Shown: piece by piece, positions 1 to 64,000 of the stretch | Layout: every line of letters starts with the position of its first letter | How positions within the stretch are numbered: position 1 is the first letter of the stretch | From: a virus | Lineage: Duplodnaviria; Caudoviricetes | DNA: 64,000 nucleotides | Strand: one strand, 5' to 3' | Virus record (IMG/VR): IMGVR_UViG_3300013121_000027 | Location: 1 to 64,000 of that record | Position numbers and translations under genes: made by a program | Notes under the pieces: model-generated | Seen by the model: the letters and a program-made list of their open reading frames with translations, nothing else | What the model was told of the DNA's origin: nothing | Database searches by the model: none

Positions 1-5
1 AAGTC

Positions 6-506
6 ATGAAGAAGATCATGGGTACTGGGTCACGCTCAATGGTGACTCATCCAGATGCCAAGATCATCTACGCCAATCTGGAAGCCAAGATTCTCCAGAT
101 AGCGGAAAAGGAAGAAGTCATGCTGATCACAGGCATGGCTGAGGGTTGGGATGAAGCGATTGCTAAGGTTGGAATGCGCAACAACATTCCATATGTCGCA
201 TACGTTCCCAATCAGGGGTACGGTCAGTATTACTGGGGCAAGAACAGTCTGCTCAAGGTCAACCGTATGCCGTTGTATCAGGATCTGTTGGCACATGCCA
301 TGCAGGTCATCTTCGTGTGTCAGACCATTTATGTGAATGGAGTTCATGCGAATTTCATCCGTAATCAGGCGATGGTTGATGCATGCGACATGGCTATGGT
401 CTACGACTCCAACTCATCAGGTACTCGGGATGCGGTTGCGAGATTGAAGATCGCCAACAAGCCATACCTCATTTATCCATTCAACCTGCAGGAGGCTTTA
501 TTCTAA
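6..506 (+). CDS. SLOG/YspA-like (DUF1273-type) nucleotide-binding protein
   Basis: GTGSR, ITGMAEGWD, RNQAMVD and SSGT motifs are typical of the SLOG superfamily. Confidence 0.75.
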   Translation: MKKIMGTGSRSMVTHPDAKIIYANLEAKILQIAEKEEVMLITGMAEGWDEAIAKVGMRNNIPYVAYVPNQGYGQYYWGKNSLLKVNRMPLYQDLLAHAMQVIFVCQTIYVNGVHANFIRNQAMVDACDMAMVYDSNSSGTRDAVARLKIANKPYLIYPFNLQEALF

Positions 507-774
507 ACAGCCGCTTCCAGGTTCTACCGTACTCTGAAAAAGATGGGATCGTTACCGTTATCTGTACTACGGAATGATTCACTGATAGATATGTGTACAG
601 GGTATCCAGAGAAGACCGACTCTGAGGTGGGATGCGTATACCAAATAACGCATATTGGCATTTGTGGGTATAGGAGTTTTGCGGATTTTCCGACACATTC
701 TAAACTCACAGATGCCTCAGGAGAGGAAAAAGAGGGGATTCATTCCGGATTCCCACCTGACATAAGGAGATGTC

Positions 775-1149
775 ATGAACGTCAAGGAACTCACCCAGAA
801 GGTCACCGATCCCGTGGTGCTCGCCACCGGCACCGTGGTCGAGGGTATCCAGACCCGCAAGCTCGCCCGTCGTGCCTTCAAGGCTGCCAAGGAGCAGATG
901 AAGGCGGAAATGATCGCGGCAGGAATGCCCATCGTGATCGCTCAGGACGAGCAGAAGCGCATCGAAGAGGAAGCTGCCAAGGCTGCCCGACTCGCGGAGA
1001 AGGAGAGCAGGGATGCTGCCAAGCAGGCTGCTGCCATGGTCGAGACCCAGACCACGCTCACCGAAGCCATCGCGGAGCTCAACGCCAACGTGGTGAAGCT
1101 CTTCCAGGAGAAGGCTGTCAACAACACCACCGGTCAGCCCACCAGCTGA
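775..1149 (+). CDS. Hypothetical coiled-coil protein with GC3-rich (host-like) codon usage
   Basis: AAGGAG RBS, strong C/G third positions, downstream hairpin. Confidence 0.8.
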   Translation: MNVKELTQKVTDPVVLATGTVVEGIQTRKLARRAFKAAKEQMKAEMIAAGMPIVIAQDEQKRIEEEAAKAARLAEKESRDAAKQAAAMVETQTTLTEAIAELNANVVKLFQEKAVNNTTGQPTS

Positions 1150-1164
1150 TCTCACTCATGATAT

Positions 1165-1210
1165 TTGGGGTAGGACTTGTGGGGGATTCCACAGGTTTCT
1201 ACCCCATTTA
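1165..1210 (+). terminator. Stem-loop / probable intrinsic terminator
   Basis: tggggtaggacttgtgg...ccacaggtttctacccca followed by tttt. Confidence 0.55.
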
Positions 1211-1320
1211 TCACTCTCCGTGACATTATCCCTATAAACGGGATTCTACCCCGGAGAAAAATGACACCACCACCCTGATGTGGGTACCAAATAACCACCC
1301 TGAGTGATCATGGACCCATC

Positions 1321-1440
1321 TGCCCGAGCGAAGCGAGGGCAATAACCCGAGCGGAAGCGAGGGTTAGTAGACTATATAGGCGAGCGCAGCGAGCCATTGT
1401 TTCACGTGAAACATAGCGAGCGAAGCGAGCGACTATATAG
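1321..1440. repeat. Four CGAG-C(G)GAA/GCA-GCGAG hairpin repeats (ssDNA hairpin, primosome-assembly-like)
   Basis: cccgagcgaagcgaggg, cccgagcggaagcgaggg, ggcgagcgcagcgagcc, gcgagcgaagcgagc; gactatatagg occurs twice. Confidence 0.75.
1398..1413. promoter_or_regulatory. parS: parS site (perfect consensus palindrome)
   Basis: TGTTTCACGTGAAACA is an exact match to the canonical bacterial parS. Confidence 0.8.
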
Positions 1441-1527
1441 GCTAAAAATCCCCGTCTGCGTAGCAGCTTCTTGCAAAAAGAGGGGATTTCCCGCTCATTA
1501 CAAACGTCTCAAAGGAGGGACTCAACC

Positions 1528-1962
1528 ATGCTGTCCATGGGACTCATCTTGGCTGTCATGTCAGTGGCAGTGGAGATGTTCTTCGTCATTCAGTACGATG
1601 GGATCAGGCGATTCATGCTTCGGCATGAGAAATTCGGTCTGATCTTCTCGTTCCTGTTGTCGTTCTTCATCGGTGAGGTCTTTGGCGCTCATGGCGTCAT
1701 TGCTCTGTTCGCAGGCATGACCTCTACCGTGATCACGGCTGTGATCTATCAATCGGACGCTCTCGTCCTGGTAGATCGCTATAGGGAGCGTAAAGGTGAG
1801 ATTTCCACAAAACTCCATTCTTCCTGGACCAAGTTCCAGAATGTGGTGAAGTTCTGGTGGAAGATCATCTGCTTCCCTTATACATGCTGGATTGCCATCA
1901 AGGCTTTCTTCCAGCGTGTATCCAACAGCTACGACAGAGCGAAGAGCTTCATCCACCGCTGA
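1528..1962 (+). CDS. Hypothetical membrane protein
   Basis: GGAGG RBS before ATG 1528; about three hydrophobic segments. Confidence 0.75.
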   Translation: MLSMGLILAVMSVAVEMFFVIQYDGIRRFMLRHEKFGLIFSFLLSFFIGEVFGAHGVIALFAGMTSTVITAVIYQSDALVLVDRYRERKGEISTKLHSSWTKFQNVVKFWWKIICFPYTCWIAIKAFFQRVSNSYDRAKSFIHR

Positions 1963-2093
1963 TCTACTGCCAAGCACAACACCTCGCTACTGCCTTGGGG
2001 AGCAATCCCCAGGGCTGGTAGCCTATTCCCTTTCATAGGGAAAAATTAATGGTGTTGTAATGAATCTCATGTTGCAAAAGTCTCAAGGGGGCG

Positions 2094-2131
2094 GCAGGTT
2101 AAAAATCCTGTACAGCAGGTTAAAAATCCTG
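2094..2131 (+). repeat. 17-bp direct repeat GCAGGTTAAAAATCCTG x2 (21-bp period)
   Basis: Copies at 2094-2110 and 2115-2131; partial third copy near 2159. Confidence 0.8.
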
Positions 2132-2414
2132 AACCATCCTTGATTCGTTGAGATGGGGGCAGGTTAACTTATGGCATTAATTGCCTTCGTTAGCCAACAT
2201 ACTTATTCCCTTATACATGGATATTTATGTACACTGTGCTATATGCATATGTGTATGTATTATCATTCATGTGTGTGGAAGCATTTATGGGGATATGTAT
2301 GTGGTGCGGAAATTTTCCGTTTCTAAACCACCCGGTCTCTCTAACAGAGGTTTCGGTAATGCGGGTCTAATATTCGTGTTCTAATTCACCTGTAAAAAAG
2401 AGGGGATCGTGGAT

Positions 2415-2810
2415 CTCACTTCTTGTACAGGTGCTACTGCGTGCACTGTGCGGGAAGTTTCTCTTCCTCCTTGATACCGTGCACTGGTTCTGGTTTGCTG
2501 CCTTGTTCTACTTGGCGCAACCTCACGTAGTAGCATCTGTAGAGGATGTGAGTACCGTCCTCTGTCCCCGTACTCGGGGTCACTAACTGTCCACTTTGTC
2601 CGGTGGATACCCGCGAAGCGTTGCCGAGCGGATATGGCGATAAGCGTGAAGCTCACCACGCGAAACGCGAGCATACCCTGAGCAAGTATGTGGACACCCT
2701 TCGCTGCTCCTATGGAGCCATTCAATGCACTGTCCCGGTGCAGCTGACCTACTGATAAGATGGCTCGCTTAGCCATTCGAAACAGTAAGACACCTTAAGC
2801 AAGTGTTGGG
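2415..2810 (+). ncRNA. Candidate structured ncRNA
   Basis: No plausible ORF; 18-bp stem 2426-2443/2524-2541 with G.U pairs, several further hairpins; follows an AAAAAGAGGGG motif. Confidence 0.55.
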
Positions 2811-2886
2811 AACTCATTCTCACGATGGAAAAGAGGGGCAATCATTCTTGAGTGCCTCTCAAACTATATCGGCTAAGGAGACTGGT

Positions 2887-3066
2887 ATGTCATGCGTTTA
2901 CGCCCTCTGTACCGATCACCAACACTCCTGTGATGCTGATTCGTACTACAACCCGCAACCTTGCTACACTTGTGAACAAGCAAGTGAATGTGAGGAGTGC
3001 ATTCGTCTCTCTAAGGAGGCTGAAGATGCAACAGCAGATGATGCGGAATTTCACATCCCGCAGTAA
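2887..3066 (+). CDS. Small Cys-rich hypothetical protein
   Basis: AAGGAG RBS; CxxC-type clusters. Confidence 0.55.
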   Translation: MSCVYALCTDHQHSCDADSYYNPQPCYTCEQASECEECIRLSKEAEDATADDAEFHIPQ

Positions 3067-3320
3067 CTCTCATCCCGTACTCGCTACAGGTAATCTCATT
3101 GAGGGTACCCTTGGCGTCTTTGCCGTAGGTATGGGGATTTATTCCCTATTCCTGTATGGCTTCGGTGCCTCCCTCATCCTGTCACTCTGCTATACAGCAG
3201 CTGTGACCGTCATCGCTTTGATGAGCGCCTACAACCTCATGTAGTAGGTGCTCTTCGGAGTGGAAAAAGAGGGGTAGATAACTCATCTGCCCCACGGTTC
3301 ATCAGACATAGGAGGTCATC

Positions 3321-3902
3321 ATGAACCTGTCCCCGTCCACCCTGGTCGCTGCGATCAACCTGGAAGAGATCCCGGAGTCGTCCGTCAAGGACATCCGTCT
3401 TCCCGGTGGCAGCGCCGATGCGCGCAACGTGATCACCGGCAAGCAGTGCCGGACCATCCTGCGCTTCTTGCAGGACACCTTCGTGCCGCGTGATCCCGCG
3501 GTCACCCTGGAGTCCGGTCTCACCGTGCTCCGCCAGCGTGCTGGCATCACGGGCGGGTCCTTCGACTTCGGTCTGGTGGAGTACATCTTCCACCAGCTCC
3601 GCGAGCTGACGAAGGACGAGGCGCTCACCGAGCAGCAGGAGAAGCTCGCTGCGACGTGCACCCAGGCGCTCTCGGGCGTCAAGGATCACTTCGACGCCAG
3701 CATCCAGGCGCGCATCAACGCCCAGGACCGCATGATCCGTAACAAGATCATGCTCCAGTTCCTCGGCGTGCGCACCCGTGGCGATCTCACCGTCGCCATG
3801 AACATGTTCACGAACGTGTTCGGTGCTCCGCAGCCCAAGGGTGTCCTCACCCTGGACGAGCTGACCGGGGAGACCAGCGGTCTCGTCATCGGTCAGTTCT
3901 GA
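3321..3902 (+). CDS. Hypothetical protein, GC3-rich
   Basis: AGGAGG RBS, host-like codon bias, downstream hairpin 3918-3975. Confidence 0.8.
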   Translation: MNLSPSTLVAAINLEEIPESSVKDIRLPGGSADARNVITGKQCRTILRFLQDTFVPRDPAVTLESGLTVLRQRAGITGGSFDFGLVEYIFHQLRELTKDEALTEQQEKLAATCTQALSGVKDHFDASIQARINAQDRMIRNKIMLQFLGVRTRGDLTVAMNMFTNVFGAPQPKGVLTLDELTGETSGLVIGQF

Positions 3903-4116
3903 TCCACTCGATGTGGTTCTTCGCTCCTGCCTCACTCTTGCCTTCATGACTTGAGTGAGGTGGGGGCGAAAACCCTGCTTTACCAGGTGAATTAGATTGG
4001 CGTCTTAAAGTGTCATAATATTGTAATATGTAATTCGCACTTACGATTTATACACTTTTTTATATATACTACTATATAACTACATTTTTGTAGTTTAGAT
4101 TTAAGGTAGGTATTTT

Positions 4117-4326
4117 GTGAATACAATGCAAACCTTTCAGTATCGACAGAAGCCTCTTACTGCTATGGATTTTGTTAAGTCCATGACAGTAGGATTTGTT
4201 GGCGGATTTTCCGCCACATTCTTGACAGTCCTTGGACTGGCTATCCTTGGCTGGTGGTCACTGCTTATCACTATCCCCATTGCTTTTGCCATTGGTTGGG
4301 GTATTGGAGTGTATGCAGTAAGTTAA
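4117..4326 (+). CDS. Small membrane protein
   Basis: Two hydrophobic helices. Confidence 0.55.
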   Translation: MNTMQTFQYRQKPLTAMDFVKSMTVGFVGGFSATFLTVLGLAILGWWSLLITIPIAFAIGWGIGVYAVS

Positions 4327-4578
4327 ATAAAGACTCCATAAATAGGTGGAAAAAGAGGGGGAGATATCTCATGTCGAATCCTGATTGTGTCGCACGTAAT
4401 TGTACTAATGAAGCTACTGAAATCATCGAAGATGATGTATGCTTCTGTGCACAGCATGCACTGGATTTTTATTGGTATAAAAACCATGAAAATTATCCAG
4501 TTGAAGTTGCTATATCAGTACTGTGTGACTGACACTCTATCATACGAATATTATCCGCTACTAAGGAAGGACTTAGTA

Positions 4579-4941
4579 ATGATCATCCAAGATCAAACTC
4601 CTGAAGAGTTTTCTTCTGAAGAACTTCATGAAATCGATCATGACATCTGGGTCGCTGAAGCAGCAGCACAGGAGGGATTTCCTATTGCTGGCTTCGTAGA
4701 AGATATCTATGAAGATGCCGTAGTTCTTCTCATCGGTCCCATGTTTCGCTTTGACTGGCTCAAGCGAAAGCTCAAGATGGGACGTGTTATTCATATCAGT
4801 AAGATTAGCTCTGGTGGTATTCGTAGCTTTATCCTTCTTACTGAAGATGGTACGCAAGTTTCTTGCGTTTACGGTGGTACGTATCCGTGTTATTTCGCTT
4901 TGCCGGAAAACACCGAGGACAAATTCCGCATTCAATCCTAA
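4579..4941 (+). CDS. Hypothetical protein
   Basis: AAGGA RBS before ATG 4579. Confidence 0.6.
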   Translation: MIIQDQTPEEFSSEELHEIDHDIWVAEAAAQEGFPIAGFVEDIYEDAVVLLIGPMFRFDWLKRKLKMGRVIHISKISSGGIRSFILLTEDGTQVSCVYGGTYPCYFALPENTEDKFRIQS

Positions 4942-4954
4942 TAAGGAAATTGAA

Positions 4955-5206
4955 ATGCCAGAAGTATCCCAATACACTCTTGACTCATTAAAAAAGTTGG
5001 AGCAACGCGATCAAGAAGACGCAGCGCGAGCGCAAGCGAGCGCTGCTCCCACTCTTGAGTCTCTTGCGAAAGAGATCGCAGAACTGAAGGACGAAGTTCA
5101 TATACTTCGCGCCATCATTGATATCCACAATCAAGTCAATGTAACACAGGCTCAAATCAATCAAGAAGTTATCAAAAAACTTCGATTGTTTGGCATCATT
5201 ATCTAA
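4955..5206 (+). CDS. Hypothetical coiled-coil protein
   Basis: AAGGA RBS before ATG 4955. Confidence 0.6.
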   Translation: MPEVSQYTLDSLKKLEQRDQEDAARAQASAAPTLESLAKEIAELKDEVHILRAIIDIHNQVNVTQAQINQEVIKKLRLFGIII

Positions 5207-6186
5207 CTCGATCAGACGAGTAAAAATAGGAGTTTAAGTCTGATGCGTCCCTACCTGAAATTAAGTCAAAGGGGTAGGGGGTACTCAAGTCCCTGTGAGC
5301 TAATCCGCGCTCGGCATGTAGTCTTTAAATATTTTTGTGATATCACTATTGGCGTAGAAGATTTCGGATTATCGCCAAACAATCGTATCTATGTAGATTC
5401 TATAATCATAGATACACCTTTCAAACAATTATTATCTTGCTCAAATTAACATATGCTAAAGTCCCATAAAGTTATATATTTATGGGCATTGGGTTGAGTT
5501 CTAAAAAGGTGCTATTGAGTTCGATTAGTTCTGCTCATAGAAATGGATCTTCCAGCCTTCTATGCTCCAAATGCTAAGTCTATTGGGAAATAAACTTTGC
5601 GTTTGCCCCTTCATCTTTTTGATAGTTTGTTACGGGAATGTAAAATACTATGGACTACTCTTGTGTTATATCTGCAATGCGACAAGATATACCATAATAC
5701 CATTGAATTATAGCAATGGAAAATTTACATTCCCTTAAGAGATTATCAAAAGGAGTAATTAAATGATTGCTGCTTCAACACAAACAGAAGATATTCGTGG
5801 AGGAATTCTCTTTGTAGTTGTATTTGGTTTAGGAATTGGCTTTCTTTGGCTGATTACCCGCAATGCAACTATTTATCCGCCTCAGAAAAAGAGGGGAAGG
5901 AAAACTTCCTAAAAATCGTATCTTAAGTACTTAATTAATATGTGGAAATCTTAAGAACGCCTTACTCAATAACCTGAGAGTAATGGGTTGCATAGTTGGG
6001 TAACGCTATGTGACAAGCAAGTAAAACACTTAAAAGTCCCAGTCATGAGGAGACGTCTTGCCGTCTGTTATACCCCCCGCATGACTGGGCACTGATCTCG
6101 TATGTACCTCCTATATCATTGTGTGTACAAAAGGGTTTTACGGCTTTCCTTTAAAAACCGTATTGATCTAATAAGGAGACAAATGG

Positions 6187-6381
6187 ATGGCTCGTACCGA
6201 TGGACTATCGAAAGTTCTTGAGGAAGCTTTCGAACGAGGTTGGGTGATAGCTCGTAATAAAAATCACCTAATCATTCGATTCCCTCAGAACAATCAATGT
6301 GTCTCAATTTCGAAAACGGCATCCGACTGGCGTGCAATTCGAAATATCGAAAAGCAAATTCAGCGTTCTGAATTAGCTTAA
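6187..6381 (+). CDS. HicA-like protein
   Basis: GW..RNKNH...TASDWRAIRN pattern of phage HicA-like proteins; AAGGAG RBS. Confidence 0.6.
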   Translation: MARTDGLSKVLEEAFERGWVIARNKNHLIIRFPQNNQCVSISKTASDWRAIRNIEKQIQRSELA

Positions 6382-6853
6382 AGATCAACTCTGAGTGCCT
6401 TACCTCGGTGGTCCCATAGTCCGAATATTGTGTAGCTTGATCTGTGCATAAAACACATGGATTTAGGATATAACCAAAGATAGCTTGCTATCCGCTACTA
6501 AAAAGCGATCCGATAAACGAAGATATTTGGGTAAACACTATGGCAACTTTGCTTAATAACAGATTGAAAAGTAATGCAAGTCCTATATCTATAAGCTCAC
6601 TGTTAAGCTCATGTAATGGTATAGATATAGGCAGTTTCTACTTCTGGATATTAATACGATATAAAAAGTTCAGTTCTTTCGTGAACGAACTACGTGAATA
6701 TCCGACCCTCATCCGGCTGGAGGGTAAATACAGCGTGGGCGTGCCTGCTTGACTCCTTCGGGGAATAACACGTAATACGTAAGGAGATTAGGTTGGTTGT
6801 GGGTGACTACCATAAAAGTGGAACCCTCAATTTTTTTTCATGAAAGGATAAAC

Positions 6854-7045
6854 ATGAGAGTTGTTTGTGAAAATTCAGATCAACCTGGACAACCATGGCA
6901 TTATCTTGCAGATAGCATTCCTGCTCTTCCAATTCGTACAGCTGCTCGTGCAATTGGACAATTGACCAATTCCGCAAAAGAATGTATTGCGGTTACCGTT
7001 CATTTTGATGATGGTACTTCTACTAAAGTGACAGCATATGTCTAA
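6854..7045 (+). CDS. Hypothetical protein
   Basis: AAGGA RBS; overlaps the next ORF. Confidence 0.55.
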   Translation: MRVVCENSDQPGQPWHYLADSIPALPIRTAARAIGQLTNSAKECIAVTVHFDDGTSTKVTAYV

Positions 7046-7235
7046 CTTTGAAGTTCAAGTTCGATCTGAAAAAACAGGTATTCGGACTTTTCCAACAATC
7101 AAAGAAGCTTTTGATTTTGCCGAAACAAATTTTGATGTTTGGAAAATCAGCTTCGATGCAGCCAATGGCGAACGAGTTCGTCTTGTTCGCTTTGGTGTTT
7201 CTGCCAACACATTTCTTTACGAACCAATCATGTAG
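7038..7235 (+). CDS. Hypothetical protein
   Basis: Overlaps the preceding gene; VWKISF pattern. Confidence 0.6.
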   Translation: MSNFEVQVRSEKTGIRTFPTIKEAFDFAETNFDVWKISFDAANGERVRLVRFGVSANTFLYEPIM

Positions 7236-7256
7236 CTAAGAAAGGAGCCATATCCC

Positions 7257-7730
7257 ATGAATGTATTCGATTACATTCGCGAATCATGCGTCATGCAAAA
7301 TGCAACTCAGCCAGAAGATTTCATCGGTATGGCTCGTGCATATGACGTTCTCTACTACAAGTATCATGCAGGACAAGCTCTTCCTACTTTGGGAATCTTG
7401 CCTGACTTGATCTGCAATATTCTTGCAGAGCCTCATTGGGTAGATTGGCGGCGTCAACCTGCCACATTTGCCAATGGTAGAGTTGCAACTTCTCCAGAAC
7501 AAATCGAACGTTGCATCAAGCAATTGATGATGGTTCTTGAGAACGGTATTCTTACCGATCCTAATGAATTCTACTTCGATTTCGAAGAAATTCATCCTTG
7601 GCATGATGGCAATGGTCGAGTGGGTTCCCTTTTGTGGAATCTCATGAACGGCACGATTGCCTCTCCCATTCATCCACCTCAGCATCCTTCATGGATTCTT
7701 CCAAAAAAGAAAGCTGAACTGATCTATTAG
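7257..7730 (+). CDS. Fic/Doc family protein
   Basis: IHPWHDGNGRVG matches the Fic motif HPFxDGNGR. Confidence 0.85.
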   Translation: MNVFDYIRESCVMQNATQPEDFIGMARAYDVLYYKYHAGQALPTLGILPDLICNILAEPHWVDWRRQPATFANGRVATSPEQIERCIKQLMMVLENGILTDPNEFYFDFEEIHPWHDGNGRVGSLLWNLMNGTIASPIHPPQHPSWILPKKKAELIY

Positions 7731-8701
7731 TATCCAGGTACGCCTCGCTTGTACGTAAATCGGATAAACCAACATTCCTGAAAAGGTGAGGTTTTCCGTC
7801 GCTACTGAAAAACGAGTAAAGCGCCACTGCCTCGATACTGGACGCAGGACAACAAGCGTATTGTTGTTAAGCCTGGTCATGCTTTTCAAAACTGACCATC
7901 TTAATATATATCGATAAGAGAGTATAGATAGTTGGAGGTAAGCCATTAAAAGCAAAAGATATCGTAAGTATCTGAGCTCTATCTATACTCTTCTATGGGT
8001 ATATATTAATAAAAGATTTTTGGCGAGCCTAAAGTAAATCATAAGCGCTTATGAAAGAAATAGGAACAACTCAAAATAAACTACGTTTTATATCTAATAG
8101 TGCGGCTCAGCGACCTTTAGCTAGATGAGTACTAAGCGTGAAAATGTTTATATTGCGAAAACCGATGTCGCGCCAAATTTAAATGTTCACGAGAAATGCG
8201 CGCCTCGCCGCATCATGAACGTGACCTATCAGTGGATATAGGTATTGCGGAATTAGTTAATTCTAATTTAAATGATTTGACGCAAATTCCACACTTCTTG
8301 AAGAAGATCTAATATATCTGAATAGGGGGATATAATGATTGCCGATACTAGCAATAATACTGCACTTGTTATTATGGGAGTTGCCAGCTTAGTTGCTTTG
8401 TGTTTCATTTTTTGGCTAGCAACTCGCCACTAAAAATATTTATCTTGGATCTCACGGTTGGAAAGCTTCCAGTATCTTGCGTACAAGCCCAGAGCAGCAA
8501 ACGTTTGAAGCGTTTGCCAGGCATGGTAAGTTATTAGGTTATAAGGGTTTGTTTAGTTGCGCTGTCTTTCAGACCCGCGGCTAAACAAAACGCCTAATAA
8601 TAATACAAGATAATAGCTTAGTCCTGGTAGGTTTACATGGTGAGTTGGATGAGCCACGCGCAGCCAAACTACCAGGCAATCTCGATTAAGAAAGGATATG
8701 T

Positions 8702-9166
8702 ATGGCTTTAGAAACTATTACATATAACGATCTTTTAAAAGAGCGTAATCGTTGTCAACAACTGAAGATGCCTAAAGCTGTTATAGATGCAACTAATGTT
8801 GTACTCTTACCAGCTTTTCTCTATGGCATTGAAGATCATGTTGATGTTGCGCAATTTCATAAATACCACAAATGGATGCGTTGGAAAGTCTTCAAGCAAA
8901 AAGGCTTTGCTTGCATTTATTGCGGTCTTATTGGTACACATGCTGTACTTTGGGAAGAAGAAAACTGGGTTGCAGATGTTATTCAAGGACACTGTGATTT
9001 AGTTCATATTGGTGAAGATGGAAAACGCATTCTTCTAACTTTAGATCATTTCGTACCCAGATCTAAAGGTGGTTCAAATCGTATTGAAAATCTTTACCCT
9101 GCATGTTATATTTGTAATCATGTCAAAAAAGATAAAATCTTAATTGATTTTTCTCTTCCGTCTTAA
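8702..9166 (+). CDS. HNH endonuclease
   Basis: CIYCG...LTLDHFVPRSKGGSNRIENLYPACYICNHVK. Confidence 0.85.
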   Translation: MALETITYNDLLKERNRCQQLKMPKAVIDATNVVLLPAFLYGIEDHVDVAQFHKYHKWMRWKVFKQKGFACIYCGLIGTHAVLWEEENWVADVIQGHCDLVHIGEDGKRILLTLDHFVPRSKGGSNRIENLYPACYICNHVKKDKILIDFSLPS

Positions 9167-9609
9167 AGAATTAAGATATTTCGGATTTATCAATTGTAAT
9201 TATCGGGAATATCTTGCTCTTAATATAAGCTCTGTGGTCAGTAAGATTCGTTCTACTGTTTATGTGTATTATTGAGAGTGGGTTTGATTTCCACCGATTA
9301 CCGCCAACATATCTTATATCTCATATATGGGGACAGCCTCGGATTCATCCCTGCAGGTAAGAGGTTGCTTGAGAGTAGTATGCCAATGAATCACAGGCTT
9401 ATATGGATAACTTAGTGATTATTCATATAAGTCAGCTGGACTAAGAAGAAGCCAGCCGGACATGGTGATAGTTAGGCATTGCAAAGCTTCACCCATATTT
9501 GATTTCTCCGCTGTGTGGCACGCTCAGCATTAAGGGGATACTGATAAGTCTGGGATTAGTTATCCCATAGACGAAACAGTATAGGATGTAGACTGCATCT
9601 GTGCAACTA

Positions 9610-10365
9610 TCACGTACCAACTAATGCATTAAAAGCAGTTCCGTAGTCTAATACTGTATAGTTTAGACTTCTCAGCTTCATATTCGCATCCGCTAAAGAT
9701 GTATCTGCTGCTACACTAATCTGTAGTTTTGGATACATTCTATATATATTTTCCGTGTTCGGAATATAAACCCATCCTGATCCTCCAAATGAAGTATATT
9801 TTGTTGAAAATATACTATCAAATGTACATGGATAAGTAGCTGCGTGATATGGTGTAACAACTGGAATTCGCGAAAATTCTAAATAGTCTTCATCTCCTGC
9901 ATCATAAAAATCTGTACTAATAAAACCATCTTCAGAAATGCTTGTTACATCTGCTGCAGCATGTGTTCCAGAGGTTGACACAAAAGCAGAAAAAGATATG
10001 TGGTATAGATGTCCCATAATGGGGACTAATGTTCTTGTAGTTGAATTATTCCAACTTGCTTCATCACTAAAAGTGTAACTTGCGTTTTCATATCTAATTA
10101 CCCAAGGACTAACGCTGTTTGTCCATAAAGCATTAGTTACCGGCAATGAATAAGTCGCTGTTAAATCACCACCACCAAGAACTTTATCCATATCAATTCC
10201 TGATGCACCAGTACCTAAAGAATACATTGTTACTAATGTAATTAATGAATCTATTGAAGTACCTATTGGCGTTGATGGTGTTGCGGATTCTAATCCATTA
10301 AGTAATAAATTTCCGCTATTGATTTCCCATAAATTATTTCTGGTTAAAGAATAGTTACCCGGCAT
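9610..10365 (-). CDS. Hypothetical protein (beta-rich, possibly virion-associated)
   Basis: 251-aa S/T/G-rich ORF with AAAGGA RBS and TACTATA upstream. Confidence 0.65.
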   Translation of the reverse strand: MPGNYSLTRNNLWEINSGNLLLNGLESATPSTPIGTSIDSLITLVTMYSLGTGASGIDMDKVLGGGDLTATYSLPVTNALWTNSVSPWVIRYENASYTFSDEASWNNSTTRTLVPIMGHLYHISFSAFVSTSGTHAAADVTSISEDGFISTDFYDAGDEDYLEFSRIPVVTPYHAATYPCTFDSIFSTKYTSFGGSGWVYIPNTENIYRMYPKLQISVAADTSLADANMKLRSLNYTVLDYGTAFNALVGT

Positions 10366-10508
10366 GTCATTGTCCTTTGATCGAAGAATTCCCTTTCTAT
10401 AGTACCTTGAAGAATTGATTTCTTTTAAAGAGGAAAAAGAGGGGAACCTAAATCTTCTTCCACCTGCCGGGGGAAGATCAGTTCACGATCTGATTAAAAA
10501 TCGCACTT

Positions 10509-10597
10509 GTCCGGTTATTCAGGAGACGTGGTAAATCCATCTTTCAGTTGGGTTGTCAACGAAACTGCGCATGGGTTCGATTCCCTAAACCGGCACT
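10509..10597 (+). ncRNA. tRNA-like RNA (non-canonical or degenerate)
   Basis: ccggtt/aaccgg acceptor-like stem, GGGTTCGATTCCC T-arm, GG-containing D-like loop; no clean anticodon arm. Confidence 0.4.
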
Positions 10598-10635
10598 AAT
10601 AGATCCTGGCAGCTGTGCACAACATCGACAGCGGC

Positions 10636-11127
10636 TCAATTTAAGGTGAAACGATAATGTATGCCAGTCTTGTAGTTTGGATTATTCAACCCCTTTGAGC
10701 TTGTTTTAAAAGCTTCACTTCTACAAGAAATAGAACAAAAAGGATTTTCTGGATTTCTTACTTGCTTCTCATAACGTTTGAATAATTTAAAACATTGAGC
10801 ACAAATCCAATCTTTTCGTGTATCCTGTCCTCTTCTGCATGTTCCTACTTGTCCTCCAGAAGAAGAATTGTATCCTATTTTAGGATCACATGATTTAAAA
10901 TAAGATATCCAAAAAATTTCACGATCATTTAAGATTTCATCTTCGCATTCTTCGATTAACTCAATTTTGAAAAATTCTCTACCGTATTTTCTTATTGCTC
11001 GTGAAATAGGCATTTTTTCGCTTTTAGATGTACAATGCCTACTGAATCTTTCGTTTAATGGACGTATCGTTTGTCCAATATATACTTTATTATTTGACAA
11101 ACAAGTTATTTTGTAAATATTTCCCAT
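10636..11127 (-). CDS. GIY-YIG homing endonuclease
   Basis: NIYKIT...VYIGQT...R...E motif plus C-terminal Zn ribbon; TGATATAAT 6 nt before ATG. Confidence 0.9.
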   Translation of the reverse strand: MGNIYKITCLSNNKVYIGQTIRPLNERFSRHCTSKSEKMPISRAIRKYGREFFKIELIEECEDEILNDREIFWISYFKSCDPKIGYNSSSGGQVGTCRRGQDTRKDWICAQCFKLFKRYEKQVRNPENPFCSISCRSEAFKTSSKGLNNPNYKTGIHYRFTLN

Positions 11128-11175
11128 ATTTAAATTATATCATATTTTTATATGATAGAAAGGAGTTTATTCGAA

Positions 11176-11783
11176 ATGACTATCTGGCTCACTTCGGATC
11201 TTTGATCCACTTTGATCACAAAAACATTCTTAAATACTGCAATCGTCCATTTCAAGATGTAGATCATATGGCTGAAATCCTTGTTAGAAATTGGAATACT
11301 GTTGTAGATCCCTCTGACATGGTATTCATTGTTGGCGATTTCGCAATGGGACGTAGAGAAGAAACTCTCCCTATTGCTAAACGACTCAATGGCTTTAAAG
11401 TTCTTGTTCCCGGTAATCATGATCATTGTCATCCAATGTATGATGATGCGTCTGAAAAGTATAAAGCATATAAAAAGCTTTATGAAGAATACTTTGACGA
11501 CATTGTTTATGATCATGTGTATCAATTAGAAGATTTCATTCTTTGTCATTTTCCATATAGCGAAGGCAAAACTGATTACGCTGGTCGTGATTTCAGTGAA
11601 TGGGAACCAATGGATATTGGTATGCCTCTTCTTTGTGGACATGTTCATGAACTGTGGAGAATTAAGCTTTCTCCAAATGGGACTTGGATGTTTAATGTTG
11701 GTGTAGATGCGCCCGGCAATGATTATGCCCCAGTATCTTTAGACTACATTAAAACTTTGTATTTTGATTTGCTCATGCATTAA
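11176..11783 (+). pseudogene. Calcineurin-like metallophosphoesterase, frameshifted at codon 10
   Basis: AAGGAG RBS, then MTIWLTSDL, an extra TGATC, then HFDHKNI...GDF...GNHD...GHVH...NVGVD. Confidence 0.8.
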
Positions 11784-12054
11784 TTATACCATATCCACGG
11801 GATACTCAGCCGTGTAAGCTCATAGCGTACAAACCTATGAGACAGTCTTAATTGACTGAAGTGTAGAGCCGCGTTTTGGCATTATGAACGTGGGATCAGG
11901 ATCATGCCCAACTCTACTGATCAGAAGTTGTTAAACTCAGATCACTTACTTCTTTCCTTTAACTGGTGGTTTTACCCCAGTTGCTGGCATTTTGTTTGTA
12001 CCTGGTGCCTTAGCTATTACTGATTGTGGTCTAAAATTTTTAAATGGATTTAAA

Positions 12055-12165
12055 TTAGCATTTTTTGCCGCCACCAGATCCACCTTTCTTAGGTGTTGAC
12101 TTATGCATCGGCATAGGAGAAGATTTAGGTCCTGATTTTTTTGATGATTTCTTTTTTCCAGCCAT
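12055..12165 (-). CDS. Small Lys-rich peptide MAGKKKSSKKSGPK... (36 aa)
   Basis: TAAGGAG RBS, TACTATAAT upstream; below the ORF-track size cut-off. Confidence 0.6.
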   Translation of the reverse strand: MAGKKKSSKKSGPKSSPMPMHKSTPKKGGSGGGKKC

Positions 12166-12366
12166 TGGAAGCTCCTTAAGTAAGGTGAACTTCTATTATA
12201 GTAATTCTATATATTGTCTGTTGCATAGGCGTCAGATTGGGGTGGTTTTGGGAGGACAGCTAAACATATCCAAACCTAAACCTATGCAACAGAGAGTATA
12301 TAGATATTTCTTGCTTGAAAAAGAGAGGGAAAGCAAGCATATTAAAGCACGGATTGGAGATAAATC

Positions 12367-12963
12367 ATGTGCGTACATGTTGCTCAAAGCTATAAAACAA
12401 TTCATAAATTTCAGCAAATTACTCGTCTTCCATTTAGATTTGGATTTGATCATTCAAAGGTTGTAGGCTATGCTACAGCTGGTAAGACTACTATTGTAGT
12501 CGCTGCAACTTTGAAGGATACAGAAGGTAATCTTCAAAAATTCATCACTAACTGTGGATGGGGAACTAATATTGGTAATAACCTTGCATTCAATGCTCGG
12601 TTTGAAACCATGGCTTCTAAGCCTACTTGGAGGAATTCCGTCCAGGATCAGAGAATCCTTGTTCCTGTTGATGGATTCTATGAACGCGGATATTATATCC
12701 GTCCAGAAGATCCAGACAAGGCATTTGCTCTTGCTGGAATTACCGTAATGAATTCTCATCATCAAGCTATTATTGCCACACGTCCAGCTGCTAAGGCTAT
12801 TGCTGCAATTCATACTCGTATGCCAGTAATTGTCCCTGTTGATAAATGGAATGATTGGTTGAATCCAGAAGTTCCATTCTCTGAATTCGCCAATCTCATT
12901 AATCTTTCATTCCCATTTGGTATAGAAAGATCTGGTGAACACAGTGAAAGCAAAGCTTCATAA
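12367..12963 (+). CDS. SRAP (SOS response-associated peptidase, HMCES/YedK family)
   Basis: N-terminal MC, NARFET, DGFYE and HTRMPVI motifs. Confidence 0.85.
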   Translation: MCVHVAQSYKTIHKFQQITRLPFRFGFDHSKVVGYATAGKTTIVVAATLKDTEGNLQKFITNCGWGTNIGNNLAFNARFETMASKPTWRNSVQDQRILVPVDGFYERGYYIRPEDPDKAFALAGITVMNSHHQAIIATRPAAKAIAAIHTRMPVIVPVDKWNDWLNPEVPFSEFANLINLSFPFGIERSGEHSESKAS

Positions 12964-13268
12964 ATTTCTTTCACATAAGTTGGCATAGTTGCTAAAATAA
13001 TGGCTCTTTATTATCACGAAGAAGAAAAAGAAGCTGAGTTAACAGAGATTTTTGAGCATGTATTTGGTAGGTGCGATTGCACTGCGGAAGAACCAGATGA
13101 AAATTGTCCTGAACATGGTGATTTTCAACATGCATAGATTTGGACATATTTAACGCTAAATCTATCCTTGGCAAAAACCAAAATGAGAAGAACTAACTTA
13201 GTTTAGCATCGTGCTAATTCTTCCCGTTATATATGTCCAATATTCTTTAAAAAAGAGGGGAGGTAATA

Positions 13269-13628
13269 ATGATCTATGAACATTTAGTATTTGATGATTT
13301 GCGAGAGTTTGACCCTCCCATTGATGGAGTGACTTACTGTCGCAATACACAAGAAGCCCAAGATGCTCTTATGAATGGTTACAACCATATTTGTAATCTT
13401 TGGCTTGATTTCGATCTTGGTATGGATGATACCACTCTCAGTATCGTAAATGATCTTGCAAGTATGTCTATTCATGATGCAGGCAAATGCACCGTTGACA
13501 ATGTTTTTATTGTCACAGCAAATCCTGTAGGTAGAGATCGTATCTTTGGACTTTGCGAAATGTTTGCGGATTCCGTAAAAGTCGTAAATCCACTTGACCA
13601 CAATTTGGTTAATAAAACCAAGTGGTAA
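13269..13628 (+). CDS. Cyclic-phosphate-processing receiver-domain protein
   Basis: DDLR...LDFDLG...TANPVG motifs. Confidence 0.7.
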   Translation: MIYEHLVFDDLREFDPPIDGVTYCRNTQEAQDALMNGYNHICNLWLDFDLGMDDTTLSIVNDLASMSIHDAGKCTVDNVFIVTANPVGRDRIFGLCEMFADSVKVVNPLDHNLVNKTKW

Positions 13629-13991
13629 ATTTTCTCTGTGCTTTGCCAGAGGAACCTATAGACAAGGAGTCAAAGGTCTACAGCTGCAAGATGTACTTGG
13701 TTTGTATTCTACAGTCTGTGATGTAAGCTCATCTGTATTGCTTTATGCATGCTTGTAGCCTCTACGATCAATAACAAACCTGTGTCGGGATAGCTCAAAT
13801 ATAGCTCACAATGCCCGAGAGCCAGTAAGCATGTAGAGCTGGCACTTAATAAATTTAAGTTGTAGTAGGTGCTGTCATATGATGACATACCTCGTGAATG
13901 CAATCCATCCGATGAGAAAAAATAAATACAGTTTGAATTAGAAATAGTTCAATTTTTCCCATCTACTACAACTTAATTTATATTCTTTTGA

Positions 13992-14276
13992 ATGCGGCAC
14001 CACTTTCGCATAATGAAAAAGAAAATGGACGAAAATAATTATCGAGATGTAGGCGCTTGTGCCAGACATATAGAATGGCAAGAATGTTTTTCTATATACT
14101 ATCAAATAGATAGGACTGAGAAGAGAAAAAGGGGAGAAAGAGGTCCGTGGAAATTAATACATGGGATTTCTCTTCCTGATTCTCCTTATTATGAATTAGG
14201 TGATTTTGAAAAAGATCTTGCTAAAATAGATATTTCAAAACTACCTATTTACGATCCATCTAAACATCATAAATAA
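13992..14276 (+). CDS. Hypothetical protein
   Basis: ORF track. Confidence 0.45.
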   Translation: MRHHFRIMKKKMDENNYRDVGACARHIEWQECFSIYYQIDRTEKRKRGERGPWKLIHGISLPDSPYYELGDFEKDLAKIDISKLPIYDPSKHHK

Positions 14277-14463
14277 TCTATATTGAATAGATTACTGATT
14301 TGGGCAACTATAATAATGCTTTAATAATAACGTTTCACAGTAAGCAATTGAGACACACGACACGTACGGCATACTTGTCTTAAGATTTCATGATAAGCTT
14401 CTTACATTAAAAAGTGAATCCAATTATAATCAGTAATCTCTTCAATATAGATTTGAGGAATAA

Positions 14464-14739
14464 ATGTTTTATATTATTTTTGGTACTTTTGTACTTCTTT
14501 ATTTCACTTTTCGTGATTTAGGATTTCTCACTCGTTTCGAAACCTGCTATAATTATGCTGTTCATGTTCTAATGATCAATTGTGGGCTTACGCAATATTA
14601 TGCACATGCCTACATGAATCGTCATTCATCTTTTTTAAATGGTCGTTCTCCATATGAAATTATTAAAGATGAAAATGAAAATGGATTAGATAAAGTTTTA
14701 ACTTTAATTTCTCAACACTTTGAAGTAGGAAGTTTTTAA
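14464..14739 (+). CDS. Hypothetical protein (Xre/MbcA/ParS antitoxin-like C-terminus possible)
   Basis: GAGGA RBS; LNGRSPYEII motif. Confidence 0.45.
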   Translation: MFYIIFGTFVLLYFTFRDLGFLTRFETCYNYAVHVLMINCGLTQYYAHAYMNRHSSFLNGRSPYEIIKDENENGLDKVLTLISQHFEVGSF

Positions 14740-15074
14740 TGACTATTTGTGTAAAGTGTAAAACAGAATTAGTTCTGGATTCTGGTGTTCAACCGGATAA
14801 TCAATATGCCTATGATAATGCTCTATGGATTGCTTTCCATGGTGGCTATGGCATGTTTGTTGACAACATCGATGCTACGCTTGATGGCAATTATGGCGTT
14901 ATTAAGGGCGCTGACTATGAACTCGTTCTTTGTCATGAATGTGCACATGCCTTCTTTGACCATAACCCATGGTTAACAGAAATTGTAAATCCCCACGATT
15001 CACATGCTCACACAACAGCTTATCATAAAGCCCATCCTGATCATAAAGGTTGGGATTATGACAAGAAAGAGTAG
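14739..15074 (+). CDS. Hypothetical Zn-binding protein
   Basis: CVKC...GGYG...LCHEC. Confidence 0.65.
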   Translation: MTICVKCKTELVLDSGVQPDNQYAYDNALWIAFHGGYGMFVDNIDATLDGNYGVIKGADYELVLCHECAHAFFDHNPWLTEIVNPHDSHAHTTAYHKAHPDHKGWDYDKKE

Positions 15075-15193
15075 CTTGACATGAGTACTGGGACTAAAAA
15101 ATGAGTGACAACGGAACGTATCACGTTTCCCAGTACTCTTATGAGGCTATGTCTTAAATTGAAATAAAATAATATAAAGAAAAGGAGATAATT

Positions 15194-15670
15194 ATGGATG
15201 AAATTACCTCATTTACTGGTGAGTATCATTTTCTTTCTAATTTTTATCCTTCCCCTTTTGTTTGGCAAGGTAATGTTTATCCAACTAATGAGCATTTCTA
15301 CCAGGCTGCTAAGGCTATAAACGAACTTATGCAAGAAAAAATTAGATTAGCTGCTACACCTGGACTCGCTAAAAAACTTGGAAGACAAGTTCCTCTTCCA
15401 GCACATTGGGAAGCTGATAAAGAGCGTGTCATGCTTCTTGGACTTATGTTCAAATTTACCCAAAATGCTGATTTGCGTAAACAACTTCTTGCCACAGGTG
15501 ATGCTCTTCTTGAAGAGGGAAATAACTATGGAGATAAGTATTGGGGAACAGTCAATCGAATGGGTCTCAATAGACTTGGCAAACTTCTTATGAATGTTCG
15601 TAGTTATCTTCGCGATTATGACAAAATTCAACAACAAGAAAAAGAAAAGTTAACAACTGCTGTTGATTGA
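15194..15670 (+). CDS. NADAR family (YbiA-like) protein
   Basis: FLSNFY, EHFYQAAK, KFTQN, LLATGD, D.YWG, NRLGKLLM. Confidence 0.92.
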   Translation: MDEITSFTGEYHFLSNFYPSPFVWQGNVYPTNEHFYQAAKAINELMQEKIRLAATPGLAKKLGRQVPLPAHWEADKERVMLLGLMFKFTQNADLRKQLLATGDALLEEGNNYGDKYWGTVNRMGLNRLGKLLMNVRSYLRDYDKIQQQEKEKLTTAVD

Positions 15671-16109
15671 GATTTCTTATGTATGTAAATAACAGTGATC
15701 GTCGCTCAACCTGTGCCTATTTTCACAATCACGCTACTTACATATGTAGCTGTGGTATTATTGTAGGCACATGTCTCTGCACAGATGAAAAAAAAGAAGA
15801 AATTCATTTTGACAATTGCTGGCATGATAAAACTGTAAAACATGCCGATTTGACAAAGCTAAAAGTAAATGCTGCTGAATTGAAAAGGATAAGACTTGAA
15901 GCCAAAAAAAGTGGATGGTAAAGAAATACAACACACCATTAAATTTGGTTTCAGAGGCTATAGATGTAGATGGATGTGTTCTTGTGGTATAGGATCTTCG
16001 CCTTATACCACAGACACAATTCTTGGCGCTACAAGAGGATCTCAAGCTCATTTGCAAAAAGTAGGTGGAGATCTAACACAAGAATTTGTCTCAGTTCCAT
16101 ATTATGAAC

Positions 16110-16138
16110 TTGACAAAAAAGAAAATAGTTAGTACTAT
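16110..16138 (+). promoter_or_regulatory. Sigma70-type promoter, leaderless for the HNH gene
   Basis: TTGACA-17-TACTAT, ATG 7 nt downstream. Confidence 0.7.
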
Positions 16139-16145
16139 TTAATGC

Positions 16146-16538
16146 ATGGCTTTACGCGATGATCCAGAATTAATGAAACAATATAAAAGAGAATGGACAG
16201 CTCGTCGTAGAGCCGCTTGGTTTGCAGATAAATATTGTGTTTCGTGTGGATCTATTGAGAGATTAGAATTAGATCATATTAATCCTGCTTTAAAAGCTTC
16301 TCACAATATTTGGTCTTGGTCAGAAAAACGCAGAGACGAAGAAGCAGCTAAATGTCAAGTTTTATGTCATGATTGTCATCAAGAAAAAACAATAGCTTTT
16401 ATTAAAAGAGATATTACTCATGGAACTCATTCGAAAGGCTATTTAAGAGGATGTAGATGTGTTGATTGTACAAATGCACATCGTATCTATAATAATAACT
16501 ATAGATTAAAAAAGAAAAATCAAACGGGTGTAGGCTAG
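16146..16538 (+). CDS. HNH homing endonuclease (stop codon lies inside tRNA-Met)
   Basis: CVSCG..LELDHINP...KCQVLCHDCH; C-terminal HG...GCRC..C. Confidence 0.88.
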   Translation: MALRDDPELMKQYKREWTARRRAAWFADKYCVSCGSIERLELDHINPALKASHNIWSWSEKRRDEEAAKCQVLCHDCHQEKTIAFIKRDITHGTHSKGYLRGCRCVDCTNAHRIYNNNYRLKKKNQTGVG

Positions 16539-16599
16539 TCCGGTTCACGCCACGTCTTTCATATGGACGAGATCGTGGGTTCAAATCCCACCACCCGCA
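16524..16599 (+). tRNA. tRNA with CAT anticodon (Met or Ile2)
   Basis: Cloverleaf: cgtct-ttCATat-ggacg, gtggg-ttcaaat-cccac; 1:72 mismatch. Confidence 0.8.
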
Positions 16600-16644
16600 C
16601 AATATATTACCTATTCCCTTTAATGAGAAGATACCATCGCCACT

Positions 16645-16968
16645 ATGACAGAAATACCAGAGCATTTACTTGTACGAGCACAGAAAGCTCGTGATGATGC
16701 AATGATACGAAATCCAATTCCTGTTCAACCAACAGAAGAAACCGTAAGTGCAAAGACCGCTGTAGTGGTTCCTACTCATGTAGAATCTCTTGGCGTTGTC
16801 TTACCCGATCTATCAACTTCTGAATTAACTCGTGATCAGCATATTAGAGCTTTTGCTTTGCAGCAAGCTCAATATTTTTATAGTGGAGAGTCTAATGACC
16901 CAGAAGTGATCTGCAGTGTAGTTCTTCCTATAGCAAAAGCTTTTGAAGAATATATTCGCGGATATTAA
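16645..16968 (+). CDS. Hypothetical protein
   Basis: ORF between two tRNAs. Confidence 0.6.
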   Translation: MTEIPEHLLVRAQKARDDAMIRNPIPVQPTEETVSAKTAVVVPTHVESLGVVLPDLSTSELTRDQHIRAFALQQAQYFYSGESNDPEVICSVVLPIAKAFEEYIRGY

Positions 16969-16975
16969 TTTTCTT

Positions 16976-17050
16976 GCCGCGTTAGTTTAATGGTAAAATC
17001 TTAGACTTTCAATCTAAAGAGCAGGGGATCGATACCCCTACGCGGTGCCA
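16976..17050 (+). tRNA. tRNA-Glu(TTC)
   Basis: gccgcgt/acgcggt acceptor, ttaga-ctTTCaa-tctaa, encoded CCA. Confidence 0.9.
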
Positions 17051-17079
17051 TATAAAATGCTATTTAAAGGTAGATTTAA

Positions 17080-18174
17080 TTGACTACTGAATTAGATATT
17101 GTTGCAGATCAAGTTTTATCTGCAAAACGTCCAGAAGATATTTTTGGACTTCTTTTTGACATAGATGACGTATCTGAAAAATTTCGCGAAGTTAAAAGAA
17201 TTTACTATAAGCTTTCATTGATTCTTCATCCAGACAAAAATCATGGATCTAAACTGGCAAATGAAGCCTTTGCTAAATTAGGTAATCTTTATGAGACTGC
17301 CGGGGCAACCATACAAAGTGGTATATATGGTGCTCCTGCTCCTATTCTTGAGTTAGAAACTAAAAAGTTTACTTATAGTATCTTTGAGCCTCACTTTGAT
17401 TTTGGTATTACAACTGGATATGAATGCATCATAGATGCACGTATACCCGTAATATTTAATATTGCGAAATTACCAAAATTCAATTCTCGTATAGACCATG
17501 AAGCTAAAGTATTAAAAATTCTTTTCGATACTTCTGTTCCAACTGCTACTGGATTTTTCTCTATGCTTCCAGGAGTCTACGAAACTGTAAGCTACCAGGA
17601 AAATGGATTTTTGCGTAAAGCCAACCCATTTTTCCTTCCTCCCGGATATTGCACATTAGCTCAGGCTATTCAAGCTTATCCCGGTGGAATTTCGGCAGAA
17701 AGCCTTGTATGGATTTATCGCAGACTTCTTGATATTATTGGATTTGCCCATTCCAAAAAGATTATTCATGGCGCTGTTACACCAAATAATATTCTTATTG
17801 GACAAGATGATATTCACGAAGTTAAGTTAATTAACTGGCATAATGCAATTATAAACCCTGAAGAAGATAAGAAGTTTATTCCCTCTATTGAAAATCAGTG
17901 GAAGGATTTCTATCCACCAGAAGTATTTGAAAAAGAAATTCCTACTTATTCAGTAGATCTTTATATGGCAGCTATGTCAATTAAAGCTCTGCTTCTTAAA
18001 ATTCAAGTTCCACTTTCTCCAGAAACTAAAATTGCTTCTTTTCTTATTAGTTGTACGTCATCTAAACCTGCCTCGCGTCCTCATGACGCATGGAAGTTGA
18101 GGGAAGAGTTTACTGCTCTCACTAATAAAATATGGGAAAAGAAAAAGTACGTTCCATTTTCTTTGTCAAAATAA
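17080..18174 (+). CDS. J-domain (DnaJ-like) plus protein-kinase-like fusion
   Basis: HPDKN J motif; IIHGAVTPNNILI, YPPEV and DLYMAA kinase subdomains. Confidence 0.85.
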   Translation: MTTELDIVADQVLSAKRPEDIFGLLFDIDDVSEKFREVKRIYYKLSLILHPDKNHGSKLANEAFAKLGNLYETAGATIQSGIYGAPAPILELETKKFTYSIFEPHFDFGITTGYECIIDARIPVIFNIAKLPKFNSRIDHEAKVLKILFDTSVPTATGFFSMLPGVYETVSYQENGFLRKANPFFLPPGYCTLAQAIQAYPGGISAESLVWIYRRLLDIIGFAHSKKIIHGAVTPNNILIGQDDIHEVKLINWHNAIINPEEDKKFIPSIENQWKDFYPPEVFEKEIPTYSVDLYMAAMSIKALLLKIQVPLSPETKIASFLISCTSSKPASRPHDAWKLREEFTALTNKIWEKKKYVPFSLSK

Positions 18175-18192
18175 CAAAAAGGATATAACACT

Positions 18193-19203
18193 ATGGGTTC
18201 CTCTTCAACCACTGCTGATGATCTTGCTGCACGTGCAGCTTATCGTGCAGCTACTGGCACAAGCTATGCTTACAGTGCAACCATGCACGCTGTTCCCTTT
18301 CATGATCGTAAGATTCATGAATCTCTTGATCCTAAGCGTTTGAATACTCTTGGCAAGCAGATTCGCGAATGTTTCGATTCTATCGAGCATCCCCTTACCG
18401 TTCCTGTTGTATTTGGTTTTGATCAAACCGGATCTATGGGTAATGGTCCTCGCATCATCCAGGAGAAGCTTTCTACATTGAAGGGGCTTACCCTTCGTGC
18501 TGGTATGCCTGATGTTCAGCTTTGTTTTGGTGCATATGGTGATGCCCAGAACCATGAAATCGCCCCTTGTCAAGTTGGTCAATTTGAGTCCGGTCTTGAA
18601 ATGGAAGACTGGCTGAATAATCTTTTCCTTGAAGGTAATGGTGGCGGAAATGGTGGAGAGACCGCAGGTCTTTTTCTCTATTTCCTTGCTAACTATACCG
18701 ATCTCGATTCCGTTAACAAGCGTGGCAAGAAGGGCTATGTCTTTCTTACTGGAGATGAGATTGCTCTTCCCGTGACGCGCGCTGAGCTCAAAACCTATAT
18801 CGATGAAGATTCCGAAACTGATTATACCATCCAGCAAGTAATTGAGATGGTTACCAAGAAGTTTGAAGTTTTCTTTTTCTTGGTTGAGAATGGTGCCGCT
18901 CGTGCGCAGGGTTCTTTGAAGTTTTGGAGTGATCTTCTTGGCAATGATCACGTTATTGTTGTTGAGGATCTCAATAACATTAGTGAACTTGCTGCAACCC
19001 TTCTCGCCAATGAAGAGGGTATGATCACCAGTATTGATCATGCTACCGATCTTCTCAAGGCTGAAGGCGCTGCTGGCACGGCTATCGAAGTTGTTTCCAA
19101 GACCCTTGCTCATCGTGGCGTAGCAAGTACTACTGCCTCTGTTGCTACTACGACTGGTGGTACTCTTGCTGCCACTACAGCAGCGGATACGACTGACCTT
19201 TAA
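18193..19203 (+). CDS. vWA-domain protein
   Basis: DQTGSMG MIDAS motif, GGGNGGE, FLTGDE. Confidence 0.85.
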   Translation: MGSSSTTADDLAARAAYRAATGTSYAYSATMHAVPFHDRKIHESLDPKRLNTLGKQIRECFDSIEHPLTVPVVFGFDQTGSMGNGPRIIQEKLSTLKGLTLRAGMPDVQLCFGAYGDAQNHEIAPCQVGQFESGLEMEDWLNNLFLEGNGGGNGGETAGLFLYFLANYTDLDSVNKRGKKGYVFLTGDEIALPVTRAELKTYIDEDSETDYTIQQVIEMVTKKFEVFFFLVENGAARAQGSLKFWSDLLGNDHVIVVEDLNNISELAATLLANEEGMITSIDHATDLLKAEGAAGTAIEVVSKTLAHRGVASTTASVATTTGGTLAATTAADTTDL

Positions 19204-19344
19204 TTTCTTAATTAATGATTGTGGTCAGGCACCCGGTAATGATTTGATAGTTATAAGGGCTCGAACTGACTTTTGTCGATGACTACAGGTAACCACAATT
19301 ATTTTATTTAAGGAATTTATTTATGTCTCATGCCCGTGTAAGTA

Positions 19345-19977
19345 CTATTTTTTAAGCCATTCAATAGCCGCATGCAAATAATCAATATTATCTTTAAACA
19401 TTCCAAGACCCATATTGCAGGCATTGCATAGTAATCCTCTTACGCAATTGCGACAACCTTTTTTACAACATTTGTGATCATGATCAATAGCCCATTGATT
19501 ATCTTTACCGCCAGGTTTTTCATTACCACAAATTCCACATTGTTTCAATTGAGCATTATACCATTCAATATTTAAACCACGTCGAATCAATCGTTGATAC
19601 TTGCTTAAATATTCCCTATAATCTTTATCTTTTTTGTAACGAGGTTTACGCATTAAACGATTTTTGTTTGCAATAAAATTGGCGTGATGCATTTTGCATT
19701 CTAAAGACTTGCAAACCGGTAAAATTGTGTTGATTTGTTTTTGATGGAATGTACTTCCACAGTAAGTGCATTGAAAATCATACCAAATTTCACCATATCG
19801 ACTTCCGTCTTCTCTTTTATGTGAGTCATGAGCAATACCCAGTTGTCTTCTTTTTTTAAGTCGTTGATTTTTACCAATTCTGGATTTAAGTTTACATTCT
19901 TCACAACTTGGTATTCTTCCACGAGGCTTTGTCCTCGTCACCTCATTTGTTTTACATTGATCACAATAATAAATCAT
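19345..19977 (-). CDS. Endonuclease VII-family homing endonuclease
   Basis: CGICG...IDHDH...VRGLLCNACNMGLGMFKDN; TGGTACTAT 6 nt before ATG 19977. Confidence 0.9.
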   Translation of the reverse strand: MIYYCDQCKTNEVTRTKPRGRIPSCEECKLKSRIGKNQRLKKRRQLGIAHDSHKREDGSRYGEIWYDFQCTYCGSTFHQKQINTILPVCKSLECKMHHANFIANKNRLMRKPRYKKDKDYREYLSKYQRLIRRGLNIEWYNAQLKQCGICGNEKPGGKDNQWAIDHDHKCCKKGCRNCVRGLLCNACNMGLGMFKDNIDYLHAAIEWLKK

Positions 19978-20012
19978 ATTTAAATAGTACCATTTAAAAG
20001 GCGAAAAAATAG

Positions 20013-21386
20013 ATGTCGCACGCAAAAATTTCATGTGTTATTGATTTGTCCTTTGGTGATTCCGGCAAGGGCGCACACGTAGATTATCTCTGTCGTAATG
20101 ACAATGCTCGTCTCGTTGTTCGCTTTAATGGTGGAAACCAAGCAGGTCACAATGTTGTGACTCCAGAAGGCTTGCATCATTGCTTCCATCTCTTTGGCAG
20201 TGGAAGCTTTATTCCTGGAGTAAATACTTATCTTGCTCCTACTGTTCTTGTAAATATTCAGGCGCTTCTAAAAGAAGTTCATGATCTTAACAAATACGTT
20301 ATTGCTCCTCTCCTTCCGAGAATGTTTATTCATGAAGATTGCCCTATCATTACTCCATATCATATTTATATGAATAGGTATATGGAAATTCTTCGTGAAG
20401 ATAGTCCTCATGGTTCTTGTGGGCAGGGGATTGGTGCTTGTGCAGCAGATCTTGAAACACTTCATCCTGCTCTTATTCTTAGGATAAGAGATATTAGGAA
20501 TCCTGAAATCTTGAAGAAGAAGCTTCAAGCTCTTTATGACAGATGTGTCTTTGATTTTCCTCTTCATCTTCTAACTGATGAGCAAGCAAAAAGAATTGGG
20601 ATTTATACCGATTATCTTGAAGAAAACTGGATAAATCAGCTCACAAACTATTATGTAAATTCTTCTTCTCTTCTTCAAATCGTAGATAATACCTTCTTTG
20701 CTAATGCTCTTGAACAATATGAACATATTGTATTTGAAGGAGCACAAGGGGTACTTCTTGATGAGTGGTATGGTTTCCATCCTTATACTACTTGGAGTAG
20801 TACTAATCTTCGCAATGTCCATGCTATATTTGATCAGTATAATTATGCTGGTGAATACCATAATTATGGTCTTCTCCGAGCATATACAACTCGTCATGGT
20901 GCTGGTCCATTTCCAACAGAAGATTCAACATTGCTTGAATTTCTTAACGATGAATACAATCCAACGAATGAATGGCAACAAGACTTTAGGGTAGGACATT
21001 TTGATCCTTCTCTCGTAATCTATGCTATTCGTATGGCAAAAGATCCTGAATCTAAATGGCGCGGAATTGATAGCCTTGTTATTAGTAATGTGGATAGAAT
21101 GTTTGGTCTTCATCCAAAAATTGCATCACATTATCATATAACTTTTGGACAAAAAGATATTAATCATCAAGCAGAAAAAGCTTCTCTCTTAATGCATATG
21201 AATCTTTCTAACTATTCAGGAGTTACTCATGATGTACTGAGCTTCGAAAATATGATGTCTTATATTAAAGATATCATTGATGAAGTTGGTAGATTTGTTT
21301 CTCCCATTGGAGCAGTTTCTATTGTTGGTGTTGGTCCAACTTCAAAAGATAGAATCGTTATTAATACTCCTATTTACAAATCCTGA
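20013..21386 (+). CDS. purA: Adenylosuccinate synthetase-like protein (PurA family)
   Basis: GDSGKG, RFNGGNQAGHNV, GSCGQGIG, FEGAQG, TRHGAGPFP. Confidence 0.85.
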   Translation: MSHAKISCVIDLSFGDSGKGAHVDYLCRNDNARLVVRFNGGNQAGHNVVTPEGLHHCFHLFGSGSFIPGVNTYLAPTVLVNIQALLKEVHDLNKYVIAPLLPRMFIHEDCPIITPYHIYMNRYMEILREDSPHGSCGQGIGACAADLETLHPALILRIRDIRNPEILKKKLQALYDRCVFDFPLHLLTDEQAKRIGIYTDYLEENWINQLTNYYVNSSSLLQIVDNTFFANALEQYEHIVFEGAQGVLLDEWYGFHPYTTWSSTNLRNVHAIFDQYNYAGEYHNYGLLRAYTTRHGAGPFPTEDSTLLEFLNDEYNPTNEWQQDFRVGHFDPSLVIYAIRMAKDPESKWRGIDSLVISNVDRMFGLHPKIASHYHITFGQKDINHQAEKASLLMHMNLSNYSGVTHDVLSFENMMSYIKDIIDEVGRFVSPIGAVSIVGVGPTSKDRIVINTPIYKS

Positions 21387-21401
21387 ATGGAAGGTTAGTT
21401 T

Positions 21402-21833
21402 ATGGCGTTTTCTACTTGGGGAATAATTGCTTATGCAGTTATTGCTATTGCTCTTGTAACTTCAATACATTTCAAAAAGAAAATTACATCTATTGTTTTA
21501 TTCTTTTTGCTTTTTGCTTCTATCATTTTCATTATTCTTTCTCAAGTTCATGAAAATGATACAAAGTCAGATAGAAAATCCAATAAGGAATCTCTTGCGC
21601 GAGATCTTAATGTCTCACATATTAATGATATAACATTAACTGTTCAATGTTTTACTTATGAAAACAATGATTCTGTTATTGTGGAATTTCCAAAAGTAGA
21701 TTTGGATGACGGGACTTCTGATTATATTTATCTTGATGCGGAATCTGGAAAATGGTCTCGCGCGAATCTCAATGATCTAAAATCTTTTGAGATTTTTCAA
21801 TCCTATATTAACTGTAGCTATAATCCTAAATAA
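21402..21833 (+). CDS. Membrane protein
   Basis: Two N-terminal TM helices. Confidence 0.65.
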   Translation: MAFSTWGIIAYAVIAIALVTSIHFKKKITSIVLFFLLFASIIFIILSQVHENDTKSDRKSNKESLARDLNVSHINDITLTVQCFTYENNDSVIVEFPKVDLDDGTSDYIYLDAESGKWSRANLNDLKSFEIFQSYINCSYNPK

Positions 21834-21845
21834 AAGGATATAAAA

Positions 21846-22454
21846 ATGTTTTGGTTTTATTTGAGTATTGTTCTATTTATTGCTTTTGTTGTTATTCAAC
21901 TTATCTTTTGCGTACCTTGGTACTTGAATAAGAATGTACCACTTAAGGATGCAGAAGGTAAAGTTCAAAGAAATGGATGGAATGAAGTTATCTATACCAA
22001 GAAGCCAGTCAATGCTTTGGGTACAAGCTGGACTTTCTTTGGTTTCAGTATGTTTATTTTCTTTGTGGTTTGTGGAGTTTCCACAATAGCCATTTATACC
22101 GATACTTTTGATCTTCGCAAGCAAGAAGCCATGCTTCCTCAAAAGCTTGAACAAAAGCAAAAACTTGTTAAGCTTGTAGATGAACAGCTTTCGGCAGATA
22201 AACTTGCTGCTCTTGTTGATGCTACTACCATGGAAAGTGTTCTTGTCATCCTTGGTAATCCTTCTGGTCCTGCAGCAGCAGTTCTAATTGAACGCGCAAA
22301 TCAAATTGTTCTTCTTAATGTTGAAATCAATGAACTAAAGAATAGTATTACTTCTAAGTCTATTGATATCTGTAATGCTAAGGATAATATGTTTGTGCCA
22401 CGAATTCCATTTGTTGACATCAACTGTAAATATGATTTTCCTGAAGGAATCTGA
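21846..22454 (+). CDS. Membrane protein
   Basis: AAGGA RBS; two TM helices and a coiled coil. Confidence 0.7.
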   Translation: MFWFYLSIVLFIAFVVIQLIFCVPWYLNKNVPLKDAEGKVQRNGWNEVIYTKKPVNALGTSWTFFGFSMFIFFVVCGVSTIAIYTDTFDLRKQEAMLPQKLEQKQKLVKLVDEQLSADKLAALVDATTMESVLVILGNPSGPAAAVLIERANQIVLLNVEINELKNSITSKSIDICNAKDNMFVPRIPFVDINCKYDFPEGI

Positions 22455-22672
22455 TGATTTCTAAAATTGTAAAAGCCGCATTCTTTCTTTTCTCAATTTC
22501 TTTTATAGTTTCTTGTGGCGAAGATGCTTATTATCAAGATCATGATGATAAAGTAAGAGAAAATGCAGAACATGTAAAGTATTGTATTCAATCCGGCGGC
22601 GAACCATTTTATACTTCTAATAAATATGGAGAAGTAGAAGAATGGCTTGGCTGTAAATATCCCAACCCTTAA
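22454..22672 (+). CDS. Small lipoprotein
   Basis: Signal peptide with IVSC lipobox; paralogue at 41293. Confidence 0.65.
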   Translation: MISKIVKAAFFLFSISFIVSCGEDAYYQDHDDKVRENAEHVKYCIQSGGEPFYTSNKYGEVEEWLGCKYPNP

Positions 22673-22681
22673 AGGATTTAA

Positions 22682-22963
22682 ATGAATATTTCTTATATTA
22701 TTGCTTTTGTAATTATTGCCTCATTCATAGTTCTTACTATTTGTGTTTTAAATACTACGACCATCGATAAGCAGACTAAGGCTGGTTGGCTGACTCTTGG
22801 TGGAATTATTACAGTAGCCGCAGTAGCTATTTGTACTGCAGTTGGTGTTGATTTGAATAAGACTAATCTTCGTAGAGAATGCCGCCAGAACCAAATTCTC
22901 ACAATCAATACTAATCTATCAATTGAAGAACAAACTACTCTCTTAAATACGATTTGTAAGTAA
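22682..22963 (+). CDS. Membrane protein
   Basis: Two TM helices. Confidence 0.6.
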   Translation: MNISYIIAFVIIASFIVLTICVLNTTTIDKQTKAGWLTLGGIITVAAVAICTAVGVDLNKTNLRRECRQNQILTINTNLSIEEQTTLLNTICK

Positions 22964-22965
22964 TT

Positions 22966-23556
22966 ATGTTCCCTAATTACGATGACATTACTTCTCGTAT
23001 AACAGAAGATCCTACTTGGTATACCAAGCAGGGAGTTCCAAGATACGGTGAATTTAAGCCAGCTGAATGTAATATTTACGCATACTATTCTTTACTGATG
23101 GAAATTGGTTGTCAAGATTGTGGCAAACGATTTCTTATTGGTCAAGATTACGATGGTATGGATATCGTTAAAGTATTGCTTGATCCAAGTAAAATAGAAC
23201 CGCCAATTTATGATCTAACAAAAGATCTCTGGATATCTATCAGGCATGGAATTTACGCTCCTAACAAACTTGATGAAAATGGAAATCACCAATATAAGAC
23301 TTTAACTCTCAAGGATCTCATAGAGGGTTGGGCTTTTGGTGACCCACCTAATCACGGTTGTGTTGGTGATACCATGGGTTCCATTGAGATTAGGTGCGTT
23401 CAAGCTTGGGATCTTAGATTCGGTCAAGAAACTGAAGATAGAACCGCTGACAACGGTAATACATATAGTGTTATTGTTAAGATGGGAACACCAACAAGAA
23501 TAACTGAACTTGAAGAATTCAAGTTTGAAATTCCAGAATGGTACCGATATGGCTAA
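22966..23556 (+). CDS. Hypothetical protein
   Basis: GVPRY, CQDCG and GDPPNHGC motifs. Confidence 0.7.
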   Translation: MFPNYDDITSRITEDPTWYTKQGVPRYGEFKPAECNIYAYYSLLMEIGCQDCGKRFLIGQDYDGMDIVKVLLDPSKIEPPIYDLTKDLWISIRHGIYAPNKLDENGNHQYKTLTLKDLIEGWAFGDPPNHGCVGDTMGSIEIRCVQAWDLRFGQETEDRTADNGNTYSVIVKMGTPTRITELEEFKFEIPEWYRYG

Positions 23557-23776
23557 AAGTCACATCACAGATGGAACTTCTGATTATGAGAAAAAAATTC
23601 CACCAATTGTAACTGTCCTTAAGTGCAGCAATTGTGGTGGAACTCATATCCATCTTACTTTTAAATACTCATATCAGTATTATGCCTGTGCTGATTGTCC
23701 TGCTACTTGGGATTCGTTAGAATCTAATGGTATACTTCCTGGTGATCCCAACCCCTCTTTTCAATAAGGAATATAA

Positions 23777-24178
23777 ATGACTATTGCAACATTCTTCACT
23801 TGGTGTCTCGTTATTTCAATTCCACTTCTAATTGCTCTTCTGATAATTTCTTCTATTCTGGAGAAACAAAAGAAGAAGCTAAAGCTGAATAAATGGAGTG
23901 ATCTTCCAGCTAACTTGCAAACTCTTGAGGATACTGATTCTATTTTAGTTGTTCTCAACATTGTAGCTTGGATCTTTACTGTCGTTATTGGGCTTGTATG
24001 TCTTTTTGGTTTCGTTGACACAAATCAAAGTCGCAAAGATTGCGGAATTTTCCAAAAAGAAACTGGCTATGAAACCAAATGGGTCAAGAAAGATTCTTTT
24101 ACCAATTGGTGTTATGTCAAGTATGAAGATAAATGGGTTGACGTTGATGACGTAACTCTTATCTTGAATAAGAAGTGA
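23777..24178 (+). CDS. Membrane protein
   Basis: AAGGA RBS; two TM helices. Confidence 0.65.
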   Translation: MTIATFFTWCLVISIPLLIALLIISSILEKQKKKLKLNKWSDLPANLQTLEDTDSILVVLNIVAWIFTVVIGLVCLFGFVDTNQSRKDCGIFQKETGYETKWVKKDSFTNWCYVKYEDKWVDVDDVTLILNKK

Positions 24179-24218
24179 CAAAAAAGATGATGGTTCTGTA
24201 TCTTAAAATATGAACCAC

Positions 24219-24650
24219 TTAATCTCTTTTTCTTCCCATGTAATCTACATTTTTCTCCCTATACTCTTTTCTCCATTGTTTACATAAATTACATCTACAT
24301 TTTTCTTTGTTATACATATGTCCACTTCCATGATTATAATCATCAATTCTATTGTGTCCTCCGCCAAATTCTCCATTTAATTTAGTTTTTAATTCATGAT
24401 GATCTTTACATAGCAATTGACATTTGGTTAATTCTTTTAAATAATCTTTTTTGTTAATCGACCATAGTTTAGATATTGGAAAAGCTTTCGTTTTTGGATT
24501 AATATGATCTATTTCCAATTTCTCTGTCGTTTGACAAATTATACAACAACCTCCTAAAATTTCTATTGATTCTTTTCTTCTTTCATAATATCTTTCTAAG
24601 ATCTTTTTTTTCATATATTCATTATATTGATCTTTATCTTTTAAACTCAT
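24219..24650 (-). CDS. HNH homing endonuclease (paralogue of 16146 and 40291)
   Basis: CIIC..LEIDHINP...KCQLLCKDHH; HG...CRCNLC. Confidence 0.88.
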   Translation of the reverse strand: MSLKDKDQYNEYMKKKILERYYERRKESIEILGGCCIICQTTEKLEIDHINPKTKAFPISKLWSINKKDYLKELTKCQLLCKDHHELKTKLNGEFGGGHNRIDDYNHGSGHMYNKEKCRCNLCKQWRKEYREKNVDYMGRKRD

Positions 24651-24719
24651 TAGTTAATCCTTGTCTTTTAATCCTTACTATGATAGTATCATAATACGTG
24701 TATAAAAGCAAGAAATTAT

Positions 24720-24792
24720 GCGCCTTTAGCTCAGTTGGTAGAGCAGGACACTTTTAATGTCAAGGTCGTGGGTTCGAGCCCCACAGGGCGTA
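24720..24792 (+). tRNA. tRNA-Lys(TTT)
   Basis: gcgcctt/agggcgt acceptor, ctTTTaa loop, canonical D and T arms. Confidence 0.92.
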
Positions 24793-24802
24793 CAAAGTTT
24801 TT

Positions 24803-24838
24803 GCTCTTTTAATTGGGGTTCGAGCCCCACGGAAGGTA
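24803..24838 (+). pseudogene. 3' remnant of a second tRNA-Lys
   Basis: cttttaa loop followed by ggg-ttcgagc-cccac and ggaaggta. Confidence 0.55.
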
Positions 24839-24841
24839 CTT

Positions 24842-26747
24842 ATGATAAAAACAACTTATATCTCTTGTGGTGAAGAAGATAACCAAGCCCTTTATATTGA
24901 TGGTAAATATGTAACTGGGCATTATTATTTAATGCTTGATGGGGCAATTGATATCGTTAAACATCTTGCCCCAGAGGCTGAAATAAAAACATATGAAATG
25001 CCTGAAGAAACTATGGAAGATTTAAATGGCTTTCCTGTTGAACTTCCAAACAATTTCGTTGAGCTTTGGAACTTAGTCGATACTCATCTATTTGAAGACT
25101 AAGGAATTATTACTATGAGTATATATTCTACAAGAGTAATATTAGGCGATGATGATTTTTTTGTAGAAACTGGTCCTGGTATTGTGCTTCAGTATAGCGC
25201 CTCACATATTTATCCAGATACTGAAACTCATGAACAAACTTCCTTAGAAACTGCGCATATTCCTCATTTTTGTATGCCAGGTGGTTATGATCTTGATGAT
25301 GAAGACCATCTGTTATATGCACCATGGATGAGATTATCCCTTGATGGAGTAAATGTCATTTTGGATAAAGAAGCAGTTAAATTATTAAAAGATGATTTGG
25401 AAGAATGGTTAAGTCATTTCCATGGGTAAATATCTTTATACTCCACCTGAAAAAGTTCAGCCAATGATTCATTTTTGCTATCAACCCTCTTTAACTAAAT
25501 CACAAATTGGTACTATCTGGGAATGCAGCTGTGGTCAAAGATGGCGACTTAATCGTGATTTTTTGCTTGTATGTAGCTGGCGAAGAATTTCTAAATGGCG
25601 TTCTAATAGAATATTAAAAAAACATAATGGTTGAATCATGTACTAATTGTAAATTTAGCTGGATTGAAGAAACTGGTTTTGGTTGTTCTCAAATGTATTG
25701 TCGTAGAAATCCACCATCTCCTTTTACTTCTTTTGCTTATCCATATCCCAAAACATATGATGGACAATGGTGTGGCGAATATAAATCTAATGAGCCACCT
25801 CTCTGAGAGATATTTTTTAAAATGAAAATTTATAGCTTTCAACCTGTTATATTATCTGAACCTTTTCAACCCAATAGTTCTCGTGTAGAAATTTCACTTG
25901 GTGATGTAGTAGTATTTACACATTTCATTTCTGAACAAGGACAAAGCGCTCCTACTTGGGAAGAAGAAATGATTGATGAAGCTTTTCGTATTTTTGCTGA
26001 GAAGCTTAAAAAGGCTATAGAAAATGTTTAGAAAATGTAAGCATAAATGGACTATTGTAAATCGTAAATTTACTCCACCAATTCCTAATATTGTAAAACT
26101 TTCAGGTCCAGATAGTGATCAAAAATTTTTTACTCTTTATGGTTTTACTACTATAGAGCAAAAATGTACGATTTGTGGTCAAATCAAGTTTGTTCACTGT
26201 CAAGGCAATCAAACATGAATGACCTTACAAAACTACTTGGACAAAGATGGTGGAGCGCTATTCCTCCTGGTTCTGTTTTAATTACTCCTTATCTTAGTAT
26301 TGAAAATGACAATGTTGCAATTTTTCAATTTAATGATATTATTTTTACAGTGACTTTATGGGAAGATAATATTATTAAAATTGAACAAGGTAATCTTGTC
26401 TATCAGTTAAAGAAAAATGATGATGAGTTATAAATGTCCTAAATCAAAAACTGAAAAATATTTTTGGCATATTTATGAGTTTCTGTTCTTATCCCTTGCC
26501 TTTATATTTTCTGTTCCATATGCTATATACTTGAAGATTAGATATCGTAAAAGTAAAAGGAGAATTGATGAAGGCTAAAGTGATTATTGAAATAGAAGTT
26601 TCTGCTGAGTTTCATAATCAAGCTACTCAAGATATGGTTGATGAATTAACTACTACCTTGTCTACTATTTTATCTGCGCAAAAAAATAATCCTGGATTTA
26701 AATTCTCAAAAGCACGAGTTAGATCTATTCTTAAAAAGAAGAGATAA
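24842..26747 (+). CDS. Run of small hypothetical ORFs (24842-25102, 25115-25429, 25422-25634, 25822-26031, 26024-26218, ~26215-26433, 26565-26747)
   Basis: Tightly packed or overlapping + strand ORFs. Confidence 0.55.
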
Positions 26748-26752
26748 TACAC

Positions 26753-26785
26753 AGGGGTATCGTCTAACGGTTAAGGCACTGAGCT
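26753..26785 (+). pseudogene. 5' half of a split tRNA-Gln
   Basis: AGGGGTATCGTCTAACGGTTAAGGCACTGAGCT; ends at U33. Confidence 0.8.
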
Positions 26786-27434
26786 ATATTAAATTATAAA
26801 GTTTTGCTCTTTTTCTAACTGCATTATCTGATACTCCAAATATTTTTCCTGCTTGTACAAAATTTGTTGTTTTAAGAATTTTTTCTAACTCTTCTTTTGT
26901 AGGATTAAATTTTCTTAAATGAGATCTTCCAATTTTATTTCTTTCTTTTTCTTCTTTATCTTTTAACTTCTTTTCTAAATTTCTTCCTGCATAGCTTTGT
27001 GTTTGTGTATGACAATTAGGACATAGAATTTGTAGATTTTCTATTCTATGATCATTATATATTCCATTAATATGATCTAATTGTAAAGTTAATGGTTTTC
27101 CATTCCATTCTGATCCAATTTTACATTCATTACATTTTTCTTCTAATATATTATTTTGATAAAGTTTTTTCTTTATCAAATCTCTGTTTGTATATAAAGA
27201 ATTTTCTTTAAAAATATCTTCCCATGGAATCATTATATAACCTCTGGCATGGTTTATATTACTTTTTCCTATTTTGGGTTTTAGTCCAAATTCTTTACAT
27301 GCGTTATGAAATGCTTTAAAATTTCCTCCAGCAGATCTTAATCCTAAAAACTTTAAAGCATCTGAGATACTTTCTGTTTTCTCTATAGCTTCTTTGAGTT
27401 CTTCTCTATTTTGTAGTATACTTCTTGTTCTCAT
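26784..27434 (-). CDS. HNH homing endonuclease inserted in tRNA-Gln
   Basis: CNEC...LQLDHINGIYNDHRIENLQILCPNCH; C-terminal HTH-like GVSDNAVRKR. Confidence 0.9.
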   Translation of the reverse strand: MRTRSILQNREELKEAIEKTESISDALKFLGLRSAGGNFKAFHNACKEFGLKPKIGKSNINHARGYIMIPWEDIFKENSLYTNRDLIKKKLYQNNILEEKCNECKIGSEWNGKPLTLQLDHINGIYNDHRIENLQILCPNCHTQTQSYAGRNLEKKLKDKEEKERNKIGRSHLRKFNPTKEELEKILKTTNFVQAGKIFGVSDNAVRKRAKLYNLI

Positions 27435-27445
27435 TATTATTCCTT

Positions 27446-27527
27446 TGGGGAGTAGCCGACATTGGTATAGGCATCAGCCTTTGGAGCTGACGCGAAAGCA
27501 TTGAGGGTTCGATTCCTTCCTCCCCAA
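27446..27527 (+). tRNA. tRNA-Gln(TTG) with a long variable arm
   Basis: tggggag/ctcccca acceptor, tcagc-ctTTGga-gctga, variable region cgcgaaagcatt. Confidence 0.88.
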
Positions 27528-27567
27528 CTGCTACTTCATGTAGTAATTCTATTTATTGGCAAACTAA

Positions 27568-27596
27568 CATTTAGGGTTCGAATCCTTATACCCCTA
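27568..27596 (+). pseudogene. 3' half of the split tRNA-Gln
   Basis: CATT-TAGGG-TTCGAAT-CCTTA-TACCCCT-A; TACCCCT pairs 7/7 with AGGGGTA at 26753. Confidence 0.8.
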
Positions 27597-27598
27597 CT

Positions 27599-28066
27599 AT
27601 GAAATATATATCTTGTCCATTTGGAACTCAATTTCATCCTATCAAATGTGAATTAAAAGATGACACTTTACTTTTAGCTAATTTTGACCTACTTCAAAAG
27701 GCTTGGGGCGCTTTAGGATATTCTCCTTATCCTCATTATTGGTATCAATTTCGTAATGGCTTTGGACTATCTGTTTTTAAGTATAAAAAAGACTTATGGG
27801 AATATGCAGTTTTGGATCATACTGAAAGTATTGCCGGATTTTATCTTCCAGACGTAGCTCACATTTTTAATGGCGCATTAACACCAGGCAATCAACATTT
27901 AGTTCATGCAGTGGTAGAAAAGGGCGTTCATACAATACTTAATGCTCTTCAATCTCATCCTAAAATCTTTGAATTTGATCCTCTTTATGTGGTTTATTCT
28001 TTTTCAGATGATCCAATTCCCCTAAAGCCTGTACAAGCTGATGAGGATAAAATTGATTTGTTTTAA
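27599..28066 (+). CDS. Hypothetical protein
   Basis: FRNGFGLSV pattern. Confidence 0.65.
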   Translation: MKYISCPFGTQFHPIKCELKDDTLLLANFDLLQKAWGALGYSPYPHYWYQFRNGFGLSVFKYKKDLWEYAVLDHTESIAGFYLPDVAHIFNGALTPGNQHLVHAVVEKGVHTILNALQSHPKIFEFDPLYVVYSFSDDPIPLKPVQADEDKIDLF

Positions 28067-28088
28067 AAAAGAGGGGAAATAGTTTTCT

Positions 28089-28451
28089 ATGGTTCAAATT
28101 TATAATCAAAGACATAAAGATGCTCCTTATGGAGCACTTTACGTTGGTCGTCCAACTCAATACGGTAACAAGTTCACTCATCTAAAATCTAAAACTTTAG
28201 CTGAGGTTCAGGTTGCAACAGTTGCCGAATCAATTGAATCTTATTATAAATACATTAGATCTCTTTATCCTCAATTTGATACCCAAGAGGCTCATGACTT
28301 TTTTGCTCCTCTTGTAGACAAAGATCTGATTTGTTGGTGTGCCCCCAAAGGAGGTATTCCTCACCAGCAACGTCCTTTTATTTGTCATGCTCAAATCCTT
28401 GCCTTTATGGCTGAATCCTATAAGATTCTATTTTCACAGAAATCAAAATGA
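28089..28451 (+). CDS. DUF4326 family protein
   Basis: YVGRPTQYGNKF...KDLICWCAP...CHA. Confidence 0.8.
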   Translation: MVQIYNQRHKDAPYGALYVGRPTQYGNKFTHLKSKTLAEVQVATVAESIESYYKYIRSLYPQFDTQEAHDFFAPLVDKDLICWCAPKGGIPHQQRPFICHAQILAFMAESYKILFSQKSK

Positions 28452-28556
28452 AAAAGAACTGTTCTATTAATGGTTGTCAATATCCATTTGGTGTTTGTCA
28501 AGCTGAAGCCGATAATAGCATTGTAAATACTGAAGATCCCGCAATTCTTAAATTTA

Positions 28557-29081
28557 TTGAAATTCGTTGCGCTCAAGCTAAAGAAATGGATAGTGAACGC
28601 GGTGCCTATTACAATTTTAGAAAAGACTGATTTACTTTCTCTTGAAGTTGATATGATAGCTCATGGAGTTAACTGCCAAGGTGTAATGGGTGCTGGAGTA
28701 GCTTTGGCTATTCGTAATAAGTACCCCGATGTATTCAAGTCCTATACCACTTTCATTAGTGCATACCGTAAGATGAAGATTTCACCTCTTGGTATGGCTC
28801 ATTTATGGCAAGATCCACAAACTAAAATCACCATTGCTAATCTCTTTACCCAAGATAAGTATGGACGAGACCCTAAAATCCAATATGCCTCATATGAGGC
28901 TATTCAAACTGCTTTTCATTGGATGTTTCTCTATGCAAAAGCCCGCAAAATGCAGTCAATAGCTATGCCTAAAATTGGTTGCAACTTAGGTAATGCACAA
29001 TGGGATAAGGTTCTTTCTATTCTTACTGAAGAATATGAGAAAAGTAAATGGACTGGCGAATTGAAAGTAGCAGTTTTGTAA
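28557..29081 (+). CDS. Macrodomain (ADP-ribose-processing, Poa1p/TARG1/DarG-like)
   Basis: IAHGVNCQGVMGAGVA...IANLFTQ...MPKIGCNLG; true start is probably a GTG near 28600. Confidence 0.88.
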   Translation: MKFVALKLKKWIVNAVPITILEKTDLLSLEVDMIAHGVNCQGVMGAGVALAIRNKYPDVFKSYTTFISAYRKMKISPLGMAHLWQDPQTKITIANLFTQDKYGRDPKIQYASYEAIQTAFHWMFLYAKARKMQSIAMPKIGCNLGNAQWDKVLSILTEEYEKSKWTGELKVAVL

Positions 29082-29683
29082 TGTCCTTTGTTCAACCTAT
29101 TATAGTACCTAATCGTGGTACTCACGAAAATACAATTAAGGCTGTAGTCTTTGCTGCCTATGCCGCTTTTATGGGTCGCTTTGCAAATCCCCATTACCCT
29201 ATTGAAAATTGGGATAAGTGGCTTGCTGGTTCTTTTACTAAAAGTATCCGACGAGCAGATGAAAAACTTTGGAAGAAAATTCATTTGCTCTCAGGTAAAA
29301 CTATTGTTTCTTTAGATGGTGGTACAGGTCAAGCTATAGCTTTTCCTCCAATGAAAGAATTTCCAAAAGAAATTAAAAAGTGTCAAGTAGCTGATACCGA
29401 CTTTGAACGAACTGGATGGATTCATCCTCCAGCTAATGGATTTGTTCTTGCAATTAATCCTAATGTTCAGATGACTACAGGTAAAACTGCTGCACAGTGT
29501 GCTCATGCATATTTAGGATTTCATCTTTCTTATCCTGATATTCGCTGTTCTTTGCGAATAACTGATGATCCAATAGCTTTTCAGGTTCTTAAGAATTCTC
29601 GAAAAGAAAAGGTAGAAATAAATGATGCTGGATTTACTGAGGTAGATCCTGGTACACTTACTGTAATAGCTGGTATACTCTAA
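29081..29683 (+). CDS. Peptidyl-tRNA hydrolase Pth2-like protein
   Basis: MTTGKTAAQCAHA and DAGFTEVDPGTLT motifs. Confidence 0.85.
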   Translation: MSFVQPIIVPNRGTHENTIKAVVFAAYAAFMGRFANPHYPIENWDKWLAGSFTKSIRRADEKLWKKIHLLSGKTIVSLDGGTGQAIAFPPMKEFPKEIKKCQVADTDFERTGWIHPPANGFVLAINPNVQMTTGKTAAQCAHAYLGFHLSYPDIRCSLRITDDPIAFQVLKNSRKEKVEINDAGFTEVDPGTLTVIAGIL

Positions 29684-29835
29684 GGGATCTCTTATGTTGA
29701 TTGGTGCACTTTTAGTTGCGTGGGGAGTCACACTCGTTAAGGCTCCTCCCCCTCATAGTGACGATTTCTTTTGGGGTGTCGTTTGGATACTTGTTGGTTC
29801 CGGCATCTTTCTTAGAAATCTATTTGAAGATTAAA

Positions 29836-30102
29836 ATGACCGAAATTCCCAAAATCAAACATCGTTTCTTTTGGTGGAAACCACAGTGGGGATATAGATT
29901 TCCTATCTATTTTACTCGTGGAGAAGATGAGTTTGGTTGGCGAAATATAGGTATTATTACTTGGGCTGGTTCTGTATTCTTTCGTACCAACATGTGCTAT
30001 AATGATGAATGTGTTCAAGCTCGTCTTGAACATTGGAAATTCGTCAAGGAAGAATTTCCTGAAGAATATATTTCTTATTTTAAAGAAAAGAAAAAGAAGT
30101 AA
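29836..30102 (+). CDS. Hypothetical protein
   Basis: ORF track, in-frame ATG at 29836. Confidence 0.5.
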   Translation: MTEIPKIKHRFFWWKPQWGYRFPIYFTRGEDEFGWRNIGIITWAGSVFFRTNMCYNDECVQARLEHWKFVKEEFPEEYISYFKEKKKK

Positions 30103-30121
30103 AAATCCTTCTTAACAGTTT

Positions 30122-30312
30122 CGTGTAGTGCGTTGAGCATATTTATGCAGACGAGTATGTTCAATCTCCCCGATCGCACTACACGTATACAAGTCCTACT
30201 GGATACAGTTCGTTTCTCCTTTCTGGCTGTAACCAGTAGGCGATTTCTTTACAGGTCGATATGGGGATTGGGATAATTCCTTTGTCATAAAATTTATCCC
30301 TTTCCCCATATC
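30122..30312 (+). ncRNA. Three consecutive long hairpins (candidate ncRNA)
   Basis: cgtgtagtgcg/cgcactacacg; cctactgg/ccagtagg; gatatgggga/tccccatatc. Confidence 0.55.
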
Positions 30313-30544
30313 AAATATTATGGCAAAACCAACTCAAGATAATTTTCTATGTAATTTAACCCCTCATACAACTCATGTACTCTGCGACATTCTTGGCAGT
30401 TATCAAACTCGTTGCCAAATAGCAGCTGAAGAAGGATTTCCTTCTCTTCTAAAAGAATATGAAGTAATTGCTCCATTTCATGAAGCACTTGCTAAACACC
30501 TCAATACAATTAGATATTAACTTAACTTTTTTTAAGGAGATAAA

Positions 30545-31576
30545 ATGACTACTACCACCGCCCTAAAGACTGTGTTTGCTAAGGACGAGAGGACTGAGAA
30601 TTGGCTAAGGAGTCATGGTGTAATCTTTACCGGTCCAGTCGCAATTAAGCTCACTGACATTGACCGGAAAGTTTCTCGCAACAACCAAGCTCGTGACAAG
30701 GCTCTTATCGAAGATGCCGTAGATAGCTATCGTCAGGCACTTCGTAATGGGCAAGCCCTCCCGGCTATTGTTGTTCACAAGGTCGGTGCTAAGTATGTCA
30801 TCGTAGATGGCAATAATCGAGATCAAGCCGCCAATGAAGAAAAAGCTCTCAAGGCAATGGCTTATGTTCTCGATCCCGCTACTCCTTCAGAAACCATCAC
30901 TCTTCTTACCGTTACCGCAAACACCACTAATGGTGTTCGTGTTGATAAGTCTTGGTCCCTTCACAATGCTCTTTATCTCACTGAGCTTGGTTGGACTAAG
31001 GACAAAGCTGCTCGCGCCTTGAACGTTTCTGTTGCAGCTATTTCCGCTCATGAAAAAGAGCGCAACACTGGCAAGCGTGCTGTCGATCTGCGTATCACTG
31101 GGTGGAATACCATGCCCGTTCGCGTTCGTCAGATGCTTGGTCGCATTAAGCTTGATAAGCCGTTTGTGATTGTTGCTGAGGCGGCGATCGTTACTAAAAT
31201 TGGCTCATCTACTGAACTCAATGAAACGATTACCAAGATCAATCACGCAACCACTGAAGAAGAAGCAATTGAAATTGCTTCTCAGTGGGCTCGCGCAACT
31301 ATTGAAAATGCCAAGCAAAATGCTCGTATGGGCAAGAAGCATGGTAAGACCGACAACCCTAAGCTCAGTCTTATGACTGGTCTTGGTAAGGTTTCTGCTT
31401 TTAATCTTGGCATCTTCAATGCTACTTTCTCAACTGATGAAGATCGCCGCATCATCAAAGAGCGTCTTGACACCACTCTTGAAAAGCTTCTTCAAATGCG
31501 TTTCCGTTTGGTTGGAAAAGACGAAACCGAAGAGCAGGTTCTCACACTGCTCGACAATATTGGTAACGAGGGGTAA
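30545..31576 (+). CDS. ParB-like protein (ParB N-terminal domain plus HTH)
   Basis: LPAIVV...IVDGNNRDQAA (GxxRxxA) and KAARALNVSVAAIS HTH. Confidence 0.75.
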   Translation: MTTTTALKTVFAKDERTENWLRSHGVIFTGPVAIKLTDIDRKVSRNNQARDKALIEDAVDSYRQALRNGQALPAIVVHKVGAKYVIVDGNNRDQAANEEKALKAMAYVLDPATPSETITLLTVTANTTNGVRVDKSWSLHNALYLTELGWTKDKAARALNVSVAAISAHEKERNTGKRAVDLRITGWNTMPVRVRQMLGRIKLDKPFVIVAEAAIVTKIGSSTELNETITKINHATTEEEAIEIASQWARATIENAKQNARMGKKHGKTDNPKLSLMTGLGKVSAFNLGIFNATFSTDEDRRIIKERLDTTLEKLLQMRFRLVGKDETEEQVLTLLDNIGNEG

Positions 31577-31578
31577 CA

Positions 31579-32226
31579 ATGCCCAGATCACCTGAGTATG
31601 ATTTAATCATGAGTGAACTCACTTTTGATTGGGTCAATATTGAGGATTTGATTTCTAAACTTTCCGGAAAAGTTCTTCCTGGTAAAGCTGTTCGCGAATA
31701 TCAACAGGCTTTTGATCTCCATCGCGCCAAGGCTAAAGGAACTGGTCCCGCTAAGGGACCTCTTCCCCAAGATCAGCAAATTTATTCTGGTGCGCGTTCT
31801 ATTCTGCGAGGCGCTTTACGTTCTGCTGAACTTGCTAATAATGTTCAAATTCGCAAAATAGCTAACGTAACTTATGTTCGCCGTAATGTTTTTACTGCTG
31901 ATGAAGTTGAAGCTATTGTAGCTGATAAAGTTTCAAATGAAATTCAAATTCCTCAAGTAATTGCGGATGCTTTAATTCCTCATATTTTTGATACTTTGAT
32001 GTTTGATATTCGAACTGTCAAGACTGTTGAAGTTCGTTGCAATCAGGATAAAACAAATGTCACTATCACTTTCAAAGATGTTCTTGATAAACAGAATTTG
32101 ACCGTTGCCCTTACTGAACAGGCTGCCGACTGGTTAAGTGATCAGTTAGGCATTCAGGCATTGATGGCTCGTAATGGTGCTGATAACCCACGTAAAGCTA
32201 TTCCTCATTCGTCTCGTTTTACCTAA
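31579..32226 (+). CDS. Hypothetical protein
   Basis: Starts 2 nt after the ParB-like gene ends. Confidence 0.7.
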   Translation: MPRSPEYDLIMSELTFDWVNIEDLISKLSGKVLPGKAVREYQQAFDLHRAKAKGTGPAKGPLPQDQQIYSGARSILRGALRSAELANNVQIRKIANVTYVRRNVFTADEVEAIVADKVSNEIQIPQVIADALIPHIFDTLMFDIRTVKTVEVRCNQDKTNVTITFKDVLDKQNLTVALTEQAADWLSDQLGIQALMARNGADNPRKAIPHSSRFT

Positions 32227-32362
32227 ATCTCTTTCCTGCTTGGAAAAGAAAAAGATTTTATTCAGATTTCTGAACTCAATCTTTAATAACAAATAATAAC
32301 AACCATAACTTACCTTAACCCTTTATGGGCTATCTGAGTTTATTAGCTATTGGAGTATAACA

Positions 32363-33409
32363 ATGAATCACGCTCTTCTCGATGGGCTCCTGGAAGATTT
32401 CGGTACCTTTGATGATACCCTTGAGCAGTTGGAAATGTCCGGTGAGATCGTAACGATCGCTGCCGGTAAATGGAACAACGCTCAGGAAGCTATTGTCGTT
32501 GGTGACAAGAGTCATATGTTCAATGTGAGGTATCGCTTCGCTGATCCGATTCTGTCCTCGATCATTCTTCGTAAGACTCTTACCGCTACTCATCCTGAGG
32601 GTCGCATCGACTTCAATGCCACTATCGTTTCCCACCGCGACCTTCAGGTCCAGGTTGGTGACGATTGGATTGACATCGGCGCCTTTGCCGCTGCTGCGGT
32701 TCGTCGTGCCTCGCCCAATGCTCATCAGACTGATGACACCATCCTGAACATTCTCGCTCAGTATGGTTGGAATCCTACTGAGCGTTTTCCGATGTATCTC
32801 CAGCACCTTGGCGCTGGTCAGGATGCATTCAACCAGATCGCTAGTCATTTTGTGAGCATTGGTGCTACCGACAATACCAAGGATGTGCGTTCTCGTGCAC
32901 AGGGTCAGCGTAGCTCTGTTCTCGCTGCCTATCGTCATCCTGGTGATGTTCCCGTCATTTCCATGGAAACCTCCAAGGCAAACCGCAGTCTCAGCATGAC
33001 GGGCTCTGGCTTCATCGGTTTCCTCGATGGCACTTGGGGTACCTTGACCAAGGTTCTTGTTGCTCACCGTACTCGTCAGGCTCTCCAGACGATTCTCGAC
33101 AACCCGAACTCTACTGAGGCTCAGCGTACTCAGGCAGCTGCCAATCAGGCTCACATTCGCAACATTTTCACCACTCCCGTTCTTGCCCGTGCCTTCCGTA
33201 ACTGGGGTGGCACGACTGAAGTTCCTGATGTTCTCGGTGAGAACCCCAGCCGCTACTTCGCACAGCAGGTTCCTTGTGGTCGTTTCACCATTGACGGTGG
33301 TACGACCTACTCGGTGTGGACTTCTCGTGCAGATGGTACCGCTACGGCAACTCTTCCTGCTGCGACTCTTGCGGACGCTCTTCCTGCTTTGGAAACTGGT
33401 ACTTTCTGA
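32363..33409 (+). CDS. Hypothetical protein with high-expression codon bias
   Basis: GGAG RBS; strong optimal-codon usage. Confidence 0.8.
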   Translation: MNHALLDGLLEDFGTFDDTLEQLEMSGEIVTIAAGKWNNAQEAIVVGDKSHMFNVRYRFADPILSSIILRKTLTATHPEGRIDFNATIVSHRDLQVQVGDDWIDIGAFAAAAVRRASPNAHQTDDTILNILAQYGWNPTERFPMYLQHLGAGQDAFNQIASHFVSIGATDNTKDVRSRAQGQRSSVLAAYRHPGDVPVISMETSKANRSLSMTGSGFIGFLDGTWGTLTKVLVAHRTRQALQTILDNPNSTEAQRTQAAANQAHIRNIFTTPVLARAFRNWGGTTEVPDVLGENPSRYFAQQVPCGRFTIDGGTTYSVWTSRADGTATATLPAATLADALPALETGTF

Positions 33410-33639
33410 AAAGAAAGATGTAGCGCCAATATTCTCATATAGGTGCTACAAAGATGGTTTTAAATTCTTTTAATTGGTTGCTCATCGAATTAAAGGAATT
33501 CTAAATCTCTTACCGCCCCCGCAAGAGATTCCAGAACGCCATCGATAAAACTAAAGTTTAGAATTAGGTTTTATCGCTCTTTTATATGATAAGATACGAT
33601 ACTGTTAATATCCTTTCTCATTAAAGGTATTTCAATATC

Positions 33640-33852
33640 GTGACCAAACAACATAATTGTAAAGAAGTAAATTCAATGCTGAAGCAGATTGAGAAGCATG
33701 GCTTTTCCGTCTCCGCAAAAGCTAAATCTGGTAGCGTTAAGATAACTCCACCTTCAAATATTAAAGGTACTGTTTATCATACCCATGCTACTCAATCTTC
33801 ACTTCATCAAATCAGACGTGATTTTGCACGATTATATGGAGTGAAACTTTAA
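33640..33852 (+). CDS. HicA-like small protein
   Basis: HGFSV...GSVKITPP...H...IRRDF resembles the dsRBD-like HicA fold. Confidence 0.45.
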   Translation: MTKQHNCKEVNSMLKQIEKHGFSVSAKAKSGSVKITPPSNIKGTVYHTHATQSSLHQIRRDFARLYGVKL

Positions 33853-33950
33853 GTTGATGTTTTGTTACTCGTCTTTGAAAAAGATGGGGAATAATTCAAG
33901 TTCTGCAAATAAATATCAATCAACTTTACAAGGGGAGAAGTTTCAATACC

Positions 33951-36572
33951 ATGACTTTTTTTAGAGTTTACGACAACTCTGATTACGTCAAGTGCAATTT
34001 CATTTCGGATGATGCTTTGGCAGCTGAAATGAATGAGCGTAACCGTGCTAACGACTATCCAGCCGTTAGCTCGCCTGCTCTTATGGGGGGATACTGTTAT
34101 CCGATTCTGGATGACATCGTAGCGACTCATGCTAAAGGCGCTACGTATCAGATTCTTAAGGCTGGACTTCCTAAGAATGATGTCGCTAATCACGACAAAA
34201 TTTTGAGGCTTGTCGCTCAGCCTGAAACGCTCTATGCCTATGTAGATTCGGGTGACATCACTGTCGTCCAAATCGAAAATTGGAACCGTGCAGCGCTTCC
34301 TTTGTCTTCTATCAATTGGCTCATTTCCAACGGTAACAAGACTTTTAAGCGTCTCAAAACTCTTAATCGTCCTTTCCGTCTTTGGGATATTTCCGAAGAA
34401 GAGCTTCGCGTTATCGTTGTTGAAGATGATGATTATACCAATGAAGACCTTTCGGATTACACTGAAGCAGAGATTGAGCGCCTCTTGGATGGCGCTATCG
34501 TCATCAATCCCAAACTTTTTCAGGATTGTCTTGCTAATATCAAGTTTCCTGAATATGTTCAAGATGACAATCATCCCGAATTCGCCGTTGACTATTATCG
34601 TCAACAAGAATATTTGCGTCAGAGTGCAAACTTTCATGCATTCAATGGTCGCATTTTTGGACCGATGCATTTCATTGGTCTTCATCCTGGTGAAGAAGAT
34701 GATAAGTATCGCCGTCCTGGTATGCTCAAGGGTGAAGTTTTTCTTGATGTATCTGGTATGTGCGAACGGATGCATGCCGATATCATCTGTGCCCGTAGTG
34801 CCTTGAAGTTTGAAGTTGCCAATACCACTCAGCGTATTGTTCTTCTTGAGCCTCAAAAAGCCAAGTTGTCTGGCGTTTCTTCCGATCTTCAAACCATGAT
34901 CAATGTTCCTGCATTGTATCAGCCTGAAGATGTTCAGAAATGGACTCGCAACTTCTTGTTGGCTAACTTTAATCGTCTCAAGAACAATGAAGTCATGGAA
35001 TCTTGGTACGATATGTCCACTCCATTCTTCAATTCAAGTGCACGTATTTTCAATCAGAATGATGTACTCACTCTGACTAAGTGGAATGCTCGTGCTTGGT
35101 TGATGAGTGGTTTGCGTCTTACCGACTCTCCTTGGCTCTTTGAACAAATGGGTTCTGCAATCGCTAAGACTCTTCGTGTTCAAGATGAACAAAAGCTTCG
35201 CTTTCCGATTCCCTGCGCTGTACGTGCTCAGGTAGTCTCTGCATCATTTGCCTCTATGGCAGGATGTGATATGGAGGTCGTTCCTCAATCTGCTCGCTGG
35301 TGTGAAGATCTCGAAGCTATCGTTGTCAACGATATCGATTGGTTGGAAATGTATCGTAGTCATGGCGGACCTGATCTTGATGACTTCTTCGTTGCATACT
35401 GGCGTACTATTGGAAATACTCGCAAGATTGTTCTTGTTCGTTCTCCCAATGATTTGGGTGAATACAGCATTTTTGATTACGTCGAAGGTGACTGGTATCC
35501 TCAGATGGAAACTCATGATGGAGGATTTATTCTCTTTCCTGAAGTTTCTAACGATCCTAATCTTTGGGCTCAGCGCTTGTCTGAAGCCTATGAGTTGGGC
35601 GAAATCATCTACACCGGATTGCCCTCCGATGCTGATACAACTAAACCTGATCCTCATCCATACTGTTATGACGATGTAAAGTATCTTATCGAAAATAACG
35701 TCGCATCTGCGTCTTGTGTTGGTGCAAATGTCAACGCTCGTAGCTTGTGGGCATTGACTAAGCGTGAGCATCGTAAGGTTCAGTTGACTACCATGGAATC
35801 CTGCATTGACACAGGAACTCAAGGTGGACATCAAGACGATATTCAGGCTGTTCATGCTGAGGCTCGCCAGATTGTTGATGATATCATTGCAGATACTACT
35901 CTGAAGATTGACTCATATATGTGGTATACGAGATTCGCTAGCATTTTCAAGATGCCATTTTCTCCATCTCGTTTGACTTCAGATACGCATGTTTCTCGCG
36001 CAAATCAATTCCGTAAGGATGCTGCTCGCTCTTTCAATAAGATGGTTCGTGATTACGCTCAAACCCACCTTGTTAAGAACTTGAATCCAGTCATTCATGC
36101 ACTTGGCGCAAAACGTCTTCGTGCAGGATATGAAGTGATTCGCGAAACTCGTATGCAGATGTATCGCATGCAGACTACCGGAGATCAGACTCTTGAATAC
36201 AACTCTTGGCAGGATGTACATAAACTTATGTTGGAAAAGATTCATGAATTTAAATCTGATGTCGACAAGTTTGATTTTGTTCTTGGTATGTATTCCGCAT
36301 GTTTCAAAGCCCCTACCACTGCAGGTGGACGCATCACTGATCAATTGGTGATGAATCCACACATCTTTCCGTATCTCCTTAACGCACTTCGTTTCTATGG
36401 TCTTGCCTTCTACATCAATGTTGATGATGAAGGTCAGATCGTTCGGAATAAGGTGAACGAATGGGAGCTTGAGTGTAAGGTTTGCGGCGTTATAAAGACT
36501 ACGGATAATCCTACGATTCTCCAGTCTTATCACACCCATCTTGGTGTGTGTATGGAATGCCGTAACCCTTAA
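33951..36572 (+). CDS. Putative single-subunit two-barrel RNA polymerase (cellular RdRP/YonO-like), non-canonical DLDD site
   Basis: DGAIVIN, FNGRIFG..MLKG, RSALKFE, GL..DSPWL..KLRFPI, GGPDLDDFFVAYW, VRSP, VGANVN, CIDTGTQG; C-terminal CxxC..CxxC. Confidence 0.7.
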   Translation: MTFFRVYDNSDYVKCNFISDDALAAEMNERNRANDYPAVSSPALMGGYCYPILDDIVATHAKGATYQILKAGLPKNDVANHDKILRLVAQPETLYAYVDSGDITVVQIENWNRAALPLSSINWLISNGNKTFKRLKTLNRPFRLWDISEEELRVIVVEDDDYTNEDLSDYTEAEIERLLDGAIVINPKLFQDCLANIKFPEYVQDDNHPEFAVDYYRQQEYLRQSANFHAFNGRIFGPMHFIGLHPGEEDDKYRRPGMLKGEVFLDVSGMCERMHADIICARSALKFEVANTTQRIVLLEPQKAKLSGVSSDLQTMINVPALYQPEDVQKWTRNFLLANFNRLKNNEVMESWYDMSTPFFNSSARIFNQNDVLTLTKWNARAWLMSGLRLTDSPWLFEQMGSAIAKTLRVQDEQKLRFPIPCAVRAQVVSASFASMAGCDMEVVPQSARWCEDLEAIVVNDIDWLEMYRSHGGPDLDDFFVAYWRTIGNTRKIVLVRSPNDLGEYSIFDYVEGDWYPQMETHDGGFILFPEVSNDPNLWAQRLSEAYELGEIIYTGLPSDADTTKPDPHPYCYDDVKYLIENNVASASCVGANVNARSLWALTKREHRKVQLTTMESCIDTGTQGGHQDDIQAVHAEARQIVDDIIADTTLKIDSYMWYTRFASIFKMPFSPSRLTSDTHVSRANQFRKDAARSFNKMVRDYAQTHLVKNLNPVIHALGAKRLRAGYEVIRETRMQMYRMQTTGDQTLEYNSWQDVHKLMLEKIHEFKSDVDKFDFVLGMYSACFKAPTTAGGRITDQLVMNPHIFPYLLNALRFYGLAFYINVDDEGQIVRNKVNEWELECKVCGVIKTTDNPTILQSYHTHLGVCMECRNP

Positions 36573-36595
36573 ATCTCCTGCTGGAAGCAAAAGGT

Positions 36596-36675
36596 GAGGG
36601 GATGGGGTATTGTATTTTGTTCGATGTGAATACTCCTATTATTCGCTACGTAAGTATACAATGCTCCATCCCCTC
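36596..36675 (+). ncRNA. 20-bp closing-stem RNA domain after the polymerase-like gene
   Basis: gaggggatggggtattgtat pairs with atacaatgctccatcccctc (2 G.U). Confidence 0.55.
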
Positions 36676-37024
36676 CTTGGAATGATCTGAGGTTTCTTAA
36701 TGAATAATAAATCGCAAAATGCATGGTTGAAAACTCAAACTGCATGGACGTTGATTATTGTTCTTATGCTATTGAATCTTTCTCCTATTGCAATTATTGT
36801 ATTTATTCTTTGGCTTTTTAACGTGGAGTAATTCAATGTTTTTCAAAAAGACAAAAGAACAGCTGATTCAGAAATCAGAAAATATAACCTCAATTCTAAC
36901 TTTCAAGTTGGATGAGGCTAATAGGAATCTTATTAAAGTTTCCGACGTAGCTTCTACCCTTCTTGCTCTTTTAATGATGAATATGTTAGTTCTCACGGTA
37001 GCTGTCATATTCCTTATTTTTTAG

Positions 37025-37520
37025 ATCTGAGACTCAATTGCGTCAGACAAGAAAAAGATGGATCCCGTTAGTTCGCCCACGCTCGCAAGAGGCAGTGCTT
37101 AGGATTGAAACGATAGCTTCTATTATCTGATTGAGTTAAAATCAGAAGGTTCAGTCAAGAACCTTTTTTGAGGTTTGCGCAAAACCAATAAATAAATAGC
37201 TTTTATAAGAACTTTACTTTGTGAAAAGTAGATGACTTTCTCCCAGTAAATGGTAGGTTCATTAAGTTGAACTGGATTCAAAAAGAGAAGAATTTCTTTA
37301 TAAAAGAGTGATACAGGTGGAGTACCTGAGGGTGTGATGATACCTTAGTATCCTAACCATGAGTTTGGTAGAGCTTATGTAAAAGTAGAGTTTACTCGTG
37401 ATTTAAAAGAGACGATCTTATTAACTTATTTTAATAAATCAAGCGCTTTTAATACAGGTGACGACGATCTGTAGAGCTTGTCAGTTGCTGTAAAATTGGA
37501 ACTGTCGCTTTCACAGGAAG
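37025..37520 (+). ncRNA. Candidate large ncRNA (~500 nt)
   Basis: No credible ORF; many short hairpins; upstream of the tRNA-Pro locus. Confidence 0.4.
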
Positions 37521-37527
37521 GACAAGT

Positions 37528-37938
37528 ATGGGATATCGTAAAAGAAATATAGATCCAGATCCTGTTTGTCCAACTTGTGGAAAATATAAAGAATATAGAG
37601 TTCTTCATGGTGTTTATATAAAGCACGGACGAGTCTATAATAGACCCGCTAGAAACTGGACTACTAAAATTATTTTTTCTAAAAGATTAAATAAATTTAT
37701 AAGTAGAAAAATAGCAGATGAAAATCCAACCGTTAGAACTCGCGTCAATAAAAAGAAGTATCGTATACCATTTGATCGCGTAAGAAAATATGCTTTTTGT
37801 TCCGATCCTTTCCATGATTATATTTCTAAAGAAGATCGTCCAAAAGAAAAAGTTATACCACCAAAAGTTCACAATCCTGACTTAACTGAAAAGAAAAAAT
37901 TAATGAAACGCGATCTTCAAGGAAAACATCGTCGTTAA
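37528..37938 (+). CDS. Basic hypothetical protein (Zn ribbon)
   Basis: AAGGA RBS; CPTCG...CSDPFH. Confidence 0.65.
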   Translation: MGYRKRNIDPDPVCPTCGKYKEYRVLHGVYIKHGRVYNRPARNWTTKIIFSKRLNKFISRKIADENPTVRTRVNKKKYRIPFDRVRKYAFCSDPFHDYISKEDRPKEKVIPPKVHNPDLTEKKKLMKRDLQGKHRR

Positions 37939-37955
37939 CATTTTGTAAAAGTGAT

Positions 37956-37984
37956 TTGACAGCTTTTTCAATCATTTGTATACT
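37956..37984 (+). promoter_or_regulatory. Sigma70-type promoter
   Basis: TTGACA-17-TATACT upstream of the tRNA-Pro remnant. Confidence 0.75.
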
Positions 37985-38023
37985 AGCAATTACTAACTAA
38001 TAGCTATTAAACTTTTTTATTTA

Positions 38024-38064
38024 CGGGACGTAGCTCAGCTTGGTAGCGCACCTGCTTTTGGTGC
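38024..38064 (+). pseudogene. 5' part of a truncated tRNA-Pro
   Basis: CGGGACGTAGCTCAGCTTGGTAGCGCACCTGC followed by a mutated loop; no T arm. Confidence 0.75.
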
Positions 38065-38081
38065 AAAAAATCCAAACTTGA

Positions 38082-38276
38082 TCTTCTGCCAACGACTACT
38101 ATGGGATTAAGTGTTGTAATGAAAACTGCCTTTTAACCGTTAAACAAATTAATATTCCAAAAGAACTTATAGATGTCCATCATATTGATGGCAATAGAAG
38201 TAACAATAATTTAGATAATTTAATACCTCTTTGCGTATGGTGTCATGCTATCACAACAAGAAATGTTATACTATAA
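38082..38276 (+). pseudogene. HNH endonuclease remnant (no start codon)
   Basis: Frame reads KCCNENC...IDVHHIDGNRSNNNLDNLIPLCVWCHA. Confidence 0.8.
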
Positions 38277-38283
38277 AATTTAC

Positions 38284-38354
38284 CGGGCATTGGTATAGTG
38301 GTAAAACACTTGCTTTGGGAGCAAGAGTCACAGATTCGATTTCTGTATGCCCGA
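38284..38354 (+). tRNA. tRNA-Pro(TGG)
   Basis: cgggcat/atgcccg acceptor, cttgc-ttTGGga-gcaag. Confidence 0.88.
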
Positions 38355-38357
38355 CTT

Positions 38358-38693
38358 ATGGAACCTTATAAACTAGATCAAGAATTTCTTGAAGCAAAAT
38401 CTCTTTTAGAAAATCTTTTTGCGCAGCTTCAACAATTAGAAGTCCTTGGATCTTTAAATCAATCTCTTATTCCAGAAACGATTGAAATCATGAAAATGAT
38501 GTTTAATCGCATTATTGAATTAGATTGCATGTTTGATAAATCTGATGATTTTGCTTTGCGTCTTAATCAAGCTTTATCTAAAGCAGATCCAGTAGCCGCA
38601 CTTCCCCTTGCTATTGAAGGGGTAGTCCTTCTTGATGATGTAGATGATCTTATTGCTAATTTCATATTTAAAGTTGATTCTGATGAAACATGA
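38358..38693 (+). CDS. Hypothetical protein
   Basis: ATG directly after tRNA-Pro. Confidence 0.6.
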   Translation: MEPYKLDQEFLEAKSLLENLFAQLQQLEVLGSLNQSLIPETIEIMKMMFNRIIELDCMFDKSDDFALRLNQALSKADPVAALPLAIEGVVLLDDVDDLIANFIFKVDSDET

Positions 38694-39047
38694 TTTCACT
38701 AATCAAGCCGCTATCATAAAAGGATATTATCTTAATCATGAAGGTTCGACCCATTACGAAGATTGCTGGAAATCGCACCCCCGTTGTGCTATTTCGCGAC
38801 TTACTCACATCGTCTTCTGTGCCGAGGAAGAAATCAAAAGGCTCGAAAAAGCGTTAGGTGAGCAAACTGAGTCTGTTCGTAAATGGAAAAATCGCGAACA
38901 TTCAAAATCTAAAAGACTCGCTAAAGCTCGTCAAGAAGCAGAACATCTTAAATCTATTATTAAGCTTCTTAAACCATCTCCATCTAATGTAAACAACTTC
39001 AAAAATAGATGGAATAACAAAAAAAAGCTATAACAGAAAGGTAAGCT

Positions 39048-40235
39048 ATGGTACGTACATACGACATCCTTGATTCCGATGGAAATGAGGGTCGTGCGCA
39101 ATATAAAAGTCCCATTAAGAAATATGTTGCATTGGGAGTTGTTGGGGTTTTCCTCTTCATTTCTTTCATTGTAATCCTTGTTGGGGCTTCTCTCAACCGT
39201 GTTTCTGCCAATGAATGGGGTTGTCTGTACGGTGGCGGTCTTTATGAAAGCCACGGTTTGAAGGAAACCATTGCGCCAGGTAAGTCTGGTGGCATGACGA
39301 TTTTCGACACAATGAAAACCGTTCCTTCGGATGATCGGTTTTACTTTATCGATACAGATCCAAATACCGCAGACATTGGCGCAACTCCCATCATTGTCCC
39401 CGCACAGGGCACCTCAGACGAGTCTCAGGGCATTGTGAATGTAAGTGTTGAGGTTCAGGTTCGTTTCGTTATTAACGAGAACGCCTGTCAGCTTTACACT
39501 TCTAAACTCAAGCGTCTTGAACCACTCAACTTTGATACTCCCAGCGGTAAGTCTCCTGGTGGTTGGGGAAGCTTCCTTAATACTCAGTTGAATCAGGCAC
39601 TCATCAAGGCTTCTCGTCCTTTGGTTGCCCCATATAACTACATTCAATTGTATTCCAATAGTCAGATTCAAGTTGACGGTAAGAATACCCTTGTCTATGA
39701 CTTTATGGAAACTGAGTATGCTCAAAAGCTTACTGATGAGTTGAATACCACTCTTGGTGGTACTTTCTTCTGTGGACCCACGTATCGTTATGATGGTCAT
39801 GTTGATGGCGATTTCGATAATGGTTGTCCTCCGATTGAAGTTACCGTTAAGCGTGTTGCCCCAACTGATCCACAGCTGATCACTAACCTTGAGACTACTG
39901 TTAAGAACCAGGAACAGATCAAGGTGATTAAGTCCGAGCAAGAAAAGAAGCTTGCTCAGACTGCCGCAGATCAGGCAACTCAGCTTGCTGAAATCAAGCG
40001 TCAACAAGAAGTTGAAACTGCTCAGGCAGCCAAGGATCTTGTTGTTGCGCAGGCACAGAAGCAACTCTTCCTTGCGCAGAATGAAAATGCTCAAGTGAAG
40101 GCTCTTGCTGAAACTGCATTCTGTACTCAGCTTGCTGAAATTGGCGTAAACTGCGCTGATTATTGGGCATCAATGAATTGGCGCCCAACCACAATTCTTA
40201 GCGATGCAACTGGCGTTAACGTCAATTTGAAGTAG
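39048..40235 (+). CDS. SPFH/Band-7-like membrane protein
   Basis: N-terminal TM helix, SPFH-like core, Ala/Gln-rich coiled coil. Confidence 0.7.
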   Translation: MVRTYDILDSDGNEGRAQYKSPIKKYVALGVVGVFLFISFIVILVGASLNRVSANEWGCLYGGGLYESHGLKETIAPGKSGGMTIFDTMKTVPSDDRFYFIDTDPNTADIGATPIIVPAQGTSDESQGIVNVSVEVQVRFVINENACQLYTSKLKRLEPLNFDTPSGKSPGGWGSFLNTQLNQALIKASRPLVAPYNYIQLYSNSQIQVDGKNTLVYDFMETEYAQKLTDELNTTLGGTFFCGPTYRYDGHVDGDFDNGCPPIEVTVKRVAPTDPQLITNLETTVKNQEQIKVIKSEQEKKLAQTAADQATQLAEIKRQQEVETAQAAKDLVVAQAQKQLFLAQNENAQVKALAETAFCTQLAEIGVNCADYWASMNWRPTTILSDATGVNVNLK

Positions 40236-40245
40236 CTAATGGTTT

Positions 40246-40272
40246 TCCGAGATAACTCAATCGGTTAGAGTA
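40246..40272 (+). pseudogene. 5' fragment of a tRNA (acceptor strand plus D arm)
   Basis: TCCGAGA-TA-ACTC-AATCGGTTA-GAGT-A, then the HNH promoter TGATATAAT. Confidence 0.7.
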
Positions 40273-40290
40273 TTGTGATATAATGTAGAT

Positions 40291-40806
40291 ATGTCATATA
40301 AATACATTAAATCATTTCGCGAACGAAGACGAGTTTTCTTACGGGAATACCTTGGTGGTAAATGTGTCATTTGTGGGGCTACAGAGGAGTTGGAATTCGA
40401 TCATATAAATCCAGATTTAAAATTATTTGATATTTCTAATCATTTACATTTAAATCTTAAAGATCTTTTGATCGAAGTTAATAAATGTCAACTTCTCTGT
40501 AGCCCCCACCACATCGCTAAAAGTATTAGAGATTCTTTAGGAAAGAATTCTTGGAATGCAGGTACTGCTACGCATGGAAAACGTTATACTGCGTATACTT
40601 TAAATTGTAATTGTAATAAATGCGATCAGTTTAAAATAAATCAAAGATCTAAAACTAATCCTTATATTCATTTTGGTGGATCACAAATTATTCACGGAAC
40701 AAGAGGTGGCTATTTGAAAGAGGGGCGGTTAGGATTGGAGAGATGTGAAGCTTGTAAGAAAGCGAATGCAGAGTACCATAATAAATTTCGAGGACGTATA
40801 GTTTAG
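40291..40806 (+). CDS. HNH homing endonuclease (stop codon lies inside tRNA-Ile)
   Basis: CVICG..LEFDHINP...KCQLLCSPHH; two HG...C..C repeats. Confidence 0.88.
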   Translation: MSYKYIKSFRERRRVFLREYLGGKCVICGATEELEFDHINPDLKLFDISNHLHLNLKDLLIEVNKCQLLCSPHHIAKSIRDSLGKNSWNAGTATHGKRYTAYTLNCNCNKCDQFKINQRSKTNPYIHFGGSQIIHGTRGGYLKEGRLGLERCEACKKANAEYHNKFRGRIV

Positions 40807-40866
40807 CTTGGTTAAAACATTATCCTGATAAGATAAAGAGCGGAAGTTCAAATCTTTCTACGTCTA
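40792..40866 (+). tRNA. tRNA-Ile(GAT)
   Basis: ggacgta/tacgtct acceptor, ttatc-ctGATaa-gataa. Confidence 0.88.
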
Positions 40867-41292
40867 CTATGGCAAACGAAAAACAAAAAGAGCTTGCTGC
40901 AAGGGTTCATGCAGCTCATCTTCTTTCTGATATCCCACCTTGGATACATAAACTCTTAGATGATCTATCTCAAGAATTATCTGAAGTTCAACAAGCTTTA
41001 GATTATGAACTTGATGATACCGCCTGGCATATATAAAGGAAAATTAAATGTTTGAAATTATAGTTATTATTGTAGTTGCTCTTATAACTTCTTTGTGTAC
41101 TTCTACCCTTGCAGCTACGGTTTTGAGTGGTATTGATACACCAAGTCCTTGGTATAATAGACTTTATTCTACTATGCCTCGTAGGATTTTATCTACTCTT
41201 TTTGCTCTTCTTTGGCTTCCTTTTGTTTTTCTTTCTTTTTTTAAGCTTATCTTTATTGTACTGTGGGATTTTATAGTTAAAGGAAAATTAGA

Positions 41293-41505
41293 TTGATTTC
41301 ACGAATTGTAAAAGCAGCCTTTTTTATTTTTTCATTTGGTGTCATAGCTACTGCTTGTGGAGATGATATTCAAAGGGACGATAGTTGGGATAGAGAACAA
41401 CTTCAAAAATGTCTCGATGAAGGCAATACCCCTCTTTATACTCAACAATCACATTATAATGATACAGTAACTATTACGTTTATTGCGTGTGATCCTGCTC
41501 CATGA
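41293..41505 (+). CDS. Small lipoprotein (paralogue of 22454)
   Basis: ISRIVKAAFF...ATAC lipobox. Confidence 0.6.
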   Translation: MISRIVKAAFFIFSFGVIATACGDDIQRDDSWDREQLQKCLDEGNTPLYTQQSHYNDTVTITFIACDPAP

Positions 41506-41609
41506 GAACTTATTTGTTATGATTGATTTTGTCATCATAATAGTTCTTGCTATAATTTTTATATATCTAAGTTATTTTGCTGATAGCATAAAAGATAAGG
41601 ATTAATAAT

Positions 41610-42005
41610 ATGAGCCTTTATAATCTTTTGTTTGGCGCCAATCCAGATAGAGAAGCTCTTGTCGCTGTTGTAAATGAAATCCAACCAATTGATGTTGGTC
41701 GTTTTCGTGATGTTTGGGTCGAGAAAAAAGATGGCGAATTAGCCATTGCTATTTATACTCGTAATGGTGGTGGAAATCGCGAAGATTATCAAAACCAAAT
41801 AGAATCCATGCAAGAACATCCCTGGTATGTTTCTGACGCGGATGACTATTTTGATGAAACTTACGCAACTTTTTATTTTCGAATTCCCAAAGATCTAGAT
41901 CCTAAAATACTTGAGAAGCTTTATTCTATGGCTGTAGATCCAGTTGATACGAGTGCTGTATGGCAAGAAGTAATAGAGCAGTTGGAGAAACAAAATGAAG
42001 CTTAA
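41610..42005 (+). CDS. Hypothetical phage protein
   Basis: GRFRD...YTRNGGGNRE...DDYFDETYA. Confidence 0.7.
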   Translation: MSLYNLLFGANPDREALVAVVNEIQPIDVGRFRDVWVEKKDGELAIAIYTRNGGGNREDYQNQIESMQEHPWYVSDADDYFDETYATFYFRIPKDLDPKILEKLYSMAVDPVDTSAVWQEVIEQLEKQNEA

Positions 42006-42265
42006 AACTCGACGTAACGGCAATATAGCTATAATAGCTATATGGGTAGGCTTTTGGGCTTATGTCTTCATTAGGACTCTCTGATGGAAAGAAAACCATT
42101 TATTGAAAAACAAGGTTTTTTGGCGGATTTAATTAATTTTCTTCTTTGCCGTCGCCTTTATAGAGTTCCCAAAAGAACATTAGCTAATGGTGGAAAAGTC
42201 TATAAAAACTATGTCTTTGATGGAGAGATTTGGCGATCCGCCGATGATTTGAAAAAGCACAACAA

Positions 42266-43538
42266 ATGAAATTTAAACCGACTCGTCTTGGTATTATTAT
42301 TCTTTTTCTTTTTTTTCTTTCCATTCTTTTTCTTGCATTTGGATGGAAAGGTGCTGCTCAAATAACTTTTCTTGTTTTATTTTTTATTGTGTTGTCTTTT
42401 AGAGATCCTGTTCTCTATTGTAATCAAACTAAAATTAAACAAGAATTTAAAGTTGAAATTGAACAAAAACCTAGTGAATTTATTCTATTACAAAATTCAC
42501 TAAGAGATGCCCTTGTTGCTGATCCTAATAGTAGGCAAGTTCAAGCTGATCTTATTATGTCAAATTTTGCATTACAACTTACAACATTTGCACCTCAGTG
42601 GAATAAAAAAGATTATGATGTAATGGATGCATACCAATACTATTATAAAACTTTTTTAAAAGATGATTAAAAATGACTGATTTAGAATATGAATTAGAAG
42701 AAATTCGCCAACTTCGCAACTCTTATACTGATCAGCAATTAGACGCCCCAATAGTTGTTAACTACTCTGATGGCACCTCAAGTACTTTATGTACTCTTCG
42801 AGAATCTTTTACTCGTGAGATGGAAAATTTGATTATTGCGGATTATCTTATTGATCAATATCCTAATATTCCTTTTGGTTATGAAATGCCAGAAGATTTA
42901 GCCCAAAAAATTAAACAAGAACTCGAAAAATAAAATTGCTTAAAAAAACAAAAAGCAGTACAATTAGAACTTAAGGTATAATTATGGTATCTATATCTTT
43001 AATTCATCAGTGCTCATTTAAAAAGTGTAAAAATATCGCAATATATAAAATCACTTTAGAAAATGGAAAAGAAGTAGCTCAATCTTGTGAGCTACATAAG
43101 TTTTGGGCTAAAAGATTAGCTAAAGAAATTGAAAATTCGTAAAAAGGATTTTATGACAACTGAAAGAAATTGGGCTGATGAAAGATCTGAAAAAGATGCT
43201 CCTTGTCATTATAATAACGAAGAAGCTCATGCTTGGGTGGCTGGATATAATTCCGCAATAGAAGCATTTAAAAAAGAATTAGTTAACGACTTAGCCAATT
43301 TTATATCTAAACCATGAAATTAGTTAAACATCAAAGATATGAAACACAACGTTCTAAGCCCTGGCATATTATAGATGAAAGTCGCAATAGAACTTTTTGT
43401 GGAGCTTTAATGTATCATGGTAAAAGCTATATTAATTTAGAATACGATATAATTATTGATGAATTACCTCAAGGTCAAATATTTTGTTCTGTTTGTGAAA
43501 AACTACATTTGAAAAAACCATTAACATTACTTGAATAA
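42266..43538 (+). CDS. Small hypothetical ORFs (42266-42670, 42673-42933, 43129-43317, 43314-43538)
   Basis: Packed ORFs; TTGCTT-17-TACAAT promoter at 42936-42964. Confidence 0.55.
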
Positions 43539-43551
43539 AAATAAAAATCTT

Positions 43552-43627
43552 TCCGGCGTAATTCAATTGGCAGAATGTCGCGCTGTTAACGCGAAAGTTA
43601 GGGGTCCGAGTCCTCTCGCCGGAGCCA
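43552..43627 (+). tRNA. tRNA-Asn(GTT)
   Basis: tccggcg/cgccgga acceptor, tcgcg-ctGTTaa-cgcga, encoded CCA. Confidence 0.92.
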
Positions 43628-44113
43628 TTAGTATATTTAGTTTAAAATAGCTATTTATTATATTATACAATACAAATAGAAAGTTATTTTAAATGACTAG
43701 AAATAAAAGATTTTTTTTTGAATCTTATGTTATAAAAAGACGCTATCTTTCAGAATATTATATAAAAAGAACGGAAGAGTATAAATTAAAAAACCTTGAT
43801 ACAAAAAATCTTAAGATTTCTGAAAAACTGTGGTTTGTTAAAACTCACGAAACTCCCAATCAAAATGTAATCAAATTTTGTAGATTAACTTCAGAAGATA
43901 TATTAACTGGCAATGCTTATAATAAGTATTACAATAATGCTAGTGAACAATTTAGTGATTTTAAACCCGATGAATTAAAATGGTTATCTCGTAGATGCTA
44001 TCCTCTTTCTAAATTTATTCTATTATTAAAAGTAAATAATGTAGCTATAACTATTTATACATCTGTAACAATAGCTTTTCTTATAAATCTTTTACTTTAT
44101 AATTAATTATTTT

Positions 44114-44188
44114 CGCCACATAGCTTAAATCTGGTTAAAGCCCCATATTTTTGTTGGGAAGATATAGGTTCGAATCCTATTGTGGCAC
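44114..44188 (+). tRNA. tRNA with a degenerate anticodon arm (identity undetermined)
   Basis: gccaca/tgtggc acceptor, D and T arms intact, anticodon arm irregular. Confidence 0.6.
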
Positions 44189-44189
44189 T

Positions 44190-46003
44190 ATGAAAAATAA
44201 TTTTAATGTGCGACTTTCCCATGTTTGGTATGATGGACCAAATGTAGCAATAGAAGTTTTAGAAGACAATGAATGGATTCCTTATGGAAAAAGTTTATTG
44301 GCGGATTCTATTGATGAATGGGCTAATGAGAATTCTGTAGATATGGAACTTGATCCTGATATTCATACTCCTGGTTTATATTACTTTGATGGTATAGATA
44401 TGGAAAAGGTTGATGAATCAAAAACTTAAAGATGAGTTAGCTTCTGTTATTGATGAGACAACAGCTCCAGATGATTTATTCAATAAGCTCTTAGTATTTA
44501 TTGAATATAATTATGAATTTAAATGTCCGGCGATTATTTATGGTGGTCCCGGACATCAATCAAGACATACTTGTGATCGAAATAATCCACATTCTATTGA
44601 TGATACTCATTATAATGATTATGGATATGAATGGACTGAAACTGCTGTAGTTGAAAATGGAAAATTAATATTTAATCCAAAAAATATGGAATGCTCCAAC
44701 TATTATTGGTGAAGAAAGCACTGAGATAAGAGTATATCGCGGATTTGTATACTATCCAGGCGCAATGGCTGAAATCAAAGAGGATATATGAAACTATGGC
44801 TTTTAACATATGAACATAGTATCGATTATGAAGGTGTCGAGACGAATATAATTGGTATTTTTGATGAAATTGAAAAGGCATTAGAAGCCGCAAAACCAAT
44901 TGAAACATATTTACGTAAAGAATATGAAAATTATTCTACAAATAGAAAATGGTTTGATTGGAACGGAAATGAAGAAACTGGTTATTATCTTCAAATGGTA
45001 TATTTAGTTGGTAATTATTCTGTTTCTATTAGCCCTATTGAATTAAATAAAGCTGAGATACCAAATTATGTCTTCTAATGATCCAGAACTTGCTGAACAA
45101 CTATTAAAGAGGTTATAAATAATGTCTGATATAAAATGTCCTTTTAAAATAGGTGATAAAATACAACATCTTAGTAGTTTGCCTTCACCTCGTGACGTTG
45201 TATTTGTCGGAAAAAAATTCATGGTCGTTAGCTATAAAGATAATGACTTTGATACAATTGTCCACGATATCAGTTATAAACATTGGAAAATTTGGGAACC
45301 TGAATGTCCATTTAAAATAGGTGATACCGTATATCATCGCAATGCTGGCAATTTTGTGGTAAAAAATATTGAACGCCATCCAACCATTAATGCTTGGCTA
45401 ATTAATGGTCACTTATTACATGAAGATGACCCCACAAGTATATATAGATTAACTAAAGTAGATCCGCCAAACCAAAGAACTACTTGGCAATTTGAAACAG
45501 AATATACATATCCTGCTATTGGTGATAGATTTATCTACGGCAAAGAACAGTATATTACTGTAGCAAACAATATGGATGTTAATCATCTACAAGAGGTAAT
45601 TGTACGTGATTCTATTAAAAAAATAGATCCTTATAATTCACAATATCTTAGATGTGGATTTTGCGATCATACATATATATATTCTTTAGTTAATGGTAAA
45701 GCAATAGATTATTGTTATCGTTGTGGATCTAATAATCTATTGGATTTTGATAATAGATTTGTTGGACCTCAGCCAAAATTCTAACCAATGAAAATTATAT
45801 TTGATATCTTATACTATGCTGCACTATGGATATCCCCTGGATTGTTTCTTGTAATCTGGATTAAAGTCCATTTTAAATTGCACAAATCCTCATTTAAACT
45901 TACTGATCGTGAAGTCTTTTTATATTTGTTGCTTGGTCCTATATCTTTCTTTATGATATTAGCCGCAATTACCATTCATCTTTATAAGGAATTTAAACAA
46001 TGA
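44190..46003 (+). CDS. Small hypothetical ORFs (44190-44429, 44410-44712, 44788-45078, 45122-45784, 45788-46003)
   Basis: Packed + strand ORFs; the 45122 protein has repeated CPFKIGD units. Confidence 0.55.
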
Positions 46004-46575
46004 CTCGCCAAATTCAATTAACGAATATTGAAATTCCTATTTTTGAAAAAGCCAAACTTACTAATATTCCATTTTTCCTCGTGCGAGAAAGTGATCCCTG
46101 GTCATCTATTCAACCCGTTCCACCCGCCGAGTTCGTGCAGGCGTGTGCGCCGTGCGAGACGTGCGGGGACGTTCGACGCCGCACCGTCAAGGACATGAGC
46201 GGCATAGAGACCTTCGGCGTGCCCTGCCTCAACTGCCGTATCGAACTGGTGAGTCAGTGCTCATGGTGCTATGAATACGGACTCGTAGCCGACGAATTCA
46301 GACACTGGGGACCACGCGCCCACAATCGACGCACCCTCGGCTACGCCTACGCCGTGGGGTCGCCGCTGGTGATCATCGCTCAGCCATCTGCCGATACGTG
46401 GCCCGCCACAGAGTGCATTGTCGTCATGGGGCAGAGGATCGAGCACTGGAAGCCAACGCACAATCCTTCGGGTGCCATCGTGACGTTCGACATCACCGAC
46501 CACCTCGCCCACTACGGTGATCCTAAACTATTAGTTGGTAAATGGTTGATTAAGTTAAATGTGATGAAAAAATGA
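46000..46575 (+). CDS. Hypothetical mosaic protein with a GC-rich Zn-finger core
   Basis: AT-rich ends, GC-rich 46120-46520, CxxC motifs. Confidence 0.6.
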   Translation: MTRQIQLTNIEIPIFEKAKLTNIPFFLVRESDPWSSIQPVPPAEFVQACAPCETCGDVRRRTVKDMSGIETFGVPCLNCRIELVSQCSWCYEYGLVADEFRHWGPRAHNRRTLGYAYAVGSPLVIIAQPSADTWPATECIVVMGQRIEHWKPTHNPSGAIVTFDITDHLAHYGDPKLLVGKWLIKLNVMKK

Positions 46576-47012
46576 AACGTAGAACTTGTGTAATTTGTGG
46601 AAAAAAATACTTTCCATTTTTTAAATCAATGGGAGTTAGATCATTAGGTAAAAATAAAACCTGTTCTTGGAAATGTGTTAGTTCTTATATGGAACGTAAT
46701 TGTCAGGATACAATCTATGGATAAGATTTCTGATGAGCGAATTGAAAGAATCACCACGCGACATTCTGATGAATGTCATTGTGATGAATTGCATGTTGCT
46801 TTAGCTCGTGAAGTTCAATATTATCGTACTCTTGAAGCTCGTTGCTCTATTGCTGGTTTCTCTTTAGAGGAACTTACAAGCGAAGAAGAAGCGTGTGCAG
46901 CATTTCAAGTTCTTCGCGATTTCGAAGCTCGCTGTAAAAAAATTGGTTTTACATTAGAAGAAGTTATATTGCGATTTGAACAAAATAGCTATGATACTCC
47001 GAAAGAAGAAAA

Positions 47013-47438
47013 ATGAGTACTGCAAAAGATATTATTTCTCAATTTTATAAGAATAAGTTTCCAACATACAAAGATTTAATTAAAAGTGTTGTTAATGGTG
47101 ATCTTTCACAACCATATCTTCGATATGCATTAATTAAAGACTATAAAACTTGGGCTGTTAAAATCGGTGACATGGAAGTCGTATTCCTTAATGATCGCTC
47201 TGCACATTGGTATATAGATTATTTCCGTCAAATTAAACTTAATCCATGGCGTCTTAAGCGTGCTCTAAGAAAAAGAGGAGTTTCTCTTGATGTAATTCCC
47301 ATAAATCCATATCAAGAGTATGTGGATGAACTTATTGGTCAATATAAACAAGAAGCTTTAGATCGTTTTGAAAAAATGTATGTAAAGTATAAATCACACG
47401 TAGAAAAGCCTGTATATCATGATAAAGAACTTTTTTAA
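47013..47438 (+). CDS. Hypothetical protein
   Basis: Overlaps the neighbouring ORFs. Confidence 0.6.
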   Translation: MSTAKDIISQFYKNKFPTYKDLIKSVVNGDLSQPYLRYALIKDYKTWAVKIGDMEVVFLNDRSAHWYIDYFRQIKLNPWRLKRALRKRGVSLDVIPINPYQEYVDELIGQYKQEALDRFEKMYVKYKSHVEKPVYHDKELF

Positions 47439-47656
47439 AAAAATTTGTAGAGAATGGGCTGATATCTGGGATGACGATTGGATTGTTGGCATAATCGTAG
47501 TTTTTTTAACTTTGATTATTTTAGGTATGTCTGGAACTCTGCTTTATGCAATAATACTTCTTTGTGTATTAAACCCCATACCATTTGGTATTGTCCTTCT
47601 TGGTTTTACTTTTATAATTGGACTTTTGTGGATTATGTATAAAATAGGAAAGACGA

Positions 47657-47911
47657 ATGACTGATCTTTCTCTTGATAAAGAACTTGACATTACTCTTGA
47701 TACTGAGGAGCCTAAAGCCGCCCATATTGTAGATAGAGGTGAAGATACTCGTTCCGCCCCTACTATTATTCTTGAAGCTATGATTAACGGTACCTCTATT
47801 ACCGCCTTGTGTGGTCATACGTGGGTTCCAAGCCGTGATCCTAACAAGTATCCTGTCTGTTCTAAATGTCTTGAGATATTTGAATTTGTGAAAGATTATA
47901 GGGGCGTTTAA
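47657..47911 (+). CDS. DUF3039 family protein (actinobacterial)
   Basis: ALCGHTWVPSRDPNKYPVCSKCLEIF. Confidence 0.85.
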   Translation: MTDLSLDKELDITLDTEEPKAAHIVDRGEDTRSAPTIILEAMINGTSITALCGHTWVPSRDPNKYPVCSKCLEIFEFVKDYRGV

Positions 47912-47920
47912 AAAAACAAA

Positions 47921-47993
47921 GGGCGCATAACTCAGCTGGCAGAGTGCTTCTTTTACAAGGAAGTGGTCGGGAGTTCAAGTCTCTCTGCGCCCA
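47921..47993 (+). tRNA. tRNA-Val(TAC)
   Basis: gggcgca/tgcgccc acceptor, cttct-ttTACaa-ggaag. Confidence 0.92.
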
Positions 47994-47997
47994 CCTT

Positions 47998-48071
47998 GGT
48001 AGTCATAGTGTTAGCGGTTAGCACGTCAGTTTGTGGCACTGAAAGCATGGATTCGAATTCCATTGATTACC
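47998..48071 (+). tRNA. tRNA-His(GTG)
   Basis: G-1:C73 pair, tcagt-ttGTGgc-actga. Confidence 0.9.
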
Positions 48072-48324
48072 CAAAGTATGAAGAAGTATATTAAAAGAAA
48101 TAACATAAGATTTCCTTATCATATCCTTAAAGATATAACAAATGGAACTCCTATTATATGGAATTCTTATTGTAAGGCTTTTCAAGGTTATGAATGGATT
48201 GGTTCTACTTATGGTCCATATAAAGATTTTACTGAATATGATGATATAAATAAAATTCCATCAAAAGATTTTGTTTGTCGAAATTGCATTAGGGCTTATG
48301 AAAAAGCTAATCCATAATTTAAAT

Positions 48325-48407
48325 GGAGACTTCGCCTAATTGGTATGGCAGCACTTTGCTAAAGTGCCGGGGTAACACCTGTGCAAGTTCGATCCTTGCA
48401 GTCTCCG
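48325..48407 (+). tRNA. tRNA-Ser(GCT)
   Basis: ggagact/agtctcc acceptor, ttGCTaa loop, long variable arm, G73. Confidence 0.92.
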
Positions 48408-48429
48408 CTATAGAGAAAAGAGAATATCA

Positions 48430-49765
48430 ATGTCTGATGAACAAAATGGGAAGCCCCCTTCTTTAAAGGACGCTTTACAACAGCAAGTTAATACCGTTAA
48501 AACCCAAACTTCCTCTATTATAGCAAGTAATGATCTAATAACCAGTTTTTGGGGTCCAGTAGCCGGAACCCTACTTACAGCTAAAGTTCCTTCCGACAAT
48601 ACTGTTTATATTGAATCTTCTCCATCTTACCACACTGTATCCCCCTATACTCAATCTACTATAATAAAATGCCCTATTTGTGAAGCTGACTCTAAACTAA
48701 TTGAAAATTGTAAGTTTTGTGGTGGGCGAGGAAGTTTGGGTATTGATATTCTTAGAAGTTTTGTAAAACAAGTTTTTGAGATTGAGGATATTAAGGGTGA
48801 AAGTGGATTTTCTCAAGGTGTGAATTCAATTTTGAGTGCTATACGCAAGCTACCGCAATTGATTGCTGAAAAACGAGCCTTAGCAAAAGTCACTCAATAC
48901 ACAAATAACCATTCAGGCGATCACTCACATACACCTAAGCCAATGGGATCTATATTTCCTCCTAAAATTTCTTCTAAATTGATTAAATATAATAAGCCTT
49001 CTTCTTTTATTGACGAAGCAAATCTTTATTAATATGAAATCTATTCAAGAAACATTAAATGCTTTTAGTATTGGTACAATCACTTTCACTAATAGGTGTA
49101 TGAATATACCTATTTTTTTAGATGGAAAGCCATTTAATCATAGTTATTCTCTTCAATACCTTCTTCGTCAAAGTGAAACTCCACAAATATTAGAATTTCC
49201 AAAAGGATTTCCTATCGATCAGTTTAGGTCCTTTTTATTTCCTTCTTTACAACCAATTTGTAATGTCCTAAAAAGTAAGACTTCATCTGTACGATGCTCA
49301 CAACCTCTTGGGCATAGCACTATAATCCATACACATTGTAAAGGTTATGAGTATACTGAAGGTCATCTTCTGTTTGAAGTGATTGGTGAAAATAGACGTT
49401 ACTTTTGTTTAGAAGATGAGTTCTTTCAAAATAAGCTATTTTACGACTATCATTTTCATAAGTTTTCTAATTTTCAATTATATACATCTCTATTTAATTC
49501 TCAAATCAATACAATTCTTCAAGCTTATCCACTGACTGCATTAACTAAACAAAATGTCTTTGATTATTATTTAATTTATTGTTTAACATATCATGCATTT
49601 GATCCTTCTTTTTTAAATGTTAAGATCATATATAATTTAATCCCATTTATACAAGATCGTAACTCTCCAGATCCTATTAAAATGAGCGATGATTGTATTA
49701 AAGCTTGTGAAAATGAAATCTTTTTTAAAAATAATAAAGAATATATAAAGGATTATTTACCATGA
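48430..49765 (+). CDS. Two hypothetical proteins (48430-49032 with a CxxC..CxxCGG Zn finger; ~49010-49765)
   Basis: ORF track. Confidence 0.55.
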
Positions 49766-49938
49766 AGCGCAAAATAGGTTTTGTTCTTACTGCACTTGGT
49801 GCAACCTCTGGTCTTGCTTCTATTTGGTGGTGGGCTACTGGAACCATGACAGAAAAACAAGGTGTTGCTGCTGCTGTTACAACTGGTGTATTGTTATTAT
49901 CTGGTGGATTGATTTTCGAATAGAAAATAAAGATACAT

Positions 49939-50028
49939 GGGGGCGTGGCGAAGCTGGCTGAAACGCAGCAGACTTAAAATCTGCTACCCACGAGGTAAAC
50001 ACCGCGGGTTCGATCCCCGCCGCCCCTA
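49939..50028 (+). tRNA. tRNA-Leu(TAA)
   Basis: gggggcg/cgcccct acceptor, gcaga-ctTAAaa-tctgc, long variable arm. Confidence 0.92.
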
Positions 50029-50084
50029 CAATTAAGATAAAAATCCCTTTTAACTATATTGTTACCATTTAAAGGTAGTGTAAA

Positions 50085-50702
50085 ATGACTTCTGAAAAAG
50101 CTGCTCAATCATATATAGATCACCATCCAGAGGCAGAGCAATATCGCGATAAGCTTGCGGATTTCTTTAATCATTTTGAAGGACCAAAAGTAATTGAATG
50201 TGGTATAGGATGGCTTCCGACCATTCTTTTAGCTCATGAAGCCCTTAAGCTTATTACTCCTGATTACAAGATATCTCAAATTAAAGAGAAATTTGGCGGC
50301 TTAAGATATTACGCTGGTGGTGGATTTCCTTGGGACACTCCACAAGGCTATGCTTTCGAATCTATTCTTGGAAATGCCGAAAGAGAAGCTTCTACTATCT
50401 GTGAGAATTGTGGAGAAAAAGGTTATGGTCCTAACTTCTTTTACGTAAAAATACGCACTTTCTCTGGTTGGCATCATACTTACTGTGATCCTTGCGAAGT
50501 TGAATATATTCAAAAGCGTTATGGCAAAAAATGTGAAACTGATGAAAAAGTTAAACAGTATTTTGATTCTGTTAAAGCTGAAGTTGAACGTATGAAGCAA
50601 TTTCATATTGAATCTGCTGAACGAGCCAAAAAATATGAAGAAGAGAATCAAGCTAAAATAGCTGAACGAGAAGCAAAGAAAAATGCAGCGAATTCTGACT
50701 GA
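50085..50702 (+). CDS. Conserved phage hypothetical protein
   Basis: ECGIGW...QIKEKFGGLRYY...CENCG. Confidence 0.75.
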   Translation: MTSEKAAQSYIDHHPEAEQYRDKLADFFNHFEGPKVIECGIGWLPTILLAHEALKLITPDYKISQIKEKFGGLRYYAGGGFPWDTPQGYAFESILGNAEREASTICENCGEKGYGPNFFYVKIRTFSGWHHTYCDPCEVEYIQKRYGKKCETDEKVKQYFDSVKAEVERMKQFHIESAERAKKYEEENQAKIAEREAKKNAANSD

Positions 50703-51003
50703 AGAACAAAGGGATCATCTACGTGAATGTTTTGAAGATTGTGATCTTATTTGGGATAGCGAAATTCATCTCTATCCTCTTTATTCTGGCAGATTCATGT
50801 ACGGAGAACAATGTTTCGGATTTGTAATTGATGAACCCGGAAAACTCTTTTTTGCATTAGGATATCTCGCAGCAAAAGATCAAAATCTTTCAATCGACCT
50901 AATGAATTCTCATAAGACAGACAATATGGGCAAAGACTATATCGTTTATTTCCCTGGCTATCTTTGGACTGAACATGCAAACACCGCAGCAATTAACGCT
51001 TGA
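50683..51003 (+). CDS. Hypothetical phage protein
   Basis: YSGRFMYGEQC...DNMG...YFP. Confidence 0.65.
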   Translation: MQRILTEEQRDHLRECFEDCDLIWDSEIHLYPLYSGRFMYGEQCFGFVIDEPGKLFFALGYLAAKDQNLSIDLMNSHKTDNMGKDYIVYFPGYLWTEHANTAAINA

Positions 51004-53143
51004 TCTTATAGATTTAAAACCTATAAATTTTATACCTGAAAACGTTGAGGATGCGATAGATGATTTTCTTGAAGCTCCTATATATTGGAAAAAGTTCAGT
51101 AGATCTATTGATACTGCCAAAAGGAATAAGCAAGTTATTTCAGAACGTAATTGGAACTTTAAGAATTTGAAAAAGTCCTCTGGTACTTTTTTCTATCAGT
51201 TCTTTCTTCCAGTTAGAGAAACTCAATTAGCTACTCATCTGAATTCTCAGATACTGTTCCCAACTTGCTTGTTAAAAAGGTCTGATCGAAATAAAAGTAT
51301 ATATTTTTCTTTAAATGAAGATCAAATAATATCTCCTGATTTTATCAAAGAATATAATCTGATTCCCGAATTTACAACTAATATTGGACAAGGATCTTTC
51401 AAATATTTACTTGAATCTGCATTTTTTTCTTCTTCTTCTAAATCGTTTACTTTTACTCTGTGTTCTTCTACATTAATACTTTTTCAACCTTCTTTATTTC
51501 TTAAAAATAAGCGCTATAGAATATCTCCTATTCTTAGTTCACAAAGTGTTGAACCAAGAGTAAAGATAGTCACTCACTATTCCTTTAAACTTGGATCTAA
51601 TTCTAATCTAACTATAGATCCAGCAAAGTCTTTTGTTATAGTTAATAACCCATTATTAAAAACTCAAACTAAATTTCTTTTTAGAGACTACCCAGATAAA
51701 TATCTTATTCCATTCGCTAAGGATATATTTGAATTTTTTTCAAATAATTCATTTAGAGTGGATGGCTCTGTTGCCAATCAACATAGATATTATACTTCAG
51801 CTATAAGTCAAACCTTTCAGTTTCTTTATGCTCGGCTTATTAATTTCTCTGATATTTTTAAAGAACAAGATTTTCAACCTTTATCAAAAGAACAACATTT
51901 TCAACCTTTATCAAATGTATATGATAATAATCTATACGCTAGTTTGCTACCAATATTTATCTTAAACTATTCTATTTTTCTTAGAAAGAATTTTGTTCAT
52001 AAATTTAGCATTTGGGCTGATCTTTTTAAAGATGAAACTCTTATGTCTTCTTCTTTGGGAAATAAACCTGGTTCTCATCTTTTAGCAGTATCTTTGTATA
52101 AAACAGATAACCAAATACTTGACATAGAAAAAAAAATATCTTCTAAGATTAAATTAAATCCTTATTGTTATTTATATGATTCTTATCTCTTTGATATATT
52201 TTTCGGAGAAAGATCTTATCATCTTTACGCGAAAGAACATTTAGCAACTGTTTTTAAGGATATTAATCTTACTAATTTTAATTGGGCTATAGCAAAAACT
52301 TATCAAGTTATATCTGCCGATCAGAAAAAATTTATTGGACCTTTAGATTCTCTCCAAAGAAATTTATCTTTTCTTTTATCTTTTTATACTATAGTATATT
52401 ATTACCATTCTCATGAACTTGCTAATGTAGATGAATTATTTCCAAAAGCCCATGTTCTAGCTTGCATGCAACATCGAAACTTTATTCCAATTTGGATTGC
52501 TTTTGAGAAATCTCCTTCTTTCTTTTCCCTTCAAAAAAAAAGAACTTTCTTTAATCAATATTTTGCGCTTAGGGAATGTCAATATCTTTCTGATGCCGCA
52601 TCTATCTTAAAAAGTATTGCTCAAACTTTAGGTAATTTAACTGATTTTAAAAATGCCATTGATTGGCGTAATATTAGAACTATTCAAGAAATGCATAATC
52701 ATGTTGCTAAAGTTCAAACTACTTTACGGCATAAAAATATTCCATGTTCGAATCCTTATTATTCAGATTTGGATATATTAGATTTAAATGTTCCTGACAC
52801 TTCTTATCAAATTAAATTTGCCCCAGATACCCATACTGTAATAGGTTGGGGAACTGAACAGCGTCATTGTATTACCAACTATAAAGATTACATTAATAAA
52901 TCAGACTATCTTATATTTGGTGTCTGGGATAAAGAAAATAATAAATGGTTTGGTCATTGCATTCTTTATTATTATCCTAATACTCAATCTTATAAAGAAT
53001 GGCAATTCTACGGCTTTGCTAATTCCGCTCTTGATAAGGATGTCAAAGCAAAGATAAATAAATTTGTATTTAATCTTTTATTTAAAGAAAAACCAAAACT
53101 GTTAGAAGAAAAGAAAAAGAATAACAATCTTGCCTTTGTTTAA
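50975..53143 (+). CDS. Large protein with a C-terminal PcfJ-like domain
   Basis: EMHNH...WGTEQRHCI..Y...QFYGFAN. Confidence 0.6.
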   Translation: MQTPQQLTLDLIDLKPINFIPENVEDAIDDFLEAPIYWKKFSRSIDTAKRNKQVISERNWNFKNLKKSSGTFFYQFFLPVRETQLATHLNSQILFPTCLLKRSDRNKSIYFSLNEDQIISPDFIKEYNLIPEFTTNIGQGSFKYLLESAFFSSSSKSFTFTLCSSTLILFQPSLFLKNKRYRISPILSSQSVEPRVKIVTHYSFKLGSNSNLTIDPAKSFVIVNNPLLKTQTKFLFRDYPDKYLIPFAKDIFEFFSNNSFRVDGSVANQHRYYTSAISQTFQFLYARLINFSDIFKEQDFQPLSKEQHFQPLSNVYDNNLYASLLPIFILNYSIFLRKNFVHKFSIWADLFKDETLMSSSLGNKPGSHLLAVSLYKTDNQILDIEKKISSKIKLNPYCYLYDSYLFDIFFGERSYHLYAKEHLATVFKDINLTNFNWAIAKTYQVISADQKKFIGPLDSLQRNLSFLLSFYTIVYYYHSHELANVDELFPKAHVLACMQHRNFIPIWIAFEKSPSFFSLQKKRTFFNQYFALRECQYLSDAASILKSIAQTLGNLTDFKNAIDWRNIRTIQEMHNHVAKVQTTLRHKNIPCSNPYYSDLDILDLNVPDTSYQIKFAPDTHTVIGWGTEQRHCITNYKDYINKSDYLIFGVWDKENNKWFGHCILYYYPNTQSYKEWQFYGFANSALDKDVKAKINKFVFNLLFKEKPKLLEEKKKNNNLAFV

Positions 53144-53164
53144 TTTCCCTTTAGAAAGAATTAT

Positions 53165-54676
53165 ATGCTGCCCTCTTCTATCGTTCAGGATAAGGTTTCT
53201 GCTGTACTTAATAGATCTCCAGAAACTGTATTTATACAGCTTCCAGTAACTTATCAAGTTTTAAACCAACATTTGTGGATTTGTTTTGTTGCTGAAACTC
53301 TATTTGGACAACAAGATTTACGTCCAACCTTTATTACAGGTATGTGTCCAAAGTGGAAAAATTATAATCTTTTTCTTGAATTCTTTTATAGCTATCTTAA
53401 ATCTAATGGATCATTAAAGGGTATATTAGGTCCTGTAATAAAAGATTTAGATGATGTTGAATTGGATAATGTTCTTAATTATGGCATTGAGTTAAAATGT
53501 CATTATAGAGATATTATTCATAAAATGCAACAAGAAGTTGATTTCTTTTTGGATGAACTAAATGTCACTTCTCTTCCTACTGCATATCTTCATATGTTTC
53601 ATGAATGGTATGATCTTATGTTTGAGAAGACTTCTGATATTCATCGAAATGCATACTATTTCTATGCTCAGGGTAAAATAGAAATTTCTGAAATGCATGC
53701 ACTTTTACTGGCACAGCCAGTAACTATAGAAACGCTTGCGATTAAAAAAGAAAAAGTACAACATAATTGCGTATGGGAATACGATCAACTATCTAATGAA
53801 CTTGTTTGTACTTGCGGTAGTCGCCGGTCAATTTATGCATACTGAGGGTAAATGTCTTTTCCAACATTCTTAAATATAGATTCTTTAGTTAATGAAGCAA
53901 AAGATTATCTTGAAACTGAAATAACTTTTGGTCGTAAAGTTAAACCAATCTTTACTGTTTGTAAAATTGATCAAAAACTTTTAACAGTTAAACTTCCTTT
54001 AGTTGATAGCTACGATCAAAGGCTTGAAACATTAACTCAACTTTCTTGGTTGAGTACCTCTCTTGGAACTGATTGTCTTTTGTTTGCAATTGACTCTTCT
54101 CTTACTCTTCCAAATGATAAGGGAGAACTTATTGATCAAGATGTTTTCTTAGTCTTCTATTCTAATAAAATGGGAGCTATGTTAACTCCCTTGTTTTATA
54201 GTTTTGATCCAGAATTGAATAAATTTCAATGGATTGATAAAAAAATAGATGAGAAAATAATCACAGATACTCAAAAGCGTATTATTCTATTTTTAGGTTC
54301 TCAATTCTTTTTCCCTCCATATTCACATCCTTGGAAAGAATACGTTAAGTATTTGGATTCTAAAGGATTTGAATTCGTATACCATCATCCATTCTCTGAG
54401 CTTATTGTTGAATATGCTCAAGATTGTCTCTATTCTCCTTAGAAAGAAAAGAAAATGGCTCAAGGATTTATCTTAGATGGTGGCACATTAAAAGACGTCT
54501 TTATTTATGAAGGCGAACGTATCGCCGTAGAATATCCAGATGGCACTACGTTTGAAGTTCCTTCGGACAAAGTGCATATGATGCTGAAACCCTCCGTTTT
54601 GCCTTCTGGCGAAACTTGCCATATTTTAATGGAAAAATCCCCAGTAACACGTCTACCACTTGTAGTGTTAGAATAA
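53165..54676 (+). CDS. Hypothetical proteins (53165-53845, 53852-54442, 54455-54676)
   Basis: Contiguous ORFs. Confidence 0.6.
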
Positions 54677-54698
54677 CCACAGAAAGAAAATAGCTATC

Positions 54699-54899
54699 AT
54701 GAAGAAGAGTACTTTCCAGTATGATATTTGGCTGCGCGATGCCAAGGATTCCGCCAAGGACATTCATGTCACTAAGGATGGTCCCGTAACTATCGAAGCT
54801 ACCAGTCAGGCTGCAGCTCGTGACAAGGCTGTTCGCGCGGTTCCCGCCGAGTTCGAGGATCGTCTGGACGAACTGGACATCCTCGTTCGTGCATTCTAA
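54699..54899 (+). CDS. Small hypothetical protein, GC3-rich; paralogous to the N-terminus of 55417
   Basis: MKKSTFQYDI vs MKKQTYQYTI; similarity runs over about 65 aa. Confidence 0.75.
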   Translation: MKKSTFQYDIWLRDAKDSAKDIHVTKDGPVTIEATSQAAARDKAVRAVPAEFEDRLDELDILVRAF

Positions 54900-54944
54900 A
54901 AAGGATTTTATTCCTTTCTGATTTTTTCTATTACTATTTAATAC

Positions 54945-55454
54945 ATGAAAGAATTTTTATGTACTAAATGCAATCAAATAAAATCAGAATCAGAATTTAA
55001 ATTCTATAAAAGTGGTAAGAAAAAAGGTTCAAGACGCGCTTGGTGTTCTGACTGTGAACGTTCATATCAGAATTATAGATATCATAATCGTCCATTTGAG
55101 AAAAATAGATATGATGAAACTTATAGGCGTAAGGTTTATCTAAAACAGTGTCTTTTTTGGGAATATTTAAGTCTTAATCCATGCGTTAAATGTGGCGAAA
55201 CTAATCCTCTCACTCTACACATAGACCACATAGACCCCCTTAAAAATTCTAAAGTTAAACGGATCGCAAGTATGGTATCAAATGGTACCGCTTGGGCTAC
55301 TGTTTTAAGGGCTATTGAAGAACAGGGCTGTCAAGTTCTTTGTTCAAATTGCCACTCAATAAAAACTCATCAAGACAACAATTCTTGGCGATGGAAGAAA
55401 TGGATATTACTTCAAAATGAAGAAACAGACATACCAATACACGATTTATTATAG
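54945..55454 (+). CDS. HNH homing endonuclease
   Basis: CTKC..CSDC; CVKCG..LHIDHIDP...CQVLCSNCHSIKT; TACTAT 7 nt before ATG. Confidence 0.88.
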   Translation: MKEFLCTKCNQIKSESEFKFYKSGKKKGSRRAWCSDCERSYQNYRYHNRPFEKNRYDETYRRKVYLKQCLFWEYLSLNPCVKCGETNPLTLHIDHIDPLKNSKVKRIASMVSNGTAWATVLRAIEEQGCQVLCSNCHSIKTHQDNNSWRWKKWILLQNEETDIPIHDLL

Positions 55455-55929
55455 AGATCCGCAAGATAACACAAAAGATAAGGCTCTTTCTCCAATTAAA
55501 TCTGTTGAGGCAGTAAGTGAAGAGCATGCTAAGCGAATTGCTATCCGTTCACTCGGTGCTGAGTGGGACGAAAAACTTCATTTTATTGAATTAACAGTTA
55601 AGCCCTTTCTGAGTTCGCCAGAAAAAGCAGAAGCGGCAACGTCTTCCTTGGCTAGCGTTATTGCTGCCGAGGGGGGCAGGACTCCTCCGATCCCTCCACT
55701 TCCTGCTTCTTCTGGCGCTTGGCAAATAACCGAACTTGATAAGCAAGACGGATTTAGGACTTTTGCTGCCGTTAAAGGCATTAGGCTTCTTTATACGTTC
55801 AGTGTTCGCCCTCAAACAAATGGCATAGGCGTTTTTCCGATTAAACAATATTCTATAGATGCTTATCAACATGTCGCTGACGCCGCAGCAGCCGTCTTTA
55901 GTCACTGCATGAAAAACAATATTCGGTAA
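55417..55929 (+). CDS. Hypothetical protein (paralogue of 54699 plus a C-terminal extension)
   Basis: See the 54699 entry. Confidence 0.7.
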   Translation: MKKQTYQYTIYYRDPQDNTKDKALSPIKSVEAVSEEHAKRIAIRSLGAEWDEKLHFIELTVKPFLSSPEKAEAATSSLASVIAAEGGRTPPIPPLPASSGAWQITELDKQDGFRTFAAVKGIRLLYTFSVRPQTNGIGVFPIKQYSIDAYQHVADAAAAVFSHCMKNNIR

Positions 55930-55949
55930 TAAAATAAAAGGTATAAACT

Positions 55950-56423
55950 ATGACTACAATTCAAACTAATCTTACTGACCGGCAAATCACTATGATGGGC
56001 GGTGATCCTAATGCTTCAGTAGAGATTTTGGATGTTATCCAACTTGTCACTGATCACGCTAGCATTACTGAAATCACTGCTATCGTTCAACGTGATCTCG
56101 TCAAAGTAACTGGTACTGCTCGCCGTTCTCCAGAAGATAAGCCCAACCGTCAGATTGGTCAGATGCTTGCTACCGCTCGTGCGTATAACGCCCTTGGTAG
56201 GACCGTAGAGCGCCGTGCTCGTGGTCTCGTGGAGCACCATGCGGATATCAAGGTTCAGCGTCCTGTTCAGCGTCTAAAGTCTGAAATCTTCAAGCAGAGA
56301 ATTGCTGCTGTCGCTTCTGCTGATGATAACGTCCAAAAGGCTGTTATTCGTCAGATTCGTGAACAAGAAGGTACTTGGGTTCCCAAGGCTATGCGGGCGG
56401 CTCAACATGAGCCAACAACCTGA
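55950..56423 (+). CDS. DUF1876 / dsRBD-fold protein (actinobacterial)
   Basis: GTARRSPED...IGQMLATARAYNAL. Confidence 0.7.
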   Translation: MTTIQTNLTDRQITMMGGDPNASVEILDVIQLVTDHASITEITAIVQRDLVKVTGTARRSPEDKPNRQIGQMLATARAYNALGRTVERRARGLVEHHADIKVQRPVQRLKSEIFKQRIAAVASADDNVQKAVIRQIREQEGTWVPKAMRAAQHEPTT

Positions 56424-56618
56424 ACCATCTTTTAAGGCATATCCCATTTGTTGTAGTTGTGGTGAATTAATAGTAGAAGAAGATGCTTTTTCTGCTCATA
56501 TTCACCATGACTACGACACGTGCGATTTCTTTCCTTTTGATAAGGAAACTGCAGAAGTACAGATGCATGAATTGTCATGCAAATACGTTCTTTTTTATCA
56601 TGAGGAATGTTGTAGGAA

Positions 56619-57260
56619 ATGCGGACATTATTTTGCTGGAGTATAAAAATGTTAAGATATAAAATCACCAAACCATTTTTATCATGTGCTATTAATGGAT
56701 ATCTGAAAGTCCTGACTAAGCTTTCTAAAAAAGACTCTCAGTTTTACGTTTTCTTTTTTATGATTGCATTTCTTGCTATTAGATTAATATCGACTTTTCT
56801 TACTTTATTGTATACCAGTAATTTCGCTGAAGCTGGTTGGAATCTTGGCTTTGACGCTCTTTGGATATTTCTTGTCTTTGCAGATTGGAATTTTTCAAAA
56901 GAATCCTTTGATGCAGTAAAAGCTGCATATAAACCCAATACTATTGTTTCAATGCCTGAAGCTTTTCCTCATCGAAGTGGTAGATATCGTAATCACGCTT
57001 TAATGATAATGATCTTTGCGCTGACTGCTTTGCTTGCCTTCACATTTTCTATTATCGATTTAGTCGCTACGAATTATTTTACTAGCTTTAGTTATTTCCT
57101 TAGTGCTTTTTCTGCTTTGTGCTACTGTCTACAAGATTCTTTCTATTTCTTTTATGCTCAATCTATGCAGCCAACTCTTTTTGCTAAGGCAAAAGAGAAG
57201 ATTAAAAATAGTTTAGAAAATCGCCAAAGAACTCCTGTTCTCCTTCCAACTGGGGTATAA
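56619..57260 (+). CDS. Membrane protein
   Basis: Four hydrophobic segments. Confidence 0.65.
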   Translation: MRTLFCWSIKMLRYKITKPFLSCAINGYLKVLTKLSKKDSQFYVFFFMIAFLAIRLISTFLTLLYTSNFAEAGWNLGFDALWIFLVFADWNFSKESFDAVKAAYKPNTIVSMPEAFPHRSGRYRNHALMIMIFALTALLAFTFSIIDLVATNYFTSFSYFLSAFSALCYCLQDSFYFFYAQSMQPTLFAKAKEKIKNSLENRQRTPVLLPTGV

Positions 57261-57316
57261 TATAAATATGAATAAATATTGTCGAATATATAGCCATAGA
57301 GATTTTCCCCTCTCTA

Positions 57317-57392
57317 CTGGCTGTATCCCCTCAATCTTATAAATTGTTGAAAGGGTAGATGGTACACGTGGGTTCAATCCCCACCAGCCAGA
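57317..57392 (+). tRNA. Non-canonical D-arm-less tRNA-like RNA, anticodon TAT (Ile)
   Basis: ctggctg/cagccag-A acceptor, caat-ctTATaa-attg, gtggg-ttcaatc-cccac T arm. Confidence 0.6.
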
Positions 57393-57632
57393 CTCTTTTG
57401 CTTGAATATAGGTTCAATTTATGGCTATCCTAGATTTTGTTATTTATGAAGATGATTTTTTAAATCGAAGATTTTGTCGTGAAAAACGTAAATATACATC
57501 TGCTCATTGTGAACGTGACCCTTCTCATGTTGAACGTAATGAACAACATATAGGTCGAGACATACTTGGTAGATATCATTTTTGGGACTTGCGCATAGAA
57601 CAATTAACTCTCTTTTAGCTACAAGGAACTAA

Positions 57633-57926
57633 ATGCTATTTAAATTAGAAGTTGGATCTGTTCATACAGAATATAAGTATAACCATACTGTTATTACTTA
57701 TGAGATTAAATATACCTGTTATATGACTCCAGATCTTACCGATACCTGGCACGAAAAGAATATGAAGCACTTGGTTGACGCTGCTTTTCCAGAAGTTGAG
57801 GAAGCTGGAAGTTTTGGAAGATCTCTTAATGTACGATTCGTAAAAGTTAGCAGTCCAGTTGAAGATGACCAAAAAAATTGGATTCATACTTACCATTTAG
57901 ATCGTGATGTTCCTGGAAATGACTAA
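57633..57926 (+). CDS. Hypothetical protein
   Basis: AAGGA RBS. Confidence 0.6.
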   Translation: MLFKLEVGSVHTEYKYNHTVITYEIKYTCYMTPDLTDTWHEKNMKHLVDAAFPEVEEAGSFGRSLNVRFVKVSSPVEDDQKNWIHTYHLDRDVPGND

Positions 57927-57928
57927 CT

Positions 57929-58813
57929 GTGGAAACTAAATTAGATAAAATTAAGTTGCCTGCAAAGCTTAATTTAGAACAAAAAAATCTTTTAAACTTC
58001 TTCAATGATTTTTCTGGGTTTAACCCTAATCTTATTAATACTTATTTTGATTTTAAGAGGGGACATTACTATTTTCTTTTTCATGTTCCACCTACTTCTC
58101 ATCTAACTCATTTCCATCTTTATACATCTGATTTTTCTTTGCAAGTTCCCTTTCCTCATATGTATTTCTTTCTTAGTTTTACTATGAAGAGAATTGGTAA
58201 TGCGAATCAACTTTATATAAATGGGTTTATTAGAGATTTATATTTTGTTTCTGAACATATATTTGATCAGGATTTAGAATTACTTCCTAAATATAAACAT
58301 ACTACCCCAAATATTAGTTCGTTTCTTCCAAATATTAGAGATGAACATGCTTGTCTTGGGTATTCTTACGCCCAATATCATGAAGAAGAAGATGCTCTTT
58401 CTATAGCTTTAGCAAGAGTTTTTCAAAATTTCTATAGCTCAGTCTTTAATACTGATATTATGGACTTGAATTCTCCATCTTTGCATTATCTTCTTAGTCG
58501 TTTTTCTAATAAAGTAAAATTTAACTCTGATGTTATAAAATATATTTTGGAAGCTATTTCTAAAAACGTCAATGTAGAATCTTATATCTATAATAAAGCA
58601 AATCAGTGGACTGAATTTTGGAAAGACTATCAAAAACTTTTAGAAGCTCTTTCTAATGAATTAGGTTTTTGGGATAAACCATATATTGGTAAATTCTCTT
58701 CTCGTAAACCTCATCTTACAAAACCTTATGATTTAGATCTTTCTTATATTCCATATTTGAAATATTCCGATATGATTAGCCTTATCTCTAAGGCAAAATT
58801 CGATTATCTCTAA
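57929..58813 (+). CDS. Prokaryotic E2-like (Prok-E2 family D-like) protein
   Basis: VPFPHMYFF...FLPNI...ACLG...FYSSVFNTD. Confidence 0.45.
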   Translation: METKLDKIKLPAKLNLEQKNLLNFFNDFSGFNPNLINTYFDFKRGHYYFLFHVPPTSHLTHFHLYTSDFSLQVPFPHMYFFLSFTMKRIGNANQLYINGFIRDLYFVSEHIFDQDLELLPKYKHTTPNISSFLPNIRDEHACLGYSYAQYHEEEDALSIALARVFQNFYSSVFNTDIMDLNSPSLHYLLSRFSNKVKFNSDVIKYILEAISKNVNVESYIYNKANQWTEFWKDYQKLLEALSNELGFWDKPYIGKFSSRKPHLTKPYDLDLSYIPYLKYSDMISLISKAKFDYL

Positions 58814-58963
58814 GGTAAAATTCCAATAGTCAATTCAAAAAATTGATAAAAAATTTTTGGTCGAAATCGACTTTTTAAAAGTCAAATTTTTTCTGGAAGA
58901 AAAATAAAAGCTATTGTTCATAAAAGCTATCAATGTTTTAAATTTTCCCAATTACTTTTATGA

Positions 58964-59290
58964 ATGGATAGTTTAATGGGTCGCAAGAATAATAATTCGG
59001 TTTTATCCGATGTTATTGATTCTCGATATGAAGGTGCCTCTTCTCGTAAACGTACCTCTATGGATAATGCTGAACAATCTAAGCCCGGCAATAATATAAA
59101 GGATCCAGTTCGCTGTCCTTTATGTTCTGCAAAGCTTCTATGTCCACGTAATAAAGACTATGAAGAATTTATAGAGAACAAGATTTTACGCTGTACCACA
59201 AGCGGGGATCCCATTTGTAAGGCTGCTTGTTCTAATCCTAAAAACCAGGACTATATAGCTAAGCTAAAGAAGCGAGCTCACAATGACTGA
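58964..59290 (+). CDS. Cys-rich hypothetical protein
   Basis: CPLC..CP...C...CKAAC. Confidence 0.6.
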   Translation: MDSLMGRKNNNSVLSDVIDSRYEGASSRKRTSMDNAEQSKPGNNIKDPVRCPLCSAKLLCPRNKDYEEFIENKILRCTTSGDPICKAACSNPKNQDYIAKLKKRAHND

Positions 59291-60305
59291 GATCGCTATT
59301 AAAGCCGTTAAAGCTAAGCCCGCTAAAAAAGAAGTTTCATTTTCTGATTTTCTTTATCAATCTATAGATGAACTCGTACAAGATGTTAGATTTACAAGCT
59401 CTAACTTGATAGCTGCTAATGTTGTGGGTTCTAATATAGGTAAAGGACTTGGGAGATTCTCGATTAATTTTATTTACTCTCTTGTTCCTGAAGTAAGAAA
59501 TGTCTTTTATACCTTTAGGGAAATAACAGCTGAAAAACTTGATAAAACATTTGCTATTCCATTTCCCAATAGATATCTTTCTATTCCATTAAGTTTTTCA
59601 AGTACTACATCTAATTATGGTGGAAAAACTGAAATAGCTGTTAGTTATTCTGCAAAAATTGGATTCTTACTTTATTCTGCTTTACATCAACATGACTTAG
59701 CCAAGCAGACACTTAATTTAAAATCTCATATAGGATCATTTTTATCTAATTCAAGATTCTATAACAGTGATTTAACTTTCTGTTCTGCTTGGGGATATAA
59801 CAAAAATTATAAGACTCATACCAAAGATCATTTGACTGAAGCCATCTATCAAACCCTTCAAAATTATTATTGGTCTCAATACAATAATCATTGGTTTGAA
59901 AATTGTTTACGTTCTCCTTCTATATTTTTGATGATGCGAGATTTATCCAAGGGTATAAAGTTTGAAGGTGTTGCCTTTCAAAAGATGCAAAAATTGAGTA
60001 AGACTAAACTTGCCACTCATGATGGATACATTAAGTCTGCATATTTTGCTCATGTTTATGGACTTCAACAAAATGAATGGAATAATCATCCCTCAATTTC
60101 CATGATAAAAGATTATTATAAATTACTTGAAGCTCTTCAAAAAGTTCCTGATTATTGGAATAATCTTTCCGAAAAAAAACACATAGTTGCCCCATTGGGT
60201 GGATTACTTAACTCTTTTTACCAAACTAAGAATCTTATTTATTTCAATGCAGAAAATCCAAAAGCATTTGTGGATTCACTACATAAAGCATTAACAAAGG
60301 CGTAA
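59283..60305 (+). CDS. Hypothetical protein, distant paralogue of 57929
   Basis: IPFPNRY...FLSN...FCSAWG...YYWSQYNN; YYKLLEAL vs YQKLLEAL. Confidence 0.5.
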   Translation: MTEIAIKAVKAKPAKKEVSFSDFLYQSIDELVQDVRFTSSNLIAANVVGSNIGKGLGRFSINFIYSLVPEVRNVFYTFREITAEKLDKTFAIPFPNRYLSIPLSFSSTTSNYGGKTEIAVSYSAKIGFLLYSALHQHDLAKQTLNLKSHIGSFLSNSRFYNSDLTFCSAWGYNKNYKTHTKDHLTEAIYQTLQNYYWSQYNNHWFENCLRSPSIFLMMRDLSKGIKFEGVAFQKMQKLSKTKLATHDGYIKSAYFAHVYGLQQNEWNNHPSISMIKDYYKLLEALQKVPDYWNNLSEKKHIVAPLGGLLNSFYQTKNLIYFNAENPKAFVDSLHKALTKA

Positions 60306-60306
60306 G

Positions 60307-60921
60307 ATGACAAATTTAACTGAAGTTCAAAATACTGAAGTAGTAGATGAAGAAGAATTTGATACATCTTCAGAAGCTGTTATGTATATAGAGCAGCTTC
60401 TGAAACAAGATCCACTAAATCTTTTTCCTATTATACCTGGAGCATTTGACACAGAAATTCAATTTCAAGAGCTTCTAAATTTCCTAGTCAGTCAATCATA
60501 TGTTTATGCTCCTGATGCTAAAAATGAAGATGATATAGTCTTTGATAGTGACACATATGCAGCTCTTCTTGAAAAAGTCTTAGCATCTATGTATAGTTAT
60601 TTTAATTTCACTGCTCAAATCCTAGGCTTAGCTAAGTTATATACTAATAATTTAACTAATTCTAATTTAATACCTATAGATCTTGAAGCTAAGAAATATG
60701 GAATAAAGATTGACGATTTATTTAAGTCTCCAGATATTCCTATTTATCTTTTCGTTAAAGCTTTATTTAAATTTGATTCTCAAAAGCAACTATATCCTAA
60801 CGTCTATAATATTGACAATATTATGAATTTCTATTCTATTCTTCCATCATCTATGCGTGATTTTCTCAATAAAGATATGGAAAAAATAATAAAAAAAGTT
60901 TATCCAGCGGAATCACAATAA
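60307..60921 (+). CDS. Hypothetical protein
   Basis: Contiguous ORF. Confidence 0.6.
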   Translation: MTNLTEVQNTEVVDEEEFDTSSEAVMYIEQLLKQDPLNLFPIIPGAFDTEIQFQELLNFLVSQSYVYAPDAKNEDDIVFDSDTYAALLEKVLASMYSYFNFTAQILGLAKLYTNNLTNSNLIPIDLEAKKYGIKIDDLFKSPDIPIYLFVKALFKFDSQKQLYPNVYNIDNIMNFYSILPSSMRDFLNKDMEKIIKKVYPAESQ

Positions 60922-60923
60922 TT

Positions 60924-61385
60924 ATGGCGGCTGCTTCTTACATTCAAGCATTTATAGATGGCGCGACAAGAAATCAAGGAACTGGTCGTAAGACCGATTC
61001 TGCTTGTGCTTGCGTTATCTATCATAACAGAAAAGAAGTAGTTAGATTTGCAAGACCTATTGGGTCAAGAACTAACAATGCAGCTGAATACGAGGCATTG
61101 ATTCAATGTCTTTTAATTTGCTCTATGAGTGACTTTAATCGTCCCATTATTTATTCTGATTCTGCTGTAGTAGTTAATCATACTAAGGGTATATGGAAGT
61201 GTAGATCTGAAGATCTTCTTCCTTATTACATGACTGTTAAACAACTACAAGAAGAAAATCCATTTGATATAGTTCAAGTTCCAAGAGATAAAGTATGGCT
61301 TCCAGATAGACTTTGTAATGAGGCATTAGATCAATTGGAAGAGCAAAGGAATTTACTTAAATTAATTTCTGTTAGGAATGAGTAA
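60924..61385 (+). CDS. rnhA: Ribonuclease HI family protein
   Basis: FIDGA.RN, TNNAAEYEAL, YSDS, VPR, DRLCN catalytic pattern. Confidence 0.88.
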   Translation: MAAASYIQAFIDGATRNQGTGRKTDSACACVIYHNRKEVVRFARPIGSRTNNAAEYEALIQCLLICSMSDFNRPIIYSDSAVVVNHTKGIWKCRSEDLLPYYMTVKQLQEENPFDIVQVPRDKVWLPDRLCNEALDQLEEQRNLLKLISVRNE

Positions 61386-61390
61386 TTAAT

Positions 61391-62170
61391 ATGAATTATG
61401 ACGATGATGATATCTTTAAGAAAAATGATGACGATATTCTTCAAACATCTTCATTTTCTTCTTCAGAACGCGTAAGAGGTCTTAATGTCCCAGGTTATCT
61501 TCGTGATGCTCTTGAGCGTTATATAAAAGATAATCCTGGTTTTGGAAATTCATTTAAGCAATTTCAAAATAATGAATTTAAGAATATCTATAAAGTTATA
61601 GATCTCTTTTCTTCTGTTCAAAAGATGTTGATTAAATTTGCTCCCGATACTTCTTATGGACCTCTTGCCAGGGCTTTAACTCATGTTCTTGATAGCGCTT
61701 ATGAAGGCGCTATTCAAAGAACCTATAAGGCTATCGTTATAGAGTCTGATCTTATTGCTCTTCATATGAACTTGAATTTCTTGTCTTCAACTCAAGAAGC
61801 TATTATAAATTCAGGACAAGAACTTCATGAAGCTGGTGAAATCTTTTATCAATTTCTCCTTACTTCAATAGAATTAACTATTTTCTGCATTAAACAAAAG
61901 GCGATAGATTACGTCTCCGCTTGTGAAACTTCTAATCTTAAACCAGATACTAATATAATTGAATATGGTTTTCGTAAAGAAGCAGATTTTCCATTTGATG
62001 TAGGAACTAAAGCTTATACTATAGGATATCATTATATTTATGGAGATGTCAGAGATGTTTCCGTAAATTACGAAGCCTCCATACGAAATAACTTCATTAA
62101 GTATTTTGTTCCAATGTTGTATAAAGATGAGGCTAAGGCATATGAGTCAATCTCCGCTAATATTGCCTGA
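61391..62170 (+). CDS. Hypothetical protein
   Basis: Contiguous ORF. Confidence 0.65.
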   Translation: MNYDDDDIFKKNDDDILQTSSFSSSERVRGLNVPGYLRDALERYIKDNPGFGNSFKQFQNNEFKNIYKVIDLFSSVQKMLIKFAPDTSYGPLARALTHVLDSAYEGAIQRTYKAIVIESDLIALHMNLNFLSSTQEAIINSGQELHEAGEIFYQFLLTSIELTIFCIKQKAIDYVSACETSNLKPDTNIIEYGFRKEADFPFDVGTKAYTIGYHYIYGDVRDVSVNYEASIRNNFIKYFVPMLYKDEAKAYESISANIA

Positions 62171-62630
62171 AGAACGAATCCAAGGTACTTATCCGGAATT
62201 TCAAAAAGAAATAAAACAACGTTCAATTGAATGTCAAATAGCATTAGATAATGATGCAGCTTGCCGACGACAAGGGCTTCATCCGTATTTTCTAAATCCA
62301 GCTAAAGCTCAATTTGTTATTCAAACTTTCTGTAAGGAATGTTTGGTTCGACAATATTGTTTAGATCTTGCCTTAATAGATCAAATAGAACCTGGAACTT
62401 GGGGTGGCTTTGATGAATTTTATAGAAAAGGAATTCTTACTGCCACAAGACGAGAATTTTGCGCTAAAAACCCAGACGTAAGTCCATCTATTCTTCCATC
62501 TCATCATCCTGATTTTTGGAATCTACTTCAGCTTAGATTTACTCAGGCTGCTAAAAGTCCTAAAAGACTTTATACCAAGCTTGGAATACCTCTTAGAAAA
62601 AGTAAAGATAAGAATTATTTAGCTCTTTAA
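62142..62630 (+). CDS. whiB: WhiB-family transcription factor
   Basis: AAC...F...CKECLVRQYCLDLAL...GTWGG (four Cys plus GxWGG). Confidence 0.85.
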   Translation: MSQSPLILPEERIQGTYPEFQKEIKQRSIECQIALDNDAACRRQGLHPYFLNPAKAQFVIQTFCKECLVRQYCLDLALIDQIEPGTWGGFDEFYRKGILTATRREFCAKNPDVSPSILPSHHPDFWNLLQLRFTQAAKSPKRLYTKLGIPLRKSKDKNYLAL

Positions 62631-62932
62631 TACAATAAGATACGATACATAGTCATTTAACTTCAATCGAAAGACTCCATGTACGTGTCCTCAAATCAAT
62701 CATTATATAAGGCTATCTATTTTCAAATTTCGAAACATATTGATAATCTTACAGAAAAAATTTTCATCACTAATAATTTAAAATTTCTGGATTTACAAGT
62801 AACGCAACGACTCATAAGAGTTTTTACGTCTTTGTTATCTTTCTTGGCTACTTTGTATGAATTTGTATATTACTGCATTTCAATGCGATTTACCCAATTG
62901 ATTGTCTAACAACTTTTAAGGAGTTCTTCTGC

Positions 62933-63337
62933 ATGTTTGACATTGAGAATATATCTACAGGCATTGACAAGCCGGTTGATCCAGCTGATAAAGATTTTAA
63001 GTTTTCTTTTCAAGTTGGATCTCATCCCGATTTTCTATCTCAAAAAATAGATTACCGCAATGCTTTAGCAAGTAGATTAGAGCGTTTGATCACGGAACCT
63101 ACTGTAGATGGTCATCCCTATATTCAATACTTGTTTAAAAATATTGAGCGTCCAACCTCAGAAGAACTCCTTATTTTATCTAAGGCTTTAGAACGTATTA
63201 GCCAACTTATTGAACCTTTTAGAAAGCTTGATGAAGAAGTAAAGGGATTGGTATGGGCAAGAGAAAATGCAAAGTTAGTTGCGTGTGCTTTTGGAGATTT
63301 TCCAGTCCCTGACATTCAAGATTTTCTTAACCCCTGA
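62933..63337 (+). CDS. Hypothetical protein
   Basis: AAGGAG RBS. Confidence 0.65.
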   Translation: MFDIENISTGIDKPVDPADKDFKFSFQVGSHPDFLSQKIDYRNALASRLERLITEPTVDGHPYIQYLFKNIERPTSEELLILSKALERISQLIEPFRKLDEEVKGLVWARENAKLVACAFGDFPVPDIQDFLNP

Positions 63338-63348
63338 AATTATACTGT

Positions 63349-64000
63349 ATGAAATATGTAATAGATACCGAAAATAAAACCGTTATAGGTCCATTATCTA
63401 ATCTTGAAAAAGCTGCCGATACTTTTTCTTTTCCTGTTGCGAAACTAATTGAAAATGCATCTGCTCTTGCTCGAATTGAAACTGGTCTTCTTCCAGTCCA
63501 AGGCTCTGGACTCGTTTCTTATCGAGCAGCTGCTGAGCATGAACAAATTGTGATTCAATTAGAACCTGGTATTTATACTGTAAAATGGGGACAAAGAGAA
63601 CGCGATGTCAATGCTCAGCTTTTTAGCTTAGCAATGCCTTATCGTATAATTATTGCTGATTTTTATAAAAATGAATTTTTGGGTTCCCGTCATTTCTTTT
63701 CTATGACTCCAGCTTACTCTTGGGATCTTCAACTCTATGTAACTGGATTCTCCAATACAAATAATCTCGGCTATGCCGATACTTCTATTGGTTGGATTTG
63801 TCATTATCATAATAATGCGGGTAAAGAATGTAAAAATCTTAGTGAAAAGATTGACTATGTAATAGATCGTGAATCTGGATTAGGCGAGCCATATAACTAT
63901 AATAATATGAGCGAAACCGATGGTCCTAAATTCTATAGCAAGTTTATGCCCACTAAAACTCATTTTCATAATGCAAGTCATTGGGCGAATAAAACTTCTA
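63349..64000 (+). CDS. Partial ORF running off the window, Prok-E2_D-like
   Basis: MKYVID...TGLLP...LAMPYRIII...LYVTGFSNTN...GWICHY; absent from the ORF track because it has no stop. Confidence 0.5.
   Translation, partial: MKYVIDTENKTVIGPLSNLEKAADTFSFPVAKLIENASALARIETGLLPVQGSGLVSYRAAAEHEQIVIQLEPGIYTVKWGQRERDVNAQLFSLAMPYRIIIADFYKNEFLGSRHFFSMTPAYSWDLQLYVTGFSNTNNLGYADTSIGWICHYHNNAGKECKNLSEKIDYVIDRESGLGEPYNYNNMSETDGPKFYSKFMPTKTHFHNASHWANKTS

Follow-up and report, generated by a model that had tools for sequence, protein, structure and literature searches.

A probable free-standing HNH homing endonuclease gene docked against, and ending inside, a phage tRNA-Ile gene

In a 64-kb stretch of phage DNA (the window), taken from the start of a virus record that is complete, 231,459 bp long and carries direct terminal repeats (IMG/VR record IMGVR_UViG_3300013121_000027), we found an HNH endonuclease gene that runs without a gap into a tRNA-Ile(GAU) gene and ends on a stop codon inside it. 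We consider it likely that this is a free-standing homing endonuclease gene which docked directly 5' of a phage tRNA gene and is transcribed together with it, and that a tRNA stump just upstream is the scar of this history. The locus lies entirely on the + strand. It begins with the 5' stump of a tRNA gene, in which the acceptor strand (7 nt), U8-A9, the whole D arm and nt 26 are still present (40246–40272, recognised from the sequence and from D-arm identity). It continues with the extended -10 element TGaTATAAT (TGATATAAT, 40276–40284), the HNH endonuclease gene (171 aa, 40291–40806, PHROG 4234) and the complete tRNA-Ile(GAU) (40792–40866, ARAGORN and Rfam), and it is followed by an ORF of 55 aa (40869–41036). 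An earlier sequence-only reading had proposed the stump, the promoter, the HNH reading frame and the tRNA-Ile, and all four were indeed found where it had placed them. Free-standing homing endonucleases among phage tRNA genes, to which this HNH gene probably belongs, are already known, and the overlap of a coding sequence with a tRNA is already visible in the public annotations of the phages Crossroads, Cosmo and Catera. The interest of the present case lies in its clean and repeated architecture of leaderless promoter, stop codon inside the tRNA and tRNA stump. It offers a clear case of homing endonucleases shaping the tRNA gene set of a phage, in which nuclease and tRNA would pass on as a single unit and the remains of an older tRNA gene lie alongside.

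The phage has a GC content of about 35% and carries 22–23 tRNA genes in its 231-kb genome, which are scattered singly among the ORFs. Near-identical DNA is present in activated-sludge, wastewater and digester metagenomes of several studies.

ARAGORN placed the tRNA-Ile(GAU) at 40792–40867, while the Rfam tRNA model matched 40792–40866 with 67.2 bits (E 2.6e-14). The tRNA has a G1-U72 wobble pair and A as discriminator, and its CCA is not encoded. The last codons of the HNH ORF, GGA CGT ATA GTT TAG, are nt 1–15 of this tRNA, so that T13-A14-G15, where the D loop begins, doubles as the stop codon (40804–40806, +). The first 15 nt of the tRNA hence serve as the last four HNH codons plus the stop, and the HNH frame, which has no stop of its own, terminates on a conserved triplet of the tRNA. 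That the frame enters the tRNA by 15 nt to end on a TAG in the D arm had been claimed before, and the ORF coordinates and the tRNA call give it exactly; the further claim that nuclease and tRNA are physically inseparable holds by the same 15-nt overlap. Reading through the TAG would extend the protein by only three residues. Outside the window, at 82082–82155 of the genome, we noted a tRNA with the anticodon CUA (amber suppressor type, CCA encoded), which prompted us to consider a recoding of TAG. This idea was rejected, because TAG as a sense codon gains less ORF length than TGA or TAA. By this measure, TAG is an ordinary stop in this phage genome despite the tRNA(CUA).

The 171-aa protein is matched by PHROG 4234 'HNH endonuclease' (E 4.5e-25) and by four further HNH PHROGs; Pfam PF01844 (HNH) gave no match at E 0.1, and neither NCBIfam nor a search of PDB sequences matched it. 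We found 263 homologs, many of which are named McrA/HNH by their sources and several clusters of which carry PF01844, the closest being 41–48% identical. The residues C25, C28, D37, H38, C66, C70 and H74 do not vary among 56 sequences. This subfamily does not conserve the middle Asn of the HNH motif; the catalytic D-H pair, the downstream His and the four putative zinc-binding Cys are all present. The nuclease domain covers about residues 3–85, and the AlphaFold model (pLDDT 89.8) has strands at 34–38 and 66–70, followed by a helix at 71–85. A Foldseek search with the model returned nothing at E <=0.001 (best E 0.076). VIA-align with residues 3–86 gave Cap5 as the best match (Z 4.8, rmsd 3.2, 59 aligned), then the GVE2 HNH (Z 4.7), the Gme HNH (Z 4.5) and T4 endonuclease VII (Z 4.3), and the structural matches listed were nearly all HNH domains, including those of Cas9/IscB. 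Because every Z-score stays below 5, the fold evidence backs the HNH call without deciding it. The match to PHROG 4234 and the conserved DH...H together with the four Cys point to an HNH nuclease, as the sequence-only reading had proposed. The C-terminal half contains two HG..Y..C.C..C modules, which judged from their sequence probably bind DNA. A variant strain in one run shows three synonymous changes and one E-to-K codon over 158 nt, a small hint of purifying selection on the gene.

The extended -10 element at 40276–40284 is followed by 6 nt and then by the ATG at 40291, which leaves the last T of the element 7 nt before the A of the ATG. From this spacing, the predicted transcription start coincides with the start codon, as expected of a leaderless mRNA. 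The TGA within TGATATAAT is an in-frame stop just upstream and makes 40291 the earliest possible start, which is also the only one that keeps the N-terminal helix (modelled with pLDDT >95). The HNH gene has no Shine-Dalgarno sequence, a signal that about 40% of the long ORFs in the phage possess. On the + strand between 39900 and 41100 no full -35/-10 promoter was called, and we saw no separate two-hexamer promoter for the tRNA-Ile. The placement of the -10 element and the missing Shine-Dalgarno sequence together predict that the HNH mRNA is leaderless, with its predicted 5' end at the ATG.

This geometry is not confined to one gene. In the window we counted three matches of TGNTATAAT-N6-ATG where 0.09 would be expected, and not one of 100 shuffles reaches three. 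One of the two other matches heads a GIY-YIG homing endonuclease gene on the minus strand (163 aa, 10636–11127, or 10636–11142 including the promoter; Pfam PF01541, E 1.7e-9), which carries a leaderless-type promoter of the form TGATATAAT-N6-ATG as at 40276. Promoter geometry of the leaderless type is found at three homing-endonuclease genes, namely the HNH genes at 40291 and 16146 and this GIY-YIG gene. The extended -10 element 6 nt before the ATG, in leaderless geometry, which had been claimed for the tRNA-Ile locus, is exact in the sequence, and it recurs at the paralog and at the GIY-YIG gene. Just past the 3' end of the GIY-YIG gene, at about 10565–10600 on the + strand, there is also a weak T-arm-like motif.

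The stump reads TCCGAGA / TA / ACTC / AATCGGTTA / GAGT / A. This layout fits U8, A9, a 4-bp D stem (ACTC/GAGT), A14, G18-G19, A21 and a 9-nt D loop, and some of an anticodon stem may also survive, up to about 40276. Throughout IMG/VR the 19-nt D arm of the stump recurs exactly just five times; four copies lie inside tRNAs called by ARAGORN and one in a 5' part that resembles a tRNA. A loose motif for the D-arm structure is unspecific by itself, with 44 matches in the genome vs about 24 in shuffles. On the 41-nt stump piece alone Rfam made no tRNA call, local alignment of the stump region with 349 phage tRNAs exceeded the shuffle scores by no more than about 2.5 sd, and a MAFFT alignment of 148 tRNA 5' parts left the 3' strand of the D stem unaligned. 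Since the D-arm identity is exact and at least four similar stumps occur elsewhere in the genome, we accept the stump as a real tRNA remnant, and the earlier description of 40246–40272 as a tRNA 5' fragment stands.

Its assignment to an old tRNA-Ile, with TGATA as the former GAU loop, finds no support. Relative to positions 33–37 the TGATA is shifted by 3 nt, the sequence contains no 3' anticodon-stem strand after it, and the acceptor strands of stump and tRNA-Ile agree at only 1 of 7 positions. The exact twins of the D arm are Met/Ile(CAU), twice, and Ile(UAU), while the 5' part as a whole is best matched by the tRNA-Ile(GAU) of another phage and, within its own genome, by tRNA-Asn. We tried to read the isotype from the first bases, the D-stem type or the best 5'-part match and discarded the attempt, which gave mixed answers (Asn, Ile, Lys, Met). 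Judged from these comparisons, the stump cannot be assigned to tRNA-Ile. No tRNA 3' stump follows the tRNA-Ile; the ATG of the ORF at 40869 comes 2 nt past the discriminator (A-CT-ATG). This copy may have arisen by replacement or by insertion beside a resident tRNA, and the tRNA-Ile may have arrived with the nuclease or may already have been in place.

The genome holds three diverged HNH paralogs (30–40% identity), all of them in the window and each beside a tRNA. A sister cassette at 16110–16600 (+) consists of a promoter, an HNH paralog and a tRNA-Met. Its promoter, TTGACA-17-TACTAT at 16110–16138, is followed by 7 nt and the ATG, and the paralog (16146–16538, 130 aa) enters the tRNA-Met (16524–16600) by 15 nt, in the same frame as at tRNA-Ile, to end likewise on a TAG at nt 13–15. 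The third paralog (143 aa, 24219–24650, minus strand) has a Shine-Dalgarno sequence and lies head to head with, and divergent from, a tRNA-Lys (24720–24793, +). Of the other ORFs that precede a tRNA in the genome, about a dozen stop 4–15 nt short of it, and besides the two HNH genes only short or dubious frames overlap a tRNA. Next to the third paralog, 20 nt past the tRNA-Lys, we noticed a tRNA 3' stump at about 24813–24838 (+; GGGGTTCGAGCCCCAC plus GGAAGGTA) that has the T arm but not the acceptor strand in common with this tRNA-Lys, and the next ORF starts 3 nt on.

Altogether, the 231-kb phage contains at least six nuclease/tRNA cassettes, and further stumps stand beside intact tRNAs for Gln, Pro, Ala and Thr. 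Nuclease cassettes are found at tRNA-Gln (26753–27597), at tRNA-Pro (38024–38355) and, outside the window, at tRNA-Ala (89436–90097). The tRNA-Ile locus is like them in that a nuclease gene and an intact tRNA stand beside the stump of a tRNA gene. In the Gln, Pro and Ala cassettes the intact tRNA is AT-rich, the stump looks canonical and the break is near the anticodon arm; the break points of all stumps in the genome indeed fall in or near this arm (nt ~27–44). There are also clear differences. Stump and intact tRNA are of one isotype in the three cassettes, and for Gln, Pro, Ala and Thr the two acceptor strands agree at 4–6 of 7 positions, unlike the single position at the tRNA-Ile locus. 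The Gln and Ala cassettes keep a 3' stump, which the tRNA-Ile locus does not. Finally, the nucleases of the three cassettes belong to other HNH families and lie mostly on the opposite strand, whereas the tRNA-Ile HNH is co-oriented with its tRNA and overlaps it. A cut-and-replace cassette with a substitute of the same isotype was therefore rejected for the tRNA-Ile locus, given the missing 3' stump and the disagreeing acceptor strands.

Several other arrangements in the genome deserve a description. At 89436–90097 a minus-strand HNH gene and an intact variant tRNA-Ala together interrupt an older tRNA-Ala gene, both halves of which are kept. At 95800–95977, outside the window, the 5' stump of a tRNA-Thr gene is followed after about 75 nt by an intact tRNA-Thr variant, and no nuclease gene remains. 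The intact Ala and Thr copies have unusual AT-rich D stems (GTAT/ATAC), the stumps canonical ones (GCTC/GAGC). Again outside the window, at 82350–83200 of the genome, we found about six copies of a repeat of about 22 nt (RAACCGAATTTAAACGATTATC and variants), each with an apparent tRNA 3' half (T arm plus acceptor strand) within about 100 nt downstream, and a tRNA 5' stump lies among these repeats at 82870.

The same placement is seen far beyond this phage. We surveyed 74 non-identical IMG/VR loci that encode relatives of the HNH protein. The gene is directly upstream of a co-oriented tRNA at 30 of them, and its stop lies inside the tRNA at 22 of these 30, with 5 more stopping within 10 nt. The commonest overlaps are 10 nt (TAG/TGA at nt 8–10) and 15 nt (TAG/TAA at nt 13–15), and the extremes are 1 and 42 nt. 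By its placement beside tRNAs, with diverged paralogs and relatives at equivalent sites, the HNH gene appears to be of the free-standing homing-endonuclease type.

Close relatives of the phage itself were not found by a near-DNA search of the phage collection or by single-protein scans of IMG/VR and metagenomes. For a neighbouring gene of 395 aa, tblastn against phages gave no close relative; relatives at 64–80% identity exist. Alignment-based scans gave 11 loci at 37–50% identity, which are distant and not syntenic; they have neither downstream genes in common with the phage nor a tRNA at the junction and are therefore uninformative about this site. Contigs of two other wastewater/sludge studies show exactly the same stump-HNH and HNH-tRNA junctions. 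In the contigs of four wastewater/sludge runs, which are short pieces, identical or nearly so, and whose holes in coverage are uninformative, we saw no joint that skips the HNH gene.

Taken together, we believe that one transcript may start at the ATG and form the HNH message with the tRNA-Ile as its 3' end, from which RNase P and 3' processing would release the tRNA. The enzyme would cut the tRNA-gene DNA of phages that have no nuclease gene, and repair would copy in the nuclease together with its tRNA, the overlap keeping the pair inseparable. The upstream stump would then be the scar of a tRNA gene destroyed in such an event. In the simplest view, tight packing would account for a stop inside the tRNA. 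Conserved TAG triplets in tRNAs (nt 8–10 and 13–15) are ready-made stops, so that a gene loses nothing when its own stop disappears.

The layout poses the question of whether RNase P maturation limits the nuclease by way of non-stop decay or whether the genes are just tightly packed, and an answer would hold for many phages. If the tRNA matures from the HNH transcript, the RNase P cut at 40791/40792 must, by geometry, remove the last four codons and the stop. The overlap might have been selected for this effect, in that the product of the non-stop mRNA would undergo tmRNA tagging and degradation, and the amount of nuclease would have a ceiling and would fall as more tRNA matures. The exact geometry of the overlap speaks for such a device, as does the fact that, with no separate tRNA promoter seen, maturation of the tRNA must cut the HNH message. 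Both co-oriented paralogs overlap their tRNA, in contrast to the dozen or so other ORFs that keep their stop in front of it, and the majority of tRNA-adjoining family members are without a stop of their own. Leaderless starts of low efficiency would also fit a need for scarce nuclease. On the other hand, the family members stop at the first in-frame stop on offer, wherever it falls in the tRNA, and 8 of the 30 stop outside it. Other open frames upstream of tRNAs at the same loci behave similarly, 35 of 79 also ending inside the tRNA, although this control is crude because many of the 79 frames are probably not genes. Additionally, the phage has no tmRNA gene of its own. Over the family as a whole, the stop positions resemble a passive run-on that ends at the first available stop. 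We hold a selected switch of this kind to be improbable.

A related observation concerns the other side of the tRNAs. ORF starts abut the tRNA 3' ends, with C-T(T)-ATG directly after the discriminator or with an ATG that shares the A of the CCA. Such starts follow 7 of the 22 tRNAs as well as three old 3' stumps that have been retained; they lie in the window at 38355–38358, 40866–40869, 44188–44190, 27597–27599 and 24838–24842 and elsewhere in the genome at 82155, 91029–91031, 92183–92186, 90097–90099 and 97065. Because ORFs stop 4–15 nt before a tRNA and the next ones start 1–3 nt after it, tRNA processing would release leaderless mRNAs, and the layout looks like a tRNA punctuation of this kind. 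One may extend the idea and speculate that tRNAs punctuate the transcripts and that, through the HNH stop inside the tRNA, RNase P makes a non-stop message as a dose limiter selected family-wide. We regard this broader version as distinctly improbable.

The docked homing endonuclease also has to be weighed against a non-mobile housekeeping nuclease, used by the phage for instance in packaging or against host DNA, with the stump as a chance look-alike. HNH proteins do serve terminases in some phages, and the loose D-arm motif is common by chance, as the shuffles show. Against this stand the three diverged paralogs, each at a tRNA, and the ties of the HNH family to tRNA arrays in dozens of unrelated phages. 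Moreover, all 19 nt of the stump's D arm are found unchanged in D arms of real tRNAs, and comparable stumps flank other nuclease genes in the genome. We hence find a housekeeping role very hard to credit. A single interrupted tRNA gene, made up of the stump, the HNH gene and a 3' half located elsewhere and explained by a group I intron or a split tRNA, is barely conceivable and already contradicted: anticodon loops are classic sites of introns in tRNAs, and ARAGORN with introns allowed joins the tRNA-Ala halves at 89436–90097 as one gene, but it makes no such call at the tRNA-Ile site, group I/II intron models give no match in 40100–41000 even at E 10, where Rfam finds only the tRNA-Ile, and after the tRNA-Ile, with the next ORF 2 nt on, there is no T arm and no TCTCGGA strand that would pair with the stump.

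The preferred reading, a homing endonuclease gene docked at a tRNA, has two sets of known counterparts. T4 SegB, encoded in the tRNA gene cluster of phage T4, recognises a conserved T-arm element of tRNAs and drives its own inheritance together with that of neighbouring tRNA genes (PMC2330249). Both SegB and the tRNA-Ile HNH are free-standing nuclease genes adjoining or among tRNA genes, and the homing of SegB is described there as intron-less (PMC2330249). SegB differs in being a GIY-YIG enzyme with demonstrated activity (PMC2330249), whereas the HNH protein is a predicted nuclease, and the passages of PMC2330249 that were searched do not contain an overlap of the SegB stop codon with a tRNA. 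HNH genes are the commonest coding sequences in mycobacterial and mycobacteriophage tRNA arrays (PMC5966550, PMC6409571). The closest parallels in architecture come from actinophages. Crossroads gp113, Cosmo gp101, Catera gp167 and Streptomyces phage Navo gp159 belong to the same family as the tRNA-Ile HNH (32–42% identity, tblastn). These genes are co-oriented with tRNAs, and their coding sequence ends inside the next tRNA or tmRNA gene, as it does here. In the GenBank annotations, gp113 of Mycobacterium phage Crossroads overlaps tRNA-Leu by 32 nt and gp167 of Mycobacterium phage Catera overlaps a tRNA pseudogene, and gp101 of Mycobacterium phage Cosmo (KP027195.1, 58504–59283) overlaps the 5' end of the tmRNA gene by 32 nt. 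The actinophages, however, are GC-rich and have dense tRNA arrays, while the phage described here is a low-GC 231-kb phage whose tRNAs are scattered singly. Unlike the actinophage HNH genes, the HNH gene at tRNA-Ile has a leaderless-type promoter of its own and a tRNA stump upstream.
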